NCBI GenBank assembly: GCA_000146465.1
Contig: CP001947.1
Strand: one strand, 5' to 3'
DNA: 64,000 bases
Both the position numbers and the translations under genes were made by a program. Shown here in pieces: positions 1 through 64,000 of this stretch; positions within the stretch are counted from its first letter, which is position 1; the number at the start of each line of letters is the position of its first letter. The notes under the pieces were generated by a model that searched no databases, had not been told where the DNA came from, and was given only the letters and a program-made list of their open reading frames with translations.

Positions 1-867
1 TATTCAATCTTGAACTTTTCATCTTCTTAATCCAACTCTCGTTATCGCATACCGGATCTTCCATTTCAAATATCCGCACTGCAAATCCAAGCTTTCTACT
101 CCTAATAAATTCCCTAACTTTCTCCACGATTTGAGGATTCTTCTCCAGATCACTAAACCTTGTTGTTGGGCGTGCTATCAGTAGCACACTTGTCTCAAAT
201 AGCAACGGAAAAACTGATATCCCTATTTTCGATTCTTTTATTTCTCCAATAGAGCCTGGTAGTCCCTTAGGAATTATCTAGCTGCATATAAATCACGTCG
301 AAAAACCCAATTACTAATACTTTCTGCCATTCCATGCCTACCAACCTCACTTCTTGAGAAGAATTTTACTGTCTCCTTTTCCATTTTATTCTAAGTTTTT
401 TTCTATGGTTCAATCATACTCCACTCTATTACCGATCCTTCTGTCCTTCCTTGGAGTTACTCTATTATAGGCCAATGGTTCCTTTGATTGGAAGGTTTCT
501 TTCAAATGTCTGTAATGGATGGAAGTCCTGTCATTTACCACCATTCCTGGCACATGATAAGACTTTTTAGATTTCATTATGTCCATGCTCTCGGAAACAG
601 ACTGAGAAGAAACACCAAAATGTATCAAGCTCCTTTTAGTGTCCATCTTCGAGTTCAGGGTAAGGATAGGAAGACCGAAGAAGATAAACTGCATGGCATA
701 GCACTCTCTTTCTATTTGAAAACTACAAGGGATTCTCTTTATGGTCTTTTTGTCCAAAACATATAATTTTCCTGCAGGCCTGTACTATTATATTATCCTG
801 GTGGCATTTTCATTAATATTTGGCAGTTATTGTGTACACTTTTTAAAATTTTCTAGAAGACAGATTT

Positions 868-1293
868 TTACTCGATCTCATCCAAAATCTCGATATATCT
901 TTTATCCATTTCTTTGAAAAAATCGCTAGGAAAGGGACTGTTTTTAAGTTCTTTAAAATATTTGAATATTATCAATTCATTGTTGTTTCTAAGTCTGGAC
1001 AGAACCCTAAAAATGTCTGATCGATCTCTAAAGCTGAGAATTATTCTGAATACCTCATCGAATGTCTCTTCAACATGAATAGTATCCAAAAGTATTTCTA
1101 TGTATTCAATGTTATATGAACTGTGGAGAATACCATGAACCTTCTGCAGCACAAGTCTAATCAAATTGTCATCCTTGTTTATAAGCATTATGTCTCTGAA
1201 TTTCGATAAGGAATCCATTATGTCTGTTTGGCTTTCTAAGTTGCTAAGTATTTTTCTTATTTCTACTGTGTTTTCATGTGGGGCTGAGGACAT
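868..1293 (-). CDS. hypothetical protein; start moved to first ATG because track start at 1353 is TTG
   Basis: Intact ORF, 141 aa from the ATG at 1293..1291. No recognisable motifs. Using the ATG start also removes the overlap with the transketolase stop. Confidence 0.3.
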   Translation of the reverse strand: MSSAPHENTVEIRKILSNLESQTDIMDSLSKFRDIMLINKDDNLIRLVLQKVHGILHSSYNIEYIEILLDTIHVEETFDEVFRIILSFRDRSDIFRVLSRLRNNNELIIFKYFKELKNSPFPSDFFKEMDKRYIEILDEIE

Positions 1294-1333
1294 TACTTTG
1301 GGGAGAAAGTATATCTTAAAAGTGTTGCCAAGG

Positions 1334-3223
1334 CTATTTATTAAGGAAGTCAACTATTTTTCTAGAGATTTCTTTACAATTCAATCCGAAGTGGTTATAA
1401 ACGTCCTTCCAAGGCCCACTCATGCCAAAGGTATCTACTCCAATCTGAAAGTCAGAGTACTTGGACCATCCAAATGTACTCAGGGCCTCGATACTAATCT
1501 TTGGAACATCTTTAAGAATACATCTCTTGTATTCTTCTTCTTGCTCTTCAAACAACTCCCAAGAAAAGAATGATACGATGGAAATTTTGAGTTCGGACAA
1601 GGTCTTGGCCACTTCATAACATAACTGAACTTCGGATCCTGTCGCAAGAAGGATAAGGTCTGGGTTTTCAACCTCAAGAAGATAATATGCACCTTTTTTG
1701 GCCTTTTCCATACTAGAGTGAGGAATTTCTGGAACGTTTTGCCTTGATAAAATCACTGCTTTTGGTCCCTCCCTGATCAATGCAAGATATAGTGATGCCC
1801 TAACCTCTGTTCCGTCGCATGGTCTCATTGTGAGAAGATTTGGCGTTGCTCTTAGGGTAGCCAAAACTTCAATTGGTTGGTGTGTTGGTCCGTCTTCGCC
1901 AAGACCTATGGAATCATGGGTTAATACATAAAAGAGGTTCAGGTTATCCATGCATCCAATTCTGACCGATGGAAACCCATATGAAATGAAATTTAGGAAA
2001 GTTCCCGTATATGGAAGGAAATATCCGTGGGATGCGATTCCATTAATTATTCCACACATACTATGTTCTCGAATTCCAAAGTTGATGTATCCTCCGCTAT
2101 AGTTTTCTGCATTCAAGTCTTCTTTTCCTATTTTTGTTAGGACTGAAGATTGCAAGTCGGCAGCACCCCCGATAAGATAGGAGGTTTCTTTAAGATCCTT
2201 TAGAGCCTCTGAAAAGTGTTTTCTTGTAGCTTTTTGTGTTCCTTCTGGTTTGTATATGGACTTGTAAGGAGTGTCTATTTTCTTCAGCTCTTCGAGATGT
2301 TCTTGAATGGTCGGTACCTTGATTCCTTTTCTGTTCCATTCATCTCTTATTTTCCGCTTTTTCTCCTTAAGACTCCTGAATTTTTCTAACAATGAAGGAG
2401 AGACGTAGAAATCCACTTCCGGAATTCCGAACTTTTCTTTAAGTTTTCTTACACCGTCTTCACCCAAAGGTGATCCATGGGCCTTACAACTTCCTTCCAC
2501 AATACTTCCGCGTCCAATAACAGTTTCCAATATGATGACCATGGGCTTTGTAACCTTTTTATTTAGTGCCTTTCTTATTCCATCCAGATCATCGCCATTG
2601 GCAAGTTCAACCTCGAATCCAAGACTCAGGAACCTTTGGATTACATTTTCGTTCATAGAGAGAGATGTTGGCCCATCTATTGTTGTCTTGTTGAAATCAT
2701 ATATGAAGACTATGTTGTCCAGCTTGAGGTTTGCAGCTAGTGAAAACGACTCCTGCCCTATTCCTTCTTGATAGCACCCATCTCCAAATATACAATATAC
2801 ACGATTGGAGAGTCCGAGATGCCTAAGTTTCTTCAATGATATTGCAAATCCAACAGCATTTGCTAGTCCTTGGCCCAGTGGCCCGGTGCTCGACTCGATT
2901 CCTGGATACTTTCTTTCAGGATGTCCAGGAGTTCTTCCGCCAACCTGTCTGAAACTCATTAAGTCCTCCATGTTTAAATATCCTATGAGATAGTTCATAG
3001 CATACTGAAGGGCACATGCATGGCCGTTTGATAGTAGAAATATATCCCTACCTATCCACTTCTCGTCATCAGGGTCGAAGTTTATAAACTCTGTGTATAG
3101 AGTATAAACAAACGGCGCCAGACCCAGAGGAGCCCCAGGATGCCCGCTACGGGCTTTTTGGACCATGTCTGCACATAATGTTCTGATGTTATTTATATCA
3201 TCCATCCAAGGGTTGAATATCAT
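1334..3223 (-). CDS. TKL1: transketolase
   Basis: 629 aa. N-terminus has the thiamine-PP-binding signature 'RSGHPGAPLGLAP' and family-wide similarity is typical of eukaryotic transketolases. ATG start verified at 3223. Confidence 0.9.
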   Translation of the reverse strand: MIFNPWMDDINNIRTLCADMVQKARSGHPGAPLGLAPFVYTLYTEFINFDPDDEKWIGRDIFLLSNGHACALQYAMNYLIGYLNMEDLMSFRQVGGRTPGHPERKYPGIESSTGPLGQGLANAVGFAISLKKLRHLGLSNRVYCIFGDGCYQEGIGQESFSLAANLKLDNIVFIYDFNKTTIDGPTSLSMNENVIQRFLSLGFEVELANGDDLDGIRKALNKKVTKPMVIILETVIGRGSIVEGSCKAHGSPLGEDGVRKLKEKFGIPEVDFYVSPSLLEKFRSLKEKKRKIRDEWNRKGIKVPTIQEHLEELKKIDTPYKSIYKPEGTQKATRKHFSEALKDLKETSYLIGGAADLQSSVLTKIGKEDLNAENYSGGYINFGIREHSMCGIINGIASHGYFLPYTGTFLNFISYGFPSVRIGCMDNLNLFYVLTHDSIGLGEDGPTHQPIEVLATLRATPNLLTMRPCDGTEVRASLYLALIREGPKAVILSRQNVPEIPHSSMEKAKKGAYYLLEVENPDLILLATGSEVQLCYEVAKTLSELKISIVSFFSWELFEEQEEEYKRCILKDVPKISIEALSTFGWSKYSDFQIGVDTFGMSGPWKDVYNHFGLNCKEISRKIVDFLNK

Positions 3224-3258
3224 GATCTTATTTGGATGCTCAATACCTTTGTTGTGCC

Positions 3259-4509
3259 TTAGGAATCATTAGAAAAAACATGAATTGTGAATCTAGTTAA
3301 TACAAACAGAAACATGTCACAGACAAAAAGATCCAAGACTTTTTCTCTGAACGTATAGGTATAGACCACTTCAAGTGATTGGAGCTTCAAAACTCTGACC
3401 GAATTTCTTTCATCGTCTGCTAAGTAGATGTAGTCTCTGTATATTTGATCTCTATGTCTTTTTGTTTGTCTTATGCCTGAGTTGAAATAAATCTCTTGTT
3501 TTCCCTGTATAAAGTGTTTTACTCGAAAGTCAGGGCCTCTAAATGTTAGCAAGAGATTCTCTCCATACGCCGACATATTTGTACATATAGAGTAAGGCTC
3601 AACCTCCAGTTCGCAGGGTAGGGCATCACCTGAAAAGAGAATTCTATATGTTTGGTGGATGGTAGAAGCAAAGACTACTAGATTTTTTTTACATATGGAG
3701 TGAATGGATATATTCGATATCTTGAAACTTCTAAACGGCTCACCAGACGAAATGTTGATGAAGTATACTATCCCTTTGTCGTCTCCGCAATATACTGTGT
3801 TCCTGTCATCTCTGTCAAAGCAGGTACTTTCTATTCGGTTCTGGACCTTGCATTTCATCATTATTCTGCCATTATATATGTTAACGATGTTTAACACATT
3901 TTCGGTTGGGAACAGCCCAATCCCCTCGTTAAACGGGCTTAGAGATATGCTCCTTATAGACATTCCATTCCCTAGCTCAATGAATTCAGACTTGCCGAAG
4001 TCGGAGCATTGGAATCTTTGGATTCCTGTACTTTTTCCGTTCTTTCTCGTGACAATTAAAGTGCAGCTTGGCTCATCATATCCTATCAGGGAATTGGCTG
4101 CGCTGAACCCTGTACTGATATTAAACTTCTTCTTTTTATGTATAAGAAAGATATTCCTTTCTTCCTTGGCACGTATCAATTCTGCCTTTAATGCTTCAAC
4201 TTGAGCTTGAAGCTCGGCACAAATTTCCATGTACTTGTTTTTTTCCTGCTCTTCTTTTAGACATTTTTCCAGGAGTTTCTGCTCATTTCCGGTATCTATA
4301 GCTTGGACTTTCGATGCATACACCGGCCTCACCTGTTTTTTTGTGCTTTGAAGTGAGCACAAAGGACATTGCATCTTGTTTTTCCTTCCAATCCATTTCT
4401 GAATGCACTGGCTTCCGAATAAATGGCCGCATTGGAGAGATACTATTCTATGGCTTCCCTCGCTTGTGTATTCGGAAAAACAAATCGGACATATTGTCCC
4501 ACAATCCAT
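3259..4509 (-). CDS. RING-finger E3 ubiquitin ligase-like protein with coiled-coil and C-terminal beta-propeller-like region (RFWD3-like architecture)
   Basis: N-terminal C3HC4 RING pattern (CPICF..C.H.F...C...W......CPLC), followed by a coiled-coil (QAQVEALKAELIRAKEER), followed by WD-like repeats. Track start is TTG; first ATG is at 4509. Confidence 0.5.
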   Translation of the reverse strand: MDCGTICPICFSEYTSEGSHRIVSLQCGHLFGSQCIQKWIGRKNKMQCPLCSLQSTKKQVRPVYASKVQAIDTGNEQKLLEKCLKEEQEKNKYMEICAELQAQVEALKAELIRAKEERNIFLIHKKKKFNISTGFSAANSLIGYDEPSCTLIVTRKNGKSTGIQRFQCSDFGKSEFIELGNGMSIRSISLSPFNEGIGLFPTENVLNIVNIYNGRIMMKCKVQNRIESTCFDRDDRNTVYCGDDKGIVYFINISSGEPFRSFKISNISIHSICKKNLVVFASTIHQTYRILFSGDALPCELEVEPYSICTNMSAYGENLLLTFRGPDFRVKHFIQGKQEIYFNSGIRQTKRHRDQIYRDYIYLADDERNSVRVLKLQSLEVVYTYTFREKVLDLFVCDMFLFVLTRFTIHVFSNDS

Positions 4510-4554
4510 TCTCGAGGAGAAGGAATTTAGCAAAGGAAAGTTTATACTTCGGAA

Positions 4555-6432
4555 ATGTCTGATAAGAATACTTTTTCATCCCTTTTTCTAATGAAACTAA
4601 ATCTTTTTAAAAACATCAAGAGGAAGCCATTTTCGATTGTCGCAATGTCCTCAAATGGCACCACTATTGTTCTTTTCAGGAAGGATAAAACTTTGGAACT
4701 GTTTGACTCCTACACTCTTGTACCATACTTTACTATGGAGTTTGGATATGAAGTTGTGACCAGTAGTTTTGTGGACTTCCATACTGTGGCCTGTGGAACA
4801 GAATGTGGGAAGCTTGTTTTCTTCAACACTAGAACTCTAGACATAATGTATACAAATGTCGATGGTATTCCTTCGAACATTGCAGCAAACTCTTATGGAC
4901 TTAGATATGATCAAAGACTATTTTATTATTCTATTGGATGCAACGTGTACGAAAAGAAAAATATGGATGCAGATCTTGTGTATCGAGGAAACTCTAAAAT
5001 TACATCTCTTTTCCTTTCTCCTGATCAATCGCTGATTATTGGAGATGCCGAGGGAAAGATAAAGATGTTAAGATGTGATAAGATGGTTTCAGAGATCCAG
5101 CTTTCCTCTGGAAAAATTAACATGATATGCCACATCACGGGAAACACATATGTTTCTGTGTGTGATTACGGAAACTTTTACTATTTTGATACAGACTTGG
5201 AACTTGTTCTACAGACAGTTAAAGTAAGAAATAGCCCACTAAATGTGTGTGCATATGTAAATGATAAGCTTCACTTATCTGGTGCCGATTCTAGAATAGT
5301 TGCATTCTCAAGAAATGGGAGGAAGTTTATAAAATCCTATCAGGTTGACACCCACTATGCCGAAGTCAGAAATATTGCTGTGGACAACGGAAGGGTGCTT
5401 ACTTCTGGGGAGGATACAATCATGAGTGTTGTATGGCCCACACCCAACAAGTATCTTGAGAACAAAATATTCCATCGGTCAGTCGAGTTGGAAGTTTCTA
5501 AGGTTAACAAAATGTTTTATATCAACAATAGGTCGTCTATTGATTTTTACTTGCTCGATTCCGACCCGAAGGATAACAACGATGAGGAAACCTCGGAAGA
5601 TCTTTCTCAGAATGATATGGGAATAACCTTCAAGCTTTCTCGATCCTCGATAAAAAATATCGGTTACAAGAGCCACGACTACAAGTACAAAATCAAGATA
5701 TATACAGAAGGTAATGCCTTTTGCTCCTCAGCCCCCGACGACTTTAGTTATCTAGCATATTCCAATTCAACGGAAACAAGGGTTATAAGTCTGAGCCCAG
5801 ACCAGGAAATCAAAGTTAGGAATAGACTTGGAAAAGCTAGCCGATTAATTACGAGGAAAGACTTGATTGTGCTCCAGAGCTACAAGCGTGAAGTTCTTCT
5901 TATTGATCTTAAGACTGGGGAAACCCTTAGAAAGATATTATTTGACGATTATAGGGAAGTGGTGTATCTTGTAGGAGACTTACTAGTCTTAGGGCACTCA
6001 AAAGTTATATATTCGATAAGCGATCCAAGCATTTCATCAAGTCTAGATGTAGAAGGGGAGGTTCTTAATGTCTGTGAGTATGGAAAAGATCATTTCATTG
6101 TGCTTAGTATGGCTAAATCCTTGGAAGCCAAGAAAGAGTATTTCGTATACAAAGTCTCTCTTTCAGACTTCATTGTAGAAAAAATTAAGTTCTTTGAAAC
6201 CTATTCCTTAATTACATCCGTTTCAGTATTGGAGGATAACATCATCTTTTCAAGCTCCAATGCCATCCAAATATTTGACAATGAGATGAGGGAAGAAAGA
6301 TATTCTTTGGGCGCCGTTATATATTCCTGTAAGGCGATAGAAGGAGAGATTATAGCAATTCAGGATTCATGGAACAACATAAGACTTGGGTTGCCGCCAA
6401 GTATCTTTAAAGAAAAATTTTCTAATAAATAA
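4555..6432 (+). CDS. WD-repeat/beta-propeller protein, possibly a nucleolar U3-snoRNP (Utp4-like) component
   Basis: 625 aa with repeated beta-strand-rich WD-like segments. No catalytic motifs. The family assignment is tentative. Confidence 0.35.
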   Translation: MSDKNTFSSLFLMKLNLFKNIKRKPFSIVAMSSNGTTIVLFRKDKTLELFDSYTLVPYFTMEFGYEVVTSSFVDFHTVACGTECGKLVFFNTRTLDIMYTNVDGIPSNIAANSYGLRYDQRLFYYSIGCNVYEKKNMDADLVYRGNSKITSLFLSPDQSLIIGDAEGKIKMLRCDKMVSEIQLSSGKINMICHITGNTYVSVCDYGNFYYFDTDLELVLQTVKVRNSPLNVCAYVNDKLHLSGADSRIVAFSRNGRKFIKSYQVDTHYAEVRNIAVDNGRVLTSGEDTIMSVVWPTPNKYLENKIFHRSVELEVSKVNKMFYINNRSSIDFYLLDSDPKDNNDEETSEDLSQNDMGITFKLSRSSIKNIGYKSHDYKYKIKIYTEGNAFCSSAPDDFSYLAYSNSTETRVISLSPDQEIKVRNRLGKASRLITRKDLIVLQSYKREVLLIDLKTGETLRKILFDDYREVVYLVGDLLVLGHSKVIYSISDPSISSSLDVEGEVLNVCEYGKDHFIVLSMAKSLEAKKEYFVYKVSLSDFIVEKIKFFETYSLITSVSVLEDNIIFSSSNAIQIFDNEMREERYSLGAVIYSCKAIEGEIIAIQDSWNNIRLGLPPSIFKEKFSNK

Positions 6433-6497
6433 CCATAGTTAAGGAAATTTATCTTCACAGCTTTGAAATTTGTTGTTGATTTCAGGGCCCTTTGACA

Positions 6498-7880
6498 ATG
6501 GAAAGGCTCTGCTCACTTATCAGCGCCTATCTGATAGAGGAGATGGATCACTCGGCTTTGGCATTGTCGGAATATGTCTATAGAAGAAAGGAAACAGATG
6601 AAATCATAATGCTGCTGCTTAAATCTATGTATAGGCTATCGTATCACGAAAGATGTATCGAGACAATAGAGCTTAACAGCTCGGTGATGAGGATCCATGA
6701 GGCTAGAGTTATATACTATCGATGCAAATTCCTGACTGGAAAGAAGAGCAAAGATCTCCCTACAGGAGTAGAGTGTGACAAAGAGATAAAAGGATATCCT
6801 CCAGCAGAAATATCCAAGAAAAGCATCAGGTTACTTTTTGAGGGACTAACTAAAGAAGATGTTAAGAAGAAAGAAATTCTCCTGGAAGCTTACAGATGTG
6901 ATAATAATAACTTGGAAGCATTGTTGAGAATGAAAAACGATTCTCTTGTGAACAACAAAGAGTTTCTTATGCTAATTGATGAGTGTAAAGATAAAGTCAT
7001 GAAAGAAGTTTACATGGAGGTGTTTTATCCGTGCTTTGAACCGGACTTTCATTTTCTGCCTTTCTATTCTCCATGGCATGGAGTCAATCTAGCCAAAAAA
7101 TACTATAGAAGCGGGAAGGACATACTTCTCTTTAACCTTGGTGTTTCGATGGTTAGATTGTATCCCAATTCAGAGCATTCATTTGCTGCATTGGGGCTAT
7201 TTTTCTTGATGTCACTTAATTATCCTGAAGCCAGGAGATGTTTCTACAAGGCTGCGCAGATAAACAACGAGTATGGAAGAGGCTGGCTATATCTTGGAAT
7301 GGCGTATTCTGGGATGAAGGAATGTGAAAGCAGCATAACATGCCTGAAAATAGCACACAAAGCGATGATCGGATCGTATAAGCCCTCTTTTTACCTGGCA
7401 ATCGAATACCATCGAATGAATAACTTCGAAAGGGCTTCATTCTTTTATAAACACGCTCTTGGAATAAACCCATCGGTTCAGGTCCAGGAAAGATACATAT
7501 CACTTCTTATATACTACGAATACTATCCAGAAGCTTTGAGTTATCTGGCTGCTCAAAAAAACAACTTGCTGGGATTGTTGAGAGTCTACTGCAACCTATT
7601 TTTAGGAAAAGTTACCGAGGCACAGAAACACCTTTCGGTTTGCAAAGTGGACTGGAGATACTATGCCACTGCTGGATTTATAGATCATCTTTTGAACAAC
7701 CTTGATTCCGCAGCAGACAACTACAGCAAAGCCCTTCTCAAGACTCATGTAAACTTAGTCGAGGAACTTCTTGGGCTTGCAGTGGAGAACATGACGTGCA
7801 AACAGACTAATAACGTCTACGACTATGCTACCGATCTATTTGACAATATGATGCCCAAATATTCTTTCGAAACCATCTGA
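6498..7880 (+). CDS. TPR-repeat protein, anaphase-promoting-complex Cdc16/Cdc23-like
   Basis: Multiple TPR-like 34-aa repeats (W-LG-Y…A-F-A…P pattern, e.g. 'GWLYLGMAYSGMKECESSITCLKIAHKA', 'ASFFYKHALGINPS'). First ATG is at 6498; track start at 6492 is TTG. Confidence 0.45.
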   Translation: MERLCSLISAYLIEEMDHSALALSEYVYRRKETDEIIMLLLKSMYRLSYHERCIETIELNSSVMRIHEARVIYYRCKFLTGKKSKDLPTGVECDKEIKGYPPAEISKKSIRLLFEGLTKEDVKKKEILLEAYRCDNNNLEALLRMKNDSLVNNKEFLMLIDECKDKVMKEVYMEVFYPCFEPDFHFLPFYSPWHGVNLAKKYYRSGKDILLFNLGVSMVRLYPNSEHSFAALGLFFLMSLNYPEARRCFYKAAQINNEYGRGWLYLGMAYSGMKECESSITCLKIAHKAMIGSYKPSFYLAIEYHRMNNFERASFFYKHALGINPSVQVQERYISLLIYYEYYPEALSYLAAQKNNLLGLLRVYCNLFLGKVTEAQKHLSVCKVDWRYYATAGFIDHLLNNLDSAADNYSKALLKTHVNLVEELLGLAVENMTCKQTNNVYDYATDLFDNMMPKYSFETI

Positions 7881-7901
7881 GAGAATTAAATATAAATTTA
7901 A

Positions 7902-8183
7902 TCACAGACTCTCCATTTCCTTTTCATACAGCTCTTTGAGTTCTTTTTTCTTCTTTTCCTTACACATCTTCTTTTCTTCTTCTCTTTCCTTTCTTCCTGG
8001 AGCTTTTGCTCCGATCTGCCAATACTTTTCTAGTTCCTTTTCCCTTTCCTCTTCTTCCTTTCTTTTCTTTTCCATTTCAGCTTCAAGCTTTCTCTGTCTC
8101 CCCTCCATTTTCTTCTTGTTGTTAAATGTCCGGCTCATGAGGGTAGTCCCCGATGAACTGCTTACTTCGATATTTTTCACCAT
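7902..8183 (-). CDS. small Lys/Glu-rich protein, candidate Lso2/CCDC124-like ribosome hibernation factor
   Basis: 93 aa, extremely K/E/R-rich. Contains 'ELEKYWQIGAKAPGRKE', which resembles the CCDC124/Lso2 'ELEDAYW…GGKAPR' N-terminal helix motifs. ATG verified at 8183. Confidence 0.35.
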   Translation of the reverse strand: MVKNIEVSSSSGTTLMSRTFNNKKKMEGRQRKLEAEMEKKRKEEEEREKELEKYWQIGAKAPGRKEREEEKKMCKEKKKKELKELYEKEMESL

Positions 8184-8210
8184 TCATCCGTGAACAATGC
8201 TCCCGTTACG

Positions 8211-8411
8211 CTACTCCTTGATTTCCTTTCCAAGCATATTTACAAAAACTGGCTGTTCATAGAGAAGTATGTATGTCTCAACACTTTCTTCGACCTTATA
8301 TTTATATTCTTTTCCACCCGCCTTCATTGTTACTGTGCTACTGGTCTTATCATACTCCACCTCCTCAACATCTTCAGGCTTTATATTCAGAGCTTCTATG
8401 ACCACGTTCAT
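8211..8411 (-). CDS. small hypothetical protein (66 aa from first ATG; track start is TTG)
   Basis: MNVVIEALNIKPEDVEEVEYDKTSS… has no recognisable family. Compact spacing between neighbours suggests it is real. Confidence 0.25.
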   Translation of the reverse strand: MNVVIEALNIKPEDVEEVEYDKTSSTVTMKAGGKEYKYKVEESVETYILLYEQPVFVNMLGKEIKE

Positions 8412-8483
8412 TGTTTTTCCAAGGAGTATTTGGCACAAGCTTAAAGAAAGACACAAGATTTCTCTACATGGCTTGATTTATTA

Positions 8484-8987
8484 TTATATAAGTCTAAAGA
8501 AATTCTCTGCATACTCAAGCGGTTTCAGATTCTTTCCCAAAGATTTTCTAGACATCTCCTCGATTAAGCTTTGTGCTTTTCTTATCTTTTCCTGAATACT
8601 TGGAACTGACTCCTGAATCTTAGCTATTTCCTCTGGAATATTGCATCTTTCGACGCGTTTCTTATAGGAAGCTCTTCTTTCCTGTACAGCCTCGCGCATC
8701 CCTAAACCCTCTATCTTCTCTTTTGTCTGCTTAATATGATCTTCAAACACCTCCTGTGCTTTTATTGGCAAGTCCTTTCTCATCAACGCAAGAGAAAGTA
8801 CCTTGAAGTCTTTCTGGTCGTTCTTCTCAGCCAGTTTTTCAATGTTTGGTCCAGGCTTCACAACAACATTCTTCTCTATGGCTTTCCTGAGCAAATTAAG
8901 AAACTTATGATCTTCTTTTTGCGACGGTGGAGCCAACCGAGATATTTGCTCCATTATCTCATCGATATCTCCAATCTCAAGCTTCAT
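8484..8987 (-). CDS. hypothetical K/E-rich helical protein
   Basis: 167 aa, ATG verified. Charged, helical, with no catalytic motifs. Confidence 0.35.
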   Translation of the reverse strand: MKLEIGDIDEIMEQISRLAPPSQKEDHKFLNLLRKAIEKNVVVKPGPNIEKLAEKNDQKDFKVLSLALMRKDLPIKAQEVFEDHIKQTKEKIEGLGMREAVQERRASYKKRVERCNIPEEIAKIQESVPSIQEKIRKAQSLIEEMSRKSLGKNLKPLEYAENFFRLI

Positions 8988-9041
8988 TTCAGGGCTACTT
9001 CAAATTTGTTTTCCAAAGCATTCCTAAGACTTACCCCATTA

Positions 9042-10358
9042 ATGAATAGTCTGAAGGAGTATGTAAAGAACATAGACTTTGGAGTTGTAGACGATCCAGA
9101 AATATTGGATAACGTCTATAACGAAATAGACGGGCAGGAAAGGATACTGATCTTGGATGTCGAAACAACTTATCAGATGGAAAATCTTGTGAGAAGAAGT
9201 AATTCTAGGCAGATACTAGATCTTTTTAGAAAACTGGATATAGAACAGATTATGACTAAGAAGCTGGGATCCAGAGTCCTTGAGGTAATATATGATGTTA
9301 TCTTTGATATGATCTATGTTCAAGGCCAAAGTATTGATGTTGAAGTGTTTGTAAAGCCTGTGGAAGATGTGCTGAAGACCAAGTTCTTCGACACAAATGC
9401 TACACATATTATTAGAAAGGTTTTCCAGCTGGTAAGTGGAAAAAAGATCCGAGGAGACAAGATTCAGTCCTTTAGCTCTGTAGCTCCTGGGCACATAGAG
9501 AGATACAAAGAGACAATCACCGAGTTGATTCCCCGTCTTTCGAAGGAAGACAGTTTTATCACGCTACTGGTATATACTTATTGCTACCGAAGTAAAAGTA
9601 TCATCCAGGAAGTAGTAAAATGCCACTTCACCTGGGAAAAAGCTTGTGACCCGTTGAAATCCTACTTTTTTGAAAAAATAGTAAGGCTGGCAGGAAGGAA
9701 AACAAGGAACTATATCTTTGAAGAAATCAAAGACAAAGTGATGGAAATATGTAAGGATAGATATGGAAATTACTTTATTGGCGAGTTTATTCTCCACCAT
9801 CACGAACAAGCCGATTATTTTTATAAGGAGATAAACTTGTCCGAATTTAGCAGGAATTCCAACATAATCATGAAGCTTACACATTCCCTGATAAAGGCAA
9901 AGTCGTACTCAAATGTCGACAAAATAATGAGGGACTTCTACTTAGAAAACGGAGATGACATTATATCTTGTACATTTGGTGGTGTCGAAGGAAATTTCAA
10001 GCAAAAATATGCTCCGATGCTCTCCGAGCTTATGAAGCTTCCTAATTCACGTAACTACGGGATAAATGCTGCTTTCGGAAAAAAGTTCTGCTCCAGATGG
10101 ATCAGATCGAAAGGAGGAATTGAACTTCTCCAAGGGTATTACGAAGGAACAGACGATAACAGTTCAAAAAAGAACTTTACTAAACGGATTGAAAGACACC
10201 TGCCTCTTATGGCGGATAGAAAGGAGTGCATCAGAATTCTTGAATTTATGAAAGCATACGGATCACAGAGAGCTGGTAGAGAAATAAAGAGAAGACACCA
10301 GCCCGCGAAGAGAGATTTCCAAAGACATCAAAAAGATATTTCAAATTCAGTAAGGTAA
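9042..10358 (+). CDS. Pumilio-family (Puf/Nop9-like) RNA-binding repeat protein
   Basis: Repeated Puf-like units ('KLGSRVLEVIYDVI', 'GNYFIGEFILHHHEQ'). Start moved to the ATG at 9042 to avoid overlap with the converging upstream gene; the track ORF begins at 8736 inside the neighbouring gene. Confidence 0.45.
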   Translation: MNSLKEYVKNIDFGVVDDPEILDNVYNEIDGQERILILDVETTYQMENLVRRSNSRQILDLFRKLDIEQIMTKKLGSRVLEVIYDVIFDMIYVQGQSIDVEVFVKPVEDVLKTKFFDTNATHIIRKVFQLVSGKKIRGDKIQSFSSVAPGHIERYKETITELIPRLSKEDSFITLLVYTYCYRSKSIIQEVVKCHFTWEKACDPLKSYFFEKIVRLAGRKTRNYIFEEIKDKVMEICKDRYGNYFIGEFILHHHEQADYFYKEINLSEFSRNSNIIMKLTHSLIKAKSYSNVDKIMRDFYLENGDDIISCTFGGVEGNFKQKYAPMLSELMKLPNSRNYGINAAFGKKFCSRWIRSKGGIELLQGYYEGTDDNSSKKNFTKRIERHLPLMADRKECIRILEFMKAYGSQRAGREIKRRHQPAKRDFQRHQKDISNSVR

Positions 10359-10669
10359 CCCCTGGAGATGTCGGCACTCTTTAGCATAGATTCTTTGTTT
10401 AGATCACTTGTCCTTGCAGTATGCACGGCAACATATCTGAAACAACATTTTCCGTCGCTTGTCTCAAAAAACAAAAAGGGCTTTTACTCCGTATTTCACA
10501 AGCTTTCTGTTGTTGGAGAAAGGCTTTCTCCCTTTGTAGCATTGTCTTGTGCATTCCTAGGATTTGGAAGGATGATTTCCATATTTCTTTAAAGACTCAA
10601 AAGGCATTAAATAAATTTAATGAAACAAACTATAACTCTTTTATGTACACACTATTATTCAGAACTCCT

Positions 10670-13009
10670 TTAATTCCTTCTGTCCTTGCTTCTTTTCGAT
10701 TCGTATGGTAGCCAACTTCTCTTTCTATCACTGTACGCTCTCTTTTGTTGATATCCCTGCCGAGGCTCTTCTCCAGACCTTCCTGTTCTTTTGTTTCTTC
10801 CCTGTTGGCTCCTGTTTCCATCTACTTCGTTTGAAGCGAGATTCTGTGGAGACTTGTTCTCCAATCTAATTTCCGAATCTTCTTTTGCCGCCAAGGCTTT
10901 TGTATTTTCATCTTCTTTTTTTTCTACCATTGTATCTGCTACTGTTTGGCTGGCCTCCAAGCCGCCGGGAACCTTAGGGGACTCGTCAAAAGACTGCTCT
11001 TGTCTTTTTGTTCCATCGTCTTCTTCCTTTATATTTTTCTGCTGGGATTCTTTTGCTAGACACTCATTTCGGAGCTTTAAATATGCATCCTTAATCTTCT
11101 TGAGCTTTTCAATAACAACTCTGTATTTATCGATTGCTGCATAGTTATTGGCTATTTCCTTTTCTGCTTTCTGTAACTCTTCCTTTAGTAAAAGATTTTC
11201 TTGAAGCGCCTTATCTATATCCAACTGAAGTAGATGGCATCTATAATCTGTCTCGCCTAATGCTGTGGACTGCCTAGACATAATCTCCTTTTCAGATGCA
11301 TAGGTCTTCTCCAGCAAGCCAAGCTGTCCTTTAATGGATTTGTTTTCTTCCTCTAGACTGCTTATCTTCTCCAAAAGATCTGAGGAGTCTCCAAGGTTCT
11401 CCATTTTGTTTCGAAGAAATATGTTTTCTTGCTTTAGGATATTTCGCTCCTTCTCCAAGAAGACAATAGTTTCCTCATTGTGGTTTTCCATCAATGATCT
11501 TAGAACCCCGTTTCTTTCTTCCAAAGCCCTTTCTACTTGTTCTAGCTCTCCGTATATCTTTTCTACAAGCATCCTTCCCTCCTTCTCGGACTTCTCTATT
11601 TTCTCAGCCGTGTCCATTAATCCTCCAAGTTCTCTTCCAATCTCTCCCATAAATTCATAAACACACCTCACATCTCTCCCGAGCAAGAATAGAGCATTCC
11701 TGTACATCCCCTCCCTTTCCTCGTGGTGTCTTATCCTTTGAACCATACTATTTTCATTGTTGATGAGAATTTCGTTCTTTCTTGCAAGGCCCGAAACTTC
11801 CTCTTCATACCTAAAAAACAGATCCTTAAGTCTTTTCTGTTCCTCTACTGCTCTCTTCCAATCCTCTTCAATATCATAAATATGCTTAAAGTCTGTCTCC
11901 AGCTTCTTCTTGATCCCCTCAATCTCTCGCCCAATAATAGCTACAATGTTGGTTCTATCTTCCAGTATGTATCTATTGTATCTTTCCTCGCTCTCTGCTA
12001 GCTGTGTTTTCAACTCTCTTATTTTATTTCTGCTATCCTTTATTATAAAGTTATTTTGGACTATTTCATTGTTCATCTCGTTAAGCTTTTGAGAGGCATC
12101 TCCTAGTATTGTATTCTTCATCTTTGTATTCTTTAAGTCTATCTTCAAGCACACAATCTCTTCCTTCATCTCATCGATACGCTTTTGCATTGCTTTTTTC
12201 TCCTCATTCATCCCAACCATCTGGTTGTATAACTCGTTCTTCTCTCTAAATACCTTATTGTATTCCAGCTCTAATATACACCCGTTTTTCTTTACTTCGT
12301 ATAGCTCTTCCCGTATTTTTCTGTACTCTTCTCTTTCTGCTTCAACGCTCTCCCCACCCGAAGACTGCAATAAAGAAGTCGAATTTCCTCCCGATCCTAA
12401 TGTCCTCTCCAATTCTTCGTTTTTTTTCGAGAGTTTTTGCACTAGCCTAACAAGCTCGAGGCTGTCTCTTCCATTATCTGATCCAGAGACTTTCTTTAAC
12501 AAATATGATGTTTGGTTTTTCTGTTCCAAGACTTTTTCTGTGAGCCTTCTGTTGCTATTCTCTAGTTCCATGCACTTCTTTTTTAATATCTCTTCCCTAT
12601 TCTCAAGATCCTTCTTTTCCTTGGCAAGCAAATCCATCTCCCGAAGTCTAGTCCTAGCCTCTTCAAAAGATTTGGCCCTTCCTCCGTCTAAAAACGCCTT
12701 TTCCTTATAATAGGCAACTTCCCCCCTCAGAGATCGGATTTCTTGTAAATACATTTCATTGCTCCGCTCCATAACTAAGCACGAATTTTTCATCTCCTTC
12801 GTCTCCACTTCTTGTTTAACCATCTTTTTGTTCAAATCGCTTATAATCTCCTCGCAGAGCTCAGCCTTTTTCTCTAATTCCCTGACCTTGCCCTTTGCCA
12901 TCTCTTCATACAAAGCCATTTCTTCTCCAAGCTTCTTAAGCAGCGATTCAGGCATTAACTGCTGCTCGTCAGCCGTAAGGACATTCCTGAGCAGTGACGA
13001 GGCAAGCAT
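10670..13009 (-). CDS. large coiled-coil protein with basic R/S/K-rich C-terminal tail
   Basis: 779 aa, almost entirely heptad-like K/E/L-rich sequence. ATG verified at 13009. No motor or ATPase motifs. Confidence 0.5.
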   Translation of the reverse strand: MLASSLLRNVLTADEQQLMPESLLKKLGEEMALYEEMAKGKVRELEKKAELCEEIISDLNKKMVKQEVETKEMKNSCLVMERSNEMYLQEIRSLRGEVAYYKEKAFLDGGRAKSFEEARTRLREMDLLAKEKKDLENREEILKKKCMELENSNRRLTEKVLEQKNQTSYLLKKVSGSDNGRDSLELVRLVQKLSKKNEELERTLGSGGNSTSLLQSSGGESVEAEREEYRKIREELYEVKKNGCILELEYNKVFREKNELYNQMVGMNEEKKAMQKRIDEMKEEIVCLKIDLKNTKMKNTILGDASQKLNEMNNEIVQNNFIIKDSRNKIRELKTQLAESEERYNRYILEDRTNIVAIIGREIEGIKKKLETDFKHIYDIEEDWKRAVEEQKRLKDLFFRYEEEVSGLARKNEILINNENSMVQRIRHHEEREGMYRNALFLLGRDVRCVYEFMGEIGRELGGLMDTAEKIEKSEKEGRMLVEKIYGELEQVERALEERNGVLRSLMENHNEETIVFLEKERNILKQENIFLRNKMENLGDSSDLLEKISSLEEENKSIKGQLGLLEKTYASEKEIMSRQSTALGETDYRCHLLQLDIDKALQENLLLKEELQKAEKEIANNYAAIDKYRVVIEKLKKIKDAYLKLRNECLAKESQQKNIKEEDDGTKRQEQSFDESPKVPGGLEASQTVADTMVEKKEDENTKALAAKEDSEIRLENKSPQNLASNEVDGNRSQQGRNKRTGRSGEEPRQGYQQKRAYSDRKRSWLPYESKRSKDRRN

Positions 13010-13109
13010 TTCTCAGGGCTATTTTTTCCTTCAAATATAACCGGGATCCTCTGCACAATCATTTATTCATAAGAGATCCTCTAGTCACAAAGACAAAGCA
13101 GTCATCATC

Positions 13110-13373
13110 CTATCCCTCCTTAAAAACCTCTTTTAGCCTTTTAACTTCTTCCACAACAGAGACTACTCTGGAAAATGTTCTTTTCGCCTCGTCATACCCC
13201 ATAGAACGGTTGTCAAATCCAAGTCTCCTTTTGTTTATCTCGTTAGAAACCGCCCCATAAGCCTTTTCGCTACTCCCTGTCTGAACCAACACTTTGAAAA
13301 ACAAATCAATCATGAAAGCCCCAGGATGTGGAAGATAATATTTTTTCTGGTCTTGGGTTACATCCCCCTCCAT
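13110..13373 (-). CDS. small hypothetical protein
   Basis: 87 aa (67 aa from the second ATG at 13313). The annotated ATG at 13373 overlaps the 5' end of the divergent V-ATPase gene by 48 nt. Confidence 0.25.
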   Translation of the reverse strand: MEGDVTQDQKKYYLPHPGAFMIDLFFKVLVQTGSSEKAYGAVSNEINKRRLGFDNRSMGYDEAKRTFSRVVSVVEEVKRLKEVFKEG

Positions 13374-13847
13374 TACTTGAACTATGTTGTCTTGAAAGGA
13401 AACGCTCCCTTTCTAGCATCTTTTGGGATTGTGATGTGCATAGCTCTCTCTTCCTTCGGTACCTCGAAGGGATACCAAGCCATAGGAAGATACATGATAG
13501 GAACTTCCATAAAGACCCCGCGTGTGGGTACAAGAGCCCTCCTGGGAATCGTCATCTGCGAAGCAAATTTCTTCTTTTGCTTAGTCATGTCCAATTTGCT
13601 CCTGGGAAAGATAGAGAATGTCAAATCTTACGGGGGCCAGTTTATATTATTTTCTGCTGGATTTGTGGCTGGCGCTTGCTCCTATTGCTCATCGCTTGCA
13701 AGTGGGATTATCTGTGCAGCTATTACAATGATGGATGCAAAAGACCCTACACTTTTCTACAAGCTGGTTTTTCTAGAGGTGATTCCGGCAGGAATAGGCA
13801 TTCTCGGATTGGTTCTTGGGCTTGTTTTGTCTGACAAGGCAGTATAA
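13326..13847 (+). CDS. VMA3: V-type H+-ATPase 16 kDa proteolipid subunit c
   Basis: Four hydrophobic helices with Gly/Ala-rich proteolipid motifs ('SSFGTSKGYQAIGRY', 'IPAGIGILGLVLGLVL') and a conserved Glu in the last helix region. Confidence 0.8.
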   Translation: MWKIIFFLVLGYIPLHYLNYVVLKGNAPFLASFGIVMCIALSSFGTSKGYQAIGRYMIGTSIKTPRVGTRALLGIVICEANFFFCLVMSNLLLGKIENVKSYGGQFILFSAGFVAGACSYCSSLASGIICAAITMMDAKDPTLFYKLVFLEVIPAGIGILGLVLGLVLSDKAV

Positions 13848-13946
13848 GCTATCTATTTCCTTTCTACCGAATAAAGTGTATAAATAAAATATTTGTGCAG
13901 TCTAACCTTAGTTTTTTGACAAGTAGCTGTCTTTTCCGTCAACCCC

Positions 13947-16178
13947 ATGAAGATTCAGATAGATGAGGTCTTGGTATACTTTCCTTATGATTCGGTGTAT
14001 CCAGAACAGCTAAAGTACATGAGAGAAGTTAAGCGAAGCCTGGACAACAATGGACATTGCTTAATAGAAATGCCCTCTGGAACGGGCAAGACAGTTGCCC
14101 TTCTTAGCATGACAATAAGCTATCAATTGTATATGAAGTCAAAGAATACCAACTTCAAAATAATCTACTGCTCCCGTACTGTTTCCGAGGTTGAGAAGGC
14201 ATTGAAAGAGCTAGATGGAGTGGTGGGGTACATAAAAAAACATCGCCCTTTCGAGTTTCTTGGGCTAGGACTTACAAGTAGGAAGAATCTATGTCTGAAC
14301 AAAGCTGCACTTAAAAGCTTCAATGTGGATGTTTCGTGCAGAAGGCTTGTCAATAGATTGTCTGAGTCTAGATGCGACTTCTTCGAGAACCTTAATAGTT
14401 TTCATGAGGTACCTGTTGCTGTGTACGACTTTTCACAGCTCAAAGAGATCGGAGAAAAGAAGGGAATCTGTCCGTATTACCTCGTGCGAAGATCTATCCC
14501 TGTATGTGACTGCATAATATATCCGTACAACTACTTGATAGACCCGAGGATTTATACAATAGTCTCTAAGGAACTTGGGCCTAATAGTGTCGTGATATTT
14601 GATGAGGCTCACAACATAGATAGTCATTGTATCGAAGTAATGTCGATAGAGATTAAGCGGAACATTCTTGAAGGAGCTTCCAGGGCAATTAGGAACCTAG
14701 AGAATCTTCTTAAAGAGAAAGGATCTGCTGCTGGGAAAGAAAGTGCACAATATGAGCAGATGAAAGAAAAACTTGTTGAGCCTGTAATCGACTCAATCCC
14801 CTATTTCTATGCGACTGGAGAAGGAAACTATGAATTTATCCCTGGAAACCTCAGGAATTCTTTTCACTTTGTGTCTGCATTGAAGAGAATAGCCGAGTTC
14901 TTCAAAACAAAGCTAAAAACCACACACTTAACCACTGAATCCACCGAATCCTTCTGTAAAAGCATCAAGGAATTGTCGTTCGTAGAGAAAAAGGCCTTAA
15001 GATTCTGTTCGCAAAGATTAGGGATGTTGTCCCAATCCCTGGGGATCGACGATGAGGACATGGGACACTTGAAGACTGTAGCAGACTTCTCTACAATGGT
15101 TTCCATGTATTCAAAAGGATTTGTGGTGATATTTGAGCCTTTTGACTCTCAAGCCCCCACTGTCTTTAATCCAACTCTTCGCCTAGCATGTTTAGACTCC
15201 TCAATAGCAATGTCTTCAGTCTTTAGAAGGTTTAGGAATGTAATAATAACAAGCGGAACGATGAGTCCCATTGACATGTATCCAAAGATTCTCAACTTTG
15301 TTCCTTCGAGAATAGCAGAGATCGGGGCAACTCTCGATCGAAACTCCATTTCTCCCCTAATAATAACAAAAGGTAACGACCAAATGACGCTCAGGGCTCT
15401 GTCCGAGGATGTGGAGGCTGTGGATACACACAAAAATGATTCTCTTACCACATCCTTTTCTCTTAGGTCCGACCCTTCTGTGGTCCGAAATTATGGCCAT
15501 CTAATGGTGGAGCTTTCTAAGGTTGTTCCTGATGGAATTGTATGTTTCTTTCCCTCGTATATGTATATGGAGGAAATAGTGAGCCTTTGGGCAGAAACTA
15601 ATATAATCAGCGAGATAAGCAAGAATAAGCTTGTGTTCGTCGAGACGCCCGATGGCAGGGAGACCGAGATGGCCTTGGCGAACTATAAGAGGGCATGCAA
15701 TAATGGAAGAGGAGGAATGCTTTTCAGTGTTGCTCGGGGAAAGGTTTCCGAGGGAGTTGATTTTGAAGATGGGTATGGGAGATGTGTTGTGATGCTTGGT
15801 GTGCCTTTTCAGTATACAGAAAGTGTTCGTCTAAAGAAAAGACTGGACTTTCTTAGAGAGGAATACGGAATAAAGGAATATGACTTCCTGACGTTCGATG
15901 CAATGAGACATGCAGCCCAGTGCTTAGGACGTGTTCTGAGAAACAAAAGCGACTACGGTCTCATGATACTTGCAGATGAAAGATTTGAGAGAAACGACAA
16001 GAAAAGTAAGCTTCCCAAGTGGATACAAAGCTGCATAGATGGAGGGAATTGCAATCTGAGTGTTGATATGGCTCTTTCAATTGCAAGGAGATTCTTTAGA
16101 GAAATGGCACAGGAATGTATAGGAACTGGGAATAGTCTTCTAGGTGAAAAGGACATAGAGACCTTTGTGTTTGAGTAA
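13947..16178 (+). CDS. RAD3: TFIIH / nucleotide-excision-repair DNA helicase XPD (Rad3/ERCC2)
   Basis: 743 aa with Walker A 'MPSGTGKT', DEAH box 'VIFDEAHNID', the FeS-cluster Cys region and a C-terminal helicase domain. Collinear with Rad3/XPD. Confidence 0.9.
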   Translation: MKIQIDEVLVYFPYDSVYPEQLKYMREVKRSLDNNGHCLIEMPSGTGKTVALLSMTISYQLYMKSKNTNFKIIYCSRTVSEVEKALKELDGVVGYIKKHRPFEFLGLGLTSRKNLCLNKAALKSFNVDVSCRRLVNRLSESRCDFFENLNSFHEVPVAVYDFSQLKEIGEKKGICPYYLVRRSIPVCDCIIYPYNYLIDPRIYTIVSKELGPNSVVIFDEAHNIDSHCIEVMSIEIKRNILEGASRAIRNLENLLKEKGSAAGKESAQYEQMKEKLVEPVIDSIPYFYATGEGNYEFIPGNLRNSFHFVSALKRIAEFFKTKLKTTHLTTESTESFCKSIKELSFVEKKALRFCSQRLGMLSQSLGIDDEDMGHLKTVADFSTMVSMYSKGFVVIFEPFDSQAPTVFNPTLRLACLDSSIAMSSVFRRFRNVIITSGTMSPIDMYPKILNFVPSRIAEIGATLDRNSISPLIITKGNDQMTLRALSEDVEAVDTHKNDSLTTSFSLRSDPSVVRNYGHLMVELSKVVPDGIVCFFPSYMYMEEIVSLWAETNIISEISKNKLVFVETPDGRETEMALANYKRACNNGRGGMLFSVARGKVSEGVDFEDGYGRCVVMLGVPFQYTESVRLKKRLDFLREEYGIKEYDFLTFDAMRHAAQCLGRVLRNKSDYGLMILADERFERNDKKSKLPKWIQSCIDGGNCNLSVDMALSIARRFFREMAQECIGTGNSLLGEKDIETFVFE

Positions 16179-16222
16179 AGCCTCAAAGAAAATATTTTAC
16201 TCAATTTTGAATAGTCAGGGGC

Positions 16223-16834
16223 ATGTCGTCTGAATCAAGTAGTGAGCTTGAAGAACTTGGAGTCAATCTAAAGGAATTTGCCAGAAAAAGGCAATCTAGG
16301 TTGGGAATTGTGCGAACTGGACAACAGAAGTCTGGGCCAACGTCTCTTGTAAGCAACATCCCAAGCGAGCTTGAATACGACACTTTGCTCCGTTGTGCGA
16401 TGATGGTTCTGAAAAAGGGGAAGGACTTGGGGGAATCCACGAGGATCAAGCTTCCTCTGGATGTAAAGAGAGAGGCGCGAAAGACATCTGTCAACATTGC
16501 AGAAGTGGCTGGAGTCCTGAACAGATCTGTCGAGCATCTTGTGAGTTTCCTCTGCAATGAGCTAATGACAACAGGGTCTGTAAACAAAGATGGAAAGCTC
16601 CTCCTCAAGGGGATGTTTATAAGATCAGAGATCCAAGAAGTCCTTAGGAGATATATAGAACATTTTGTTGTGTGTAAGATATGTGAAAGTGTCGAGGACA
16701 CTGACATTGTAAGAGACAAAAGACTCTACTTTTTGAAGTGCTCTAAGTGTGGAGGTGCGAGATGTGTAGGGAATGCTGTGGAAGGAATAACAACCAAGGG
16801 AAAGGCAAAGCCACAACTTAGAGGAATGCTATGA
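16223..16834 (+). CDS. SUI3: translation initiation factor eIF2 beta subunit
   Basis: The core aligns with eIF2-beta ('VNIAEVAGVLNRSVEHLVSFLCNELMTTGSVNKDGKLLLKGMF…LRRYIEHFVVCKIC…LYFLKCSKCGGARCV') and carries a C4 zinc ribbon. Confidence 0.85.
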   Translation: MSSESSSELEELGVNLKEFARKRQSRLGIVRTGQQKSGPTSLVSNIPSELEYDTLLRCAMMVLKKGKDLGESTRIKLPLDVKREARKTSVNIAEVAGVLNRSVEHLVSFLCNELMTTGSVNKDGKLLLKGMFIRSEIQEVLRRYIEHFVVCKICESVEDTDIVRDKRLYFLKCSKCGGARCVGNAVEGITTKGKAKPQLRGML

Positions 16835-16875
16835 GTCTTTGGAATTAAAGAATTTATTTAAGCTCTTATCTGTGT

Positions 16876-19335
16876 CTATCCATCTTTTTCATTTGATTTG
16901 TTCCTTGATCTAAAACTGGGAAGTTTCTCCAAGACATGTTTTATGGATAAGCTTGTGTTACTTGGGACAGATCCTTCTTGAAGTACAAGGGATAACCTCC
17001 CCAGAATCTCGCTGTTACTTCCGAAAATAAACAGGTTTCCTTCTTCAATTTCTAACCTAATTATCTCGCATACTAGCTCAATAGCAGGAAGCATCACTCT
17101 CTCATAGCTCCGGAAGTTTTGGCTGAAAATCGTTTTCATAATCTTTATAAATCTTTCTCTGGTCTTAAATACCATTTCCGTAATGAAGATGCATAAAGAT
17201 GTGTCGGATGATCCAATTGTCCCAAGTACTCCACAAAGGAATTCTTTCAGATGCTCCTCCTCAAGGTGTTTGGATGCAGCTATAGATGCTGCAAATAACA
17301 TCCTATCGTTTCCCAATTTAGACTCGGATTCCAGCCTTTTAAATTCATTGTAGAAAGCATTAAGAAACCCAGACACCAGCCGAAGTTTGGAGGAATCTAC
17401 AGAATATCCTTCTCTGTGGATATACTCAAAGCCTTCAGGGAAAATTCCACTATTCCTGCATAGAAGAATACATTCATCCCTTAGTGTCTTCGACTTATCA
17501 ACAAAGTATCTTACAAAATATCTTGACGAAACTAAATTGTCGTCCATTAGGAAGGAAGCCATCAAACTTTCTCTTCTTAACCTGAAGCTTACATCTCCTC
17601 TGCTATCAACATAATAGTTTTCCAGTCCGCTAATAATGTGTTCTTCGTATTCCTTTACTCTTCCAGAGAGCCAAATTGCCTTCATCACATATGTTTTTGT
17701 ATCAATATTTCCGTTCCGAAGAAATTCCAGATATTTTTTTCTTACTTGGTCTTTATATCTTTCATTCCTTGAGTTAGAAAGGATAAACCCTTCAGTTCCT
17801 CTACCAATCGACCTGGCTAACTGTGCTGCAAAGCCCTCATTCTTGTTAATAAAAATCCAGGATACTTTGGATACCTCTTCAGGAAGAGAATTCTTTGTAA
17901 GAAACATATACAAGTTTTCGCAAACAACGCTTTTGTTTTCTGTATTTTCTAGGCCTTTCACCGCCTTCAGATAGTTTTCCACAAAGACATGAAAGTCCTT
18001 GTATCTACAAAAGGAAGAATCAACCTTTAGCTTTGCAACTATTTCCACAGCCTTGGCTATTTCATCCTTCCGATTCTGTTCGGTGAATTCCTTGACGAGA
18101 ACAAAAAGACTTGTAAAGTCTGATGATGTCTTAAAACTGGTTGAGCTAATGCATTCCATAACTCTATTTCCTCCAAAGTGCTTTGAAATACAATGTCCGC
18201 TTTGGTATTTAGTTTCCAGATTACGATGGAAAAGGTTTTTCAAGAGAATGTCTTCAAATATTTCTTCACATCCTAACATTTCCAAAACTCTTCCTACGAC
18301 TGCAGAGCAGTTTCTTAGCCTTTTGACTGAATGGAAGTTTATCAGAGATATCAATTCTTCTCTTCCCTCTTCTGGAAATCTTCCAACATGTTCTAAAACA
18401 ACGGCTGCAGCACCCCTTCTGCAAGAAAGGGAGGGATCAAATAAGGCTCTTCCAACTGCCAAGCACAAGAGATCCTTGCTCATTGCACTGTTTCTTCTGG
18501 TTAATGCCCATAAGAGAAACAGGGCAGACTCACGGACCATCTCGGAATTACTAACAAATTCGTTCGTGTAGCTCACTCCTTTCCGAATAATTTCTGTTAC
18601 ATCTCCAACATCCAATTCTCGAAGAGACATCATCCCAAGGATTGTCATGGCATTTATCCAAGTACTCTCGTTGGCAAATATCATATTACATCTCTCCTTA
18701 AGAGCCGAAACAACGGAATCCGTCTCTGTATATTTAGTAACCTTGAGGAAGGATTTGCATAGCGTCCAGCCTAGCCTGGAATCCCTTTCATTTAACATCT
18801 CAAAGAAGATCTTCAGAGTATTGCATCCTGGGTTATTCGACATGATTTCTATCTTCATTTTCTTAACAACTATGGAGTCATTACTTTTGATGGGTATCAC
18901 TCCTACTTTTCCTCCGAGGGCAGACAACTGGCTAAGAAATCCATAGTATATGATCTCCGAAACCTCAATTCCATGTATATAGAAGCGGGGCTCTTCTGTG
19001 TAGTGGTATTTGACGTTTGCTTTCTGTCCAAGCATCCCTAGGGACCTTAATGCTGATTTTCGAATTGATTCTGTCTTGGTAGCCTCCAAAAAAAAGTTAA
19101 TCACCTTTCCTAGTCTTTCCTCGGAGATTTTTAACGGAAACGGATTTTGGAGTAATATCTCCAGCCATTGCGTGGTTCCATGTCTATTCTTCGATCCTAG
19201 GAAATCGATATGGTCCATTATCTCCTTCAGATACCTTATGTCAGTAGGAAACACAGAGACCGGGCCCTTGGAATGATCCTTGGCCTGCTCATAGGCTTTT
19301 TCCATCAACAGAATTAGCTCGTCCAAGTCTCTCAT
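16876..19335 (-). CDS. large alpha-helical (HEAT/ARM-like) repeat protein, unassigned (possibly tubulin-folding cofactor D-like)
   Basis: 819 aa, all-helical with a repetitive Leu-rich pattern. No catalytic motifs. ATG verified at 19335. Confidence 0.35.
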   Translation of the reverse strand: MRDLDELILLMEKAYEQAKDHSKGPVSVFPTDIRYLKEIMDHIDFLGSKNRHGTTQWLEILLQNPFPLKISEERLGKVINFFLEATKTESIRKSALRSLGMLGQKANVKYHYTEEPRFYIHGIEVSEIIYYGFLSQLSALGGKVGVIPIKSNDSIVVKKMKIEIMSNNPGCNTLKIFFEMLNERDSRLGWTLCKSFLKVTKYTETDSVVSALKERCNMIFANESTWINAMTILGMMSLRELDVGDVTEIIRKGVSYTNEFVSNSEMVRESALFLLWALTRRNSAMSKDLLCLAVGRALFDPSLSCRRGAAAVVLEHVGRFPEEGREELISLINFHSVKRLRNCSAVVGRVLEMLGCEEIFEDILLKNLFHRNLETKYQSGHCISKHFGGNRVMECISSTSFKTSSDFTSLFVLVKEFTEQNRKDEIAKAVEIVAKLKVDSSFCRYKDFHVFVENYLKAVKGLENTENKSVVCENLYMFLTKNSLPEEVSKVSWIFINKNEGFAAQLARSIGRGTEGFILSNSRNERYKDQVRKKYLEFLRNGNIDTKTYVMKAIWLSGRVKEYEEHIISGLENYYVDSRGDVSFRLRRESLMASFLMDDNLVSSRYFVRYFVDKSKTLRDECILLCRNSGIFPEGFEYIHREGYSVDSSKLRLVSGFLNAFYNEFKRLESESKLGNDRMLFAASIAASKHLEEEHLKEFLCGVLGTIGSSDTSLCIFITEMVFKTRERFIKIMKTIFSQNFRSYERVMLPAIELVCEIIRLEIEEGNLFIFGSNSEILGRLSLVLQEGSVPSNTSLSIKHVLEKLPSFRSRNKSNEKDG

Positions 19336-19378
19336 GAAACACTATGATGGGTAAGATGCTGGTGATATTTGCGAAGGT

Positions 19379-20083
19379 ATGAAGATTGTGTTGAGGGAAA
19401 ATAAATTCCGAGGAAATAAGCCCTATAACATGGAAAAGGAGGAGAAGGAAGGGAAGCAGGATGGTCGGCCTAAGATGAAGGAGAGTAGTTCAGGTGGAAA
19501 CCGAGCCCAAGGAGACAGGCCATATCCCCCGGACTGGCATAACCATTACGATGAGTTGAACAGGCCAAGAAGAAGAAAAATATGCTATCAGCAGGGGAGC
19601 AGTGTTCAATATAGAGACAGAGGAAACCATTTGGTACGTCCATCCTATACTCCGTACCAGAGAGCTTGGAACACACATGGGGCACATCCTAGTAACAGAT
19701 ATGAAACAAAGGAAGGAAGATGGAATGGGCCCGAGATGTATCCAAGAAGCAATGAAGAATACGAGAGACAGGAGCCCCATTTCTACAAAAGTGAGAAGTA
19801 TGGGGTTAAGGCAAAGAGAAATGGATCTCCTTCAAAGGCAATTGGAGTGTTCGGGTTGGGAGCATATATAACCGAGGATGATGTCAAGGGTTTTCTTCGA
19901 GAAAAAATCAGTGAAATAACAAACTATAGAGTTGTAATAGTTTATGACAAGTATAATGGAATGTCTAAGGGATATGGATTCATCCAGTTTGATACAGTTG
20001 ATGATGCAATAACAGCTAAAAACAGATTGGTAGGCCAAACTATCAAAGGAAAAGAAATTAGAGTTGACTATTCCATTGAGTAA
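19379..20083 (+). CDS. RRM-domain RNA-binding protein with R/Y/G-rich low-complexity N-terminus
   Basis: C-terminal RRM with RNP2-like 'IGVFGL' and RNP1-like 'KGYGFIQF'. Confidence 0.6.
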   Translation: MKIVLRENKFRGNKPYNMEKEEKEGKQDGRPKMKESSSGGNRAQGDRPYPPDWHNHYDELNRPRRRKICYQQGSSVQYRDRGNHLVRPSYTPYQRAWNTHGAHPSNRYETKEGRWNGPEMYPRSNEEYERQEPHFYKSEKYGVKAKRNGSPSKAIGVFGLGAYITEDDVKGFLREKISEITNYRVVIVYDKYNGMSKGYGFIQFDTVDDAITAKNRLVGQTIKGKEIRVDYSIE

Positions 20084-20183
20084 TCCAACTATAAATGATT
20101 TGTGTAAGTTTTCAAGGAAATCTTGTTTCAAAGTTTTGTAAAAGTGGTTTGAAGATTCATCCAGGGAGATTTTAATTTAAAAA

Positions 20184-21011
20184 TTACTCTAGACCCTCGC
20201 CGTCTGCAGAAGGTTGTTGGCCTTCAGCATCTTCAGCAGAGCCCTCACCATCATATTCCTGGGTTGTGTTTCTGTCCCCCTCCTTTGGGCTCTCCTTGAT
20301 CTCCTTCTTTTGTATGGCCTTACTTATCAGGGCTGAGGTTCCTTTAAGCTCGCACCCAAGATTACATCTTTCAGAAGCAGTTTCAACAGTCTTCTTAGGT
20401 TCGCATGGCTTGCATTCATCCTTGTTGTCTTGAGGGAATGTTCCCTTTGCTCCAACAAGCTGTCCGATCTGGTTGAAATACATCTCTCTCTTTGGTTGAG
20501 GAAGATTTGCCATTATCTTGGATTTCTTCTTCTTTGGTTTGATAATTGGCTGAAGTCCATAGTCAACATTGACAATTAGAGCAATTAGTTTGTCGCCTCT
20601 ATAGAGCGAGGTGCTATTCTCCACATCCGAGATTCTGTACTTACGCTTGTTCACAGCCTTATCAATTATTCCTGCAAGAATACATCTGTCGGTGCCCTGT
20701 ACAGCTTTTTCTATGCACTGGCCGCTTTCCTTTTGAGGTCCTTTACTGACCTCCTTATTGAATGTTTCTACAGCCTTTTCATTAGCCCTTTCAACCATTG
20801 CTTTTGTTGCCTCTGCATTTCTCTTCTGGCATTCCACCATGTTCCTTCTCATTATTTCAACACCATCTAGTTTCTTGTTAGTGCACCCGTTGGCCATGCC
20901 CCCCATCGGCTGTCCAGGAAGAATCGGAATGGGTGTTGTAGGCTGGGAGACAACACCTGACTGGACTGCTGTAGCGCTAACAAAAGCAACTGCTGAGAGA
21001 AGTAACAACAT
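20184..21011 (-). CDS. PTP2: polar tube protein 2 (PTP2)
   Basis: 275 aa with signal peptide MLLLLSAVAFVSATAV, Lys-rich basic composition and 8 Cys. It sits immediately downstream of, and on the same strand as, the PTP1 homologue, which is the arrangement described for Encephalitozoon PTP1/PTP2. Contains an RGD tripeptide (LYRGDKL). Confidence 0.75.
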   Translation of the reverse strand: MLLLLSAVAFVSATAVQSGVVSQPTTPIPILPGQPMGGMANGCTNKKLDGVEIMRRNMVECQKRNAEATKAMVERANEKAVETFNKEVSKGPQKESGQCIEKAVQGTDRCILAGIIDKAVNKRKYRISDVENSTSLYRGDKLIALIVNVDYGLQPIIKPKKKKSKIMANLPQPKREMYFNQIGQLVGAKGTFPQDNKDECKPCEPKKTVETASERCNLGCELKGTSALISKAIQKKEIKESPKEGDRNTTQEYDGEGSAEDAEGQQPSADGEGLE

Positions 21012-21802
21012 CTTTGGTGATGTGCAAAAGAGATCTTTTATATTTTATTCTGCTGTGCATGTTTCAAAAGCCACGAATTAATTCCGTCCTTTTCTCGCTG
21101 TTAGAAATCTGTGGGGTGCCCGTTTCGACTTGACTCTATGAATGACGAATTAGATCATGAAATTCAAAACATTGTAATGCGACAGAACCTTACAAACCAA
21201 AGGTCCATCTTTCCGGGATATAAAACTACAGGTAACCCATGAAGTAGGACAAAATACCCATTTAAAAGAAATTCCAAAAGTATTCCATTGTAAACCTCGG
21301 TTTGGGATTCTTTTGGTGTTCTAATTATATGTTTGTACCATTTTTATAGAAACAATGCTATGTTAATACTCACGGACAGTAGGGTTATTTTTAAGACAAA
21401 AAGCAGTCTTTAGAAGAGTATACACAAAAAAGCATTGAAAGTTTTAGCAATAAAGGCCATCGGAAATAAAAACCTATCAAATTTGGATTGGAATGATCGG
21501 TTGCTGATTGTTTTATCGATGAGATAGATCTAAGTTAAGAAATCTCTTGAATTTCTAAAAGCAATATTTTAGATTTGTTTCAAAAGAGTTATAGATTAAA
21601 TCAAATGAATTTAATATTTCGAATCATATCAATAATGATTGTTTTTAGAGGGATCTGGAAAACCTATTATTACAAGGGAACCCTTATAGAAGCTTAAGTT
21701 GCCTGAAAAGAGATTAGGAGTGCCTAATATAAAATATTATTTATGGATTTCTTTTATGTCCTCCATCTTATAAAGAAAAAGATTAACTCATTTTATTTTA
21801 GC

Positions 21803-22918
21803 CTAGCATTGTTGTTGGCAGCAAGCGTTGCATGGAGAGTTGAGTGAATTATACATCCCCGGGCTAAGGAGATACTCAGCATTTCCTAGAACAGCAGTTG
21901 GAGTTGGTGCAGCGCATGCTTCCATTCCATACTGTGCTACAGGCTTTTCTTTTGGTTCGCAGGATGATGTTGACTTCTGTGTGTCGATGCAAGGTCCCAA
22001 TTGTCCAAGGGTTGGGGCGTACGCAGTTGAGCTGGGATACCCATTACTGCTGATACCCATAGGAGTTGGCATTACAGGGTTTGTGATTGGAGGAGTGCAG
22101 CAGCATTGCTGTCCAGATTGGCTTTGGCTAACAGAAGGGGTAGGGGTTCCAGAAGTAGCTTGATCCGGCTGGAGGCTTCCAACAGGAACGATTCCCGGCA
22201 AGAATTGCTGTCCAGGGGTGTTTCCGCTACTTTGAGTTCCCTGTACTATTTGGCAAGGAATGGTTCCAGATGAAACAGCGCCTGGTAGCTGCTGGGGGGT
22301 GGAGCTTCCTGTTGTTCCGGGCACCACTTGGCAAGAAGAGGCACTTGGAGAGAGAACATTACCTGTAAGTATTTGCCCGGGAATTGCACTATTGTAGTAG
22401 CCTGGTGCCTGGTTGAATGGAGAAATGATGGTTGCCGGCTGGGCAGAGACGGCCTTTGGAGTAAGGATGGTAACAGCTGCTTGCGGCGTCTGCACAGAAG
22501 CAACAACCAGTGGTGTGGCAATTGTAGCTGCTACTGGCTGAGAGGGGGCCAAAGTCTGTTCCGGTTCGCAAGGTGTTGATGATGTTCCTGGTGCATCACA
22601 ATGCTTTACAACAGCAATCTTGCATGTTCCCACATCCTCTGTAGGAGATGATGTTGGAGAAGTAGGTGTCTCGCTCTCACCAGTTGTGCCTGGCACTGTG
22701 GAAGGCATGGTAGTAGGAGTAGAAGGGACATACATGTTCTGTGGACTGTATCCACAGTTGGCTATTGTCTCTGGTGCACTAGGAACCAGCACATATGACG
22801 GTTGGGTTGTGCCCTGCAGTCCTTGTGTTGAATCTCCACACAGCACAGTTGTAGAATAGACACCCTTCAACTTCATTAGGACAATAGAGGCTGAGAGAAC
22901 CTTAGAAATACCTTTCAT
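21803..22918 (-). CDS. PTP1: polar tube protein 1 (PTP1)
   Basis: 371 aa. The N-terminal 'MKGISKVLSASIVLMKL…' signal is near-identical to what I recall for E. cuniculi PTP1. The central region is P/G/S/T/Q-rich and the C-terminal region is conserved ('…CCTPPITNPVMPTPMGISSNGYPSSTAYAPTLG…MEACAAPTPTAVLGNAEYL…SPCNACCQQQC'). Confidence 0.9.
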   Translation of the reverse strand: MKGISKVLSASIVLMKLKGVYSTTVLCGDSTQGLQGTTQPSYVLVPSAPETIANCGYSPQNMYVPSTPTTMPSTVPGTTGESETPTSPTSSPTEDVGTCKIAVVKHCDAPGTSSTPCEPEQTLAPSQPVAATIATPLVVASVQTPQAAVTILTPKAVSAQPATIISPFNQAPGYYNSAIPGQILTGNVLSPSASSCQVVPGTTGSSTPQQLPGAVSSGTIPCQIVQGTQSSGNTPGQQFLPGIVPVGSLQPDQATSGTPTPSVSQSQSGQQCCCTPPITNPVMPTPMGISSNGYPSSTAYAPTLGQLGPCIDTQKSTSSCEPKEKPVAQYGMEACAAPTPTAVLGNAEYLLSPGMYNSLNSPCNACCQQQC

Positions 22919-23257
22919 TTTGAGTCACTCTCTTTTGGAGATATTTATATTTTTATCTCAAACACCGAGGTTTCAATGTTTCCAATCGAATACCATGATC
23001 CTGTAGAGAGTTTCACTTCTACTTGTATGACCAGCCTCGTGTTCTTTAAAGAATAATTGGCCCTTGAATGAAACAACCTGGTTTTGAAAAATATTCGAGA
23101 GCATTGTATAGGAAATCTGTCTGTCTTGATTTTGTATAAAGTACATCTGATGCTTGTATATATTTGGGGAAGGATTTTTATGTTCCTAGAAGACCAAGTG
23201 TCTTCATATGTCTTTTTCATGCTATATAACAAATGATATCAATTTTAATCCCAAGGT

Positions 23258-23893
23258 ATGAGACCGAATTCAGAGGCTGATGGCTCCGAGAACAAAAGAG
23301 AAGGACTTAAGTACATAACCCAAGCTGTATTTCAGCTGCTCAGAGAGAACAGAGCATGTACATATTCGTTCATATGCAAGAATATTGCATTTCCCAATGC
23401 TGAGACTCTAAACAGAAGAATATACGACGTCTTAAACGTAATGAAAGCAGTGGGCCTTGTTTCCAAGAAAGGTAAAAGATACTTTATAGTGGACCATGAG
23501 AACGATGCCAATAGAAGGAGGGAAGAGGCCAAAAAGCTGATGGAAATGAAGAAAGTGTTTAAGTTTATTGTAAACAGGAATTCAAGCAGAGAAGATACTC
23601 ATCTTGAAAGATTATACTTGCCATTTATGGTTGTAAGCACAAATAAAAAGGCAGACATCCATTGCGAGACCAATGAAGAAAGGAATTTCTTTGTATTTAA
23701 GTCGAGTAAGCCCCTGAAGGTCAACGAAGATCTGGACATACTTCGCGAAATATATGAGAAGGCTCATTCCAGAGAGAGACCAATCGACTTTTCAATAGTG
23801 GACAGGCTAAGCAGCGAAAGATTTGAGAACTTTGAGCAGAACGGTTACCAAAGAGAAGAGCTTGACCTCGATCCGTTCTTTTTAAGCTTCTAA
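23258..23893 (+). CDS. E2F/DP-family winged-helix transcription factor
   Basis: Carries the E2F/DP DNA-binding signature 'RRIYDVLNVMKAVGLVSKKGK…YF'. Confidence 0.6.
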   Translation: MRPNSEADGSENKREGLKYITQAVFQLLRENRACTYSFICKNIAFPNAETLNRRIYDVLNVMKAVGLVSKKGKRYFIVDHENDANRRREEAKKLMEMKKVFKFIVNRNSSREDTHLERLYLPFMVVSTNKKADIHCETNEERNFFVFKSSKPLKVNEDLDILREIYEKAHSRERPIDFSIVDRLSSERFENFEQNGYQREELDLDPFFLSF

Positions 23894-23903
23894 AGCTGTG
23901 TGT

Positions 23904-24275
23904 TTAACTCTCAAATAGAAGATGGGGCTTGAACTTCGAGCATTGGATAGGCATTTCAGGTGAATGAAATGGATTTCTTGTTACATATTTACAGTAATGG
24001 GAATAAACTTTCTCAAAGAGGGAATCCACAGGTTCATCTGCAACAAATACAAACACCATGTTTGTAATTGTTCTAAAGACAGTAATGACTCGGTTTTGGA
24101 GACGGATGGTCTGCTTTGCTGCAGACTTTCCCATTATTCTTGATAATATCACACTTACCGAATACAGAGAGCTTGTTAATATCAAAAGACTGTTGATACT
24201 GGTCTCTCCCTCTCTTTCATATTTGTAGACCATTCCTCCTGATTTGTTTATTATGAAAAACTGCTCCACAAGCAT
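23904..24275 (-). CDS. BET5: TRAPP complex small subunit (Bet5/TRAPPC1, sybindin-like longin fold)
   Basis: 123 aa. The N-terminus 'FFIINKSGGMVYKYE' matches Bet5 'YLFDRNGTCLHYSEW', and the C-terminus 'LFEKVYSHYCKYVTRNPFHSPEMPIQCSKF' aligns with TRAPPC1. Confidence 0.55.
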   Translation of the reverse strand: MLVEQFFIINKSGGMVYKYEREGETSINSLLILTSSLYSVSVILSRIMGKSAAKQTIRLQNRVITVFRTITNMVFVFVADEPVDSLFEKVYSHYCKYVTRNPFHSPEMPIQCSKFKPHLLFES

Positions 24276-24339
24276 AGGGAGGCCAATAGATAGAAAATTA
24301 AACTGGGTCTTAGCTATTCAAAATGAGTAAGGAAAAAGT

Positions 24340-26961
24340 TTATTTGAATTCAAATAACGGTGTTCCGGGATCTGCTCTGGGACTAACACAAATAATGACT
24401 TCAAGCCCTGTATTGTCTTCGATATAGTGCTTATACGACTTCAGAACCTCATACTCGTTGAACTTCATCGAATAGTTCTCTGGATGATTGAGGTAGTCCA
24501 TTGAAAACAAAATCCCTTTTTTCTCGGGAACCCCGAACCCTTTAAGAACTTCCCTTACTGCCTCTATGATCTTTGAGGGAAGTGGGGATTCATTTCTTTT
24601 GATCTCTTCAGAAATATTAATATTCAAAATCTTGCATTCGCAGGCTATCTGATCGACAATCCCCATACATCTTCTCTTCCACTCCGAATACTCCATTCCA
24701 ACCAATATCTCGACAGTTTCACACTTCTTCTTTTTCTTCTGTACTACCAGCCTCTTCAGAGTATTCTTAAGATGCAGGACTCCATCGACCTCTGATGTAT
24801 CTGCCAGGAATGGAACTGGAAGTAAGAAACTCGAATGGAAGTACGTTTCAATCAAATGGCGTGCCAGCGAGGGTATAATCGGATACAGCAATTGCGTCAT
24901 CGTCTTGTAAAGCAAGAACACAATTTCTTCGTTAGTTCCCTTTAGAATATGATACATTTCTTTTGCATGTATCATTTCATAGAACCCGTATTTTACCACA
25001 TCTCTGTACACCATATCTTCATGTGCTCGAATCGCATGGGAGATGTTCATAGAGATAGCCTGTAAAAGAAACTTGTCTGCAAATCCCATACTCTCATAGT
25101 CCTTCATGAGCTTCAGAATGCAGGGATTAAAGTTCTTCCCAATGCACAACTCCTCGATCATCTTTACATATGAATAAAGCTTGAGAGTAAAGGCATTGGC
25201 ATTGGACTCTACGAAGTTTGCATCTTCATTTGTATCTCCACACACTGCTAGGCACATTCTTGTCGAACTTACTCCAAACTTGGCTAGAGATTCATCAACA
25301 GTTAGAAAGTTCCCCGAACTTTTGCTCATCTTCTCAGAATTCAGCATCAAATACCCATTTGTAAATATCCTTCTTGGCCAATGCTTCTTCTCAAACAAGG
25401 CTACGTGATTGAATAAAAAGAAGATTAGATGATTCTTCAGCAAATCCTTTCCACTGACACGAAGATCGACTGGATAGAAGTAGTTGAATGACTTCCTACA
25501 GTTACTTAAGATCTCTTCAAAGGGTAGAAGGTCCTCCTTTATACCTTGATTAAGAAAAATGTAATTCCATACATCACTAGAAAGCTTACTACTTGGAAAT
25601 ATCTCTTCTTTTCCTTCCAGATCTTTATACAGAAAGTGTTTGAAGGTATACATAGCCATGTAGATAGTACTGTCACTGAGCGAGTCAATGAGATATTCAT
25701 TCTCCCAGGGAACTCTTGTTCCCAATCCAAAGGATCTGGAAAATCCCCATTTTCCTATCCATTCAACAGCACTTTCCAAAATCGCCCTTGTATCGTCGGT
25801 ACAGACGATATTAGCAATACATTCTCTGACCTTTTTCTTCCACTCGCTATCGTCATAGTCTATATACCACTGGTCAGTCAGAGCTACAATACATTTTCCT
25901 CCAGACCTACTTATGACTTCTTCCTCGGGTTCATAGAACTTCAGAAGATCCTTCGTTTCTGCGAGATGGGATTCAGTGTTTTCAATCTTGCCGATAAACT
26001 CCATTTCCTTCTTGATATACTTGGACAAGTCAGAATCCTTCTTATCGGGTACTCCCTTAGCAATGCATGGCACATCTCTTTCAATGCAATCGCCTTTTAT
26101 CTTCTCGCCAAAGCATTCGAAATTCTTTTCGCTAAAAAAGTCCCCCGTAACCGATTCCTTTCTAAATACTCCATCAACCTGTGCATCTATGTTTTCGAAA
26201 ATGTCTTTTTCTGCAAAATACTTTGTGTTGTTATATTCAAATCCTACAAAATCACTTCGGCGGCCAATAATAACCTTTGACGGAATCTGTCCTTCCTTGA
26301 AACGTGCAAGAAGAATCCCGTCTTCAAACTTCAGCTTACACAGAACCACACCAACTGGTTTTACATTCTCCCCTTTCCTACGATCATGATCCAGGCATGG
26401 CTGTTTGTCAAGAGGGCAGAATATAGAATGTCTTTTTCCAAAAGACAGATAACCTAGCTCATTCAGTCTGTTGAACTGCCATTTGATAAACGAATCATAG
26501 TACTTGTTAATGTCTGTCGTGATAAACGATCTTCTCCAGTCTATATTGCTGTGGAACCTTTTTAGAGACTTTATACATAATTCTGGAAACGTCCTTACCC
26601 AATGGACAGGGTCTGTGAATGGTCTGGCATCCTCAAATCCAAGATCCTTTATAATGTTCTTTACAGAAAGATCCACGTTCTTCCCATTCAGTTCCTCCTC
26701 AAGCTTCTTTGCAGATGCACTTATCGGCATTCCTGTGCAATGGAATGCAAATGGGAACAGCACGTTGTAACCTTGAAGCTCTTTATAGTAACTAAAAAAA
26801 TCCGCCTTAGACACCGAGAATAGATGACCAAGATGCAACCTTCCGTTCATATAAGGTATTGGAAATGTTACAAAGAACTTTTGTTTCTTAGACACATCAG
26901 GAGTTGTGTCTCTGTCAATCTCAAGGGAATTCAGATACTTCAGCTTAGATTTCTCTTCCAT
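24340..26961 (-). CDS. CDC60: cytoplasmic leucyl-tRNA synthetase
   Basis: 873 aa, class I aaRS with 'HLGH' (PYMNGRLHLGHLFS) and 'KMSKS' motifs. Length and CP1 editing insert are typical of archaeal/eukaryotic LeuRS. Confidence 0.92.
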   Translation of the reverse strand: MEEKSKLKYLNSLEIDRDTTPDVSKKQKFFVTFPIPYMNGRLHLGHLFSVSKADFFSYYKELQGYNVLFPFAFHCTGMPISASAKKLEEELNGKNVDLSVKNIIKDLGFEDARPFTDPVHWVRTFPELCIKSLKRFHSNIDWRRSFITTDINKYYDSFIKWQFNRLNELGYLSFGKRHSIFCPLDKQPCLDHDRRKGENVKPVGVVLCKLKFEDGILLARFKEGQIPSKVIIGRRSDFVGFEYNNTKYFAEKDIFENIDAQVDGVFRKESVTGDFFSEKNFECFGEKIKGDCIERDVPCIAKGVPDKKDSDLSKYIKKEMEFIGKIENTESHLAETKDLLKFYEPEEEVISRSGGKCIVALTDQWYIDYDDSEWKKKVRECIANIVCTDDTRAILESAVEWIGKWGFSRSFGLGTRVPWENEYLIDSLSDSTIYMAMYTFKHFLYKDLEGKEEIFPSSKLSSDVWNYIFLNQGIKEDLLPFEEILSNCRKSFNYFYPVDLRVSGKDLLKNHLIFFLFNHVALFEKKHWPRRIFTNGYLMLNSEKMSKSSGNFLTVDESLAKFGVSSTRMCLAVCGDTNEDANFVESNANAFTLKLYSYVKMIEELCIGKNFNPCILKLMKDYESMGFADKFLLQAISMNISHAIRAHEDMVYRDVVKYGFYEMIHAKEMYHILKGTNEEIVFLLYKTMTQLLYPIIPSLARHLIETYFHSSFLLPVPFLADTSEVDGVLHLKNTLKRLVVQKKKKKCETVEILVGMEYSEWKRRCMGIVDQIACECKILNINISEEIKRNESPLPSKIIEAVREVLKGFGVPEKKGILFSMDYLNHPENYSMKFNEYEVLKSYKHYIEDNTGLEVIICVSPRADPGTPLFEFK

Positions 26962-27354
26962 CTAAAGGGATTATAAAAAAATTGCTTATCCTTTTTGGGT
27001 ACGACTATACTTGTAACCGGCTATTGTCCAAGTCTAATTAATCAGAGTTGCTTTAGTGAATCATATTCGGCCGTTTCTCCTTTTATATTGCATGATTATT
27101 AATTAACGGACTTTGCCGCCCACACATGTTTTATACGGCACTGTTCGTAAATATCATAATATACCATGGATTGTGGCGGAACCTTCTCAAACACTTGTTT
27201 ATCAAGACATCCTCCTTCCCAATAGGCTAGAGAAGAATCAAGAATGATGAAGGAGAGGAAAACGGTCTAATAAATATTTTTGAACTTTAGTATAACGCAC
27301 CAGTCTCTCCCAAAGATCCCGTGACACAAATAAATTAAAGGCTTTTCTAGCCCC

Positions 27355-28068
27355 ATGGACATGGATGACTGCTATTTCTTTCTTTACTCCTCCTGCAAAT
27401 TCAAAGATAGATGTACATATAGGCATAATGAAAAGTGTAGAAACAATCTGGTTACGTGCAAGAATTGGGAGAGTAAGATACCATGCAATGAGGACTGCCC
27501 CTATCGCCATTCAAAGTTCCACTTAAAGAAAAACCGCCGAGAGGAGATGTGCTACTGGGAAGACAAACCCAGAGGATGCACCAAGGACAGATGTGAGTAT
27601 AGGCATACTAATCCCATGAAGGATGCATGGAAAACTGCGGGTCTATCTGAGGAGGCACAGGAGCTGAGTCTAAACACCTCGGGATCCTCGATGTCAGAGC
27701 AACAGGGCCTTGAAGACATCAGATTAAAGGACTACGAAGAAGTGATGAGCATCCAAGAACAGCACACAGACCCAAAGGCAGATACATTGACTGGTACAGA
27801 ATCTCCAAAGAAGATTGGCCAAAAAGAGACTAGTTGCCAAGAAAACTCCACTCTATTACAAGAAAGAAAGAGTGAAGCTACAAACGACACCGAAAAGATA
27901 GAACTTCATAGCAATGTTCTAAAAAATAATTCCGTTGAGGATGTACTAAAATCTCAAAATAAGAGAGTTAAAACAGAAGAAACTCCTAATGTTACGGGAA
28001 AAACCACAGTGAATCTAGAAGAACTAGATAAAGAGATCGAAGAGTTGGACGGAATTCTGATGGATTGA
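27355..28068 (+). CDS. tandem CCCH zinc-finger protein
   Basis: Three to four C-x(5-8)-C-x(4-5)-C-x3-H units in the first 90 aa (e.g. 'CKFKDRCTYRH', 'CNEDCPYRH', 'CTKDRCEYRH'), followed by an acidic/Ser-rich tail. Confidence 0.6.
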   Translation: MDMDDCYFFLYSSCKFKDRCTYRHNEKCRNNLVTCKNWESKIPCNEDCPYRHSKFHLKKNRREEMCYWEDKPRGCTKDRCEYRHTNPMKDAWKTAGLSEEAQELSLNTSGSSMSEQQGLEDIRLKDYEEVMSIQEQHTDPKADTLTGTESPKKIGQKETSCQENSTLLQERKSEATNDTEKIELHSNVLKNNSVEDVLKSQNKRVKTEETPNVTGKTTVNLEELDKEIEELDGILMD

Positions 28069-28274
28069 GCCATTTCAGCAAGTTCATCAAGTCTGGAAAG
28101 GATAAGAGATTCACTGAACTTCTTATGTGATTTTTCTTGAGATCCAATCTTGGCAATAAAGTAACTTAAAGTAACAGAAAACTATCCAATAAAAATAGAT
28201 GGTTTGATTTTTTATTAACCCGATTAGGAAATTATGATTGTAATATTATTAAACTAGAAAAATGGACCCCCATA

Positions 28275-30446
28275 ATGAAAAACTCGAATCTTCAACTTAA
28301 AGATGTTGTTCTTCAAGTTCCTAACCAAGACTTATCTTCTGGAGACCCATTCGCTCTGCTGATCGACGATTTGACTGTTGATTTTCAACCTGGAAAGATG
28401 TATGCCTTCATGGGAACTAGTGGAAGTGGGAAAACCACGACAATGGAAACCATTTCGGCATTAGTTCCAAGTGGATCTAAAACAAGTGGATCGATACTGA
28501 TAGAAGGATTAGAGAGAGATCCCGACCAATGGGGTAGAAACCACGCATATGGAAAGCAAGAGGCATATGGTATGGATAACTTAACACTGGAAGAATTTGT
28601 CTCCTATTCCATCTCGTTTTACTTTCCCGATGAAAGTAAGGAGAATATTAACCAGGTAATGGATACTGTTCTTAACGATGTCCTCAACTTGGGTAGGGTC
28701 AGGAGGAATCAGATGAACCAGCTATCTGGTGGGGAACAAAAAAGAGTGGGCCTTGCAGTAACCTTTGCTAAAATGCTTTTACTTCAAGGACAGTTAAAGG
28801 TGTCCCTTCTTGATGAACCCACTAGTGAGCTTGATTCTGGAATGGCGGTAAAGGTAATAAGATTCCTTAAGGATTACGCCCAAATGACCGGCTCAATAGT
28901 GATTACAACGGTTCATCAACCTGGTCCTGAAGTCTTCAGTACCTTTGACAATCTCCTGTTTCTGCACAAGGGATCAAAGATATATCTAGGACCGGCTGAT
29001 GGATTCATGAACTTCTTGAACTCCAAAGGAATCTACAATCCGGGTTCGGAAAGTTCCAATATGGAATTTCTGTTCAGTCTGTTTACACCGGGGACTAGAG
29101 AGTCTGAGAAATACAAGGACCAGCTTAAAGAAATAGAAAATGAGATCAGGGAAGAGAAGCTAAGAAAAGGAAAAAAGGAAAAAAGAACATTTAGGACATC
29201 AGAAGATACAAAAATCAATTTTGTTCCAAATTTCCACACAGCCCTCCTCTTAGTTAAGAGACAGTTGACTTTAGACTGTTTTAGATCGAAAGAATTTTTA
29301 GTCAGTACGGTCATACTTCTTCTTATTGTAGGGTATTTCCTTTTACAGGGCTTAGCGCTTAAGGGGATACCCTTTCCCTTAACAATGATATTTATTAGCT
29401 TCATACCTTTCTCAAATACAATACTTAATAGAGGTATTCGTTATTCAAAAGAGGAAATGGATAGAAGACTATACGATACTGCAACACTATGGCTCGCAGC
29501 TCTTATTCTAGAACTTATAATGATTTTTATCAGGTGCACCATCGCAGTTGGAATCATGTTTGCCTTTGGTCATATTGGCCTGGAACACTTACCTTTCCTA
29601 TACATCAGCCATATCTTCCTGCTCTTCTTAAATTCCTTACCTGCCATGATGGTTGTCTCCTTGGTAGATACTTCTACAACCATCGGGAAAGTTTTACCAG
29701 GAATTATTCTTGTTGTCCGCTGTTTTAGCATGGTATGTCTCTTTAAAAGTCTGGATTATATACTTAAGACTTTAAGAATTCCATCTCTGATAAGTAAGTT
29801 GATCCAATCAATCCTGAACTTTCCATTTTCAAATTTTTTGCTCAAGATTATTATCTGTCCTCAAGGGTTTCTTTTTCAAAAGATCTTAGAGTACTATGAT
29901 AACGATGCTAAAATTCTCGAAATATTTTCGAATGATTTTCTTCAGAAATGTAAAGCTGATTTATCTAAAGCTTCCGGAGACCAGGTCGATGCCAGTAGTA
30001 CCCTCAGTGGTCTCAAGGAGGCCGCCGAAGAGTTCAAGAAGATCAAAGCCTCTAGTTACCTTCAAGCTAATCCTGAAAATTTCCCTTTTGTTATTTTGGT
30101 GGGTGTGATCTCTTTCATCGTTATTAGCATTATATCTATAATCTTCCTAGATAAAAGATTCTCGCCCTCTGTAAGATTCCAACTATCCGAGGATGAAAAT
30201 AAGGATAAGTCCCTTCAATCAAGATTGAAATCGCTCACCAAGGGATCTTGGCTAAAGCGATTCCTAGTAGTTTTTGGGATGGTTTTAGGAATAACAGCTA
30301 TAGCCCTTATTATTCTCAGGAGTTTCCCTTTCTTAATGAAAAACAAGGAAGGGGGAGGGGGGCAACAGAACAGTCAACCGCAACCGGCCGGGGGGGGGCA
30401 GCAGTCAACAGGAACTAATGGAGGAACTAGCGGTATCAATTATTGA
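28275..30446 (+). CDS. ABC transporter, ABCG/White-type half transporter (NBD-TMD)
   Basis: Walker A 'GTSGSGKTT', ABC signature 'LSGGEQKRVGLA', Walker B 'LLDEPTSELD'; about 6 TM helices follow. The Gly/Gln-rich C-terminal tail is encoded by G-homopolymer tracts. Confidence 0.85.
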   Translation: MKNSNLQLKDVVLQVPNQDLSSGDPFALLIDDLTVDFQPGKMYAFMGTSGSGKTTTMETISALVPSGSKTSGSILIEGLERDPDQWGRNHAYGKQEAYGMDNLTLEEFVSYSISFYFPDESKENINQVMDTVLNDVLNLGRVRRNQMNQLSGGEQKRVGLAVTFAKMLLLQGQLKVSLLDEPTSELDSGMAVKVIRFLKDYAQMTGSIVITTVHQPGPEVFSTFDNLLFLHKGSKIYLGPADGFMNFLNSKGIYNPGSESSNMEFLFSLFTPGTRESEKYKDQLKEIENEIREEKLRKGKKEKRTFRTSEDTKINFVPNFHTALLLVKRQLTLDCFRSKEFLVSTVILLLIVGYFLLQGLALKGIPFPLTMIFISFIPFSNTILNRGIRYSKEEMDRRLYDTATLWLAALILELIMIFIRCTIAVGIMFAFGHIGLEHLPFLYISHIFLLFLNSLPAMMVVSLVDTSTTIGKVLPGIILVVRCFSMVCLFKSLDYILKTLRIPSLISKLIQSILNFPFSNFLLKIIICPQGFLFQKILEYYDNDAKILEIFSNDFLQKCKADLSKASGDQVDASSTLSGLKEAAEEFKKIKASSYLQANPENFPFVILVGVISFIVISIISIIFLDKRFSPSVRFQLSEDENKDKSLQSRLKSLTKGSWLKRFLVVFGMVLGITAIALIILRSFPFLMKNKEGGGGQQNSQPQPAGGGQQSTGTNGGTSGINY
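30350..30392 (+). repeat. G-homopolymer tracts (G5-A-G6 and G9) inside the ABC transporter C-terminal tail
   Basis: 'gaagggggaggggggcaacag…ccgggggggggcagcag' encodes GGGGQQ…AGGGQQ. No other homopolymers longer than 8 nt were noticed in the window. Confidence 0.7.
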
Positions 30447-30814
30447 CTAAAAAATCGAGATTAAATTATTAGGCTTTTATTCCATCGGCAATTATCGAAT
30501 ACTTTAAGTTTTTATAAAAAATAGGCGGCTGAAGTACGTGCACACTATATAATATTCATTTTCATTAGCGACAATGGCTTATATACCTAAGTTTATTTTA
30601 AGTTGGTGATATATTGTAGCTTTTTGATATCTTATCTTGGCAGCATCGAAAAGAATGAGATGGGACTCGGAAGGGATGTTCTTTGAACTAAGAATCTTGG
30701 AAGGAGGATGGAGAGTTTTAATTGGAGGAAGATACTTTTTGTGAAATTAAGGTCGCTTTTTTCCAAATTGTTTATGTTTACAGAAATAAATGTGTAGTCG
30801 GATAAACATTGGAA

Positions 30815-32404
30815 ATGGAAATTTCTACCGAGGAAAGCTGCTCTTTTGACGAGAACCTTCTTGATCAACAGACTTTTAAGAACTTTTTGAAGTTAAAGGG
30901 GATTCTGAAGCAGTTCCCAAAAAAGAGCGGCATTGAATGTACACTCTGTGAAGAAAACATAAGGATTCGAAATCTTCATGACATGTTCAAAGCATATGCA
31001 TGTGCAGTTTCTTGCCTTTCCTATCATGTTGAGTCTGCCGGTGTGGTCGACTTTTTAGTGTTTTTCGAAGTTGAGGACTTTGTGATGAAAAGGATAGAGA
31101 ATAGGGAAATGAGTAGCGTAAAGGAAGTCCTAGTATATAAGAAAGATACCAAGGAGATGTACGAGGAGGCGTTGAGGGACCAGCTCATTGCGGTATTTAA
31201 GACACATTTTGTGGAAAAGGCCATCAAAATAAACTGTGAGCAGGATGTGGAGTCTATAACATACAAGTACTACAAGTTAGTGGACAGCAATGCAAGAAAA
31301 GAATTTACAACAAAAAGTCTGGAGCTTTTAATGGTTCTGCTATTCAGAAGAAATGAACTGATCAGGTTTTTCAAGGTTTTTTCGTGTAGCAAGAAGAGTT
31401 ATGCAGCTTTCAAGCTTTCTCTGTTGCTCAGCATGAGACAGGAATCCCATGTTTCGGCCGAGGGATTATTAAAAGAGTTTGAAGACTTTCCATTTGAAGA
31501 AGACAGCCTGTTTCCATATAAGGGAAGCATTGAAAGTCTATGCAAGGTTAATGAGGTGTTAAGGAACCCGGGGAAAGATACTGAAGAGTGGCTTATAATA
31601 CAGCGGAAGAATATGGACTGGGCCGAATGTGTTCAGATGTGGGCTTTAAATCGGGAGAACGATCCAGAAGCCATGGACAATTCGATGATGGAGCTCTGCA
31701 TAAGAAACAAATGCTATGAAGATGGGTGGTTGATATATGAAAACAACACGGAGAGAACAAATGTAAGTGTTAACAAGGCCTGTGCTCTTTGTTTCCGGGG
31801 GTTGAAGGACAACGATGGGGTTCACATCTGGAAGGTTAGAATGGCAGAAGTCGTTGAGTATTCCATGTTCTCAGGAGATCTTGATTCGCTATACGTCTTG
31901 ATAGATGATGTTATGATCAAACTTCACGAGATCTCAGTAACACTTAGGATCTTTATTCTCAGAAAATTCTCGAAAATGATTGGCTTTCTCCATAATAACG
32001 AAGACTTGATTGGGAATTTCTTGAGGGCACTTCAAGTACTGTGTAGCAAGTGCCAAGATTCGGAGACACATGCCCTATGTGTAAGATATTCGGCACAAGC
32101 TTACGACGAATGGAAAAAGATCAAAAGTAAAAAGTTCCTGTTTTTCAAGAAACAGAGCCACAGGGACATTCAGATATATGCAAGTGTACTTGGAATCTAT
32201 GGAACAGTAGGAGATTGTGGAAGATTCTACAATGTATACCAAGACCTTTTAAAGTCCGACATTGAGCTAGGTAGGGAATTATGTGCAAGACTAGAAAGCC
32301 TGCATATCCAAGACTGCGAAGAATGTATCCTAAGAAGAAACAGAATCGTTCTGAACAAGAGTGGAAAGGCACCGCCGGTCTTTAATTTTTTGAATAAACC
32401 TTGA
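30815..32404 (+). CDS. hypothetical protein
   Basis: 529 aa from the first ATG (track start 30809 is TTG). Helical and Cys-containing, with no identifiable domain. Confidence 0.4.
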   Translation: MEISTEESCSFDENLLDQQTFKNFLKLKGILKQFPKKSGIECTLCEENIRIRNLHDMFKAYACAVSCLSYHVESAGVVDFLVFFEVEDFVMKRIENREMSSVKEVLVYKKDTKEMYEEALRDQLIAVFKTHFVEKAIKINCEQDVESITYKYYKLVDSNARKEFTTKSLELLMVLLFRRNELIRFFKVFSCSKKSYAAFKLSLLLSMRQESHVSAEGLLKEFEDFPFEEDSLFPYKGSIESLCKVNEVLRNPGKDTEEWLIIQRKNMDWAECVQMWALNRENDPEAMDNSMMELCIRNKCYEDGWLIYENNTERTNVSVNKACALCFRGLKDNDGVHIWKVRMAEVVEYSMFSGDLDSLYVLIDDVMIKLHEISVTLRIFILRKFSKMIGFLHNNEDLIGNFLRALQVLCSKCQDSETHALCVRYSAQAYDEWKKIKSKKFLFFKKQSHRDIQIYASVLGIYGTVGDCGRFYNVYQDLLKSDIELGRELCARLESLHIQDCEECILRRNRIVLNKSGKAPPVFNFLNKP

Positions 32405-32526
32405 TGCACTTTCAAACGGTCATGGAGATAAGATATTTGAGCACAATAATCCAGAGGCTTTCAACCACCGAATTTTATAGGATTGCAGTTGAGCGAATAG
32501 TAAAAACTCCATTGAAATCACCCTAA

Positions 32527-33693
32527 ATGCTCGGTGATTTCAAGATTGTAAAAAAGTGCAGTACAACAGATGCAAGAGTTTCGATATTCGAATTGAACGA
32601 CACATGCCTTGAGTTGCCTATATTTATGCCTGTAGGGACATATGGAGCGATGAAGGGCATTCGCGTTCCTGACCTCCAGGAGAATATGATTTTGACAAAC
32701 ACGTATCACCTTAGGAAGCTGGGGAAGAACATCAAAAGATTTATGAAGTATAATAGAGGGATGCTAACTGATTCTGGAGGGTTTCAGATTGGGAGCTTAC
32801 CCGATGTTGTTGTGACAGAGGAGGGAGTGAAGTTTGAGAACACCTTGTTCACACCAGAAGATAGCATGAGCATACAAATGGAATTAGGTGCAGACATCAT
32901 CATGCAGCTCGATGATGTTGTAAATCCATGTGATTCCAAGGAAAAAATAGAAGTTGCAATGAGGAGGTCCATAAGATGGATGGATAGGTGTATTACAGCG
33001 GTCAACCGCCATGAAGTTGATGAACACACTAAAAAATTAAAAAAGGAAGATCTTCCTCAAATAAGACTCGAGGAAGGGAGTACACAGATATTATTTCCCA
33101 TAATCCAAGGAGGACTTGACGAAGAGCTAAGGGCAGAAAGCATTGCCGAAGTCCTCAAGAGATCTCCAAAGGGCCTTGCAATAGGGGGATTAAGCGGAGG
33201 AGAAGAGAAATCCGAATTTGCACGGATTGTTCACTTTTGTATAAAGAACCTTCCAGAAGGAATTCCGAGATATCTCATGGGAGTGGGGTATCCCGAAGAT
33301 ATAGTGGTGTGTGTAGCACTGGGAAGTGATATGTCCGACTGCGTATATCCAACAAGGACAGCCAGGTTTGGAAGAGGGTTTTCTGATTCCGGAGATGTCT
33401 GTTTCACATCCAAACTTAAGTATGACAAAAGGAAGATAGATGAAACCTGCAGTTGCTTTGTGTGTTCTAGATACTCAAGGGCATTTATGTTTTCGATCAA
33501 AGGAACCACCAACTTCTGCATGCTTCTCACAATTCACAACTTGCATTACATGAGAAATCTCACAAAAAGAATTAGAGAGTCCATAATGGAAGATAAATAT
33601 CCTGAGTTTATTAAGACTTTTATGGGAAATAGATTTAAAGAGATACCCGAATGGATAAAAATAGCTCTTAGGAAAGTTGGAGTTGAGGTTTAA
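32527..33693 (+). CDS. QTRT1: queuine tRNA-ribosyltransferase catalytic subunit (tRNA-guanine transglycosylase)
   Basis: TGT motifs 'LTDSGGFQ', 'MQLDD' and the C-terminal zinc site 'CSCFVCSRYSRAF…H'. Confidence 0.85.
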   Translation: MLGDFKIVKKCSTTDARVSIFELNDTCLELPIFMPVGTYGAMKGIRVPDLQENMILTNTYHLRKLGKNIKRFMKYNRGMLTDSGGFQIGSLPDVVVTEEGVKFENTLFTPEDSMSIQMELGADIIMQLDDVVNPCDSKEKIEVAMRRSIRWMDRCITAVNRHEVDEHTKKLKKEDLPQIRLEEGSTQILFPIIQGGLDEELRAESIAEVLKRSPKGLAIGGLSGGEEKSEFARIVHFCIKNLPEGIPRYLMGVGYPEDIVVCVALGSDMSDCVYPTRTARFGRGFSDSGDVCFTSKLKYDKRKIDETCSCFVCSRYSRAFMFSIKGTTNFCMLLTIHNLHYMRNLTKRIRESIMEDKYPEFIKTFMGNRFKEIPEWIKIALRKVGVEV

Positions 33694-33743
33694 GGATTCA
33701 ACCATGAATAAATCCATTTTGAAGCTAGAAAGTACAGAGCCAG

Positions 33744-33962
33744 CTAACTTTTCTGGGTGAAATCCTTGACAATATCAAACTTCAAGAGTTTGTCCACAAT
33801 GTCCACATGCCCCAGAAACATCCTTCTGCAGCATATTCTTTTCATCCCTAGTTCGTCAAGTGCCTCGGCTTCTCTCCCGCTGGTCCTTAGAAGTTCTAGA
33901 TACGGCTCCCATTTGCTGGAGATTTCCTTCCCGCAAGTAAAGCATCTTATTGGAATAATCAT
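33744..33962 (-). CDS. RPB10: DNA-directed RNA polymerases I/II/III subunit RPABC5 (Rpb10)
   Basis: '[21 protein letters not shown]…ICCRRM' is the canonical Rpb10 zinc-bundle sequence. Confidence 0.85.
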
Positions 33963-34027
33963 TTTACAGAGGGCGTTGTTTTTAGCCCTATATACTCTGC
34001 AGATATCTTACCCAACTACACCCCAGG

Positions 34028-34444
34028 ATGTGGATAAAACTCAAAGACAAGGAGACAGGAAATCCATACTTCTACAATACAGAGACAGCAGAGAAAACAC
34101 AGAGAAAGCCTTCCGAGGGCTTTAGGCTGTACCATATATTGATAAAACACGAAAAATCAAGAAAGCCCGTAGATGTAAGCGTTGAAGAGGCTTTCTTAAA
34201 AATAAAGGAGATCTATGAGGAGTTAAAGGCAAAAGTTAATGATAGTGATTTCAAAGAGATCTTTAAGGAATATGCATATAAACACTCCCAGTGCTCGTCT
34301 TCAAAAAGAGGAGGAGACTTGGGGTTTGTATGTGGAAATGAAATGATGAAGGAGTTTGAAAGGCCAGCATTTTCTCTTCGAAGAGGAGAGATATCCGCCC
34401 CTGTTTCCACACCCTCTGGGTTCCATATAATTTATCGGAGATGA
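34028..34444 (+). CDS. ESS1: Pin1/Ess1-type peptidyl-prolyl cis-trans isomerase (WW + parvulin domains)
   Basis: N-terminal WW domain (W…GNPYFYNTET) and a parvulin core ('GGDLGFVCGNEMMKEFERPAFSL…SGFHII'). Confidence 0.85.
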   Translation: MWIKLKDKETGNPYFYNTETAEKTQRKPSEGFRLYHILIKHEKSRKPVDVSVEEAFLKIKEIYEELKAKVNDSDFKEIFKEYAYKHSQCSSSKRGGDLGFVCGNEMMKEFERPAFSLRRGEISAPVSTPSGFHIIYRR

Positions 34445-34472
34445 ACCATAAACAGGATCCTCATGTTTATTT

Positions 34473-36563
34473 CTAAGGCTGCCTTATCAATACTCTTCCC
34501 ATATCTCTAGCTATCAGCTTTTCTTGTTTGCACATGTAATCGATGGCTTTTTTGCACATCCATTCATCTTTTCCTTCAAGCCTTTTGATTAGATCGTTGT
34601 ATTTTATTGATCCTCCAACTGGTACAAGCTGCTTTATCCTGTTGCATATCTCTTCGATATCGTTGATCACATCGGGACGGACCATTCCTTCTAGCATATG
34701 TCCTTGGGAAACTGCGTTCATCGTGCTTACATTAAACAGCCTTATTGCTTCCTCTACGTGCTTTTCGGAGACTACTTGGCTCAATTCCATCTTCGCAAGT
34801 GACTCTCCTATCCGTATTATTGCTTCTAGCTGCCGAACCGTTATTGGAATTGAGTTCCGCTTCAGAGTGCTTTGTTCAAACTGCCTAACCTCTTTTCTTG
34901 TGTTGACATAGTATCTTGACAGCTGCTTGGATGCCGCATCCGAAAGTGTTGGAAACACCTTGCCTTTGGCATACTGTACATATCTTTTTAACACGCTAAC
35001 CGGGAGGGTCCCCGAATGCTCTTCCTCCCCAAGGACCCATTCTTCATTTCCATCCTGTGTCTCTTCAGGACACTTAGCATCCCCTCTGACCTTGTCTTGA
35101 TGGACAGAGAGCACATGCTTTGCAAGAGTGATGTCATTGGGACCAAACTTGTCTTTAAGTATAAATATGCAGTCAAACCTAGATAAAATGGTGGCTCCAA
35201 ATTCAATGTTTTCATCAGGAGTCTTATAATCGTCATATCTTCCAAAAACCGGGTTTGCAGCAGCAAGTATGCTTGTTCTGGTGTTTAGCATCGTTGTTAT
35301 CCCAGCCTTTGCAATTGATATTGTTTGTTGCTCCATGGCCTCATGGATGGCAACTCTGTCATGCTCATTCATTTTGTCAAACTCATCGATACAGCATATT
35401 CCATTGTCTGCAAGAACCAGTGCTCCCCCTTCAAGATAAAATTCTCCACTGCTGTCTCTTATTACACTGGCTGTTAGTCCTGCTGCCGAGCTTCCCTTTC
35501 CACTTGTGTAAACACCCACGGGAGATGCAAGTTCCATAAACTTCAGAAGTTGCGATTTGGCCATCCCCGGATCTCCTAGAAGAAGAACATTGATATCTCC
35601 TCTTAGAGTGACTTTATCCTCAAATACTCTTCTGGTTCCTCCAAACAGCATGCAGGCTAGAGCCTTCTTTACATCCTCATGTCCATACACCGAAGGCGCG
35701 ATGGATTTTGAAATCTTTTCATAAATGTTTGTTTTGCTAAGCCTTTTGAAGCTCTCTTCCTCCTCCTCTGTAAACATTCTTGAAATCTTGAGATTCTGAT
35801 GCTCAAGCCCTACCACTTTTACAATTGGAAGAGAACTGTCACGGATCATTCTCATACAGTAGATCCCTGTAATAATAACTTTTGATCCTGGAATCAAGCT
35901 GTTAACCATTCCCTTTTCCAAAACCAGGCTGAAGTGCCTGGGTGTTTCTCCAACAGGAATGTCTTCAAAAAACTCTTGGATCTTCACATACTGCACATCT
36001 ATCACCCTGCTTTTCTCAGGTATCACAATATAAGGATCGGCTGGGCATTCTGCCTTGTCGCACATCCTGGGAATCATATCCACAACTTCTTTGCTGCTAA
36101 GGCAGTTTCTGCAAACAAGAAACAGTACCTTCGGCTTTGTGATAACAGAAGATGCAGAAACAACTATTCCCTGTATCTTCACTATCTTATTTGTCCGGGA
36201 TGCATTTATTTCTCTGATGGGTATGCACCTACCTCCTGAAACCAAACGGAGCTGAAATCCCTCTGTCCCTCCTGTATTGTACTTACTTACTATAGCCTCT
36301 TCAAACCACTCAATAACCTTTTCAGGCCTCTTGGATAGCTCCTGAGAAAGAAGGCTCGAATACTGGTAAATATGCTCCAGCCTTACTGTTAGAGAAAAGT
36401 TATTCCGGTTGATGTTTGACGAAAGTACATGAGAGTACTCCTTTTGTGTCGTCTTGAACAGTTCAATAAACCGAATGAATTCGCCCTTGATTGTCTCCTC
36501 GTTTACAACTGGTTCATTGGTCACCAGGTCGATACTTGCAACTCTATGCTCATCCCAAGTCAT
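34473..36563 (-). CDS. MCM5: MCM replicative helicase subunit, most similar to MCM5
   Basis: Walker A 'GDPGMAKSQLLK', MCM box 'IDEFDKM', arginine finger region. The N-terminus 'FSLTVRLEHIYQYS' aligns to Mcm5 'YSLTVNMEHL'. Confidence 0.8.
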   Translation of the reverse strand: MTWDEHRVASIDLVTNEPVVNEETIKGEFIRFIELFKTTQKEYSHVLSSNINRNNFSLTVRLEHIYQYSSLLSQELSKRPEKVIEWFEEAIVSKYNTGGTEGFQLRLVSGGRCIPIREINASRTNKIVKIQGIVVSASSVITKPKVLFLVCRNCLSSKEVVDMIPRMCDKAECPADPYIVIPEKSRVIDVQYVKIQEFFEDIPVGETPRHFSLVLEKGMVNSLIPGSKVIITGIYCMRMIRDSSLPIVKVVGLEHQNLKISRMFTEEEEESFKRLSKTNIYEKISKSIAPSVYGHEDVKKALACMLFGGTRRVFEDKVTLRGDINVLLLGDPGMAKSQLLKFMELASPVGVYTSGKGSSAAGLTASVIRDSSGEFYLEGGALVLADNGICCIDEFDKMNEHDRVAIHEAMEQQTISIAKAGITTMLNTRTSILAAANPVFGRYDDYKTPDENIEFGATILSRFDCIFILKDKFGPNDITLAKHVLSVHQDKVRGDAKCPEETQDGNEEWVLGEEEHSGTLPVSVLKRYVQYAKGKVFPTLSDAASKQLSRYYVNTRKEVRQFEQSTLKRNSIPITVRQLEAIIRIGESLAKMELSQVVSEKHVEEAIRLFNVSTMNAVSQGHMLEGMVRPDVINDIEEICNRIKQLVPVGGSIKYNDLIKRLEGKDEWMCKKAIDYMCKQEKLIARDMGRVLIRQP

Positions 36564-36631
36564 TTTAAGATGGGCTTTTCTCTGTAGAATTCAACATCAA
36601 GAATTAAAACCATCCCATCCCAAGCCCAGAG

Positions 36632-37282
36632 ATGGATCGCATCGACTCGATGGACAGAGGAATCCAGAGGCACACAAACACCTACATACATGCGGTGATC
36701 AGCCTCTTGAAGCAGTATGATCGGCCACTGTCCTTTGAGGAGATAAGAGATAAGACAAGAATCGACTTACACAACAATTACATGCTCCTTCAGTCTATTA
36801 AGAAAAATCCAAGGATAGTTTCAACTCATAACACTTTGATGTTCAAGCCTTTGTACTCGATAAGGAGTGTAGAGGACATGAGAGAAGTTATGAAGAAGTT
36901 GAATGGAGAAGAGGGTTTGGAGATGAGCAAGTTGATGGATTCCCCAGTGAATATTGCGCCGTTTGTAGATGAGCTGAAGAAAAATAATGAAATAATTGTG
37001 CTTAGTGACCTAGATGGGTCCGAGGTGGTGTTCTGGAACGATATGCAGGAAAATCCTGTTGCTCCAGAGATAAAAGATTTGTGGAGCCAAGTTAGGATAT
37101 CGACATACCATGATCTAATAAGGGAACTTAACACCGCCGGACTAAAGACAGAAAAAGTCGAAAATGTTAAGAAGAGATCTACAATCAAGATCAAAAAGGA
37201 TAGAAGAAGCAGAAGACGGATCCGAATAACGAATACGCATGTAAAGGGATTAGATCTCAGTGGCGTACAGGACGAAGGGTAG
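36632..37282 (+). CDS. TFA2: TFIIE beta subunit-like winged-helix protein
   Basis: Winged-helix core plus basic C-terminal 'KKDRRSRRRIRITNTHVKG', which resembles the TFIIE-beta C-terminal basic/TNTHL region. Confidence 0.45.
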   Translation: MDRIDSMDRGIQRHTNTYIHAVISLLKQYDRPLSFEEIRDKTRIDLHNNYMLLQSIKKNPRIVSTHNTLMFKPLYSIRSVEDMREVMKKLNGEEGLEMSKLMDSPVNIAPFVDELKKNNEIIVLSDLDGSEVVFWNDMQENPVAPEIKDLWSQVRISTYHDLIRELNTAGLKTEKVENVKKRSTIKIKKDRRSRRRIRITNTHVKGLDLSGVQDEG

Positions 37283-37338
37283 CCAACACAGTTCCAAACT
37301 CTCTGTATCGAAATACATTTTATTAAATAGCAGGCTCC

Positions 37339-38019
37339 TTAAACTGTTGTCTTGTATTCCAAACCATCCACACTGTAAAGATGGCAATCCCTCAATAGAA
37401 CATCGATGTTTTCTTTAATCTCGCTTTCTGGATATTTAGACGAGAGCATCTTGATAACCACATTTATGTGAAGCCCATTCTCATCCTGGTTCTTCCTATA
37501 GCACTCCAGTATGTCCTCCTGGATCCTGCCGAGCTTTGCACCATCGCTTTTTACCTCTTCTCTCTGAAGCTGCCTGGTATAGAATAGATGTTGATAGATA
37601 CAGTTCAGAAAGTGGTAGGTGATAAGATTTGGGTCTTCTACCTGGGCTAGATGGGACACAGATACACTTCTCTTTCCATTGAATGTTCGGAGAGACCCAT
37701 TGACCTGGAGAAGTCCATGTTCTTCAAGAGCCTTGCACTGCTCTTCCTCATAGGAATTACTTGGCCAGAATGTACAATCCACACTCTCTGTCCCATCCTC
37801 CAAAACAAACATCGAACCTGTTGCCGATGTTCTCGAAGATACAACCCATCCAACAATTTGAACGTTGGTGACTTCCGCAGAGTCGATCATGTGTGTTGAA
37901 GATGCCTCATCAAAGTCACAGTTGTTGATCTGTTTGATTGTGAGTGTTCTTAGTGTCTTTATTCCTAGGAATTCTCTTTTTGGAGAGCTTTGGATGTATC
38001 CTCCGTCACTTCTGTCCAT
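37339..38019 (-). CDS. RFA2: replication protein A 32 kDa subunit-like (OB fold + C-terminal winged helix)
   Basis: OB-fold core 'VQIVGWVVSSRTSATGSMFVLEDGTESVDCTFW', typical of RPA2/Stn1. The ATG at 38019 abuts the ATG of the divergent gene. Confidence 0.45.
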   Translation of the reverse strand: MDRSDGGYIQSSPKREFLGIKTLRTLTIKQINNCDFDEASSTHMIDSAEVTNVQIVGWVVSSRTSATGSMFVLEDGTESVDCTFWPSNSYEEEQCKALEEHGLLQVNGSLRTFNGKRSVSVSHLAQVEDPNLITYHFLNCIYQHLFYTRQLQREEVKSDGAKLGRIQEDILECYRKNQDENGLHINVVIKMLSSKYPESEIKENIDVLLRDCHLYSVDGLEYKTTV

Positions 38020-40269
38020 ATGGGTCTAGGATTTCCGCTACCAAAAATTTGCCCTCTTGAGATGAGGATTAATGAATCGGATCTCTTCAAGAGATATAGA
38101 ATTGCCAACCAAATGGCTTCGAACTTCCCATTGATGCTCAGAGAGGTCAATGAGACTGTCTACATAACATCCACAACCCAAAGGAGCTATACGATATACG
38201 ATGTGAAGAAGATGAATCTCCTCTTCTGCGGGCCTATGTTCAATCAAATTCATTGCACTTATCAGAAAGGAGATTTTGTCTATGTTGGGTCATACAGAGA
38301 TGTGTATGTGACCACTCGGGGGAGTATTGTCCGATGCTTTACTCTTCCAGCAGGCTTGGTTCAATCCAACAAGAGGATCCGAGTGTCTGAGGAGAGCTTG
38401 GAAGGAATTATTAGACAGATCCTTGGGTTTGGAGAGGTGATTCTGATTCTAACACAAAGCGAGCTGTTTGTTACTGAGGATCTGAACGAGATATATAAGA
38501 TTGATCATGATGAGATTGAAAGTTTGTTCCATCCTCATACATATGTTAACAAAGTTGTTAAGATTCTTCGGGGAGGAAGGATGGTACTGTTCAATGTGTC
38601 TACCAGGAGGGAAGTGTATGTGTACAAGCCGTTTGAGGCAACGATAACAGCGATTGAACAGAGTCCTGTGATTGATGTTGTTGGAATAGGCTTAGAGAAT
38701 GGTATTGTGCATGTATTTAACCTGAGGACTGATAAGATTCTGTTTTCATTTAAGGCAGGATGTAAAGTTCATGGGCTCAGCTTTGGAGGAAACCATCTCA
38801 TGGTGATAACAGGAAAAGAGATGCTAATGTTTGATCTAGACGAGAAGAAAAAGATGGGATCAATTGAAGGTTCTACTAGCAAACAAGATGGGACTGAGGA
38901 ATGTTTGGACAGAAGAATTCTAAGTGGAAAGTTCCTCGATGACAAATCCTTTGTTATATCCACAAAAGATTCATTGTCTCTTTATGAGGTAGAGAACTAT
39001 AACCTTGAGCTAATTAAGAGAAGAAGAACATACAACGACAAGATAATAGGGATGGAGTTTGTAGATGAAAAAAGCGTTCTTTTGTTTGGTCCCAAATGTG
39101 TCTTCAGTATGAATGTGTATAGGGACGAGCAGAACTTCATGTTCAAATTCAAAGGAGATATTGAGATGATGGATGTTAACAAAAACATTGTATGTTCTGG
39201 AAAAGGGCAATTGCATTCCTTTAATTTCTCAGAGAAGAACTCAAAGCCCCTTTTGAGAAAGGATGTCAATTGTCTATCTGTATACAAGGACTTTTGCTGT
39301 TTTGGAAAAGACAAAATTACTTTAATCAACCTCAAATCAAAACTTGTGCACAGCAAATTTTCCATTGGTGAGGAGCTGATTGATTTGGCAATGGACTTCA
39401 CACGGATAATTGCGGCAACAGCATCAGGTGTATGGATATACACAACGAAGGGAGAATTTATCTCCAAATATGAGCAGAAGGGAGTAGTATCCATAAGACT
39501 GATGGAAAGCTTTGTTGTTATCTGTACTTCCTTCCAGATCTTATTCTATGACGAGGGGGTTTCGAGAGTATTCAAGATGGCAGATGAGATAACGGATTAT
39601 TGTGTATCCAGCGACTCGAAATGGATAGCCATCTTGTGCGGAGAGAAGATCTTTCTCTACGACATCCTGACCACCACGCTTCTTGACATGCTTGGGATGG
39701 ATGAGGAAGCAAAATTCATCAGGTTTTCTCCAAATCTTGACTTTCTTTTGGCTGTTTCTAAGAGCAATGATCTGATTTTATTTTCAAACAAGAGCAACTT
39801 CCAGTCACACTCAAAACCTGAGAAGTTTGCTTTGAATTTCTCAGACTTCAAGGAAAGAAGCAATGCACAGGAAACTGTGTGGAGACAGAAGAGAGGAAGT
39901 CTGTATTCAGAGCTTCTACTTTTGAAAGGCTTGGAAAGAAAACCAGAGGATATGGAAGGGGAAGGTTCCAACTTGTCCGAATCTTCTCTAGAAACATTAG
40001 AAAAGCTTCTAGATGAAGATTGGATAAAAGGGATGACTAAAGAGGAAGTCTTGAAGGTTATGGATATCCTTGCTCTCCATACCACTACATCCATGAATGT
40101 TGTTCAAAGGATCTTGTTTAATATCTTAAGGTACAAATCCCATCTACTGGAGCCTGAGGATGTGAGCACATTTCATGAAAGATTCATCAGAGACTGGGAT
40201 GATTTTGAAGAAAATGCATTAAAGGCGATAGGATACCTCAGTGCCGAAGCTGATGGGTTACTCCAATAG
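38020..40269 (+). CDS. UTP21: WD-repeat nucleolar protein Utp21/WDR36-like
   Basis: The N-terminus 'LFKRYRIANQMASNFPLML…YTIYDVKKMNLLFCG…VYVGSYRDVYVTTRGSIVR' follows the Utp21 pattern (F.pyR.lG…Y….L.L.fv…v.a……v..RG). First ATG is at 38020; track start 37990 is TTG. Confidence 0.45.
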   Translation: MGLGFPLPKICPLEMRINESDLFKRYRIANQMASNFPLMLREVNETVYITSTTQRSYTIYDVKKMNLLFCGPMFNQIHCTYQKGDFVYVGSYRDVYVTTRGSIVRCFTLPAGLVQSNKRIRVSEESLEGIIRQILGFGEVILILTQSELFVTEDLNEIYKIDHDEIESLFHPHTYVNKVVKILRGGRMVLFNVSTRREVYVYKPFEATITAIEQSPVIDVVGIGLENGIVHVFNLRTDKILFSFKAGCKVHGLSFGGNHLMVITGKEMLMFDLDEKKKMGSIEGSTSKQDGTEECLDRRILSGKFLDDKSFVISTKDSLSLYEVENYNLELIKRRRTYNDKIIGMEFVDEKSVLLFGPKCVFSMNVYRDEQNFMFKFKGDIEMMDVNKNIVCSGKGQLHSFNFSEKNSKPLLRKDVNCLSVYKDFCCFGKDKITLINLKSKLVHSKFSIGEELIDLAMDFTRIIAATASGVWIYTTKGEFISKYEQKGVVSIRLMESFVVICTSFQILFYDEGVSRVFKMADEITDYCVSSDSKWIAILCGEKIFLYDILTTTLLDMLGMDEEAKFIRFSPNLDFLLAVSKSNDLILFSNKSNFQSHSKPEKFALNFSDFKERSNAQETVWRQKRGSLYSELLLLKGLERKPEDMEGEGSNLSESSLETLEKLLDEDWIKGMTKEEVLKVMDILALHTTTSMNVVQRILFNILRYKSHLLEPEDVSTFHERFIRDWDDFEENALKAIGYLSAEADGLLQ

Positions 40270-40286
40270 ATCTTTGCTCTACATGT

Positions 40287-41948
40287 CTATCTTCTTAGAA
40301 CAATGAGTCTAGAGGTTATCAATAAACTTATCAACACAATCATCAGTAAGATTACGGATCTACTTCTAATGACAGCTAGAGTATTAGCCTTCTGACTCCA
40401 GATGTCCGGAAGTTTTATTGGGGAAAAAAGTGAAGTGAAGACTGGAGAACATACATCGTACTGGTCCAGACACCAGAGACTGCCATCCTTAGATGAGCAC
40501 TTTGTGCTGGGAAATTTCCCTACTCTTTCGCACATCAAGGCTTCTGTTTGCAATACTCCTTTCTTGCAGAAGCCTTCTGGGACCGGCCTAGACCCATCCT
40601 GAGCATACTTGATTCTGCATATAGGGGATTCTCCGTCGCAGTAACTCCCCTCCTCACAGTTCATCTTGTGAATATTTGAAGATCTTTCTTTGCACATTGT
40701 GTTTTTTGGAAGTAAGCTGCAGTCTTTACAACATCTTCCATTTCGGTCATCGCACTGTGCCCCAGACCTTAACTTGCATTGTCTAGTACAGCAAAGAGAA
40801 CCATTTGGAAGACCTGAGTCACACTCTTTTTCTCCCTCAACCACGCCATTTCCACAAGTGTCTATCTCATCGAACTGGATCTTGTTCTTCAGAATAAACC
40901 TTTCTATTTGCTTTATGTTTCGGTTACTGAGGACAGCACTCTCTTCCTTCTCTAACGGACCCTCTTCCTCCCTCATTAGACACCCTTTATCCAAATCGTG
41001 TTCTGCACCCAGCCCATGTGCTATCTCATGTGCAAGCACCTTCCCCTTATAGAAGTACGAGTCCGACTCCAATATCTTAACAACTCCAAATCTCCTTGTG
41101 ATAGAGCCCATTCCTCCAACAAACGTCAACCCATTCACTTTTATGCTGGATGTCTGAAGAAGAAGGACAAGATTAGACTTCTCTAGGAGCATCCCTATCC
41201 TTGTATTCTCTTTTACAGGCCTGAGGATCCTACTAAATTTCCTGAGTGTTCCAACACTATCGGTTTTTTCAATCCATTCTGGATCAATGTCTCTCGTTTT
41301 TATCATTTCTAACTCTCGTAGTCTAACGTAAGATTTCGGAATCAAAGGCTTGTCTATAACATTAAGTATTCCATTCAGGGACAGCCTGATGCCATCGATG
41401 CTCCATCTGTTCCTTTCAAATATGTCTTTTGCGTTTCTGAATATTTCTATTGTGTCAAGATTGATGTCCGGACCTATCTCCTGAACTCTATCGAAGTCGT
41501 TGATCAAAAACACTTTGATAACTTTTTTAGTGTTCTTCACTTCTTTGCGCTCCTTGGAATCCTCTTGTCTATTCATGGAAATATTTCCCAGTTTCTTGAT
41601 TATGACTCTCCCATCTTCTCCCGATTGGATCCGATACATAACTCCAGAGGATACGAACGATCCATAAATGAAATTACAGAAGGATATTGAGCCGTAGCAC
41701 TCTTCTTCATCAAGACATTCAATGGAAAAGTCACACAGGTTCTGCCTCATGACTGTCCCATTGATTTCAAGGGATGAATCTGCCAGCTTAAGCCTGAAGT
41801 CTCTTCCAAAGGCTCTAAAGACCATAATGAGGCTGGAAGACAAGGGAACACTTTCCATTGGGATCATTTGGCCGCTAAGGTCTGCAAATTCCAGGCTTAT
41901 TTCCTCTGTTTTACAGAATACAAAAGAAAGCATAGAAAACAAAAGCAT
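40287..41948 (-). CDS. ADAM/reprolysin-like zinc metalloprotease with disintegrin/Cys-rich region and C-terminal TM anchor
   Basis: Signal peptide, zinc site 'HEIAHGLGAEHD' (HExxHxxGxxH) and a Cys-rich region (>25 Cys) that resembles disintegrin/ACR. Hydrophobic C-terminal segment. Confidence 0.7.
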   Translation of the reverse strand: MLLFSMLSFVFCKTEEISLEFADLSGQMIPMESVPLSSSLIMVFRAFGRDFRLKLADSSLEINGTVMRQNLCDFSIECLDEEECYGSISFCNFIYGSFVSSGVMYRIQSGEDGRVIIKKLGNISMNRQEDSKERKEVKNTKKVIKVFLINDFDRVQEIGPDINLDTIEIFRNAKDIFERNRWSIDGIRLSLNGILNVIDKPLIPKSYVRLRELEMIKTRDIDPEWIEKTDSVGTLRKFSRILRPVKENTRIGMLLEKSNLVLLLQTSSIKVNGLTFVGGMGSITRRFGVVKILESDSYFYKGKVLAHEIAHGLGAEHDLDKGCLMREEEGPLEKEESAVLSNRNIKQIERFILKNKIQFDEIDTCGNGVVEGEKECDSGLPNGSLCCTRQCKLRSGAQCDDRNGRCCKDCSLLPKNTMCKERSSNIHKMNCEEGSYCDGESPICRIKYAQDGSRPVPEGFCKKGVLQTEALMCERVGKFPSTKCSSKDGSLWCLDQYDVCSPVFTSLFSPIKLPDIWSQKANTLAVIRSRSVILLMIVLISLLITSRLIVLRR

Positions 41949-42038
41949 ATTGTTTACTAATTCCCCAGCAGCTTTGAGACATAAAACAATCGGCTTTGAA
42001 GGGAGCTCCAGATCTTAACAACGAGGACGGTCCCCTTG

Positions 42039-42710
42039 ATGTTAGTGAAAAATTTGATAAAAGCAGAAGAAAGATTTGATGGTAGAAAGATTAAGGAAAC
42101 AAGGAAGCTCGAAGTAGAGAAGATATCTAATTCCTGTCTGATCTCTATGGGGAAGTCTCGGCTGCTGGCTGTGTCCCAGAAAGGCATATCCAGGCCATAT
42201 GTGGACAAATCACATGAAGGAATAGTGAACTTCAGCATATCCATGGGAGGAAAAAGACATGAAAGATTGGTGAACTTCCTCCACAAGGTGTATATCAAGC
42301 AGAAAAGTATCGATCTTGAGAGCCTCTGTATCAAGTTAAATGAAGAGGTTGTACTGATTCATATAGACCTAAGGATTCTGTCCTGTGACGGAAGTATCTA
42401 TAGTCTTATAGTCCAAGGCGTGAATTCTGTGCTGGAGACCCTTGGAGTGAAAATGAACTACATGCCCCAGTGCTTTTCTTACTGCTCAATTGACAATGTG
42501 GTCATCACAGACCCTTCGGAAAATGAACAAATCGAGGAAGATTGGAATTGTGTTGTGGTGATGAAGTCGCCTAAGGAAATAGTTTTTCTTGAGAAGATAG
42601 GAAGGGAATGCAGCATAGAACAAGTGTTCGAAACCATCGATAGATCTGTCAAAGACTTCGTGGTGCCTCTCCCAGGAACAGAAGGGGAGAAATGGCTTAG
42701 AAGCACTTGA
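42039..42710 (+). CDS. exosome RNase PH-like non-catalytic subunit (Rrp42/Rrp45/Mtr3 family)
   Basis: Exosome-subunit pattern 'R.DGR…ETR…GSRLLAV'. First ATG is at 42039; track start is TTG. Confidence 0.55.
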   Translation: MLVKNLIKAEERFDGRKIKETRKLEVEKISNSCLISMGKSRLLAVSQKGISRPYVDKSHEGIVNFSISMGGKRHERLVNFLHKVYIKQKSIDLESLCIKLNEEVVLIHIDLRILSCDGSIYSLIVQGVNSVLETLGVKMNYMPQCFSYCSIDNVVITDPSENEQIEEDWNCVVVMKSPKEIVFLEKIGRECSIEQVFETIDRSVKDFVVPLPGTEGEKWLRST

Positions 42711-42742
42711 CGAATAACTTTTTGTCTCTAGAATCCCTTTGA

Positions 42743-43336
42743 ATGGGATTTCTTTTCCAGGGAGCAGAGTCGATCATTTCAGATGACGGAGAGACTATTT
42801 CAAAGAAGCGTGTAAGCAAGTCTTATAGAATAAAGACTCTGGATCAGAAGATAACAAGGAGTAGGACAAGACGGGAGGCTAAAATTCTGAAGAAACTTGA
42901 GGAACTCGGGATGCCAGCACCAAGATTAATAAATGTGTGTGATGACACTATTGTGATGGAAAAGATAGATGGAGTGGTTCTTAAGAAAAGAATCGAGGAT
43001 TCCGATGACCCAAGAGCCCTCTTCTTCGAGCTAGGGACCCTTGTCTCCAAGATCCATCTTGCAAACATAGTTCATGGGGATCTAACAACATCGAACTTTA
43101 TATCGGGAGACAAAATATATGCAATTGACTTTGGACTATCCTATGTTTCCCTTAAGGACGAAGACAAGGCTGTTGATTTGTATGTTTTTGAAAGGGCAGT
43201 CGGATGTTCACACGATTCCAAATTCTTGGAGAACTTTTATGAAGGTTATATGAGGGGGGGAAATGAGGATGTGGTGAGGAGGCTGGAGTCTGTTCGTCTT
43301 CGGGGTAGAAAAAGAGAGTCCATGGCCTTTGGATGA
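42743..43336 (+). CDS. BUD32: KEOPS/EKC complex kinase Bud32 (PRPK/TP53RK)
   Basis: Minimal kinase at typical Bud32 size (197 aa) with 'IVHGDLTTSNFI', 'IDFGLS' and 'KAVDLYVFERA'. Confidence 0.85.
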   Translation: MGFLFQGAESIISDDGETISKKRVSKSYRIKTLDQKITRSRTRREAKILKKLEELGMPAPRLINVCDDTIVMEKIDGVVLKKRIEDSDDPRALFFELGTLVSKIHLANIVHGDLTTSNFISGDKIYAIDFGLSYVSLKDEDKAVDLYVFERAVGCSHDSKFLENFYEGYMRGGNEDVVRRLESVRLRGRKRESMAFG

Positions 43337-43380
43337 GGAAACTATTAAAGATCTTATAGGAATTTGGACCTGGGAATGGC

Positions 43381-43384
43381 AAAA
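43381..43384 (-). terminator. Pol III oligo-T terminator immediately 3' of tRNA-Gly
   Basis: 'aaaa' on the plus strand reads as TTTT directly after the tRNA discriminator base on the minus strand. Confidence 0.4.
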
Positions 43385-43455
43385 TGCATCATCCGAGAAT
43401 CGAACTCGGGCCAGCCAGATGGCAACCGGCTATTATACCACTAAACTAATGATGC
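43385..43455 (-). tRNA. tRNA-Gly (anticodon GCC)
   Basis: Minus-strand read GCATCAT-TA-GTTTAGTGGTATAAT-A-GCCGG-TTGCCAT-CTGGC-TGG-CCCGAGTTCGATTCTCGG-ATGATGC-A. Cloverleaf with 7-bp acceptor stem, 5-bp anticodon stem and GTTCGATTC T-loop. Near-identical in architecture to yeast tRNA-Gly(GCC). CCA is not encoded. Confidence 0.85.
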
Positions 43456-43571
43456 TTGATGCCGTGCTCTGCAACAGTCTTTTTCCCAGCCTTCCAAAAA
43501 GATGGTTCAAACAAAAACACCAAAATAACATCATACAACAATAGAACACTCTGTTTAATTCACATACCCAA

Positions 43572-44276
43572 CTATCCAACACTTATTCCATGCTTCTTCA
43601 TTATATCTCCAAACTCCTTCTTAAAGTGTTCAACAGCTTCCATGTCACCGTCTAGAACCCCGTCGATGATCCTGCTGACTAGAAACACAACTCTGTGTCT
43701 TTCGCATTCTTTGACAGAACTCCCTCTCATCGTCTTACCTCTATTCAGAATCTCGCACACATCGGAAACAAGATCTACCATGTCCGACACATGCTTTTTG
43801 CTTTCTTCTGCAAGTTCTTTCAATTCAGAGTAAACTTTCTCATTTCTCTCCGGCTCCACCAGGCCCATTCTCCTTTGAAGGAAAAGAATGGTCTTTTTTA
43901 TTTCCTCGTTCTCCCTTCGAAGCCCAACTATCTCCTCTCTCTCTGTATTTTTAAGTCCCTCTATCGTTTCCTCCAGCCTTCTTATCTTTGATTCGTAGAC
44001 GTGAGCCTGGTGTTCCAAAGTCCTTGGCTCGCCTATGTCTCTGGGCTCGCACACAAGACCCTCTCTGATCTTCTCATATCTTATGAATATTCCATGCCTG
44101 TCCTTGCAGTGAAAATATCTTACTCCATTGACACTTCCATTGTTGGCCCCTACAGGGTCATCCAGCTCCAATCCTATCCACTTCCCGTCCTTCGACTTTA
44201 TTCTCCCAATATACCTCACTGTCCCTTTGAACTTATCTCCAAGCGTCAGTCTGTCGTTGACCGTCAGCAAAGACAT
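43572..44276 (-). CDS. CAP-Gly domain protein with coiled-coil (dynactin p150/CLIP-like)
   Basis: CAP-Gly signature 'GKWIGLELDDPVGANNGSVNGVRYFHCKDRHGIF' followed by a coiled-coil. Track start 44306 is TTG; first ATG is at 44276. Confidence 0.6.
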   Translation of the reverse strand: MSLLTVNDRLTLGDKFKGTVRYIGRIKSKDGKWIGLELDDPVGANNGSVNGVRYFHCKDRHGIFIRYEKIREGLVCEPRDIGEPRTLEHQAHVYESKIRRLEETIEGLKNTEREEIVGLRRENEEIKKTILFLQRRMGLVEPERNEKVYSELKELAEESKKHVSDMVDLVSDVCEILNRGKTMRGSSVKECERHRVVFLVSRIIDGVLDGDMEAVEHFKKEFGDIMKKHGISVG

Positions 44277-44323
44277 ACGACTTCTGCACCCCTTAACTTG
44301 GCCCAAAAAAATAGTCCCTACGA

Positions 44324-44587
44324 ATGGATCAGGACCTTATCACTCTTGATATTCCAGAACTAAATGAAATTCCAAGCATAGGTCTTGACGATCTGGATTC
44401 CCAGTACTCTGTAGAAAACGAGTCCATTGATTCCGGAAGCGGGGAGGTTGACAGCACAAACATCGCCAAAATACATGAGTATCTAGACAAAGACTTGAAA
44501 GATCAGGATCTTCTAATAGAAAAGCTAAAGACATTTGAAGAAAAGCTAGACAGCTACATAAATGCACATGGAATTTATAGAACTTGA
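44324..44587 (+). CDS. small acidic hypothetical protein
   Basis: 87 aa, D/E-rich, ATG verified. Occupies the only gap between two minus-strand genes. Confidence 0.3.
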   Translation: MDQDLITLDIPELNEIPSIGLDDLDSQYSVENESIDSGSGEVDSTNIAKIHEYLDKDLKDQDLLIEKLKTFEEKLDSYINAHGIYRT

Positions 44588-44632
44588 AGTACTGAATTAT
44601 TCTTTGGGTTTTAATAGATAGGACAATAAAAG

Positions 44633-46960
44633 TCATCTTTTTTTCTTGTATCTCTTCTTCATCATGTCTTTATGGTTGTCATGTATGGTTTTTTTGATTC
44701 TCTGTTCTCTTTCTTTTTCTTTCTTCCTCAAGCTCTCTTCTTTCATCCGTCGAGCATTCTCTTCTTTCTCTGCTTCCTCTTTATCCTTTTTCATCCTCTC
44801 CCTCATAATGCTGTTTCTAATTTCATGTTTCTCTTTGTAGTCAGGAGGAATCGGCAGTTCAATCTTTTGGCTTACAACAGGAATGCTCCTTCTATCAAAT
44901 GGAAGCTGGCTTTCGATCTTTTGAGGAAGGCTGTAGTCCTCCTCGGGAACAACACACTCTTCGTCTCCCGAAGAAGACTCTTCAGGGCCGTAGTTGTGTA
45001 TGAGCCCTAAGGACTCTCTTATCTCGTGTAATCTACGAAGTCCTCTCCAGCTGGTCTCCAAGTTGTTGACCGGAATGAAAATTTTGTGCACCTCGGCAGG
45101 AACAAAGCATCTCAATGTTATTATGTCACTCATCAGCATCCTTCCTTCAAATGTAGCTCGGTACTCCCCGTTCTTACCCCGGGGCTCCTTTATTTGCCCT
45201 CTAAGCCCACTCACAGCCTTAAGTGATGCTCCCTGAAACTTCAGCACTTCAAGATCAGAAGTAAACATGTCCTGAACAAACACTGTATTCTGCACAATCT
45301 GTTTAGGATACCCAACTAGCTTCAACTTCTTGACCAGCTTTGCGTCTCCGTTGACATCCGTCACTGTCCCAAGTGCCAGCACCCTGAAGTCTCCCTTCTC
45401 ACTGTATACAGAAAATCCAGTTCCTGCTGGAACAACAGGCCCATAGAAGGAAACATTGCAATGCATCGACTCGGGAGTATACTTTATCACCCTGTTCCTA
45501 GTTGCATCCTTCATACTAAAAACAGGAACACACTGGAATCTTTTCCATCCAACAGAGAAAATTGCCGGTTCGTTTGTCTTCAGAATCTTCTTGTACCACT
45601 TGTATCTTTTTATTTTTCCTTGGATTATGTTCGTTTCCTTTTCTGCAACAAGAAAACTTCCAAGGACAATAACATTGCTAAAATCAATCAATTGCGAAAT
45701 ATGGGTCGACAATCTAATTTTGACATACTTTCCAGGAACAACCACCCCAGGAACCATCATCTCCGAGTTTCTCTTCATTTCTTCTTCAAGCCTTCTTTTT
45801 TCTCGGAGGAGAATGTTTCCTTTTTCTTTCTCCTTCTCTTCGTATCCCTTATTAAATTTTTCGACAAGCTCCTCTTCGGTGACTGCTTCTTTTTCAAATC
45901 TATTTGAAGTCATTTCCTTCAGCTCCGACAAGCTGAAGTTCGACTCATCTTCTTCAATGCACTTTTTTTCCAAGTCCTCTTCTTCGTCCTTACTTGAAAT
46001 GGAGTCCTCCTCATCCACATCCACTTCCTTTCCAACGCTTTTGCCTCCCTTGAAAATCTTAATCTCCATATCCGAATCAATTTCAATCTTTACTTTGTTT
46101 TCCTTCTCGTCGTCTTCTCTCTTGCTTTCCACTACCTCGGACATTGGAGAATACAGAATCTTGGACCTTAAAGAAAGTTTGTTTTCTCCCTGGCTCGGAA
46201 CAGGATCTGCTAGAACTTCCATCTCGGCTACTCGATTGTCCCCAAGGCCGGGAATATGAATATCCATGTCCTTCTTCATAAGGCCTCCTCTTACATATCC
46301 ATAGACAAACATCCCGTCCACCCTGTCGGCAATAACATGGGGATGCATGCACTTCCACTCTATGGGCCTGTACTTCATCACTCCAACAGTTCTACAAAGC
46401 TTTAGCAGATCAGCATCTGTATATCTTCCTCCTTCGACATTCCCCACATAGAAGAACTTGATTCCAGGACATATCTCCTCCCATATTCTTTTTTTGATAG
46501 ACTTCAAGTACTTCGGGTTTCTGCAGTTATCGGTATTCGTCACAACACATAAAATCTTCGAAAGCCCATGAGACATCAGAAGAGTGAGAAACTCAAAAGT
46601 CTCCATTTCCAATCCTGCCATACTGTTGATGGTAAAAATTACCAAGTCCGATATCTTGGATACATCAACAAACTGGTGGATATCCACTCTCGACTCAAAC
46701 AATGTGATTCTCTTTGTTTTGGATGAAGACAGTGTCACAGGACCCCTCGGCCTGTCCAAAAGTTGATGGGTAAAGTATTTCACCATCGACCTCATTAGAG
46801 TGCTCTTCCCACTTCCTGAGGGCCCTACTATTGATACAAATGCAGGAGGCAAGTCTTTGTAGAACATGTTCTCAATTGGGACCTTTGCTATTTTCTCTTC
46901 GTGTCTTAGTTGCCCGTTGGCCACTCTTCTTGTTTTTTTGCCGTCCGTCTTTTCATTCAT
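44633..46960 (-). CDS. BMS1: ribosome biogenesis GTPase Bms1
   Basis: N-terminal P-loop 'IVGPSGSGKSTLMRSMV' in the Bms1 context ('PPAFVSIVGP…'), plus an acidic/Lys-rich middle and a C-terminal Bms1/Tsr1 (AARP2CN-like) region. Confidence 0.7.
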   Translation of the reverse strand: MNEKTDGKKTRRVANGQLRHEEKIAKVPIENMFYKDLPPAFVSIVGPSGSGKSTLMRSMVKYFTHQLLDRPRGPVTLSSSKTKRITLFESRVDIHQFVDVSKISDLVIFTINSMAGLEMETFEFLTLLMSHGLSKILCVVTNTDNCRNPKYLKSIKKRIWEEICPGIKFFYVGNVEGGRYTDADLLKLCRTVGVMKYRPIEWKCMHPHVIADRVDGMFVYGYVRGGLMKKDMDIHIPGLGDNRVAEMEVLADPVPSQGENKLSLRSKILYSPMSEVVESKREDDEKENKVKIEIDSDMEIKIFKGGKSVGKEVDVDEEDSISSKDEEEDLEKKCIEEDESNFSLSELKEMTSNRFEKEAVTEEELVEKFNKGYEEKEKEKGNILLREKRRLEEEMKRNSEMMVPGVVVPGKYVKIRLSTHISQLIDFSNVIVLGSFLVAEKETNIIQGKIKRYKWYKKILKTNEPAIFSVGWKRFQCVPVFSMKDATRNRVIKYTPESMHCNVSFYGPVVPAGTGFSVYSEKGDFRVLALGTVTDVNGDAKLVKKLKLVGYPKQIVQNTVFVQDMFTSDLEVLKFQGASLKAVSGLRGQIKEPRGKNGEYRATFEGRMLMSDIITLRCFVPAEVHKIFIPVNNLETSWRGLRRLHEIRESLGLIHNYGPEESSSGDEECVVPEEDYSLPQKIESQLPFDRRSIPVVSQKIELPIPPDYKEKHEIRNSIMRERMKKDKEEAEKEENARRMKEESLRKKEKEREQRIKKTIHDNHKDMMKKRYKKKR

Positions 46961-47002
46961 AAGCTAGGGTAAGATTAATAAGAAATAACATATTTACCCT
47001 TC

Positions 47003-47437
47003 ATGACCATTGGAGAGATAAAAGTCCATAAGATACATCCCAAGGCCAAGATTCCGAAGAGGCACTCGGACGGAGCTGCCGGTTATGACATATACTCTGT
47101 GGAATCAGGAAGTGTTCTACCAAACGAAAGGAAATCTATACGTACTGGGCTAATATGGGATATCCCCCAGTCGATTGTAGGATTGGTCTTTGGAAGATCT
47201 GGATTTGCTCTAAAAAATTGGATCGAGGTGGCAGAATCATGTATATATCCAGGAGAGAGCAAAGAGCTGGTAATAACTCTTATTAACAATGGAAAAGATG
47301 TATTCCAGTATGAGGAGTCCTGCCGTATAGCCCAACTTGTATTTGTTCCTGTGCTGAGTTGCGAAATAGATCTTGTAGACTCCTTGGATTCAACGGAAAG
47401 AGGCAGTCTAGGATTTGGATCAACCGGAATGAAATAA
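47003..47437 (+). CDS. DUT1: dUTP pyrophosphatase (dUTPase)
   Basis: dUTPase motifs 'AAGYDIYS', 'GLVFGRSGFALKN' and a C-terminal 'RGSLGFGSTG' motif V. Confidence 0.85.
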   Translation: MTIGEIKVHKIHPKAKIPKRHSDGAAGYDIYSVESGSVLPNERKSIRTGLIWDIPQSIVGLVFGRSGFALKNWIEVAESCIYPGESKELVITLINNGKDVFQYEESCRIAQLVFVPVLSCEIDLVDSLDSTERGSLGFGSTGMK

Positions 47438-47447
47438 AATTTTGGGT

Positions 47448-47855
47448 TTAATGATCAATTTTGTTGTAGATCAGACTTTGTTTCCAGTGCTTCATGTCTC
47501 TTTTTTTCTCTTTTCTCTTAACCTTTTCTGCAAGTTTTTTCCATTGCAGTTCTGTCTTTACAGGAATCCCAAACATTCTCCGGGTGTAGACCTCAATGGT
47601 GTTTTCCTCCCCTTCCGGCTTATGTTCTCTCATCTTTAAGAGTCTCCATATCAGTCTGTCGAGCTTCATCACAATCCTTTCCAGGTCCATAAACGCCACT
47701 TCAACCGGTAGGTCAAGTTCGCCCCTGGCTGCAAACTCTTGGCTTGCAATTTCGTTAGAACCAATAGATATACACCAAACCCAAAGAGCCGAGAAACTCT
47801 TCAGATTCATTATACACAGATGGAATGTTCCTATTTGTTTAGCAAATAACACCAT
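47448..47855 (-). CDS. hypothetical protein
   Basis: 135 aa, ATG verified. Basic C-terminus, no recognisable domain. Confidence 0.35.
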   Translation of the reverse strand: MVLFAKQIGTFHLCIMNLKSFSALWVWCISIGSNEIASQEFAARGELDLPVEVAFMDLERIVMKLDRLIWRLLKMREHKPEGEENTIEVYTRRMFGIPVKTELQWKKLAEKVKRKEKKRDMKHWKQSLIYNKIDH

Positions 47856-47929
47856 TTCGAAACATTACAGCACCTTCATCTAGAATAAGACTGGAGCTAA
47901 ATAAAAAGACATCTCCCAGGGCTAGAGGG

Positions 47930-49720
47930 ATGATAGAGTTCAAGTATCTGGGAACAAGGAGCGGTAAGTCGTTGATGCTATCAATAGACAATAAAAGATA
48001 TCTGTTTAATCTTTTTGAAGGGTTTCAGAGGTACTGCATCGAATCAAATGTCAGCATCAGCAAGATCTCTGTAATCTTTGTATCTGAGGAGACATCGGTT
48101 CCTCCGCTTGTGGGAACATATCTTACTCTAAGAGACATAAAAAAAGAAAGCCTTGACATTGTGTGTAGTTTGAGGCTAGAGAAGATGCTGGCCTTGGCAA
48201 GTGCCTTTGCAGATCCTATGGATCTAAGAATTAATTACATGAGGAATTATTCAGACGGGTTTATCAGCGTGGAAACAATCGAAAACACTCTTTCTGGAGA
48301 TTCTCGAGAAAGGAAGGAATCTTCCTTTATTCTGAACATTAGGCCTATTCGGGGAAGATTTCTTGTTGAAAAGGTTCCAAAAGACGTTCCAAAGCATTTA
48401 TACTCTAGACTCACGAGGAGAGAGAAGGTGGAACATAACGGAAGAGTGTATAATGGGGAGGAATACATGGAAGACGATATAGATGTCGGAGTTATTGCTG
48501 TTGTTTTTTCCTCGGGAAATTATGGGGAACTTTTGGAAAGGATGAGAAGAAGGGCCCCGAGGTACTTCTTTTGTTTTCAAAGAGATGTTGCTCAATTTCT
48601 CTCTTCTACCCTTGAAGGCCGTTTCTTCCTCTTGGAAGATAATCACTTTGTTGAGTATGGATCACTTTATGACATCCAGATTGGCTTAGGCTCAATACAT
48701 GGGGACTTTCTGTCGCCGCTTCCCTTTGAAAAGACAGCCTCCCCCTCTCCTTGGGATATGGAGAGTGTTCAGAGCGGAGACTTTCTCACATACGATAAGA
48801 ATTTAAGGTCTTTTTCCCATTTCCCTTCAAAGCAGAAAGAATACATCCCATGCACACGGAAACACGAAGAAAGGTCTATATTGTTTCTTGGAACCGGGTG
48901 TGCTATTCCATCTAAGTACAGAAATGTATCTGGAATACTCTACGAGTCCACCGACAGGGCTATTATGCTCGACTGTGGAGAAGATACTTTATTTCAAATA
49001 CATAGGGCCTATGGAGGATTTGACGTCCTAAAGAAGCTCAAGGCAATCTTCATATCACATTCTCATGCAGACCATATGCTGGGGATTATATCTGTGTTGA
49101 AGAAAGTAGGCCACAGGGTGAAGGTCTTTGCTCCAGTAGTCATAAGGCCGTTTGTTGAATGCTTTGGTGCTGGAGACTATGAATACATAGAAACAAACCA
49201 TGCAAAGATAGCAGAAAGAGAGTTTCGGGGAGACTTGGGATCAATGGGGGAATTTTCTCTAGGAAACATCAATGCAGAAGATTATTTTTTGAAGTTTGAC
49301 GTGGGATTTAGAATATCTATTTGTGGGGTTGACCACTGTTCAGACTCGTGTGGAATTAGAATTCAGGATGACACCACAGTTATAACATACTCTGGAGACT
49401 CAAGGCCCTCTATACTGTTTGGAATAATGTCCTCTGATTCTGATGTTATGATCCATGAAGCCACATTTGTCTTTGACCAGCAAGAAAGAGCCATGCATAC
49501 AGGCCATTCAACAGTAGACGGAGCTGTTGAAGTCTTTAGATCATCCAGATCAAAAGTCCTACTTCTCACACACTTTAGCCAAAGGTATTCAAAGGGCGTT
49601 ATAACTGACGGCCAGTGGATTCCTTGTGTGGATCTATTTAGATATGCGGTTGGATCAAGTGTCTATCCTAAGGACAAAATCAATGGTTATTATAGTAAGC
49701 TTGAATCTTCTAATAAGTAA
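47930..49720 (+). CDS. TRZ1: tRNase Z (ELAC2-like long-form RNase Z, metallo-beta-lactamase fold)
   Basis: His motif 'ISHSHADHMLG' in the C-terminal half, degenerate N-terminal pseudo-MBL half. Size and organisation are typical of the eukaryotic long form. Confidence 0.75.
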   Translation: MIEFKYLGTRSGKSLMLSIDNKRYLFNLFEGFQRYCIESNVSISKISVIFVSEETSVPPLVGTYLTLRDIKKESLDIVCSLRLEKMLALASAFADPMDLRINYMRNYSDGFISVETIENTLSGDSRERKESSFILNIRPIRGRFLVEKVPKDVPKHLYSRLTRREKVEHNGRVYNGEEYMEDDIDVGVIAVVFSSGNYGELLERMRRRAPRYFFCFQRDVAQFLSSTLEGRFFLLEDNHFVEYGSLYDIQIGLGSIHGDFLSPLPFEKTASPSPWDMESVQSGDFLTYDKNLRSFSHFPSKQKEYIPCTRKHEERSILFLGTGCAIPSKYRNVSGILYESTDRAIMLDCGEDTLFQIHRAYGGFDVLKKLKAIFISHSHADHMLGIISVLKKVGHRVKVFAPVVIRPFVECFGAGDYEYIETNHAKIAEREFRGDLGSMGEFSLGNINAEDYFLKFDVGFRISICGVDHCSDSCGIRIQDDTTVITYSGDSRPSILFGIMSSDSDVMIHEATFVFDQQERAMHTGHSTVDGAVEVFRSSRSKVLLLTHFSQRYSKGVITDGQWIPCVDLFRYAVGSSVYPKDKINGYYSKLESSNK

Positions 49721-49730
49721 ATGATATAAT

Positions 49731-51236
49731 TTATTTCAGTGACAGAACCCTTTGCTTCTTGGAGATGAGATAGCTTTTCCATCTCGAGAGGAGCTCGCTT
49801 GTATCTTCAGTGCACTCCTCCTCACTTGTATCGTTTTCAATTGATTCAGAAAACTCCTCCACAGCCTTTGCTTTATCTTCGGATGAAAGATGAGAAAAGG
49901 GCCTCCACATGAATAGAGTAAGTCTGTTGAACACCTTTTTCCAAAGGAGTTTTCCGTTTCTGTTGAACATTTGGACCAGTCCACTGGAGCAGTCTCCAGC
50001 TGAAACTGAGGCTGCATAAAGCCCACTATACGACCACGAGATACCTGTGCATGATGGATGAGAATAGGCACTTCTCAGCTCTCCATTGTCGTAGAACTCT
50101 ATGTTTCCTGTGTCAGCATCGTGGACACAGCATATATCATCGTAAAGTGCAATAAGTAAATCATCTTCTTTTCTAATCTGTTTGGCCATACCGAACCCAA
50201 ATCTGTTTCTGATGTAGAACGAAAGAGTTTGTTTTGTGTCAACAACAACAAACATCTTATCCGACACCTCTATTTGTTCTACACATCCCTCAAGCTGTGT
50301 AAGAGTTATCCCGTCGGTTCCGTAAGACTCGACGAATTGTACCTTTTTCTTCTGTATATTCTTTGTCATCAGCACAAAGCACCTCTTTCCAGAAAAGTAA
50401 AATTTGATGTCTTCGATGTTTGCATGTGTTTTTGAAAGCTTGTATTCTCCCACTTCATATCGGATTTTCTGTACCCTATCATCGCTAAACTCTACTTTCT
50501 GGCCATTGTGATGCCTAATACATTTCAGGAAGGAAAGCTTTGGATCCGGCTCTACTTCTTTGCCTTGGAGAAGTGAAAAGACTTTTCCTAGTCCTAGGAA
50601 GTACACATGATCTTCATCAAGTACTGTGTCTCCTGTAACACCTTGCTGTTTGGTGAGACATTCATTCTTGAATATATCCCATACACTTGTTTCTTTCTTT
50701 GTGGAAACCACAGCAAACCTATTATCAGGGCTAAACGACATGTTTACCACCTCATCCCCAAGCTCGATTCTACTGAACATCTCGAGATATCTTCCTGTTC
50801 GGAACTCAATCATTCTGCCTCCAACAAAACATACAAACACCCCATCATCACTGGACAGACACCTAATGGCCTTTTCAAACGTACCTATCTCCTCAAACTC
50901 CTTATTCTTTTGCTCTAGCAAGGAGAGGACTCCGTTGTTGATGACCACAAATTGTTCACGTTCAGAAAACTGGAAGTCAACAAACTCCCTTGGCTCCAGT
51001 CTTTTCAATGGAGTATATTCTCTCTCCTTCGCGCTCATTATACTGTAAAACTCCTTCAAGGAATAAGCTTGAATATCTGGAAAGCCCTCTAGCTTTCTGA
51101 GAAGAAGGCTGGTTTGCTGAGCAGTTTTCAGTTGCACAATGCATATATTTCCCTTGGAAAAGGAATTATCCGAAGAAACTTCGGGAAGACTGATTTTGGC
51201 TGGGTCAAGCCCAATGATCAAGACTTGGTTGTTCAT
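49731..51236 (-). CDS. eIF2A-like beta-propeller translation factor (eIF2A/eIF3b family)
   Basis: WD-like propeller ending in 'LLWKKVFNRLTLFMWRPF', which resembles the conserved eIF2A/eIF3b '…WRP' C-terminal propeller motif. No RRM, which argues against eIF3b. First ATG is at 51236; track start is TTG. Confidence 0.45.
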   Translation of the reverse strand: MNNQVLIIGLDPAKISLPEVSSDNSFSKGNICIVQLKTAQQTSLLLRKLEGFPDIQAYSLKEFYSIMSAKEREYTPLKRLEPREFVDFQFSEREQFVVINNGVLSLLEQKNKEFEEIGTFEKAIRCLSSDDGVFVCFVGGRMIEFRTGRYLEMFSRIELGDEVVNMSFSPDNRFAVVSTKKETSVWDIFKNECLTKQQGVTGDTVLDEDHVYFLGLGKVFSLLQGKEVEPDPKLSFLKCIRHHNGQKVEFSDDRVQKIRYEVGEYKLSKTHANIEDIKFYFSGKRCFVLMTKNIQKKKVQFVESYGTDGITLTQLEGCVEQIEVSDKMFVVVDTKQTLSFYIRNRFGFGMAKQIRKEDDLLIALYDDICCVHDADTGNIEFYDNGELRSAYSHPSCTGISWSYSGLYAASVSAGDCSSGLVQMFNRNGKLLWKKVFNRLTLFMWRPFSHLSSEDKAKAVEEFSESIENDTSEEECTEDTSELLSRWKSYLISKKQRVLSLK

Positions 51237-51349
51237 CAAAGAAGGGCTCGTGGAGAAATTTTACCTCATGCTATAGTCTGTTGCGTGTGTCGCCTTGCAG
51301 AAGGGGTATGGACAACGAAAGGAAAACAGCCACTGTTACATTCAGGGGC

Positions 51350-51811
51350 ATGAGATTTAAGGACTTGCTTCAAGTCCAGCAGTTGAACATGAGAAACTCT
51401 ACAGAGAACTTTCTGCTTGGCACGTTTCTGAGTACTTTATCGGCATCTTATGCAACTTCCTTCGTTGCAGAGCTGGACGGGAAGATTATAGGGTACTCGG
51501 AGGCTGCTGTCTTTCGAGAGAGGAAAAAAGGACATATCTACTCTATTTGCGTGGATGGGCCTTTCAGAGGATGTGGAATTGGGAGAAGGCTTATTGGGCT
51601 TTCGATAGATGCTATAAGAACAGAGATGAAGGAAAAGGAGATATGCGAAATAGATCTTTATGTTAGGACATCCAACACAGAGGCTATTGGTCTGTACAAG
51701 TCTGTTGGATTTGTGATAAGAGAGAAAGACCTTTCCTATTACGAGGGAGGGGCTCCTGCACATAGAATGAGCCTGTACTTAGGAACAGGCACAGAATCGA
51801 GGAAACCCTAA
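51350..51811 (+). CDS. N-terminal acetyltransferase catalytic subunit (GNAT; Naa10/Naa30/Naa50-like)
   Basis: GNAT motif A 'FRGCGIGRRLIGLS' and motif B 'YKSVGF'. The N-terminus 'MRFKDLLQVQQLNMRNSTENF' is typical of NAT catalytic subunits. Start chosen at the third ATG, 51350. Confidence 0.7.
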   Translation: MRFKDLLQVQQLNMRNSTENFLLGTFLSTLSASYATSFVAELDGKIIGYSEAAVFRERKKGHIYSICVDGPFRGCGIGRRLIGLSIDAIRTEMKEKEICEIDLYVRTSNTEAIGLYKSVGFVIREKDLSYYEGGAPAHRMSLYLGTGTESRKP

Positions 51812-51867
51812 GAAGGTATAAGGTGGCCTATTCGCCTTGAAACCTCTAAATTTTACCTTGGACTGGA

Positions 51868-54669
51868 ATGCCCTTAAAAATGGAAACGAAGCATGCAAGC
51901 CTCATTGAGGCAAGAAGATACGAAGAACGCAAACTTCCCTCCGTAAAGGATATTTACACCGGGTCCGACCAGACATATGCAGTGCAGAAGATGATGGTGA
52001 AGAGAAGGGAAATAGGAATTCCAAATATCGAATACAGGAGATGCGGGATATTGTCTGTTATGGGAGCGTTGTGGTTCTCCAATGGCAAGAATTTGGTGAT
52101 CTGGAGATATGAAAGCAATGAGGAGGAAGAGATAGGGATGTTTTCGTCGGAGGTTTTGGAGGTGATCATTTTTGTTCCTAGGAGGGGGATCTTCAACGAG
52201 AGAATATCGCACTGCCTATTTGTTGCCACCGAGAAGCAAGTGATGATCTATGGGGTCGAGAAGGATACATTTTGTCTTGTCAACACCGACTTTGTAGCAT
52301 CCTCTCCAAGTTGTGTGAGATGTGCGTCGGTGGAGAATGGAGATGTGTTTATAGGATGTGAGAATGGAAGGGTATACCAGGTTGTTTACAAGAGTGTTGA
52401 CTCCTGGTCATTCAAGATAATGCATGTTTACGACCCAAGCTCGTCGATTCTTTCAAGCCTTGTTCCGTCTGTTCTGAAGCGGAAGAAGTCGGCAGTTAAG
52501 GCTTTAAGCATAGGAAAGAGCTTCATGGTTTGTCTCGGCAGAAATGCCTCGATCTACAACATTGAGGGGGGGATGTACAAAGTAAGAGATGTTGTGTTGT
52601 GCAGAGAATATATCGATGTGCAGATTGTCGATGAGAAAGAGGACTCTGTGTTTTTCTACTTGGTCCAGAGGGATGGATCAAGAGACTTCTACGAAAACGG
52701 GAGACTTGCAATGACTCGGAAGTCTCCGAACATTGGAGATATGACGGAGATCAAGGAAATGAAGGTTTGCACATCGAAAGACAGGCTTTGCATGGTACGG
52801 AACGGACACTACGACGGAAGCATTGTAACGATAATTTCTTTGAACGAAGACCAGATCTGCAATTTTGACAAGTTAAAGAGCTCTGAGAGTTATGAGGTGG
52901 TTGTTATGAAAAACGAAATAGAGTTGATTGGGATTGACGGTAGAACAATTTTCCTTCTGGGAAACAAAAGAATCTTTGTGTATGAAATCCAAACTATTGA
53001 AAAGTTTCTTTTGAGCTGCAGATCGGAAGAGATTTTTAGCATGTACAAGAGCTATGGGGAGAAGGAGATGCTAGTGCTATACTATGAGCTCCTAGCAGCC
53101 AACGAAGATGTGGGAAGACTGGAGTATCTTTGTTTGAAGAACGAGGATGCACAGCTCTCTGCGTTATTTCTGTATCTTTACAGGCTGATAAAGCCTATTC
53201 TGGGAATTCCATTTGAAGACATTCTGAACGGAGAGAAGAACATATATCTCGAGAGGATCCAGAGCAAGATCAAAAACATTCGGGGGAAAGTTCGATCCAA
53301 ACACTTGAGGATGGGATATGATTTTATAGATGAATTTCTGCAGACGTGCTTCTACATGAATGTATTGTACGAGTACTCGGTTAATTTAGAGGGGAAATCA
53401 TTAGAGTATGTTCTTCTTGAAGACAGTGAAGAATTTAAGAAAAGAACACTTAAGTCTATTCTCGAGATGTTCAAGGTCAACCAAAGTGTCGAGCCCCTAA
53501 TAAAGACCCTCAGTGCTCGATGTCCGTTGTTTCTTCCTATGGAAGAGGTTTACTACCAGAGGGGCCTTGAGATGTTGAACAAGAAGCCATCAAAAGAGGT
53601 ATTGTTTGAGTCCCTTAACAACCTTAAGAATGTCCAATACAACGAAAGTCTTATTAGGAAATACAATGAGTTTGGCTTCTACTACGGAAGCACAGCACTT
53701 ATCAGGGAGAACTTTAACTTTGACTTTGAGTATGGGGTTGAGATCTTGAAGAAGAGTGTTAGATGTGTTGGGGCGTTAAACCTTGCATTGGAGGATCCAA
53801 GAGAAGACTTTCTGTATGCATTGTTTGAAGCATTAATCGACATTCTGAAGGAGAATGGGTTTGGAAAGGAGTGCAGCTGCTGTGACAAATGTGGTACCAT
53901 GTCTTTGAATGATTTGATCAAGATATCTGTTCCTTTTCTTGAGAAGTTCCTAAAGGAAAAGGCCATGTCATCGAGCGACCCAAGGATATTTGAGCTCCAT
54001 TGGAAGTACTGTGTCTACAGAAACGACAAGGTGAAGGGGACACAGTCTTTATTGGAGTTGGCAGACAACAAGGCAGTAACGCTGGAGACAAAGATCGATC
54101 TTCTGAAGACAGCCTTGAGTGTATCTGTTAATACGGATCTGTTCAACGAAGTCAAGCTTCGGTTGGAGCTTGCAGACATACAGGTCGAGGTTTTGAAGAG
54201 GGGCAGGGTCGATCCAATGATAAGCAATAATCTCTTGTCTGCGGACGAGTTGTTCAATGACTATGCATATAAATACCCCGAACTTGCTCTTAAGATTATT
54301 GGAATATCGAGCTATACAGATAAGGCTGTCATCAAAGAGTTATGGGAGGAAGGGATGAACGGAGACTTCGACTCGGCAATGAGGTTCCTAGGAACAGTCA
54401 AAACCTCTGGGCCGGCAAAGGACTGTAACATAGTTGGAGACATTCTATGCTCTAAGATGAGTAAGGGAAAAAAACTAGGAAAGGCGTTGGCAAGTGCTGG
54501 GTTCAGCTACCTTGAGATTGTGAGCTTTCTGGAAGAAAAGATCAAGGGAGAAGAATACAACCATCCTGAGATGAAGAAGATGCTCTTAAACGACCTCAAG
54601 GAGTTTTCCAACAACAACGAGTTCTATCTCAGGATTGAAGAATATTGCAGGAAGAAATATGGAATTTAG
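51868..54669 (+). CDS. nucleoporin Nup155/Nup170-like (beta-propeller + alpha-solenoid)
   Basis: The N-terminal region 'GIPNIEYRRCGILSVMGALWFSNGKNLVIWRYE…EVLEVIIFVPRRGIFNERISHCLFVATEKQVMIYGV' follows the Nup155/Nup170 N-terminal consensus (…lW.Y…I..V.lvkpkpGvF…I.hlLvvaT…i.l.gv). A long helical C-terminus follows. Confidence 0.5.
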   Translation: MPLKMETKHASLIEARRYEERKLPSVKDIYTGSDQTYAVQKMMVKRREIGIPNIEYRRCGILSVMGALWFSNGKNLVIWRYESNEEEEIGMFSSEVLEVIIFVPRRGIFNERISHCLFVATEKQVMIYGVEKDTFCLVNTDFVASSPSCVRCASVENGDVFIGCENGRVYQVVYKSVDSWSFKIMHVYDPSSSILSSLVPSVLKRKKSAVKALSIGKSFMVCLGRNASIYNIEGGMYKVRDVVLCREYIDVQIVDEKEDSVFFYLVQRDGSRDFYENGRLAMTRKSPNIGDMTEIKEMKVCTSKDRLCMVRNGHYDGSIVTIISLNEDQICNFDKLKSSESYEVVVMKNEIELIGIDGRTIFLLGNKRIFVYEIQTIEKFLLSCRSEEIFSMYKSYGEKEMLVLYYELLAANEDVGRLEYLCLKNEDAQLSALFLYLYRLIKPILGIPFEDILNGEKNIYLERIQSKIKNIRGKVRSKHLRMGYDFIDEFLQTCFYMNVLYEYSVNLEGKSLEYVLLEDSEEFKKRTLKSILEMFKVNQSVEPLIKTLSARCPLFLPMEEVYYQRGLEMLNKKPSKEVLFESLNNLKNVQYNESLIRKYNEFGFYYGSTALIRENFNFDFEYGVEILKKSVRCVGALNLALEDPREDFLYALFEALIDILKENGFGKECSCCDKCGTMSLNDLIKISVPFLEKFLKEKAMSSSDPRIFELHWKYCVYRNDKVKGTQSLLELADNKAVTLETKIDLLKTALSVSVNTDLFNEVKLRLELADIQVEVLKRGRVDPMISNNLLSADELFNDYAYKYPELALKIIGISSYTDKAVIKELWEEGMNGDFDSAMRFLGTVKTSGPAKDCNIVGDILCSKMSKGKKLGKALASAGFSYLEIVSFLEEKIKGEEYNHPEMKKMLLNDLKEFSNNNEFYLRIEEYCRKKYGI

Positions 54670-54764
54670 AAATAAACCTTGAGATTTTTATTCTAACGTC
54701 TAGCCCGTAACCGTGAACCAGATAAACCGAAGATTGGATTTAATCTTGAAAATTTTACCATGGG

Positions 54765-55619
54765 ATGCGGTGGATCTCAAACATCCTTCGAGAAGCCAGG
54801 AAATCCTGCTTTGGGAGAGAAATAACATCGACGTTTGACACGTATAATGCAGAGGCAAATGAAATAGTCACACCGCAAACATGCAGTGGTGTGAAAACCG
54901 AGGTATCAAAGACACTTGCGCCGTTTCTCCAGGTGTCGAGGGTAGATATTCTCGATAGAAATGCACACACTAGCCAGATGTTTGGGACTCTGAGCCTGAA
55001 GAACACCCTGGTACAGGTTAGCATGGACCATGAAAACAGCGTTGGGTTCAGGGCTATGAACATGTCTGGAAACCTTATCACTAAAATACACACAATAATT
55101 ACAGGAAGGAAAGAAGTGTTTAGCCAGGTTGAGCTTGAAATGAAGAATCGAATCAATAACTTTGGGCTAAAGCTGATAAGCCCGGCGGTAAAGAGTACTG
55201 GGATGGTGTATGTTGCGAATACTCTTCATCAATTTGGGTCTTTGAGCCTTGGAGGAGAAGTTATAGGTGCAGACTCGGAGCTTGGAGTCTCTGTGTGTGG
55301 AAGATACGAGCACAGAAATGGGGTTTTTTCTGTAGGTTTACAACAGTTTACTGCTTTAAGTCTCAACTACTATCATAAACTAGGGAAGTATCTTGACGTG
55401 GGTACTGAGGTGCAGATTCCAAAGTCTTGCCCTCCCAGTGCTGCTGTGGGATGTAGACTAACAACTTCAAAAACTCAGATGAAAGCAAATGTGAACAGCG
55501 ACATGTCCCTTAGTTTTTGCCTTGGCGAAAAGTTAACAGAAGGACTAAGCTTCAATGTGAATGCCGAAGTCAACAAGTCTGGATGCACGCATGGATTTGG
55601 GTTTTCCTTGGAATTCTAA
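54765..55619 (+). CDS. mitosomal outer-membrane beta-barrel (Tom40/porin-like)
   Basis: 284 aa of amphipathic beta-strand hairpins ending in the aromatic beta-signal-like 'THGFGFSLEF'. The size fits a reduced Tom40. Confidence 0.4.
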   Translation: MRWISNILREARKSCFGREITSTFDTYNAEANEIVTPQTCSGVKTEVSKTLAPFLQVSRVDILDRNAHTSQMFGTLSLKNTLVQVSMDHENSVGFRAMNMSGNLITKIHTIITGRKEVFSQVELEMKNRINNFGLKLISPAVKSTGMVYVANTLHQFGSLSLGGEVIGADSELGVSVCGRYEHRNGVFSVGLQQFTALSLNYYHKLGKYLDVGTEVQIPKSCPPSAAVGCRLTTSKTQMKANVNSDMSLSFCLGEKLTEGLSFNVNAEVNKSGCTHGFGFSLEF

Positions 55620-55643
55620 CGCCGCTCCTGGAAGGAAAAGAAG

Positions 55644-56552
55644 TTAGTAGTTGCATGGAACCAGCTCATAAGCCCTAAAGAAGTCTTTTACTTCCTTAAG
55701 ATATTGCTCTAAAGTTATTATGAATGGGTTTGGGCCTGCATCAAATGTGTAAGCAACTCTTACTTTGTCTCTGTTGAACCTGTGGCACATTTCAATAACT
55801 TGGAAGCCATCGTCTTTTATATATCTGATTGGGGGATATGTCTCCATGAGCATACCATGGAACTCGTTGGATTCCCTCATAGTGAGGTAGGCAAACCCAT
55901 CAAAGTCCTTCTGGGAAATGCACTTGGCCATAGCTTCAACCTTCTCTTTCATCCTAGCAAGTCTTTCTTGATAAAACTCACTTGTTTCTCTTGTCCGGAT
56001 CATTCCTTCTGTACTCCCTATCTTCTTCGGATCTTTCGACAACACAATAGAAAGGATTTTTATTTCCCTCCAGCTAGGAAGTTTCTCCACAAACACCCCG
56101 TCAAACAAATGAATTCCCGGAGATATACTTCTTCCTGCGCTCCCTGATCCGATCCTTGCAATTCTACACAACTCCTCCTCCGATGTTTTAAGGCCGTAAA
56201 AATCATCCAAAGCCAGTGCTAATGCTGCAAATCCAGATGCAGATGATGCAAGTCCACAGGAATGAGGAAAGTTATTGAATGACCTGACACAGATAGATCT
56301 CCTATCTCCCGACCTTGTTCTGAATATCTCCACAACTTGGCTCATTTTCTTTCCAAAGGAGAGCATCTCGCCGTTCAAGTAGAACCTGTCTGAGTTGGAA
56401 TATTCAACAGTCGTTTCAGTCTGAAAGTTTGTCAAGGGAAAGGAGACAGATGAATTTGAAGGGGTGTTGTTTATTGTATCTACCTTCCCCCAGTACTTTA
56501 TAACTGCAATGTTAGGATGGGATCTTCCATAACCCAACGATGAGTCTTTCAT
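55644..56552 (-). CDS. MVD1: diphosphomevalonate decarboxylase (GHMP kinase family)
   Basis: 'PNIAVIKYWGK' N-terminal motif, 'SFPLTNFQTETTV' and the GHMP ATP motif 'GLASSASGFAALALAL'. Confidence 0.8.
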   Translation of the reverse strand: MKDSSLGYGRSHPNIAVIKYWGKVDTINNTPSNSSVSFPLTNFQTETTVEYSNSDRFYLNGEMLSFGKKMSQVVEIFRTRSGDRRSICVRSFNNFPHSCGLASSASGFAALALALDDFYGLKTSEEELCRIARIGSGSAGRSISPGIHLFDGVFVEKLPSWREIKILSIVLSKDPKKIGSTEGMIRTRETSEFYQERLARMKEKVEAMAKCISQKDFDGFAYLTMRESNEFHGMLMETYPPIRYIKDDGFQVIEMCHRFNRDKVRVAYTFDAGPNPFIITLEQYLKEVKDFFRAYELVPCNY

Positions 56553-56616
56553 TCAAGGGTCATTTATTTTCGATTGATCCGTTTTGTTGAGGCAAGCCAG
56601 AACTCGGTACTCAGAT

Positions 56617-56955
56617 CTAGAATTCATATTTGTCTTCCATTCTGCAAGTTGCTGCATATGCCAAGATACACAACTTTCTGAGGTGTTCGTAATGTACATA
56701 TTCTTTGAATACATCCCTTTTCTCTGGAGCTCTTGTTTGGTTCCTTACTTTCTGCCTTTGGTTCTGGAACCATATTTGAACTGTCCTTGGGCTTGTACCC
56801 AGGGTCTTTGACAGCTCTTCCCGAGTAGATGTAGAAGGGAATGGGTTTTCCTTAAAGGAGTCCACCAGAATTTCTACTTGCCCTGGCGACATCCTTGTTC
56901 TAGAATTCTTACTATTTTTCTTGGTGTATATCCTCATATCACCAAATAAGCTCAT
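56617..56955 (-). CDS. homeobox transcription factor
   Basis: Homeodomain helix 3 'VQIWFQNQRQKVRN', preceded by 'RMSPGQVEILVDSFKENPFPSTSTREELSKTLG'. Confidence 0.8.
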   Translation of the reverse strand: MSLFGDMRIYTKKNSKNSRTRMSPGQVEILVDSFKENPFPSTSTREELSKTLGTSPRTVQIWFQNQRQKVRNQTRAPEKRDVFKEYVHYEHLRKLCILAYAATCRMEDKYEF

Positions 56956-57169
56956 TATTTTATTTTTCGGATGAAACAGGCAAGCATCCTATTAAAGAAG
57001 AGAAAGCTATGCTTTTTCAGCGAGGCGAGTATAATTAGAGAGGTTGGCCATTCATCGAAGACAAAGACATAAATCTTCTGTGGCTTTCTGGAAAGAAGAC
57101 ATCCACATATCTTGTACTTCTCGAAGAAAACGTTTCTCAGTGTTAATCCATCTGCAAAAATTTACCCCA

Positions 57170-58702
57170 ATGAATTCCACGCATTCAGAGGCTCAGGTCA
57201 CACAGTTTGGACAAGCAATTCGAATCAACAACAATACGGCTGCCACGCTTTCTGCATTGTTTTCGTCAAGTATTGGTCCATTTGGAAGTTACAAGGCACT
57301 AATCTCCCCTGGACAGACTCTTCGTATCACAAAAGATGGAAATACTCTGTGCAGGGAAATTCAATTCACGCATCCTACATCGATCATCATCACAAGAGCA
57401 GCAACATCTATGTACACCACATTTGGAGATGGGTCAACAACGCTGATTGTTCTATGCTGTGGAATATTCAATGATGCATTCCGACACTTCGAAAATGGGG
57501 TTCCGATCCCCAGAATATGTGCTTCGCTCCAGACATGTCTCAACGACATCATGGGATACCTAAAGACGTTGGAGAAGCCGTTTGAGGAAGACACACTCTG
57601 CAAGATGGCTTACAGCATCATTAGAACCAAGGTTGATGAGGACATGGCTAAAAAGCTGTCGAAGATACTGGTTCAAGCAGTTGAGAATGCCATCCAATCC
57701 AAGTTTTTCGACATAAATATGGTGGAAGTGATCAAGATGCAGGAGGGGGATGTGTCTGAAACCACATATGTAGATGGGCTTGTGCTTGACCATGGAGGAA
57801 GACACTATGCAATGCCTGATAAACTCGAGGATGTTTGCATCTTGATAACCAACATGTCTCTTGAGTATGAGAAGCCAGAGATAAATGCAGAATTCTGCTA
57901 TAGCTCTGCAGAGCAGAGGGATGAGCTTGCAGGGCGGGAGCGAGAGTTCATTTTACAAAGATGCAGGGCGATTGCCGAGTTTGGAAAGAAAATCAAAGAA
58001 AGCCATGGAAAAAGACTGATGGTGGTGTCGGAAAAGGGAATTGATCCCTACTCTTTGGAGGTGTTTGCATCCTCGGGGATCCTTGCTCTAAGAAGGGCAA
58101 AAAGAAGAAATCTAGAAAGGCTTGTGAGAATGTGTGGAGGAAGTCTTATTACACAGGTTAGCCAGCTCAGCGAAAAGGTGCTGGGATACTGCCAGAAGGT
58201 AAGTGTCAGGAAGATGGGGGACGAGATGTTTACCTTTATTGAAGGAACACCATTCAAAGGGTCTTGTACAATTCTGATAAGAGGAAACAGCCAGCATGAA
58301 ATGTCCAGGATGGAGTCTGGAATCAGAGGAGCCCTGAAAAGCCTGTATATATCTTTGAAGGGTAAGACGTATATTGAGGGAGGCTATTCTCTTTACAGAT
58401 CCTTGATTTCCTATATAAGAAAACAAATGGACAGTGTTTCCGAAAAGGATGTGATCGGATATAAGGTCATGGAAAACTCTTTTCTTAATGTGACCAAGGC
58501 CTTGTTAAGAAACTCTGGAAAGGACATACAGGAAGAGCTTACAAGGATCCTTAGAGGAGGGGAATGTGGGAATGTTGTTGACAATGCCTCGGTGGTCTCG
58601 GCAGTGATTTCCAATTCTACAGTTGTTGCCACAAACCTGCTGCTGGTTGATGAGATAATCAAGGCAGGAAAGCCAATAAAGGAAAACAAACCTGAAAATT
58701 AA
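57170..58702 (+). CDS. CCT6: T-complex chaperonin CCT zeta subunit (Cct6)
   Basis: Group II chaperonin. The N-terminus 'IRINNNTAATLSALFSSSIGPFGSYKALISPGQTLRITKDGNTLCREIQFTHPTSIIITRAA' aligns with Cct6 '[29 protein letters not shown]…IKLTKDG…EMQIQ.PTA.LIARAA'. ATP motifs 'TFGDGSTT'. Start chosen at the ATG at 57170. Confidence 0.8.
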   Translation: MNSTHSEAQVTQFGQAIRINNNTAATLSALFSSSIGPFGSYKALISPGQTLRITKDGNTLCREIQFTHPTSIIITRAATSMYTTFGDGSTTLIVLCCGIFNDAFRHFENGVPIPRICASLQTCLNDIMGYLKTLEKPFEEDTLCKMAYSIIRTKVDEDMAKKLSKILVQAVENAIQSKFFDINMVEVIKMQEGDVSETTYVDGLVLDHGGRHYAMPDKLEDVCILITNMSLEYEKPEINAEFCYSSAEQRDELAGREREFILQRCRAIAEFGKKIKESHGKRLMVVSEKGIDPYSLEVFASSGILALRRAKRRNLERLVRMCGGSLITQVSQLSEKVLGYCQKVSVRKMGDEMFTFIEGTPFKGSCTILIRGNSQHEMSRMESGIRGALKSLYISLKGKTYIEGGYSLYRSLISYIRKQMDSVSEKDVIGYKVMENSFLNVTKALLRNSGKDIQEELTRILRGGECGNVVDNASVVSAVISNSTVVATNLLLVDEIIKAGKPIKENKPEN

Positions 58703-58772
58703 AGTCATTTCAATCGACTTGTGGATGGTGTGTTTGGAAAGTGTCCAAGGGCATTGTCTTGTCCTAAATATT

Positions 58773-60737
58773 TTATTTGAACAAACTTCTACTATTTGCA
58801 AATCTCGAAAATGCATTTGGAACCGACTGATCAGATTCTTCTTCCTTTTTCTGCAGTGTTGGGGGAATAGGAGGAGGATTGCTGGTTATGGATTGGAAGA
58901 TATTGGACGGAGAGAAGTTTCCGAATAGACCTCCGAACTGTGGAGAGCCTGTTTGGGAAATAGGCTGTCCAAAGATGCTGGAGTTTTGTATTGTCTGTGT
59001 GGAGGGGGGAAGATGGGTTTCTTTTGGTACCACCTCATTTGTAGCAAGGTCCTTAGGAGGTCTATCTTCTACCTTTTTGGGGAATGTGTCCCTTTGCTGC
59101 TGAGCCGGCTTTTCCTTCTTTTCTTCAATGTTATCCACAGGTCCTTGGTTAAGGCTAAAGTGATCCACAAAACTCCCTCCTAAGTCGTCATTCTCCAACT
59201 TCTTCTCTATGTAGTCAACATTTTCCAATGTCTTCTGAACTCTTGGAGATGTCATATCCAGTCTGTGCCCAACCCCTTCTACCTTCTCGATGCCGTAGAA
59301 CAAAGGCTTGGTGTAATGCACAACCCTCTTTCTTCGCCCCTTCGAAATTCCCTCTATGGAGCTATCAATAAATCTTATTGCATTTTTCACACTTTCCTCA
59401 TCAATCCCTTTGTATACTTCAAGGCTACTAAGCATCAAGGAAAGCTGTTCAGCCATTTCGTTTTCTATCGATTTGTACCTTTCAAGCCTCATGATATTTC
59501 CATATACTTGCTCGACAGACAATGACAGATCGTTTGCATTGTATTTGTACATCCGGAAGGTCTTCTTTTCAACCCGTATGCTTTGGAAGTCTCTGGAGAT
59601 CTCATCTATCTGAGAAGCAATGCTTTCAAGTAGTGCATCCACCCGGGAATCCCCCGTTGATTTTATGCAGGAGGTGGAGGCATCTTCTTGAGGCTTATTT
59701 TCTTCCTTTTCTATCGAAGTATTGTTTTCCTTGGCAGAGTCCAATAGACTATTTAGAGATGAAAACGTTGTCTTCTCCTTTTCTTCCTTCTTATCGAGTA
59801 GGACTGTGTCCTCTTCACCTATAATCTTCAGTCCTCCTTCTTTTGAAATAGTATATCTTTTTTCCGTGAAGTTGATGTCTCCTCCAACTTCTTTTTCGCT
59901 TTCTATTCCACACGTCTCGAACCTGCTCAAAACCCCATCCTCATCAATGAGATACACATACTCTCCAGAGTAGTCCATTCCCGTCAAATATCTGACATTG
60001 AACTCCTCGTCTGTCCTCAGTCCCAAAAGTTTGATTTCCTCTTCTAATTCCAATTCCTGAAGATCACTCCCAAGAAGTAAGAACTTCGAAGAGTTGCTGG
60101 ATCCCAATAGATTTACCCCATGAAGGTCACAGTGATAGTAGCACGGCTCTGAATTTCTATCGTAGTCTACATCTCCTCTATGAAGTATATTCTCAGTCTC
60201 ACTATTTCCAAGAATTAGACTCTTCTCTGTTACAACTATGATTCCATCTCCGCTGCAGCTTCTTAAAAGCTTCTTCACACCTTTGTAATCCTTGAACTTC
60301 TCGTCAACTCCAACTATAAAGTCCGGAAGGAGAAAGTCTTTCACATCCTCCCATCTCTTCACATACCTCCCATCTTTGAAAACATCCACACATCCATCTT
60401 CTGATAAAATCCCCAAGTACTCTCCCCATACTTCTCCCCTTTTTATCTTAGCTTCCATGCTTATCCTTTCAATGGCGGAATTGGAGAAGTTCAGAATGAT
60501 AATTTCGTTTTGCTTTGTCACAACAATCTTCTCCCCATCCTTGCTCAAGTAGATGACATCGTCCTCAAATCTTTTTTCGTTGAGAAACAATGTGCTACCA
60601 GACACAACTACTCTATAGCCTTTAACTACAAGAACTCTTGAATACTCCTTCGGCCCAGACTTCCCCCATCCTTTATCTCTTTCCTTCAATACAAAACTGA
60701 GTTTCCTCTCCATCTCTCTGGTTTCAATCCTTTTCAT
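58773..60737 (-). CDS. FG-repeat nucleoporin-like protein (N-terminal beta-rich domain, coiled-coil, C-terminal FG/SP-rich tail)
   Basis: The C-terminal 80 aa carry FG motifs ('IFGQPISQTGSPQFGGLFGNFSPSNIF') in a Pro/Ser/Gln-rich context. The central region is charged and coiled. Confidence 0.4.
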   Translation of the reverse strand: MKRIETREMERKLSFVLKERDKGWGKSGPKEYSRVLVVKGYRVVVSGSTLFLNEKRFEDDVIYLSKDGEKIVVTKQNEIIILNFSNSAIERISMEAKIKRGEVWGEYLGILSEDGCVDVFKDGRYVKRWEDVKDFLLPDFIVGVDEKFKDYKGVKKLLRSCSGDGIIVVTEKSLILGNSETENILHRGDVDYDRNSEPCYYHCDLHGVNLLGSSNSSKFLLLGSDLQELELEEEIKLLGLRTDEEFNVRYLTGMDYSGEYVYLIDEDGVLSRFETCGIESEKEVGGDINFTEKRYTISKEGGLKIIGEEDTVLLDKKEEKEKTTFSSLNSLLDSAKENNTSIEKEENKPQEDASTSCIKSTGDSRVDALLESIASQIDEISRDFQSIRVEKKTFRMYKYNANDLSLSVEQVYGNIMRLERYKSIENEMAEQLSLMLSSLEVYKGIDEESVKNAIRFIDSSIEGISKGRRKRVVHYTKPLFYGIEKVEGVGHRLDMTSPRVQKTLENVDYIEKKLENDDLGGSFVDHFSLNQGPVDNIEEKKEKPAQQQRDTFPKKVEDRPPKDLATNEVVPKETHLPPSTQTIQNSSIFGQPISQTGSPQFGGLFGNFSPSNIFQSITSNPPPIPPTLQKKEEESDQSVPNAFSRFANSRSLFK

Positions 60738-60843
60738 TTCAACACAATTCAGGCATTTCCACAGAAATATATTTTATCAGCGAAAACAGTATGGTAGGAA
60801 TTATTTATTCTTAGTTACATTGTCTACTTGATGAAGGCCTGCA

Positions 60844-61659
60844 CTAGTCACACCCAACCTTGTAGTCCAGGGCTGCAAGTGCTATTGCAAACGCCTGCAG
60901 TCCAGACCAGGGATATGTGTAGTCAAGTATGTACTTGAATCGTGAGATTTTTCCAAATGTCAGGGTTACATATGTGGGCTCGAGAGGATGTATAAGCTGG
61001 AAATTCTTCACAGAGGGTGTGGTGACCCGTCCATTGAAGTTTAGAGAGTAGCTGTTGGTTTCTGCATTGTAGTAGGGTTCCTTGTTCTTCATCACAACAG
61101 GCTCCTCTAGGGACGATCCCGACACCCCCATAAACATTACAGAAAATGATCTCGGGCCCCGTCTTTTGAATATAGATGTTGCATATTTGATCTCCAGGAC
61201 CGCTTTCTCTCCTTGGTGGAGAATATACTTTGTTCCAAACAGGTTAGACCTCAAGTATCCCACCTTCTCTTCATTCCCCAGGCCGAGAAGGTATATCTCA
61301 AATCCACACATGACTCTATAGGCCTTAAATAGCTTGTTAGGCCCATACTCGTGGCTTTCATAGAGATATTCATTGAAAAACCCATGGCAGACATCCACTC
61401 TTCCCCTAGATGTTCTACCAACAGGATATGGCTCGAGGACACTGGCAATCCTTTCCTCCAGAGCATGTCCATCATCCGCTACAATGTTTAGTTCCTCTGC
61501 TCCGCTGTCAGACATGTTATCCAAGTACTCGATAACTCTGTTTTCGCTTGGGGAGTACGAAAATTCATAGACCACCGGAGACAAGGAACACTGCTCTCCA
61601 TCTCCAGTGTCATGTGCATGGTCGATAGATACAGTCACATGTCTGCTTTCCCTCTCCAT
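60844..61659 (-). CDS. Tubby-like protein (Tubby C-terminal domain)
   Basis: Tubby signatures 'YLRSNLFGTKYILHQGEK' and the C-terminal 'SVKNFQLIHPLEPTYVTLTFGKISRFKYILDYTYPWSGLQAFAIALAALDYKVGCD'. Confidence 0.85.
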   Translation of the reverse strand: MERESRHVTVSIDHAHDTGDGEQCSLSPVVYEFSYSPSENRVIEYLDNMSDSGAEELNIVADDGHALEERIASVLEPYPVGRTSRGRVDVCHGFFNEYLYESHEYGPNKLFKAYRVMCGFEIYLLGLGNEEKVGYLRSNLFGTKYILHQGEKAVLEIKYATSIFKRRGPRSFSVMFMGVSGSSLEEPVVMKNKEPYYNAETNSYSLNFNGRVTTPSVKNFQLIHPLEPTYVTLTFGKISRFKYILDYTYPWSGLQAFAIALAALDYKVGCD

Positions 61660-62103
61660 TCAGAGATTTGCTGCCATCTTTGCTTATATCTCTGGCTTCT
61701 CCTGTAGTTTCAAGTCTATAAACCAATTACCTCCTGGGGAAACAAACCATTACAGAGGCAAGCTTTCCCACGCTGTCCCAAGCCAGAACTGAAACAAACA
61801 ATGTTCTATGCTTCCATTCATTACACAATCGAGAAATGCTTCAGAGTACACTTTCCGTTGTTATTACAGAGACCAGGGATAGAAAAGCATGCATGGCCTG
61901 CTCGCCTGCATTCTTGTGACAAATATCGAGGTGTTGTATGTATAAACCCCGACCACAACTTGACAGAAATAAGCTTAATTTCCGAAAGCAACTTTGGGAT
62001 CTCATTGGGTACTTGGAAGACAAATTAGTAAAAATGGAGGGAGAGATGTTCGATTAGTGCATTCCATATATCTTAAGACACTCTCGATGTGTGTTCCCAC
62101 GGC

Positions 62104-63273
62104 ATGAACTCATTGTTTGGAAGACTGAACAAAGTATTGAAGATGGATCTTAAGAAGGCATTTCAGTCCGGTTCCAGTAGTGAGGTGTTTGGCTTTCTTA
62201 ATAAGTATATGAGATTTGTCGAGGATGACAACGATTCCTACAGACACTTGTTTCTGGTTGGAGAAAATCCTTTGGTGGCACAAGAAGAAAATCAAGAGGA
62301 CATGAAGGAGTTTAACAAGAAATGCCTTGAGTTTCTTTCCAGAACAATAAGTAACAGTAAGAGGTCGCATCCCTATGACTCGACGCTGTCCGAGGCAGAG
62401 ACATACATGGGTCTTGGATACGAGTTCGGTCTGTTTGGGCTGCGAAAGAACGAAAGACTGGCCATAAGCTATTACTCGTCTGCAGCAAGGCAAAACCATC
62501 CTGTAGGGACATTCAGGATGGGGCATTGCCTTGAAAAGGGCATTGGAAAGCCTAGAAATCACAAGCATGCCTTGAACTTTTACAGATGCTCTGCAAAGTT
62601 AGGGTTTATTGTCGGGATGCATGCATACGGGTCTGTTCTAATCAACGGAGATATAGGAAGTAAGAAAGACCTGCAGAGCGGGCTGTTCTATTTAAAGCTT
62701 GCAGCAAGGAAGGCCTGCAAGGAATACCCATATCCATATTACGACTTGGCACAGATATACGAGTCAAGTACCGCTCCTAGTGAGATCCAAGCAGACGACG
62801 AGTATGCATTCAGACTGTATCTGAGAGGAGCAGAACTGGACTGCCCAAACTGCCAATACAGAGTGGCCAGATGCTGTGAGCTTGGGGAGCTAAAACAAGA
62901 AAAAAGCCTCCCCTTAGCGGTGGATTGGTACAGGAGGGCATCTCTCCTTGGCCAAGTCGATGCCCAAATGATATACTCAAGAATCCTATTCACCGGGATC
63001 GAAGGAGTGGTCCAAGCAAACCTAAAAGAATCGTTTTTCTGGGCACTGAAGGCTGCAGTGAGAGGCCACTCCCAAGCTGCATTTTCGGTGGCGGAGTTTG
63101 CAGAGACTGGATGCGGCATGCCCAAGAACACATTCCTGGCATTGTGGTGGTACACAATCTCCTATGAATCTGGAAATACCCAAGCAAAGTCAAGGCTTAT
63201 GATGCTCCAGCATCAAATAGAGATGAAGAACGAGGGGACTACTGAGCCAAGGTGCTGTGGATGCCTCTTCTAA
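62104..63273 (+). CDS. Sel1-like repeat protein (Skt5/Chs4- or Hrd3-like)
   Basis: At least five Sel1 repeats ('AISYYSSAARQNHPVGTFRMGHCLEKGIG', 'ALNFYRCSAKLGFIVGMHAYGSVL…', 'AVDWYRRASLLGQVDAQMIY', 'FFWALKAAVRGHSQAAFSVAEF…'). First ATG is at 62104; track start is GTG. Confidence 0.55.
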   Translation: MNSLFGRLNKVLKMDLKKAFQSGSSSEVFGFLNKYMRFVEDDNDSYRHLFLVGENPLVAQEENQEDMKEFNKKCLEFLSRTISNSKRSHPYDSTLSEAETYMGLGYEFGLFGLRKNERLAISYYSSAARQNHPVGTFRMGHCLEKGIGKPRNHKHALNFYRCSAKLGFIVGMHAYGSVLINGDIGSKKDLQSGLFYLKLAARKACKEYPYPYYDLAQIYESSTAPSEIQADDEYAFRLYLRGAELDCPNCQYRVARCCELGELKQEKSLPLAVDWYRRASLLGQVDAQMIYSRILFTGIEGVVQANLKESFFWALKAAVRGHSQAAFSVAEFAETGCGMPKNTFLALWWYTISYESGNTQAKSRLMMLQHQIEMKNEGTTEPRCCGCLF

Positions 63274-63383
63274 CTCTTTGTATGTTTTTCTCTGTTCCAG
63301 GAGTCCTAGAAATAGACTCTTGACAACAACAAATTTTATTAATTGAAATATTTTAAACATTGCACTTCTTCTGTGTCCTTCTT

Positions 63384-63851
63384 CTATCCGTAATGCTCTC
63401 CTCGTTTTATTCCCTCTATTTCGTAGAGGAGTACGTATTCGTCATCCCTATAGTTGTTTGGAATAAAACTAAACTTGAAGCTATAGTTACAGGTAAACAT
63501 GTCGTTATGGATTTTTTCCATTTCCTTGTGAAGCTTCAAGAATTCACTGTACTTCACATATATCCTGAGCCTCCTGAACCGATGGTAATCCAGAATTTTT
63601 CGGATGTAGTGCACCAGGTTCTCCAGGTCGTGTGAAATCTCAATCCTTAGAATCTCGTTGTTCTCGGGACACTGGTTTCCAGGCTTTGTGTAGCACAGGC
63701 GGTATTTCATCTTCTCGCCAGGTATCAATGGATGGGACATATACACTATCTTCTTATATTCCTCACGGCTTCCAGAAGGAAGTGTGCTTGTCTGGTTTTG
63801 TGAAAACCTTTTCATCCCCTTTGCACGGGAGTTTTCCAGTTCCTTGCACAT
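63384..63851 (-). CDS. hypothetical protein
   Basis: 155 aa from the first ATG (track start 63878 is GTG). No recognisable domain. Confidence 0.3.
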   Translation of the reverse strand: MCKELENSRAKGMKRFSQNQTSTLPSGSREEYKKIVYMSHPLIPGEKMKYRLCYTKPGNQCPENNEILRIEISHDLENLVHYIRKILDYHRFRRLRIYVKYSEFLKLHKEMEKIHNDMFTCNYSFKFSFIPNNYRDDEYVLLYEIEGIKRGEHYG

Positions 63852-64000
63852 CGGGGTGGTGTGTCCAACACAAATCACTTAAACAATTCTAAACAATTTA
63901 TTTCCTGCCCACATCCAAAGAGATTTCCAGAGGTTTTGTTATTTACCAGACTTGCCGCTAATTGCCCAGAGGAAGACAAACTGCTGCATCGTAGTTAGAA

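Follow-up and report, generated by a model that had tools for sequence, protein, structure and literature searches.

A 78-residue Lso2 orthologue with a probable ribosome-binding role encoded on chromosome VI of Encephalitozoon intestinalis

Does a short, lysine- and glutamate-rich open reading frame in a small intergenic gap of a microsporidian chromosome encode a ribosome hibernation factor and, if it does, where does the protein begin and at what point of the life cycle might it act? The window, the whole stretch of 64,000 nucleotides that was analyzed, belongs to chromosome VI of Encephalitozoon intestinalis ATCC 50506, and the genes next to the ORF were named by exact protein look-ups. 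Both the ORF listing and direct reading of the window place a 93-aa ORF at 7902..8183 on the minus strand, a clarification to the original prediction. Read on the plus strand, its ATG appears as 'cat' at 8181..8183; its stop codon is a TGA (7904..7902), and its translation contains ELEKYWQIGAKAPGRKE. The gap holding the ORF measures exactly 330 bp, from the stop of the TPR/APC gene (7880) to the stop of Eint_060057 (8211). Neighbours include Eint_060057 (66 aa), Eint_060060 (167 aa) and, convergent with the ORF, the 460-aa TPR gene Eint_060050, a putative cyclosome/APC protein (ADM11614.1). The ORF, its ATG and the 330 bp gap were all found as originally described, whereas the translated length of 93 aa did not stand and is replaced by one of 78 aa. 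The analysis presented below very likely identifies this shorter frame as the E. intestinalis orthologue of Lso2, a two-helix, highly basic and acidic protein with a ribosome-binding mechanism proposed by homology. The features of the locus are collected in Table 1.

Table 1. Coordinates of the Lso2 locus in the window, with the basis for each feature.
Feature	Position	Strand	Description and basis
Lso2 coding sequence (almost certain extent)	7902..8138	-	78 aa (MSRTFNNKKKMEGRQRKLEAEMEKKRKEEEEREKELEKYWQIGAKAPGRKEREEEKKMCKEKKKKELKELYEKEMESL) followed by the TGA stop at 7904..7902; PF22048, alignment with 6zu5, starts of orthologues
15 in-frame codons, most likely 5' flank/UTR	8139..8183	-	MVKNIEVSSSSGTTL; without conservation in orthologues
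CCC-like (and GGG-like) transcription-start motif	8141..8151	-	GGGGACTACCC; ends 2 nt before the ATG at 8138; putative function
Predicted helix alpha-1, aa 3-44	8007..8132	-	AlphaFold2 (AF2); its start bears K9, K10, R16 and K17
Trp40 codon	8019..8021	-	Invariant Trp of the family
Predicted hinge KAPG, aa 45-48	7995..8006	-	AF2 secondary structure
Predicted helix alpha-2, aa 49-77, basic patch	7908..7994	-	AF2; putative role, by homology to P. locustae
AT-rich spacer of 21 nt; separates the stop codons of two convergent genes, APC/TPR and Lso2	7881..7901	.	Direct reading
S/F-rich 'shadow' ORF, 85 aa, not a gene	7936..8193	+	Without Pfam family; stops in orthologues

Links between the ORF and the Lso2 family were observed at several levels. 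When Pfam was searched with hmmscan, the 78-aa form matched the LSO1/2-like family PF22048 at E 1.3e-9 over positions 1-68 of the 69 in the profile; its score was 38.7 bits, and that of the 93-aa form 37.9 bits, against a cut-off of 27. PF22048 was the single meaningful Pfam match of the ORF, and all 10 aligned homologues matched it as well. A phmmer search against all PDB chains returned chain LNN of 6zu5, the Lso2 of P. locustae, at an E-value of 2.3e-9 in an alignment that is ungapped over 75 residues. Moreover, a family-only profile, built from the window protein and nine relatives with P. locustae left out, matched four chains in the whole PDB and none outside the family. P. locustae Lso2 was found at an E-value of 4e-19, two yeast Lso2 chains followed with 0.006 and 0.008, and the fourth was human CCDC124 (E 2). 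The likeness to the CCDC124 motif 'ELEDAYWKD' that the original prediction had pointed out is present in the profile alignment, where this motif lines up with ELEKYWQIG (E 2, not significant alone). Among 1.84 billion representatives, a profile search recovered four genuine relatives of 78-82 aa and one false positive, and fungal or animal members were not reached; because the search stopped short of these groups, the wider link to fungi and animals rests on the Pfam and PDB profile matches. The profile search that had been suggested as a check thus gave a family-specific outcome, with PF22048 above its cut-off and PDB matches confined to Lso2 and CCDC124, and these matches support a locus encoding Lso2 rather than a generic coiled-coil protein. 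With PF22048 as the sole Pfam match over 78 aa, the protein is of the short Lso2 type, lacking the C-terminal domain of CCDC124; of the Lso2/CCDC124-type factor originally proposed, the Lso2 assignment is upheld and the CCDC124 type is not.

A different kind of match was provided by P0016, which lies outside the window. This 419-aa repeat protein carries about seven 'LKDLNKYWSLATKLNS' units ('KYWSLATK') and reached an E-value of 4.5e-10 against the Lso2 profile through a KYW-x-x-(A/G)-x-K core; it was rejected as a relative of Lso2, and repeats of the P0016 type call for caution in the mining of genomes for Lso2.

Conservation was assessed across four orthologous loci, namely the window, a GC-rich Encephalitozoon-like contig (L001), Ordospora colligata (L003-5) and a metagenome contig (L006). 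The Lso2 frame is the sole one of the six frames that is open in all four. In pairwise comparisons of the four CDSs, pN ranged from 0.11 to 0.22 and synonymous sites were saturated, while codon position 3 took 36-50 of the 58-79 differences in each pair involving the window (36/58 against L001, 50/71 against Ordospora), a pattern indicative of strong purifying selection on the gene. Furthermore, the order of the 167-aa gene, the 66-aa gene, Lso2, the convergent APC/TPR gene and a WD40 gene is shared with L001 and three O. colligata assemblies, and in L006 Lso2 directly follows the 167-aa gene. No second Lso2 copy was found within the 64-kb window. The conserved neighbourhood points to an orthologue of microsporidian Lso2, beyond family-level homology, and the check for conservation and synteny in sister species proposed with the original prediction came out positive, with orthologues and gene order found in L001 and Ordospora.

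The 66-aa gene directly 5' of Lso2, Eint_060057 (8211..8411, minus strand), is located on the same strand and, in E. intestinalis, in the same reading frame. It is kept in L001 and Ordospora (42-65% identity, 22 invariant positions) and is missing between the same neighbours in L006; no match to it was found in Pfam or the PDB. In its L001 orthologue (L001:4829-5305, plus strand) a CAG replaces the TAG stop codon of E. intestinalis, and the frame runs on to 158 aa, extending about 200 nt into Lso2 in a different frame. Loss of the stop, a true overlap of the two genes and an error of assembly or sequencing are all possible explanations; fusion of the 66-aa gene with Lso2 by read-through was rejected, the extended ORF being out of the Lso2 frame.

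On the other side of Lso2, the spacer to the APC/TPR gene, which is kept in L001, contains ATTAAA on both strands, at 7885..7890 on the plus strand and at 7902..7897 on the minus strand, where it overlaps the Lso2 stop codon. Polyadenylation signals of the AAUAAA type have been described (PMC2803860), and by analogy the two motifs probably serve the APC/TPR gene and Lso2 as poly(A) signals. With stops just 21 nt apart, the transcripts of the two genes probably overlap at their 3' ends.

Additional observations concern other parts of the window. For Eint_060040 (4555..6432, plus strand), the longest ORF starting with ATG has 625 aa, compared with 613 aa for ADM11613.1 and other NCBI entries; a call of the 625-aa form came solely from a Logan contig, leaving the start codon ambiguous. 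A mechanical ORF of 540 aa (8736..10358, plus strand) overlaps the 167-aa gene on the opposite strand, and because its orthologous called genes (PUF/NOP9-like) have only 415-438 aa, its real start would be an internal ATG near 9040. According to ARAGORN and Rfam, a tRNA-Gly (GCC) at 43385..43455 on the minus strand is the sole RNA gene in the 64-kb window, and no rRNA was found there. A scan for bacterial promoters and terminators, with bacterial models that are not applicable to a microsporidian, found nothing.

Orthologues of the gene have been annotated in related species. In the S1 Table of Belkorchia et al. 2015, EHEL_060075 and EROM_060055 are 237-nt CDSs listed as orthologues of ECU06_0155, and directly upstream of them lie the 201-nt CDSs EHEL_060077 and EROM_060057, orthologues of ECU06_0157 (PMC4589312). 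ECU06_0155, EHEL_060075 and EROM_060055 are located at the start of chromosome VI, 64-72 nt 3' of the 201-nt CDS of the ECU06_0157/Eint_060057 family and on the same strand, and the pair 7902..8138 and 8211..8411 in the window agrees with those CDS pairs in length, order and strand. In the 2015 table these three genes are hypothetical proteins without function or InterPro motif (PMC4589312), and the Ordospora orthologue bears the UniRef name 'LSO1/LSO2 domain-containing protein'. In three recent E. intestinalis assemblies, the accession numbers of the APC protein (KAL7345498, KAL7347446 and KAL7349406) and of Eint_060057 (KAL7345500, KAL7347448 and KAL7349408) leave exactly one number between them. 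Because of this single skipped accession and of the side-by-side locus-tag pairs 0155/0157, 075/077 and 055/057, we infer that a CDS is already annotated at the E. intestinalis site. Lso2 has been reported for almost all sequenced microsporidia, and a literature search that included the locus tags found nothing specific to Encephalitozoon Lso2. The present result is thus a correct call of a gene that was expected and, in essence, already known; it is not a discovery.

The composition of the ORF calls for particular care, since the original prediction had itself warned that such K/E-rich frames are easily spurious. Over the conserved 78-aa part, purines make up 81% of the coding strand and K/R/E/D 62% of the residues, in line with the K/E/R-rich composition first reported; K and R together account for 35% of the protein. 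With such a strand several frames may be open by chance. The reading that the ORF is a spurious low-complexity frame in a purine-rich spacer, and its profile matches a product of K/E composition, is favoured by a large HMMER bias term of 18.6 bits and by exact look-ups of the 93-, 78-, 68- and 57-aa forms, which found no match in the protein collection. Composition-preserving shuffles (n=2000), used to test for a compositional artefact, argue strongly against it: the Smith-Waterman score against P. locustae Lso2 is 172, compared with 61 +/- 8 and a maximum of 111 in the shuffles (z = 14; 0/2000 reach 172), and the 35 ungapped identities over 75 residues contrast with 10 +/- 3 in the shuffles. 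Moreover, the invariant residues M1, N6, R16, K24, W40, I42, G43, Y71 and E74 are not of the kind that low complexity produces, four loci keep the same start, stop and length with wobble-biased substitutions and conserved synteny, and the annotations of E. cuniculi, E. hellem and E. romaleae already contain orthologous 237-nt CDSs. With the shuffles, the orthologues and the synteny all speaking for a gene, the fear of a spurious ORF was not borne out; that reading is effectively refuted and must be considered exceedingly unlikely. The strand assignment could also be reversed, with the S/F-rich ORF on the plus strand as the real gene and the K/E ORF as its shadow. The plus-strand frame is open in E. 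intestinalis and L001, and its apparent dN/dS is low (pN 0.12, pS 0.69) by way of coinciding wobble positions, which it shares with the Lso2 frame and which hence make it look constrained as well. As a strand discriminator, dN/dS was accordingly discarded, the antisense frame looking constrained as well, and because dN/dS alone does not separate the strands, the decision falls to stop codons in the orthologues: the plus-strand frame contains one stop in Ordospora and two in L006, which refute it. The same ORF matches no Pfam family, all sequence-family evidence lying on the minus-strand frame, and it would cross head-on through the end of Eint_060057. The complementary ORF is present and is the shadow it had been taken for; as a gene it is practically out of the question.

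With Lso2 preferred on the minus strand, its start codon has to be placed at one of two in-frame ATGs. An MSRT(F/Y)N start is common to all four orthologous loci, each of which (the window, L001, L003 and L006) has CCCT(C/T) immediately 5' of this ATG. Upstream of this start the sequences of the loci are unrelated: 5' of ATGAGC, DNA identity falls and indels set in, neither L001 nor L006 conserves the extension, and in Ordospora there are in-frame stops just 5' of the MSRT start. In the ungapped alignment, which begins there, Met1 of the Lso2 in 6zu5 corresponds to Met16 of the ORF. For E. cuniculi, a CCC-like signal and 5'UTRs of <7 nt have been described (PMC2803860). Because of the shared MSRT start, the unconserved extension, the CCC motif and the 237-nt annotated orthologues, the ATG at 8138 is taken as the real start, and the real CDS is almost certainly that of 78 aa starting MSRTFNN, with the first 15 codons of the longer ORF very probably untranslated. 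Translation of the 93-aa form from the ATG at 8183 would provide E. intestinalis with a species-specific N-terminal extension that alters the entry of the N-terminus into the mRNA channel. This ATG is in frame with Lso2 without an intervening stop, a GGG triplet lies about 20 nt 5' of it, and an automated gene caller gave the 93-aa form on a Logan contig, L002. Still, the extension is conserved neither in sequence nor in length, the CCC motif abuts the ATG at 8138 as expected for 5'UTRs of <7 nt and so counts against the 93-aa form with VKNIEVSSSSGTTL, the annotated orthologues have 237 nt, and the solved Lso2 begins at the equivalent Met with its N-terminus buried in the mRNA channel (PMC7644102). 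An out-of-frame ATG 4 nt before 8183 also counts against the longer product, which we regard as very unlikely. This out-of-frame ATG (GGATGAATGG, 8184..8190, minus strand) opens an ORF of 21 codons whose TAA lies beyond the MSRT start, and it matters only if transcripts start far upstream. The gene model is settled at 78 aa.

AlphaFold2 predicts for the 78-aa protein two helices joined by a KAPG hinge (mean pLDDT 87, from a shallow alignment of 6 sequences), a helix-hinge-helix architecture as in P. locustae Lso2. A Foldseek comparison of the model with the PDB gave zero matches, which is uninformative in the case of two helices and was set aside. In the P. locustae ribosome, helix 1 of Lso2 leads from the P site to uL5 and, past the hinge, helix 2 occupies the H38A groove in the direction of uL16; K9, K10 and K17 make contact with the decoding centre, R16 makes contact with H69, W40 is stacked on uL5, and the helices jointly block mRNA and A- and P-site tRNAs (PMC7644102). 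K9, K10, R16, K17 and W40 are all identical in the E. intestinalis protein in the ungapped alignment. Across the homologues R16 never varies, and conservation of K9 and K10 reaches 90% or more. Within the Encephalitozoon/Ordospora group, P47-G48-R49-K50 is invariant. W40 is invariant in 10/10 aligned homologues and aligns with the Trp of yeast Lso2 and CCDC124; this family Trp (W40 in P. locustae, W42 in yeast, W39 in human) contacts uL5 (PMC7644102, PMC7392345). E. intestinalis, with one of the smallest eukaryotic genomes, thus retains a conserved Lso2 module with intact ribosome-contact residues.

Because length, fold and contact residues are conserved, the protein most likely has the same role on the ribosome as in P. 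locustae and yeast. [quoted passage not shown] Helix 1 would then cross the P site, Trp40 would stack on uL5 and, past the KAPG hinge, helix 2 would follow the H38A groove towards uL16. Bound in this manner, Lso2 would keep out mRNA as well as A- and P-site tRNAs, leaving a ribosome that is inactive yet quickly recyclable. In yeast and human, Lso2 and CCDC124 stabilise the non-rotated vacant 80S, which Dom34-ABCE1 then splits efficiently, and yeast Lso2 has been described as a factor for recovery, with ribosomes kept in a form that is easily split (PMC7392345); release by splitting of the Dom34/ABCE1 type may, by analogy, apply to E. intestinalis as well.

The stage of the life cycle at which Lso2 might act in Encephalitozoon is a separate matter, and the original description of the protein as 'the' spore-dormancy factor of this genome was overstated. 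Ribosomes from mature dormant spores of P. locustae carry Lso2 at high occupancy (PMC7644102). In contrast, of Stm1, Lso2 and Mdf1/Mdf2, all docked into the 2.7 A map obtained for spore ribosomes of the sister species E. cuniculi, only Mdf1 was identified, and there was no density for Lso2 (PMC8807834). Likewise, spores and polar tubes of S. lophii contain ribosomes with MDF1 (plus eEF2), not Lso2, though lso2 is encoded and transcribed. Ehrenbolger et al. suggested that Lso2 and Mdf1, which both contact uL5, are mutually exclusive and may split hibernation and recovery roles between them (PMC7644102). It is entirely conceivable, if somewhat less than probable, that the gene described here encodes a genuine Lso2 which is not the main storage factor of Encephalitozoon spores, with Mdf1 holding the spore ribosomes. 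Lso2 might then act during sporogony, during germination and recovery, or on a minority of ribosomes, being handed over to or from Mdf1 or priming ribosomes for Dom34/ABCE1 splitting; the recovery role of yeast Lso2 (PMC7392345) fits such a non-storage function, and the gene is nonetheless under strong purifying selection. Apart from the high occupancy in P. locustae spores, the possible removal of Lso2 from Encephalitozoon ribosomes during purification speaks against this reading. More specifically, selection may have kept Lso2 for a step other than storage, be it sporogony, a post-germination phase or an exchange with Mdf1 at uL5 that leads to Dom34/ABCE1 splitting, with an additional 93-aa isoform as a minor variant; we put this forward only tentatively and consider it rather unlikely. 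If true, hibernation and recovery in Encephalitozoon would proceed through two states in sequence. The interest of the locus lies in this point, as the Lso2 gene is clearly under selection, yet the sole structure of an Encephalitozoon spore ribosome shows Mdf1.

Comparison with known systems places the E. intestinalis protein, which most likely keeps the ribosome-binding role, closest to its microsporidian counterparts. The syntenic M896_060130 of Ordospora colligata is 74% identical over the 78-aa CDS. P. locustae Lso2 (6ZU5 chain LNN; Ehrenbolger et al. 2020, PMC7644102) has 77 aa compared with 78 aa here, and the two proteins, identical at 35/75 ungapped positions, have in common the MSRT N-terminus, K9/K10/R16/K17, the W40-x-I-G-A-K segment and the Y71-E-x-E C-terminus. 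They differ from the hinge into the first residues of helix 2, where E. intestinalis has PGRKEREEE, a segment invariant within the Encephalitozoon/Ordospora group, and P. locustae has DESKKQALE; furthermore, of the two it is P. locustae Lso2 for which ribosome binding has been demonstrated. S. cerevisiae Lso2 (6Z6J/6Z6K; Wells et al. 2020, PMC7392345) belongs to the same Pfam family, PF22048, and is slightly longer, with chains of 91-92 aa; recovery from starvation and Dom34/ABCE1 splitting have been demonstrated only for the yeast protein (PMC7392345). Its similarity to the E. intestinalis protein is marginal (E 0.006), and the profile alignment, which covers residues 7-72, includes the shared N-terminal KK..G..RK and the Trp that ends helix 1. 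Full-length CCDC124 is much longer than Lso2 and has an additional C-terminal domain. Human CCDC124 (e.g. 9P9H chain CE) matches in its N-terminal two-helix module, W39 included, with an E-value of 2 that is not significant alone and, unlike CCDC124, the 78-aa E. intestinalis protein consists of the LSO1/2-like module only.
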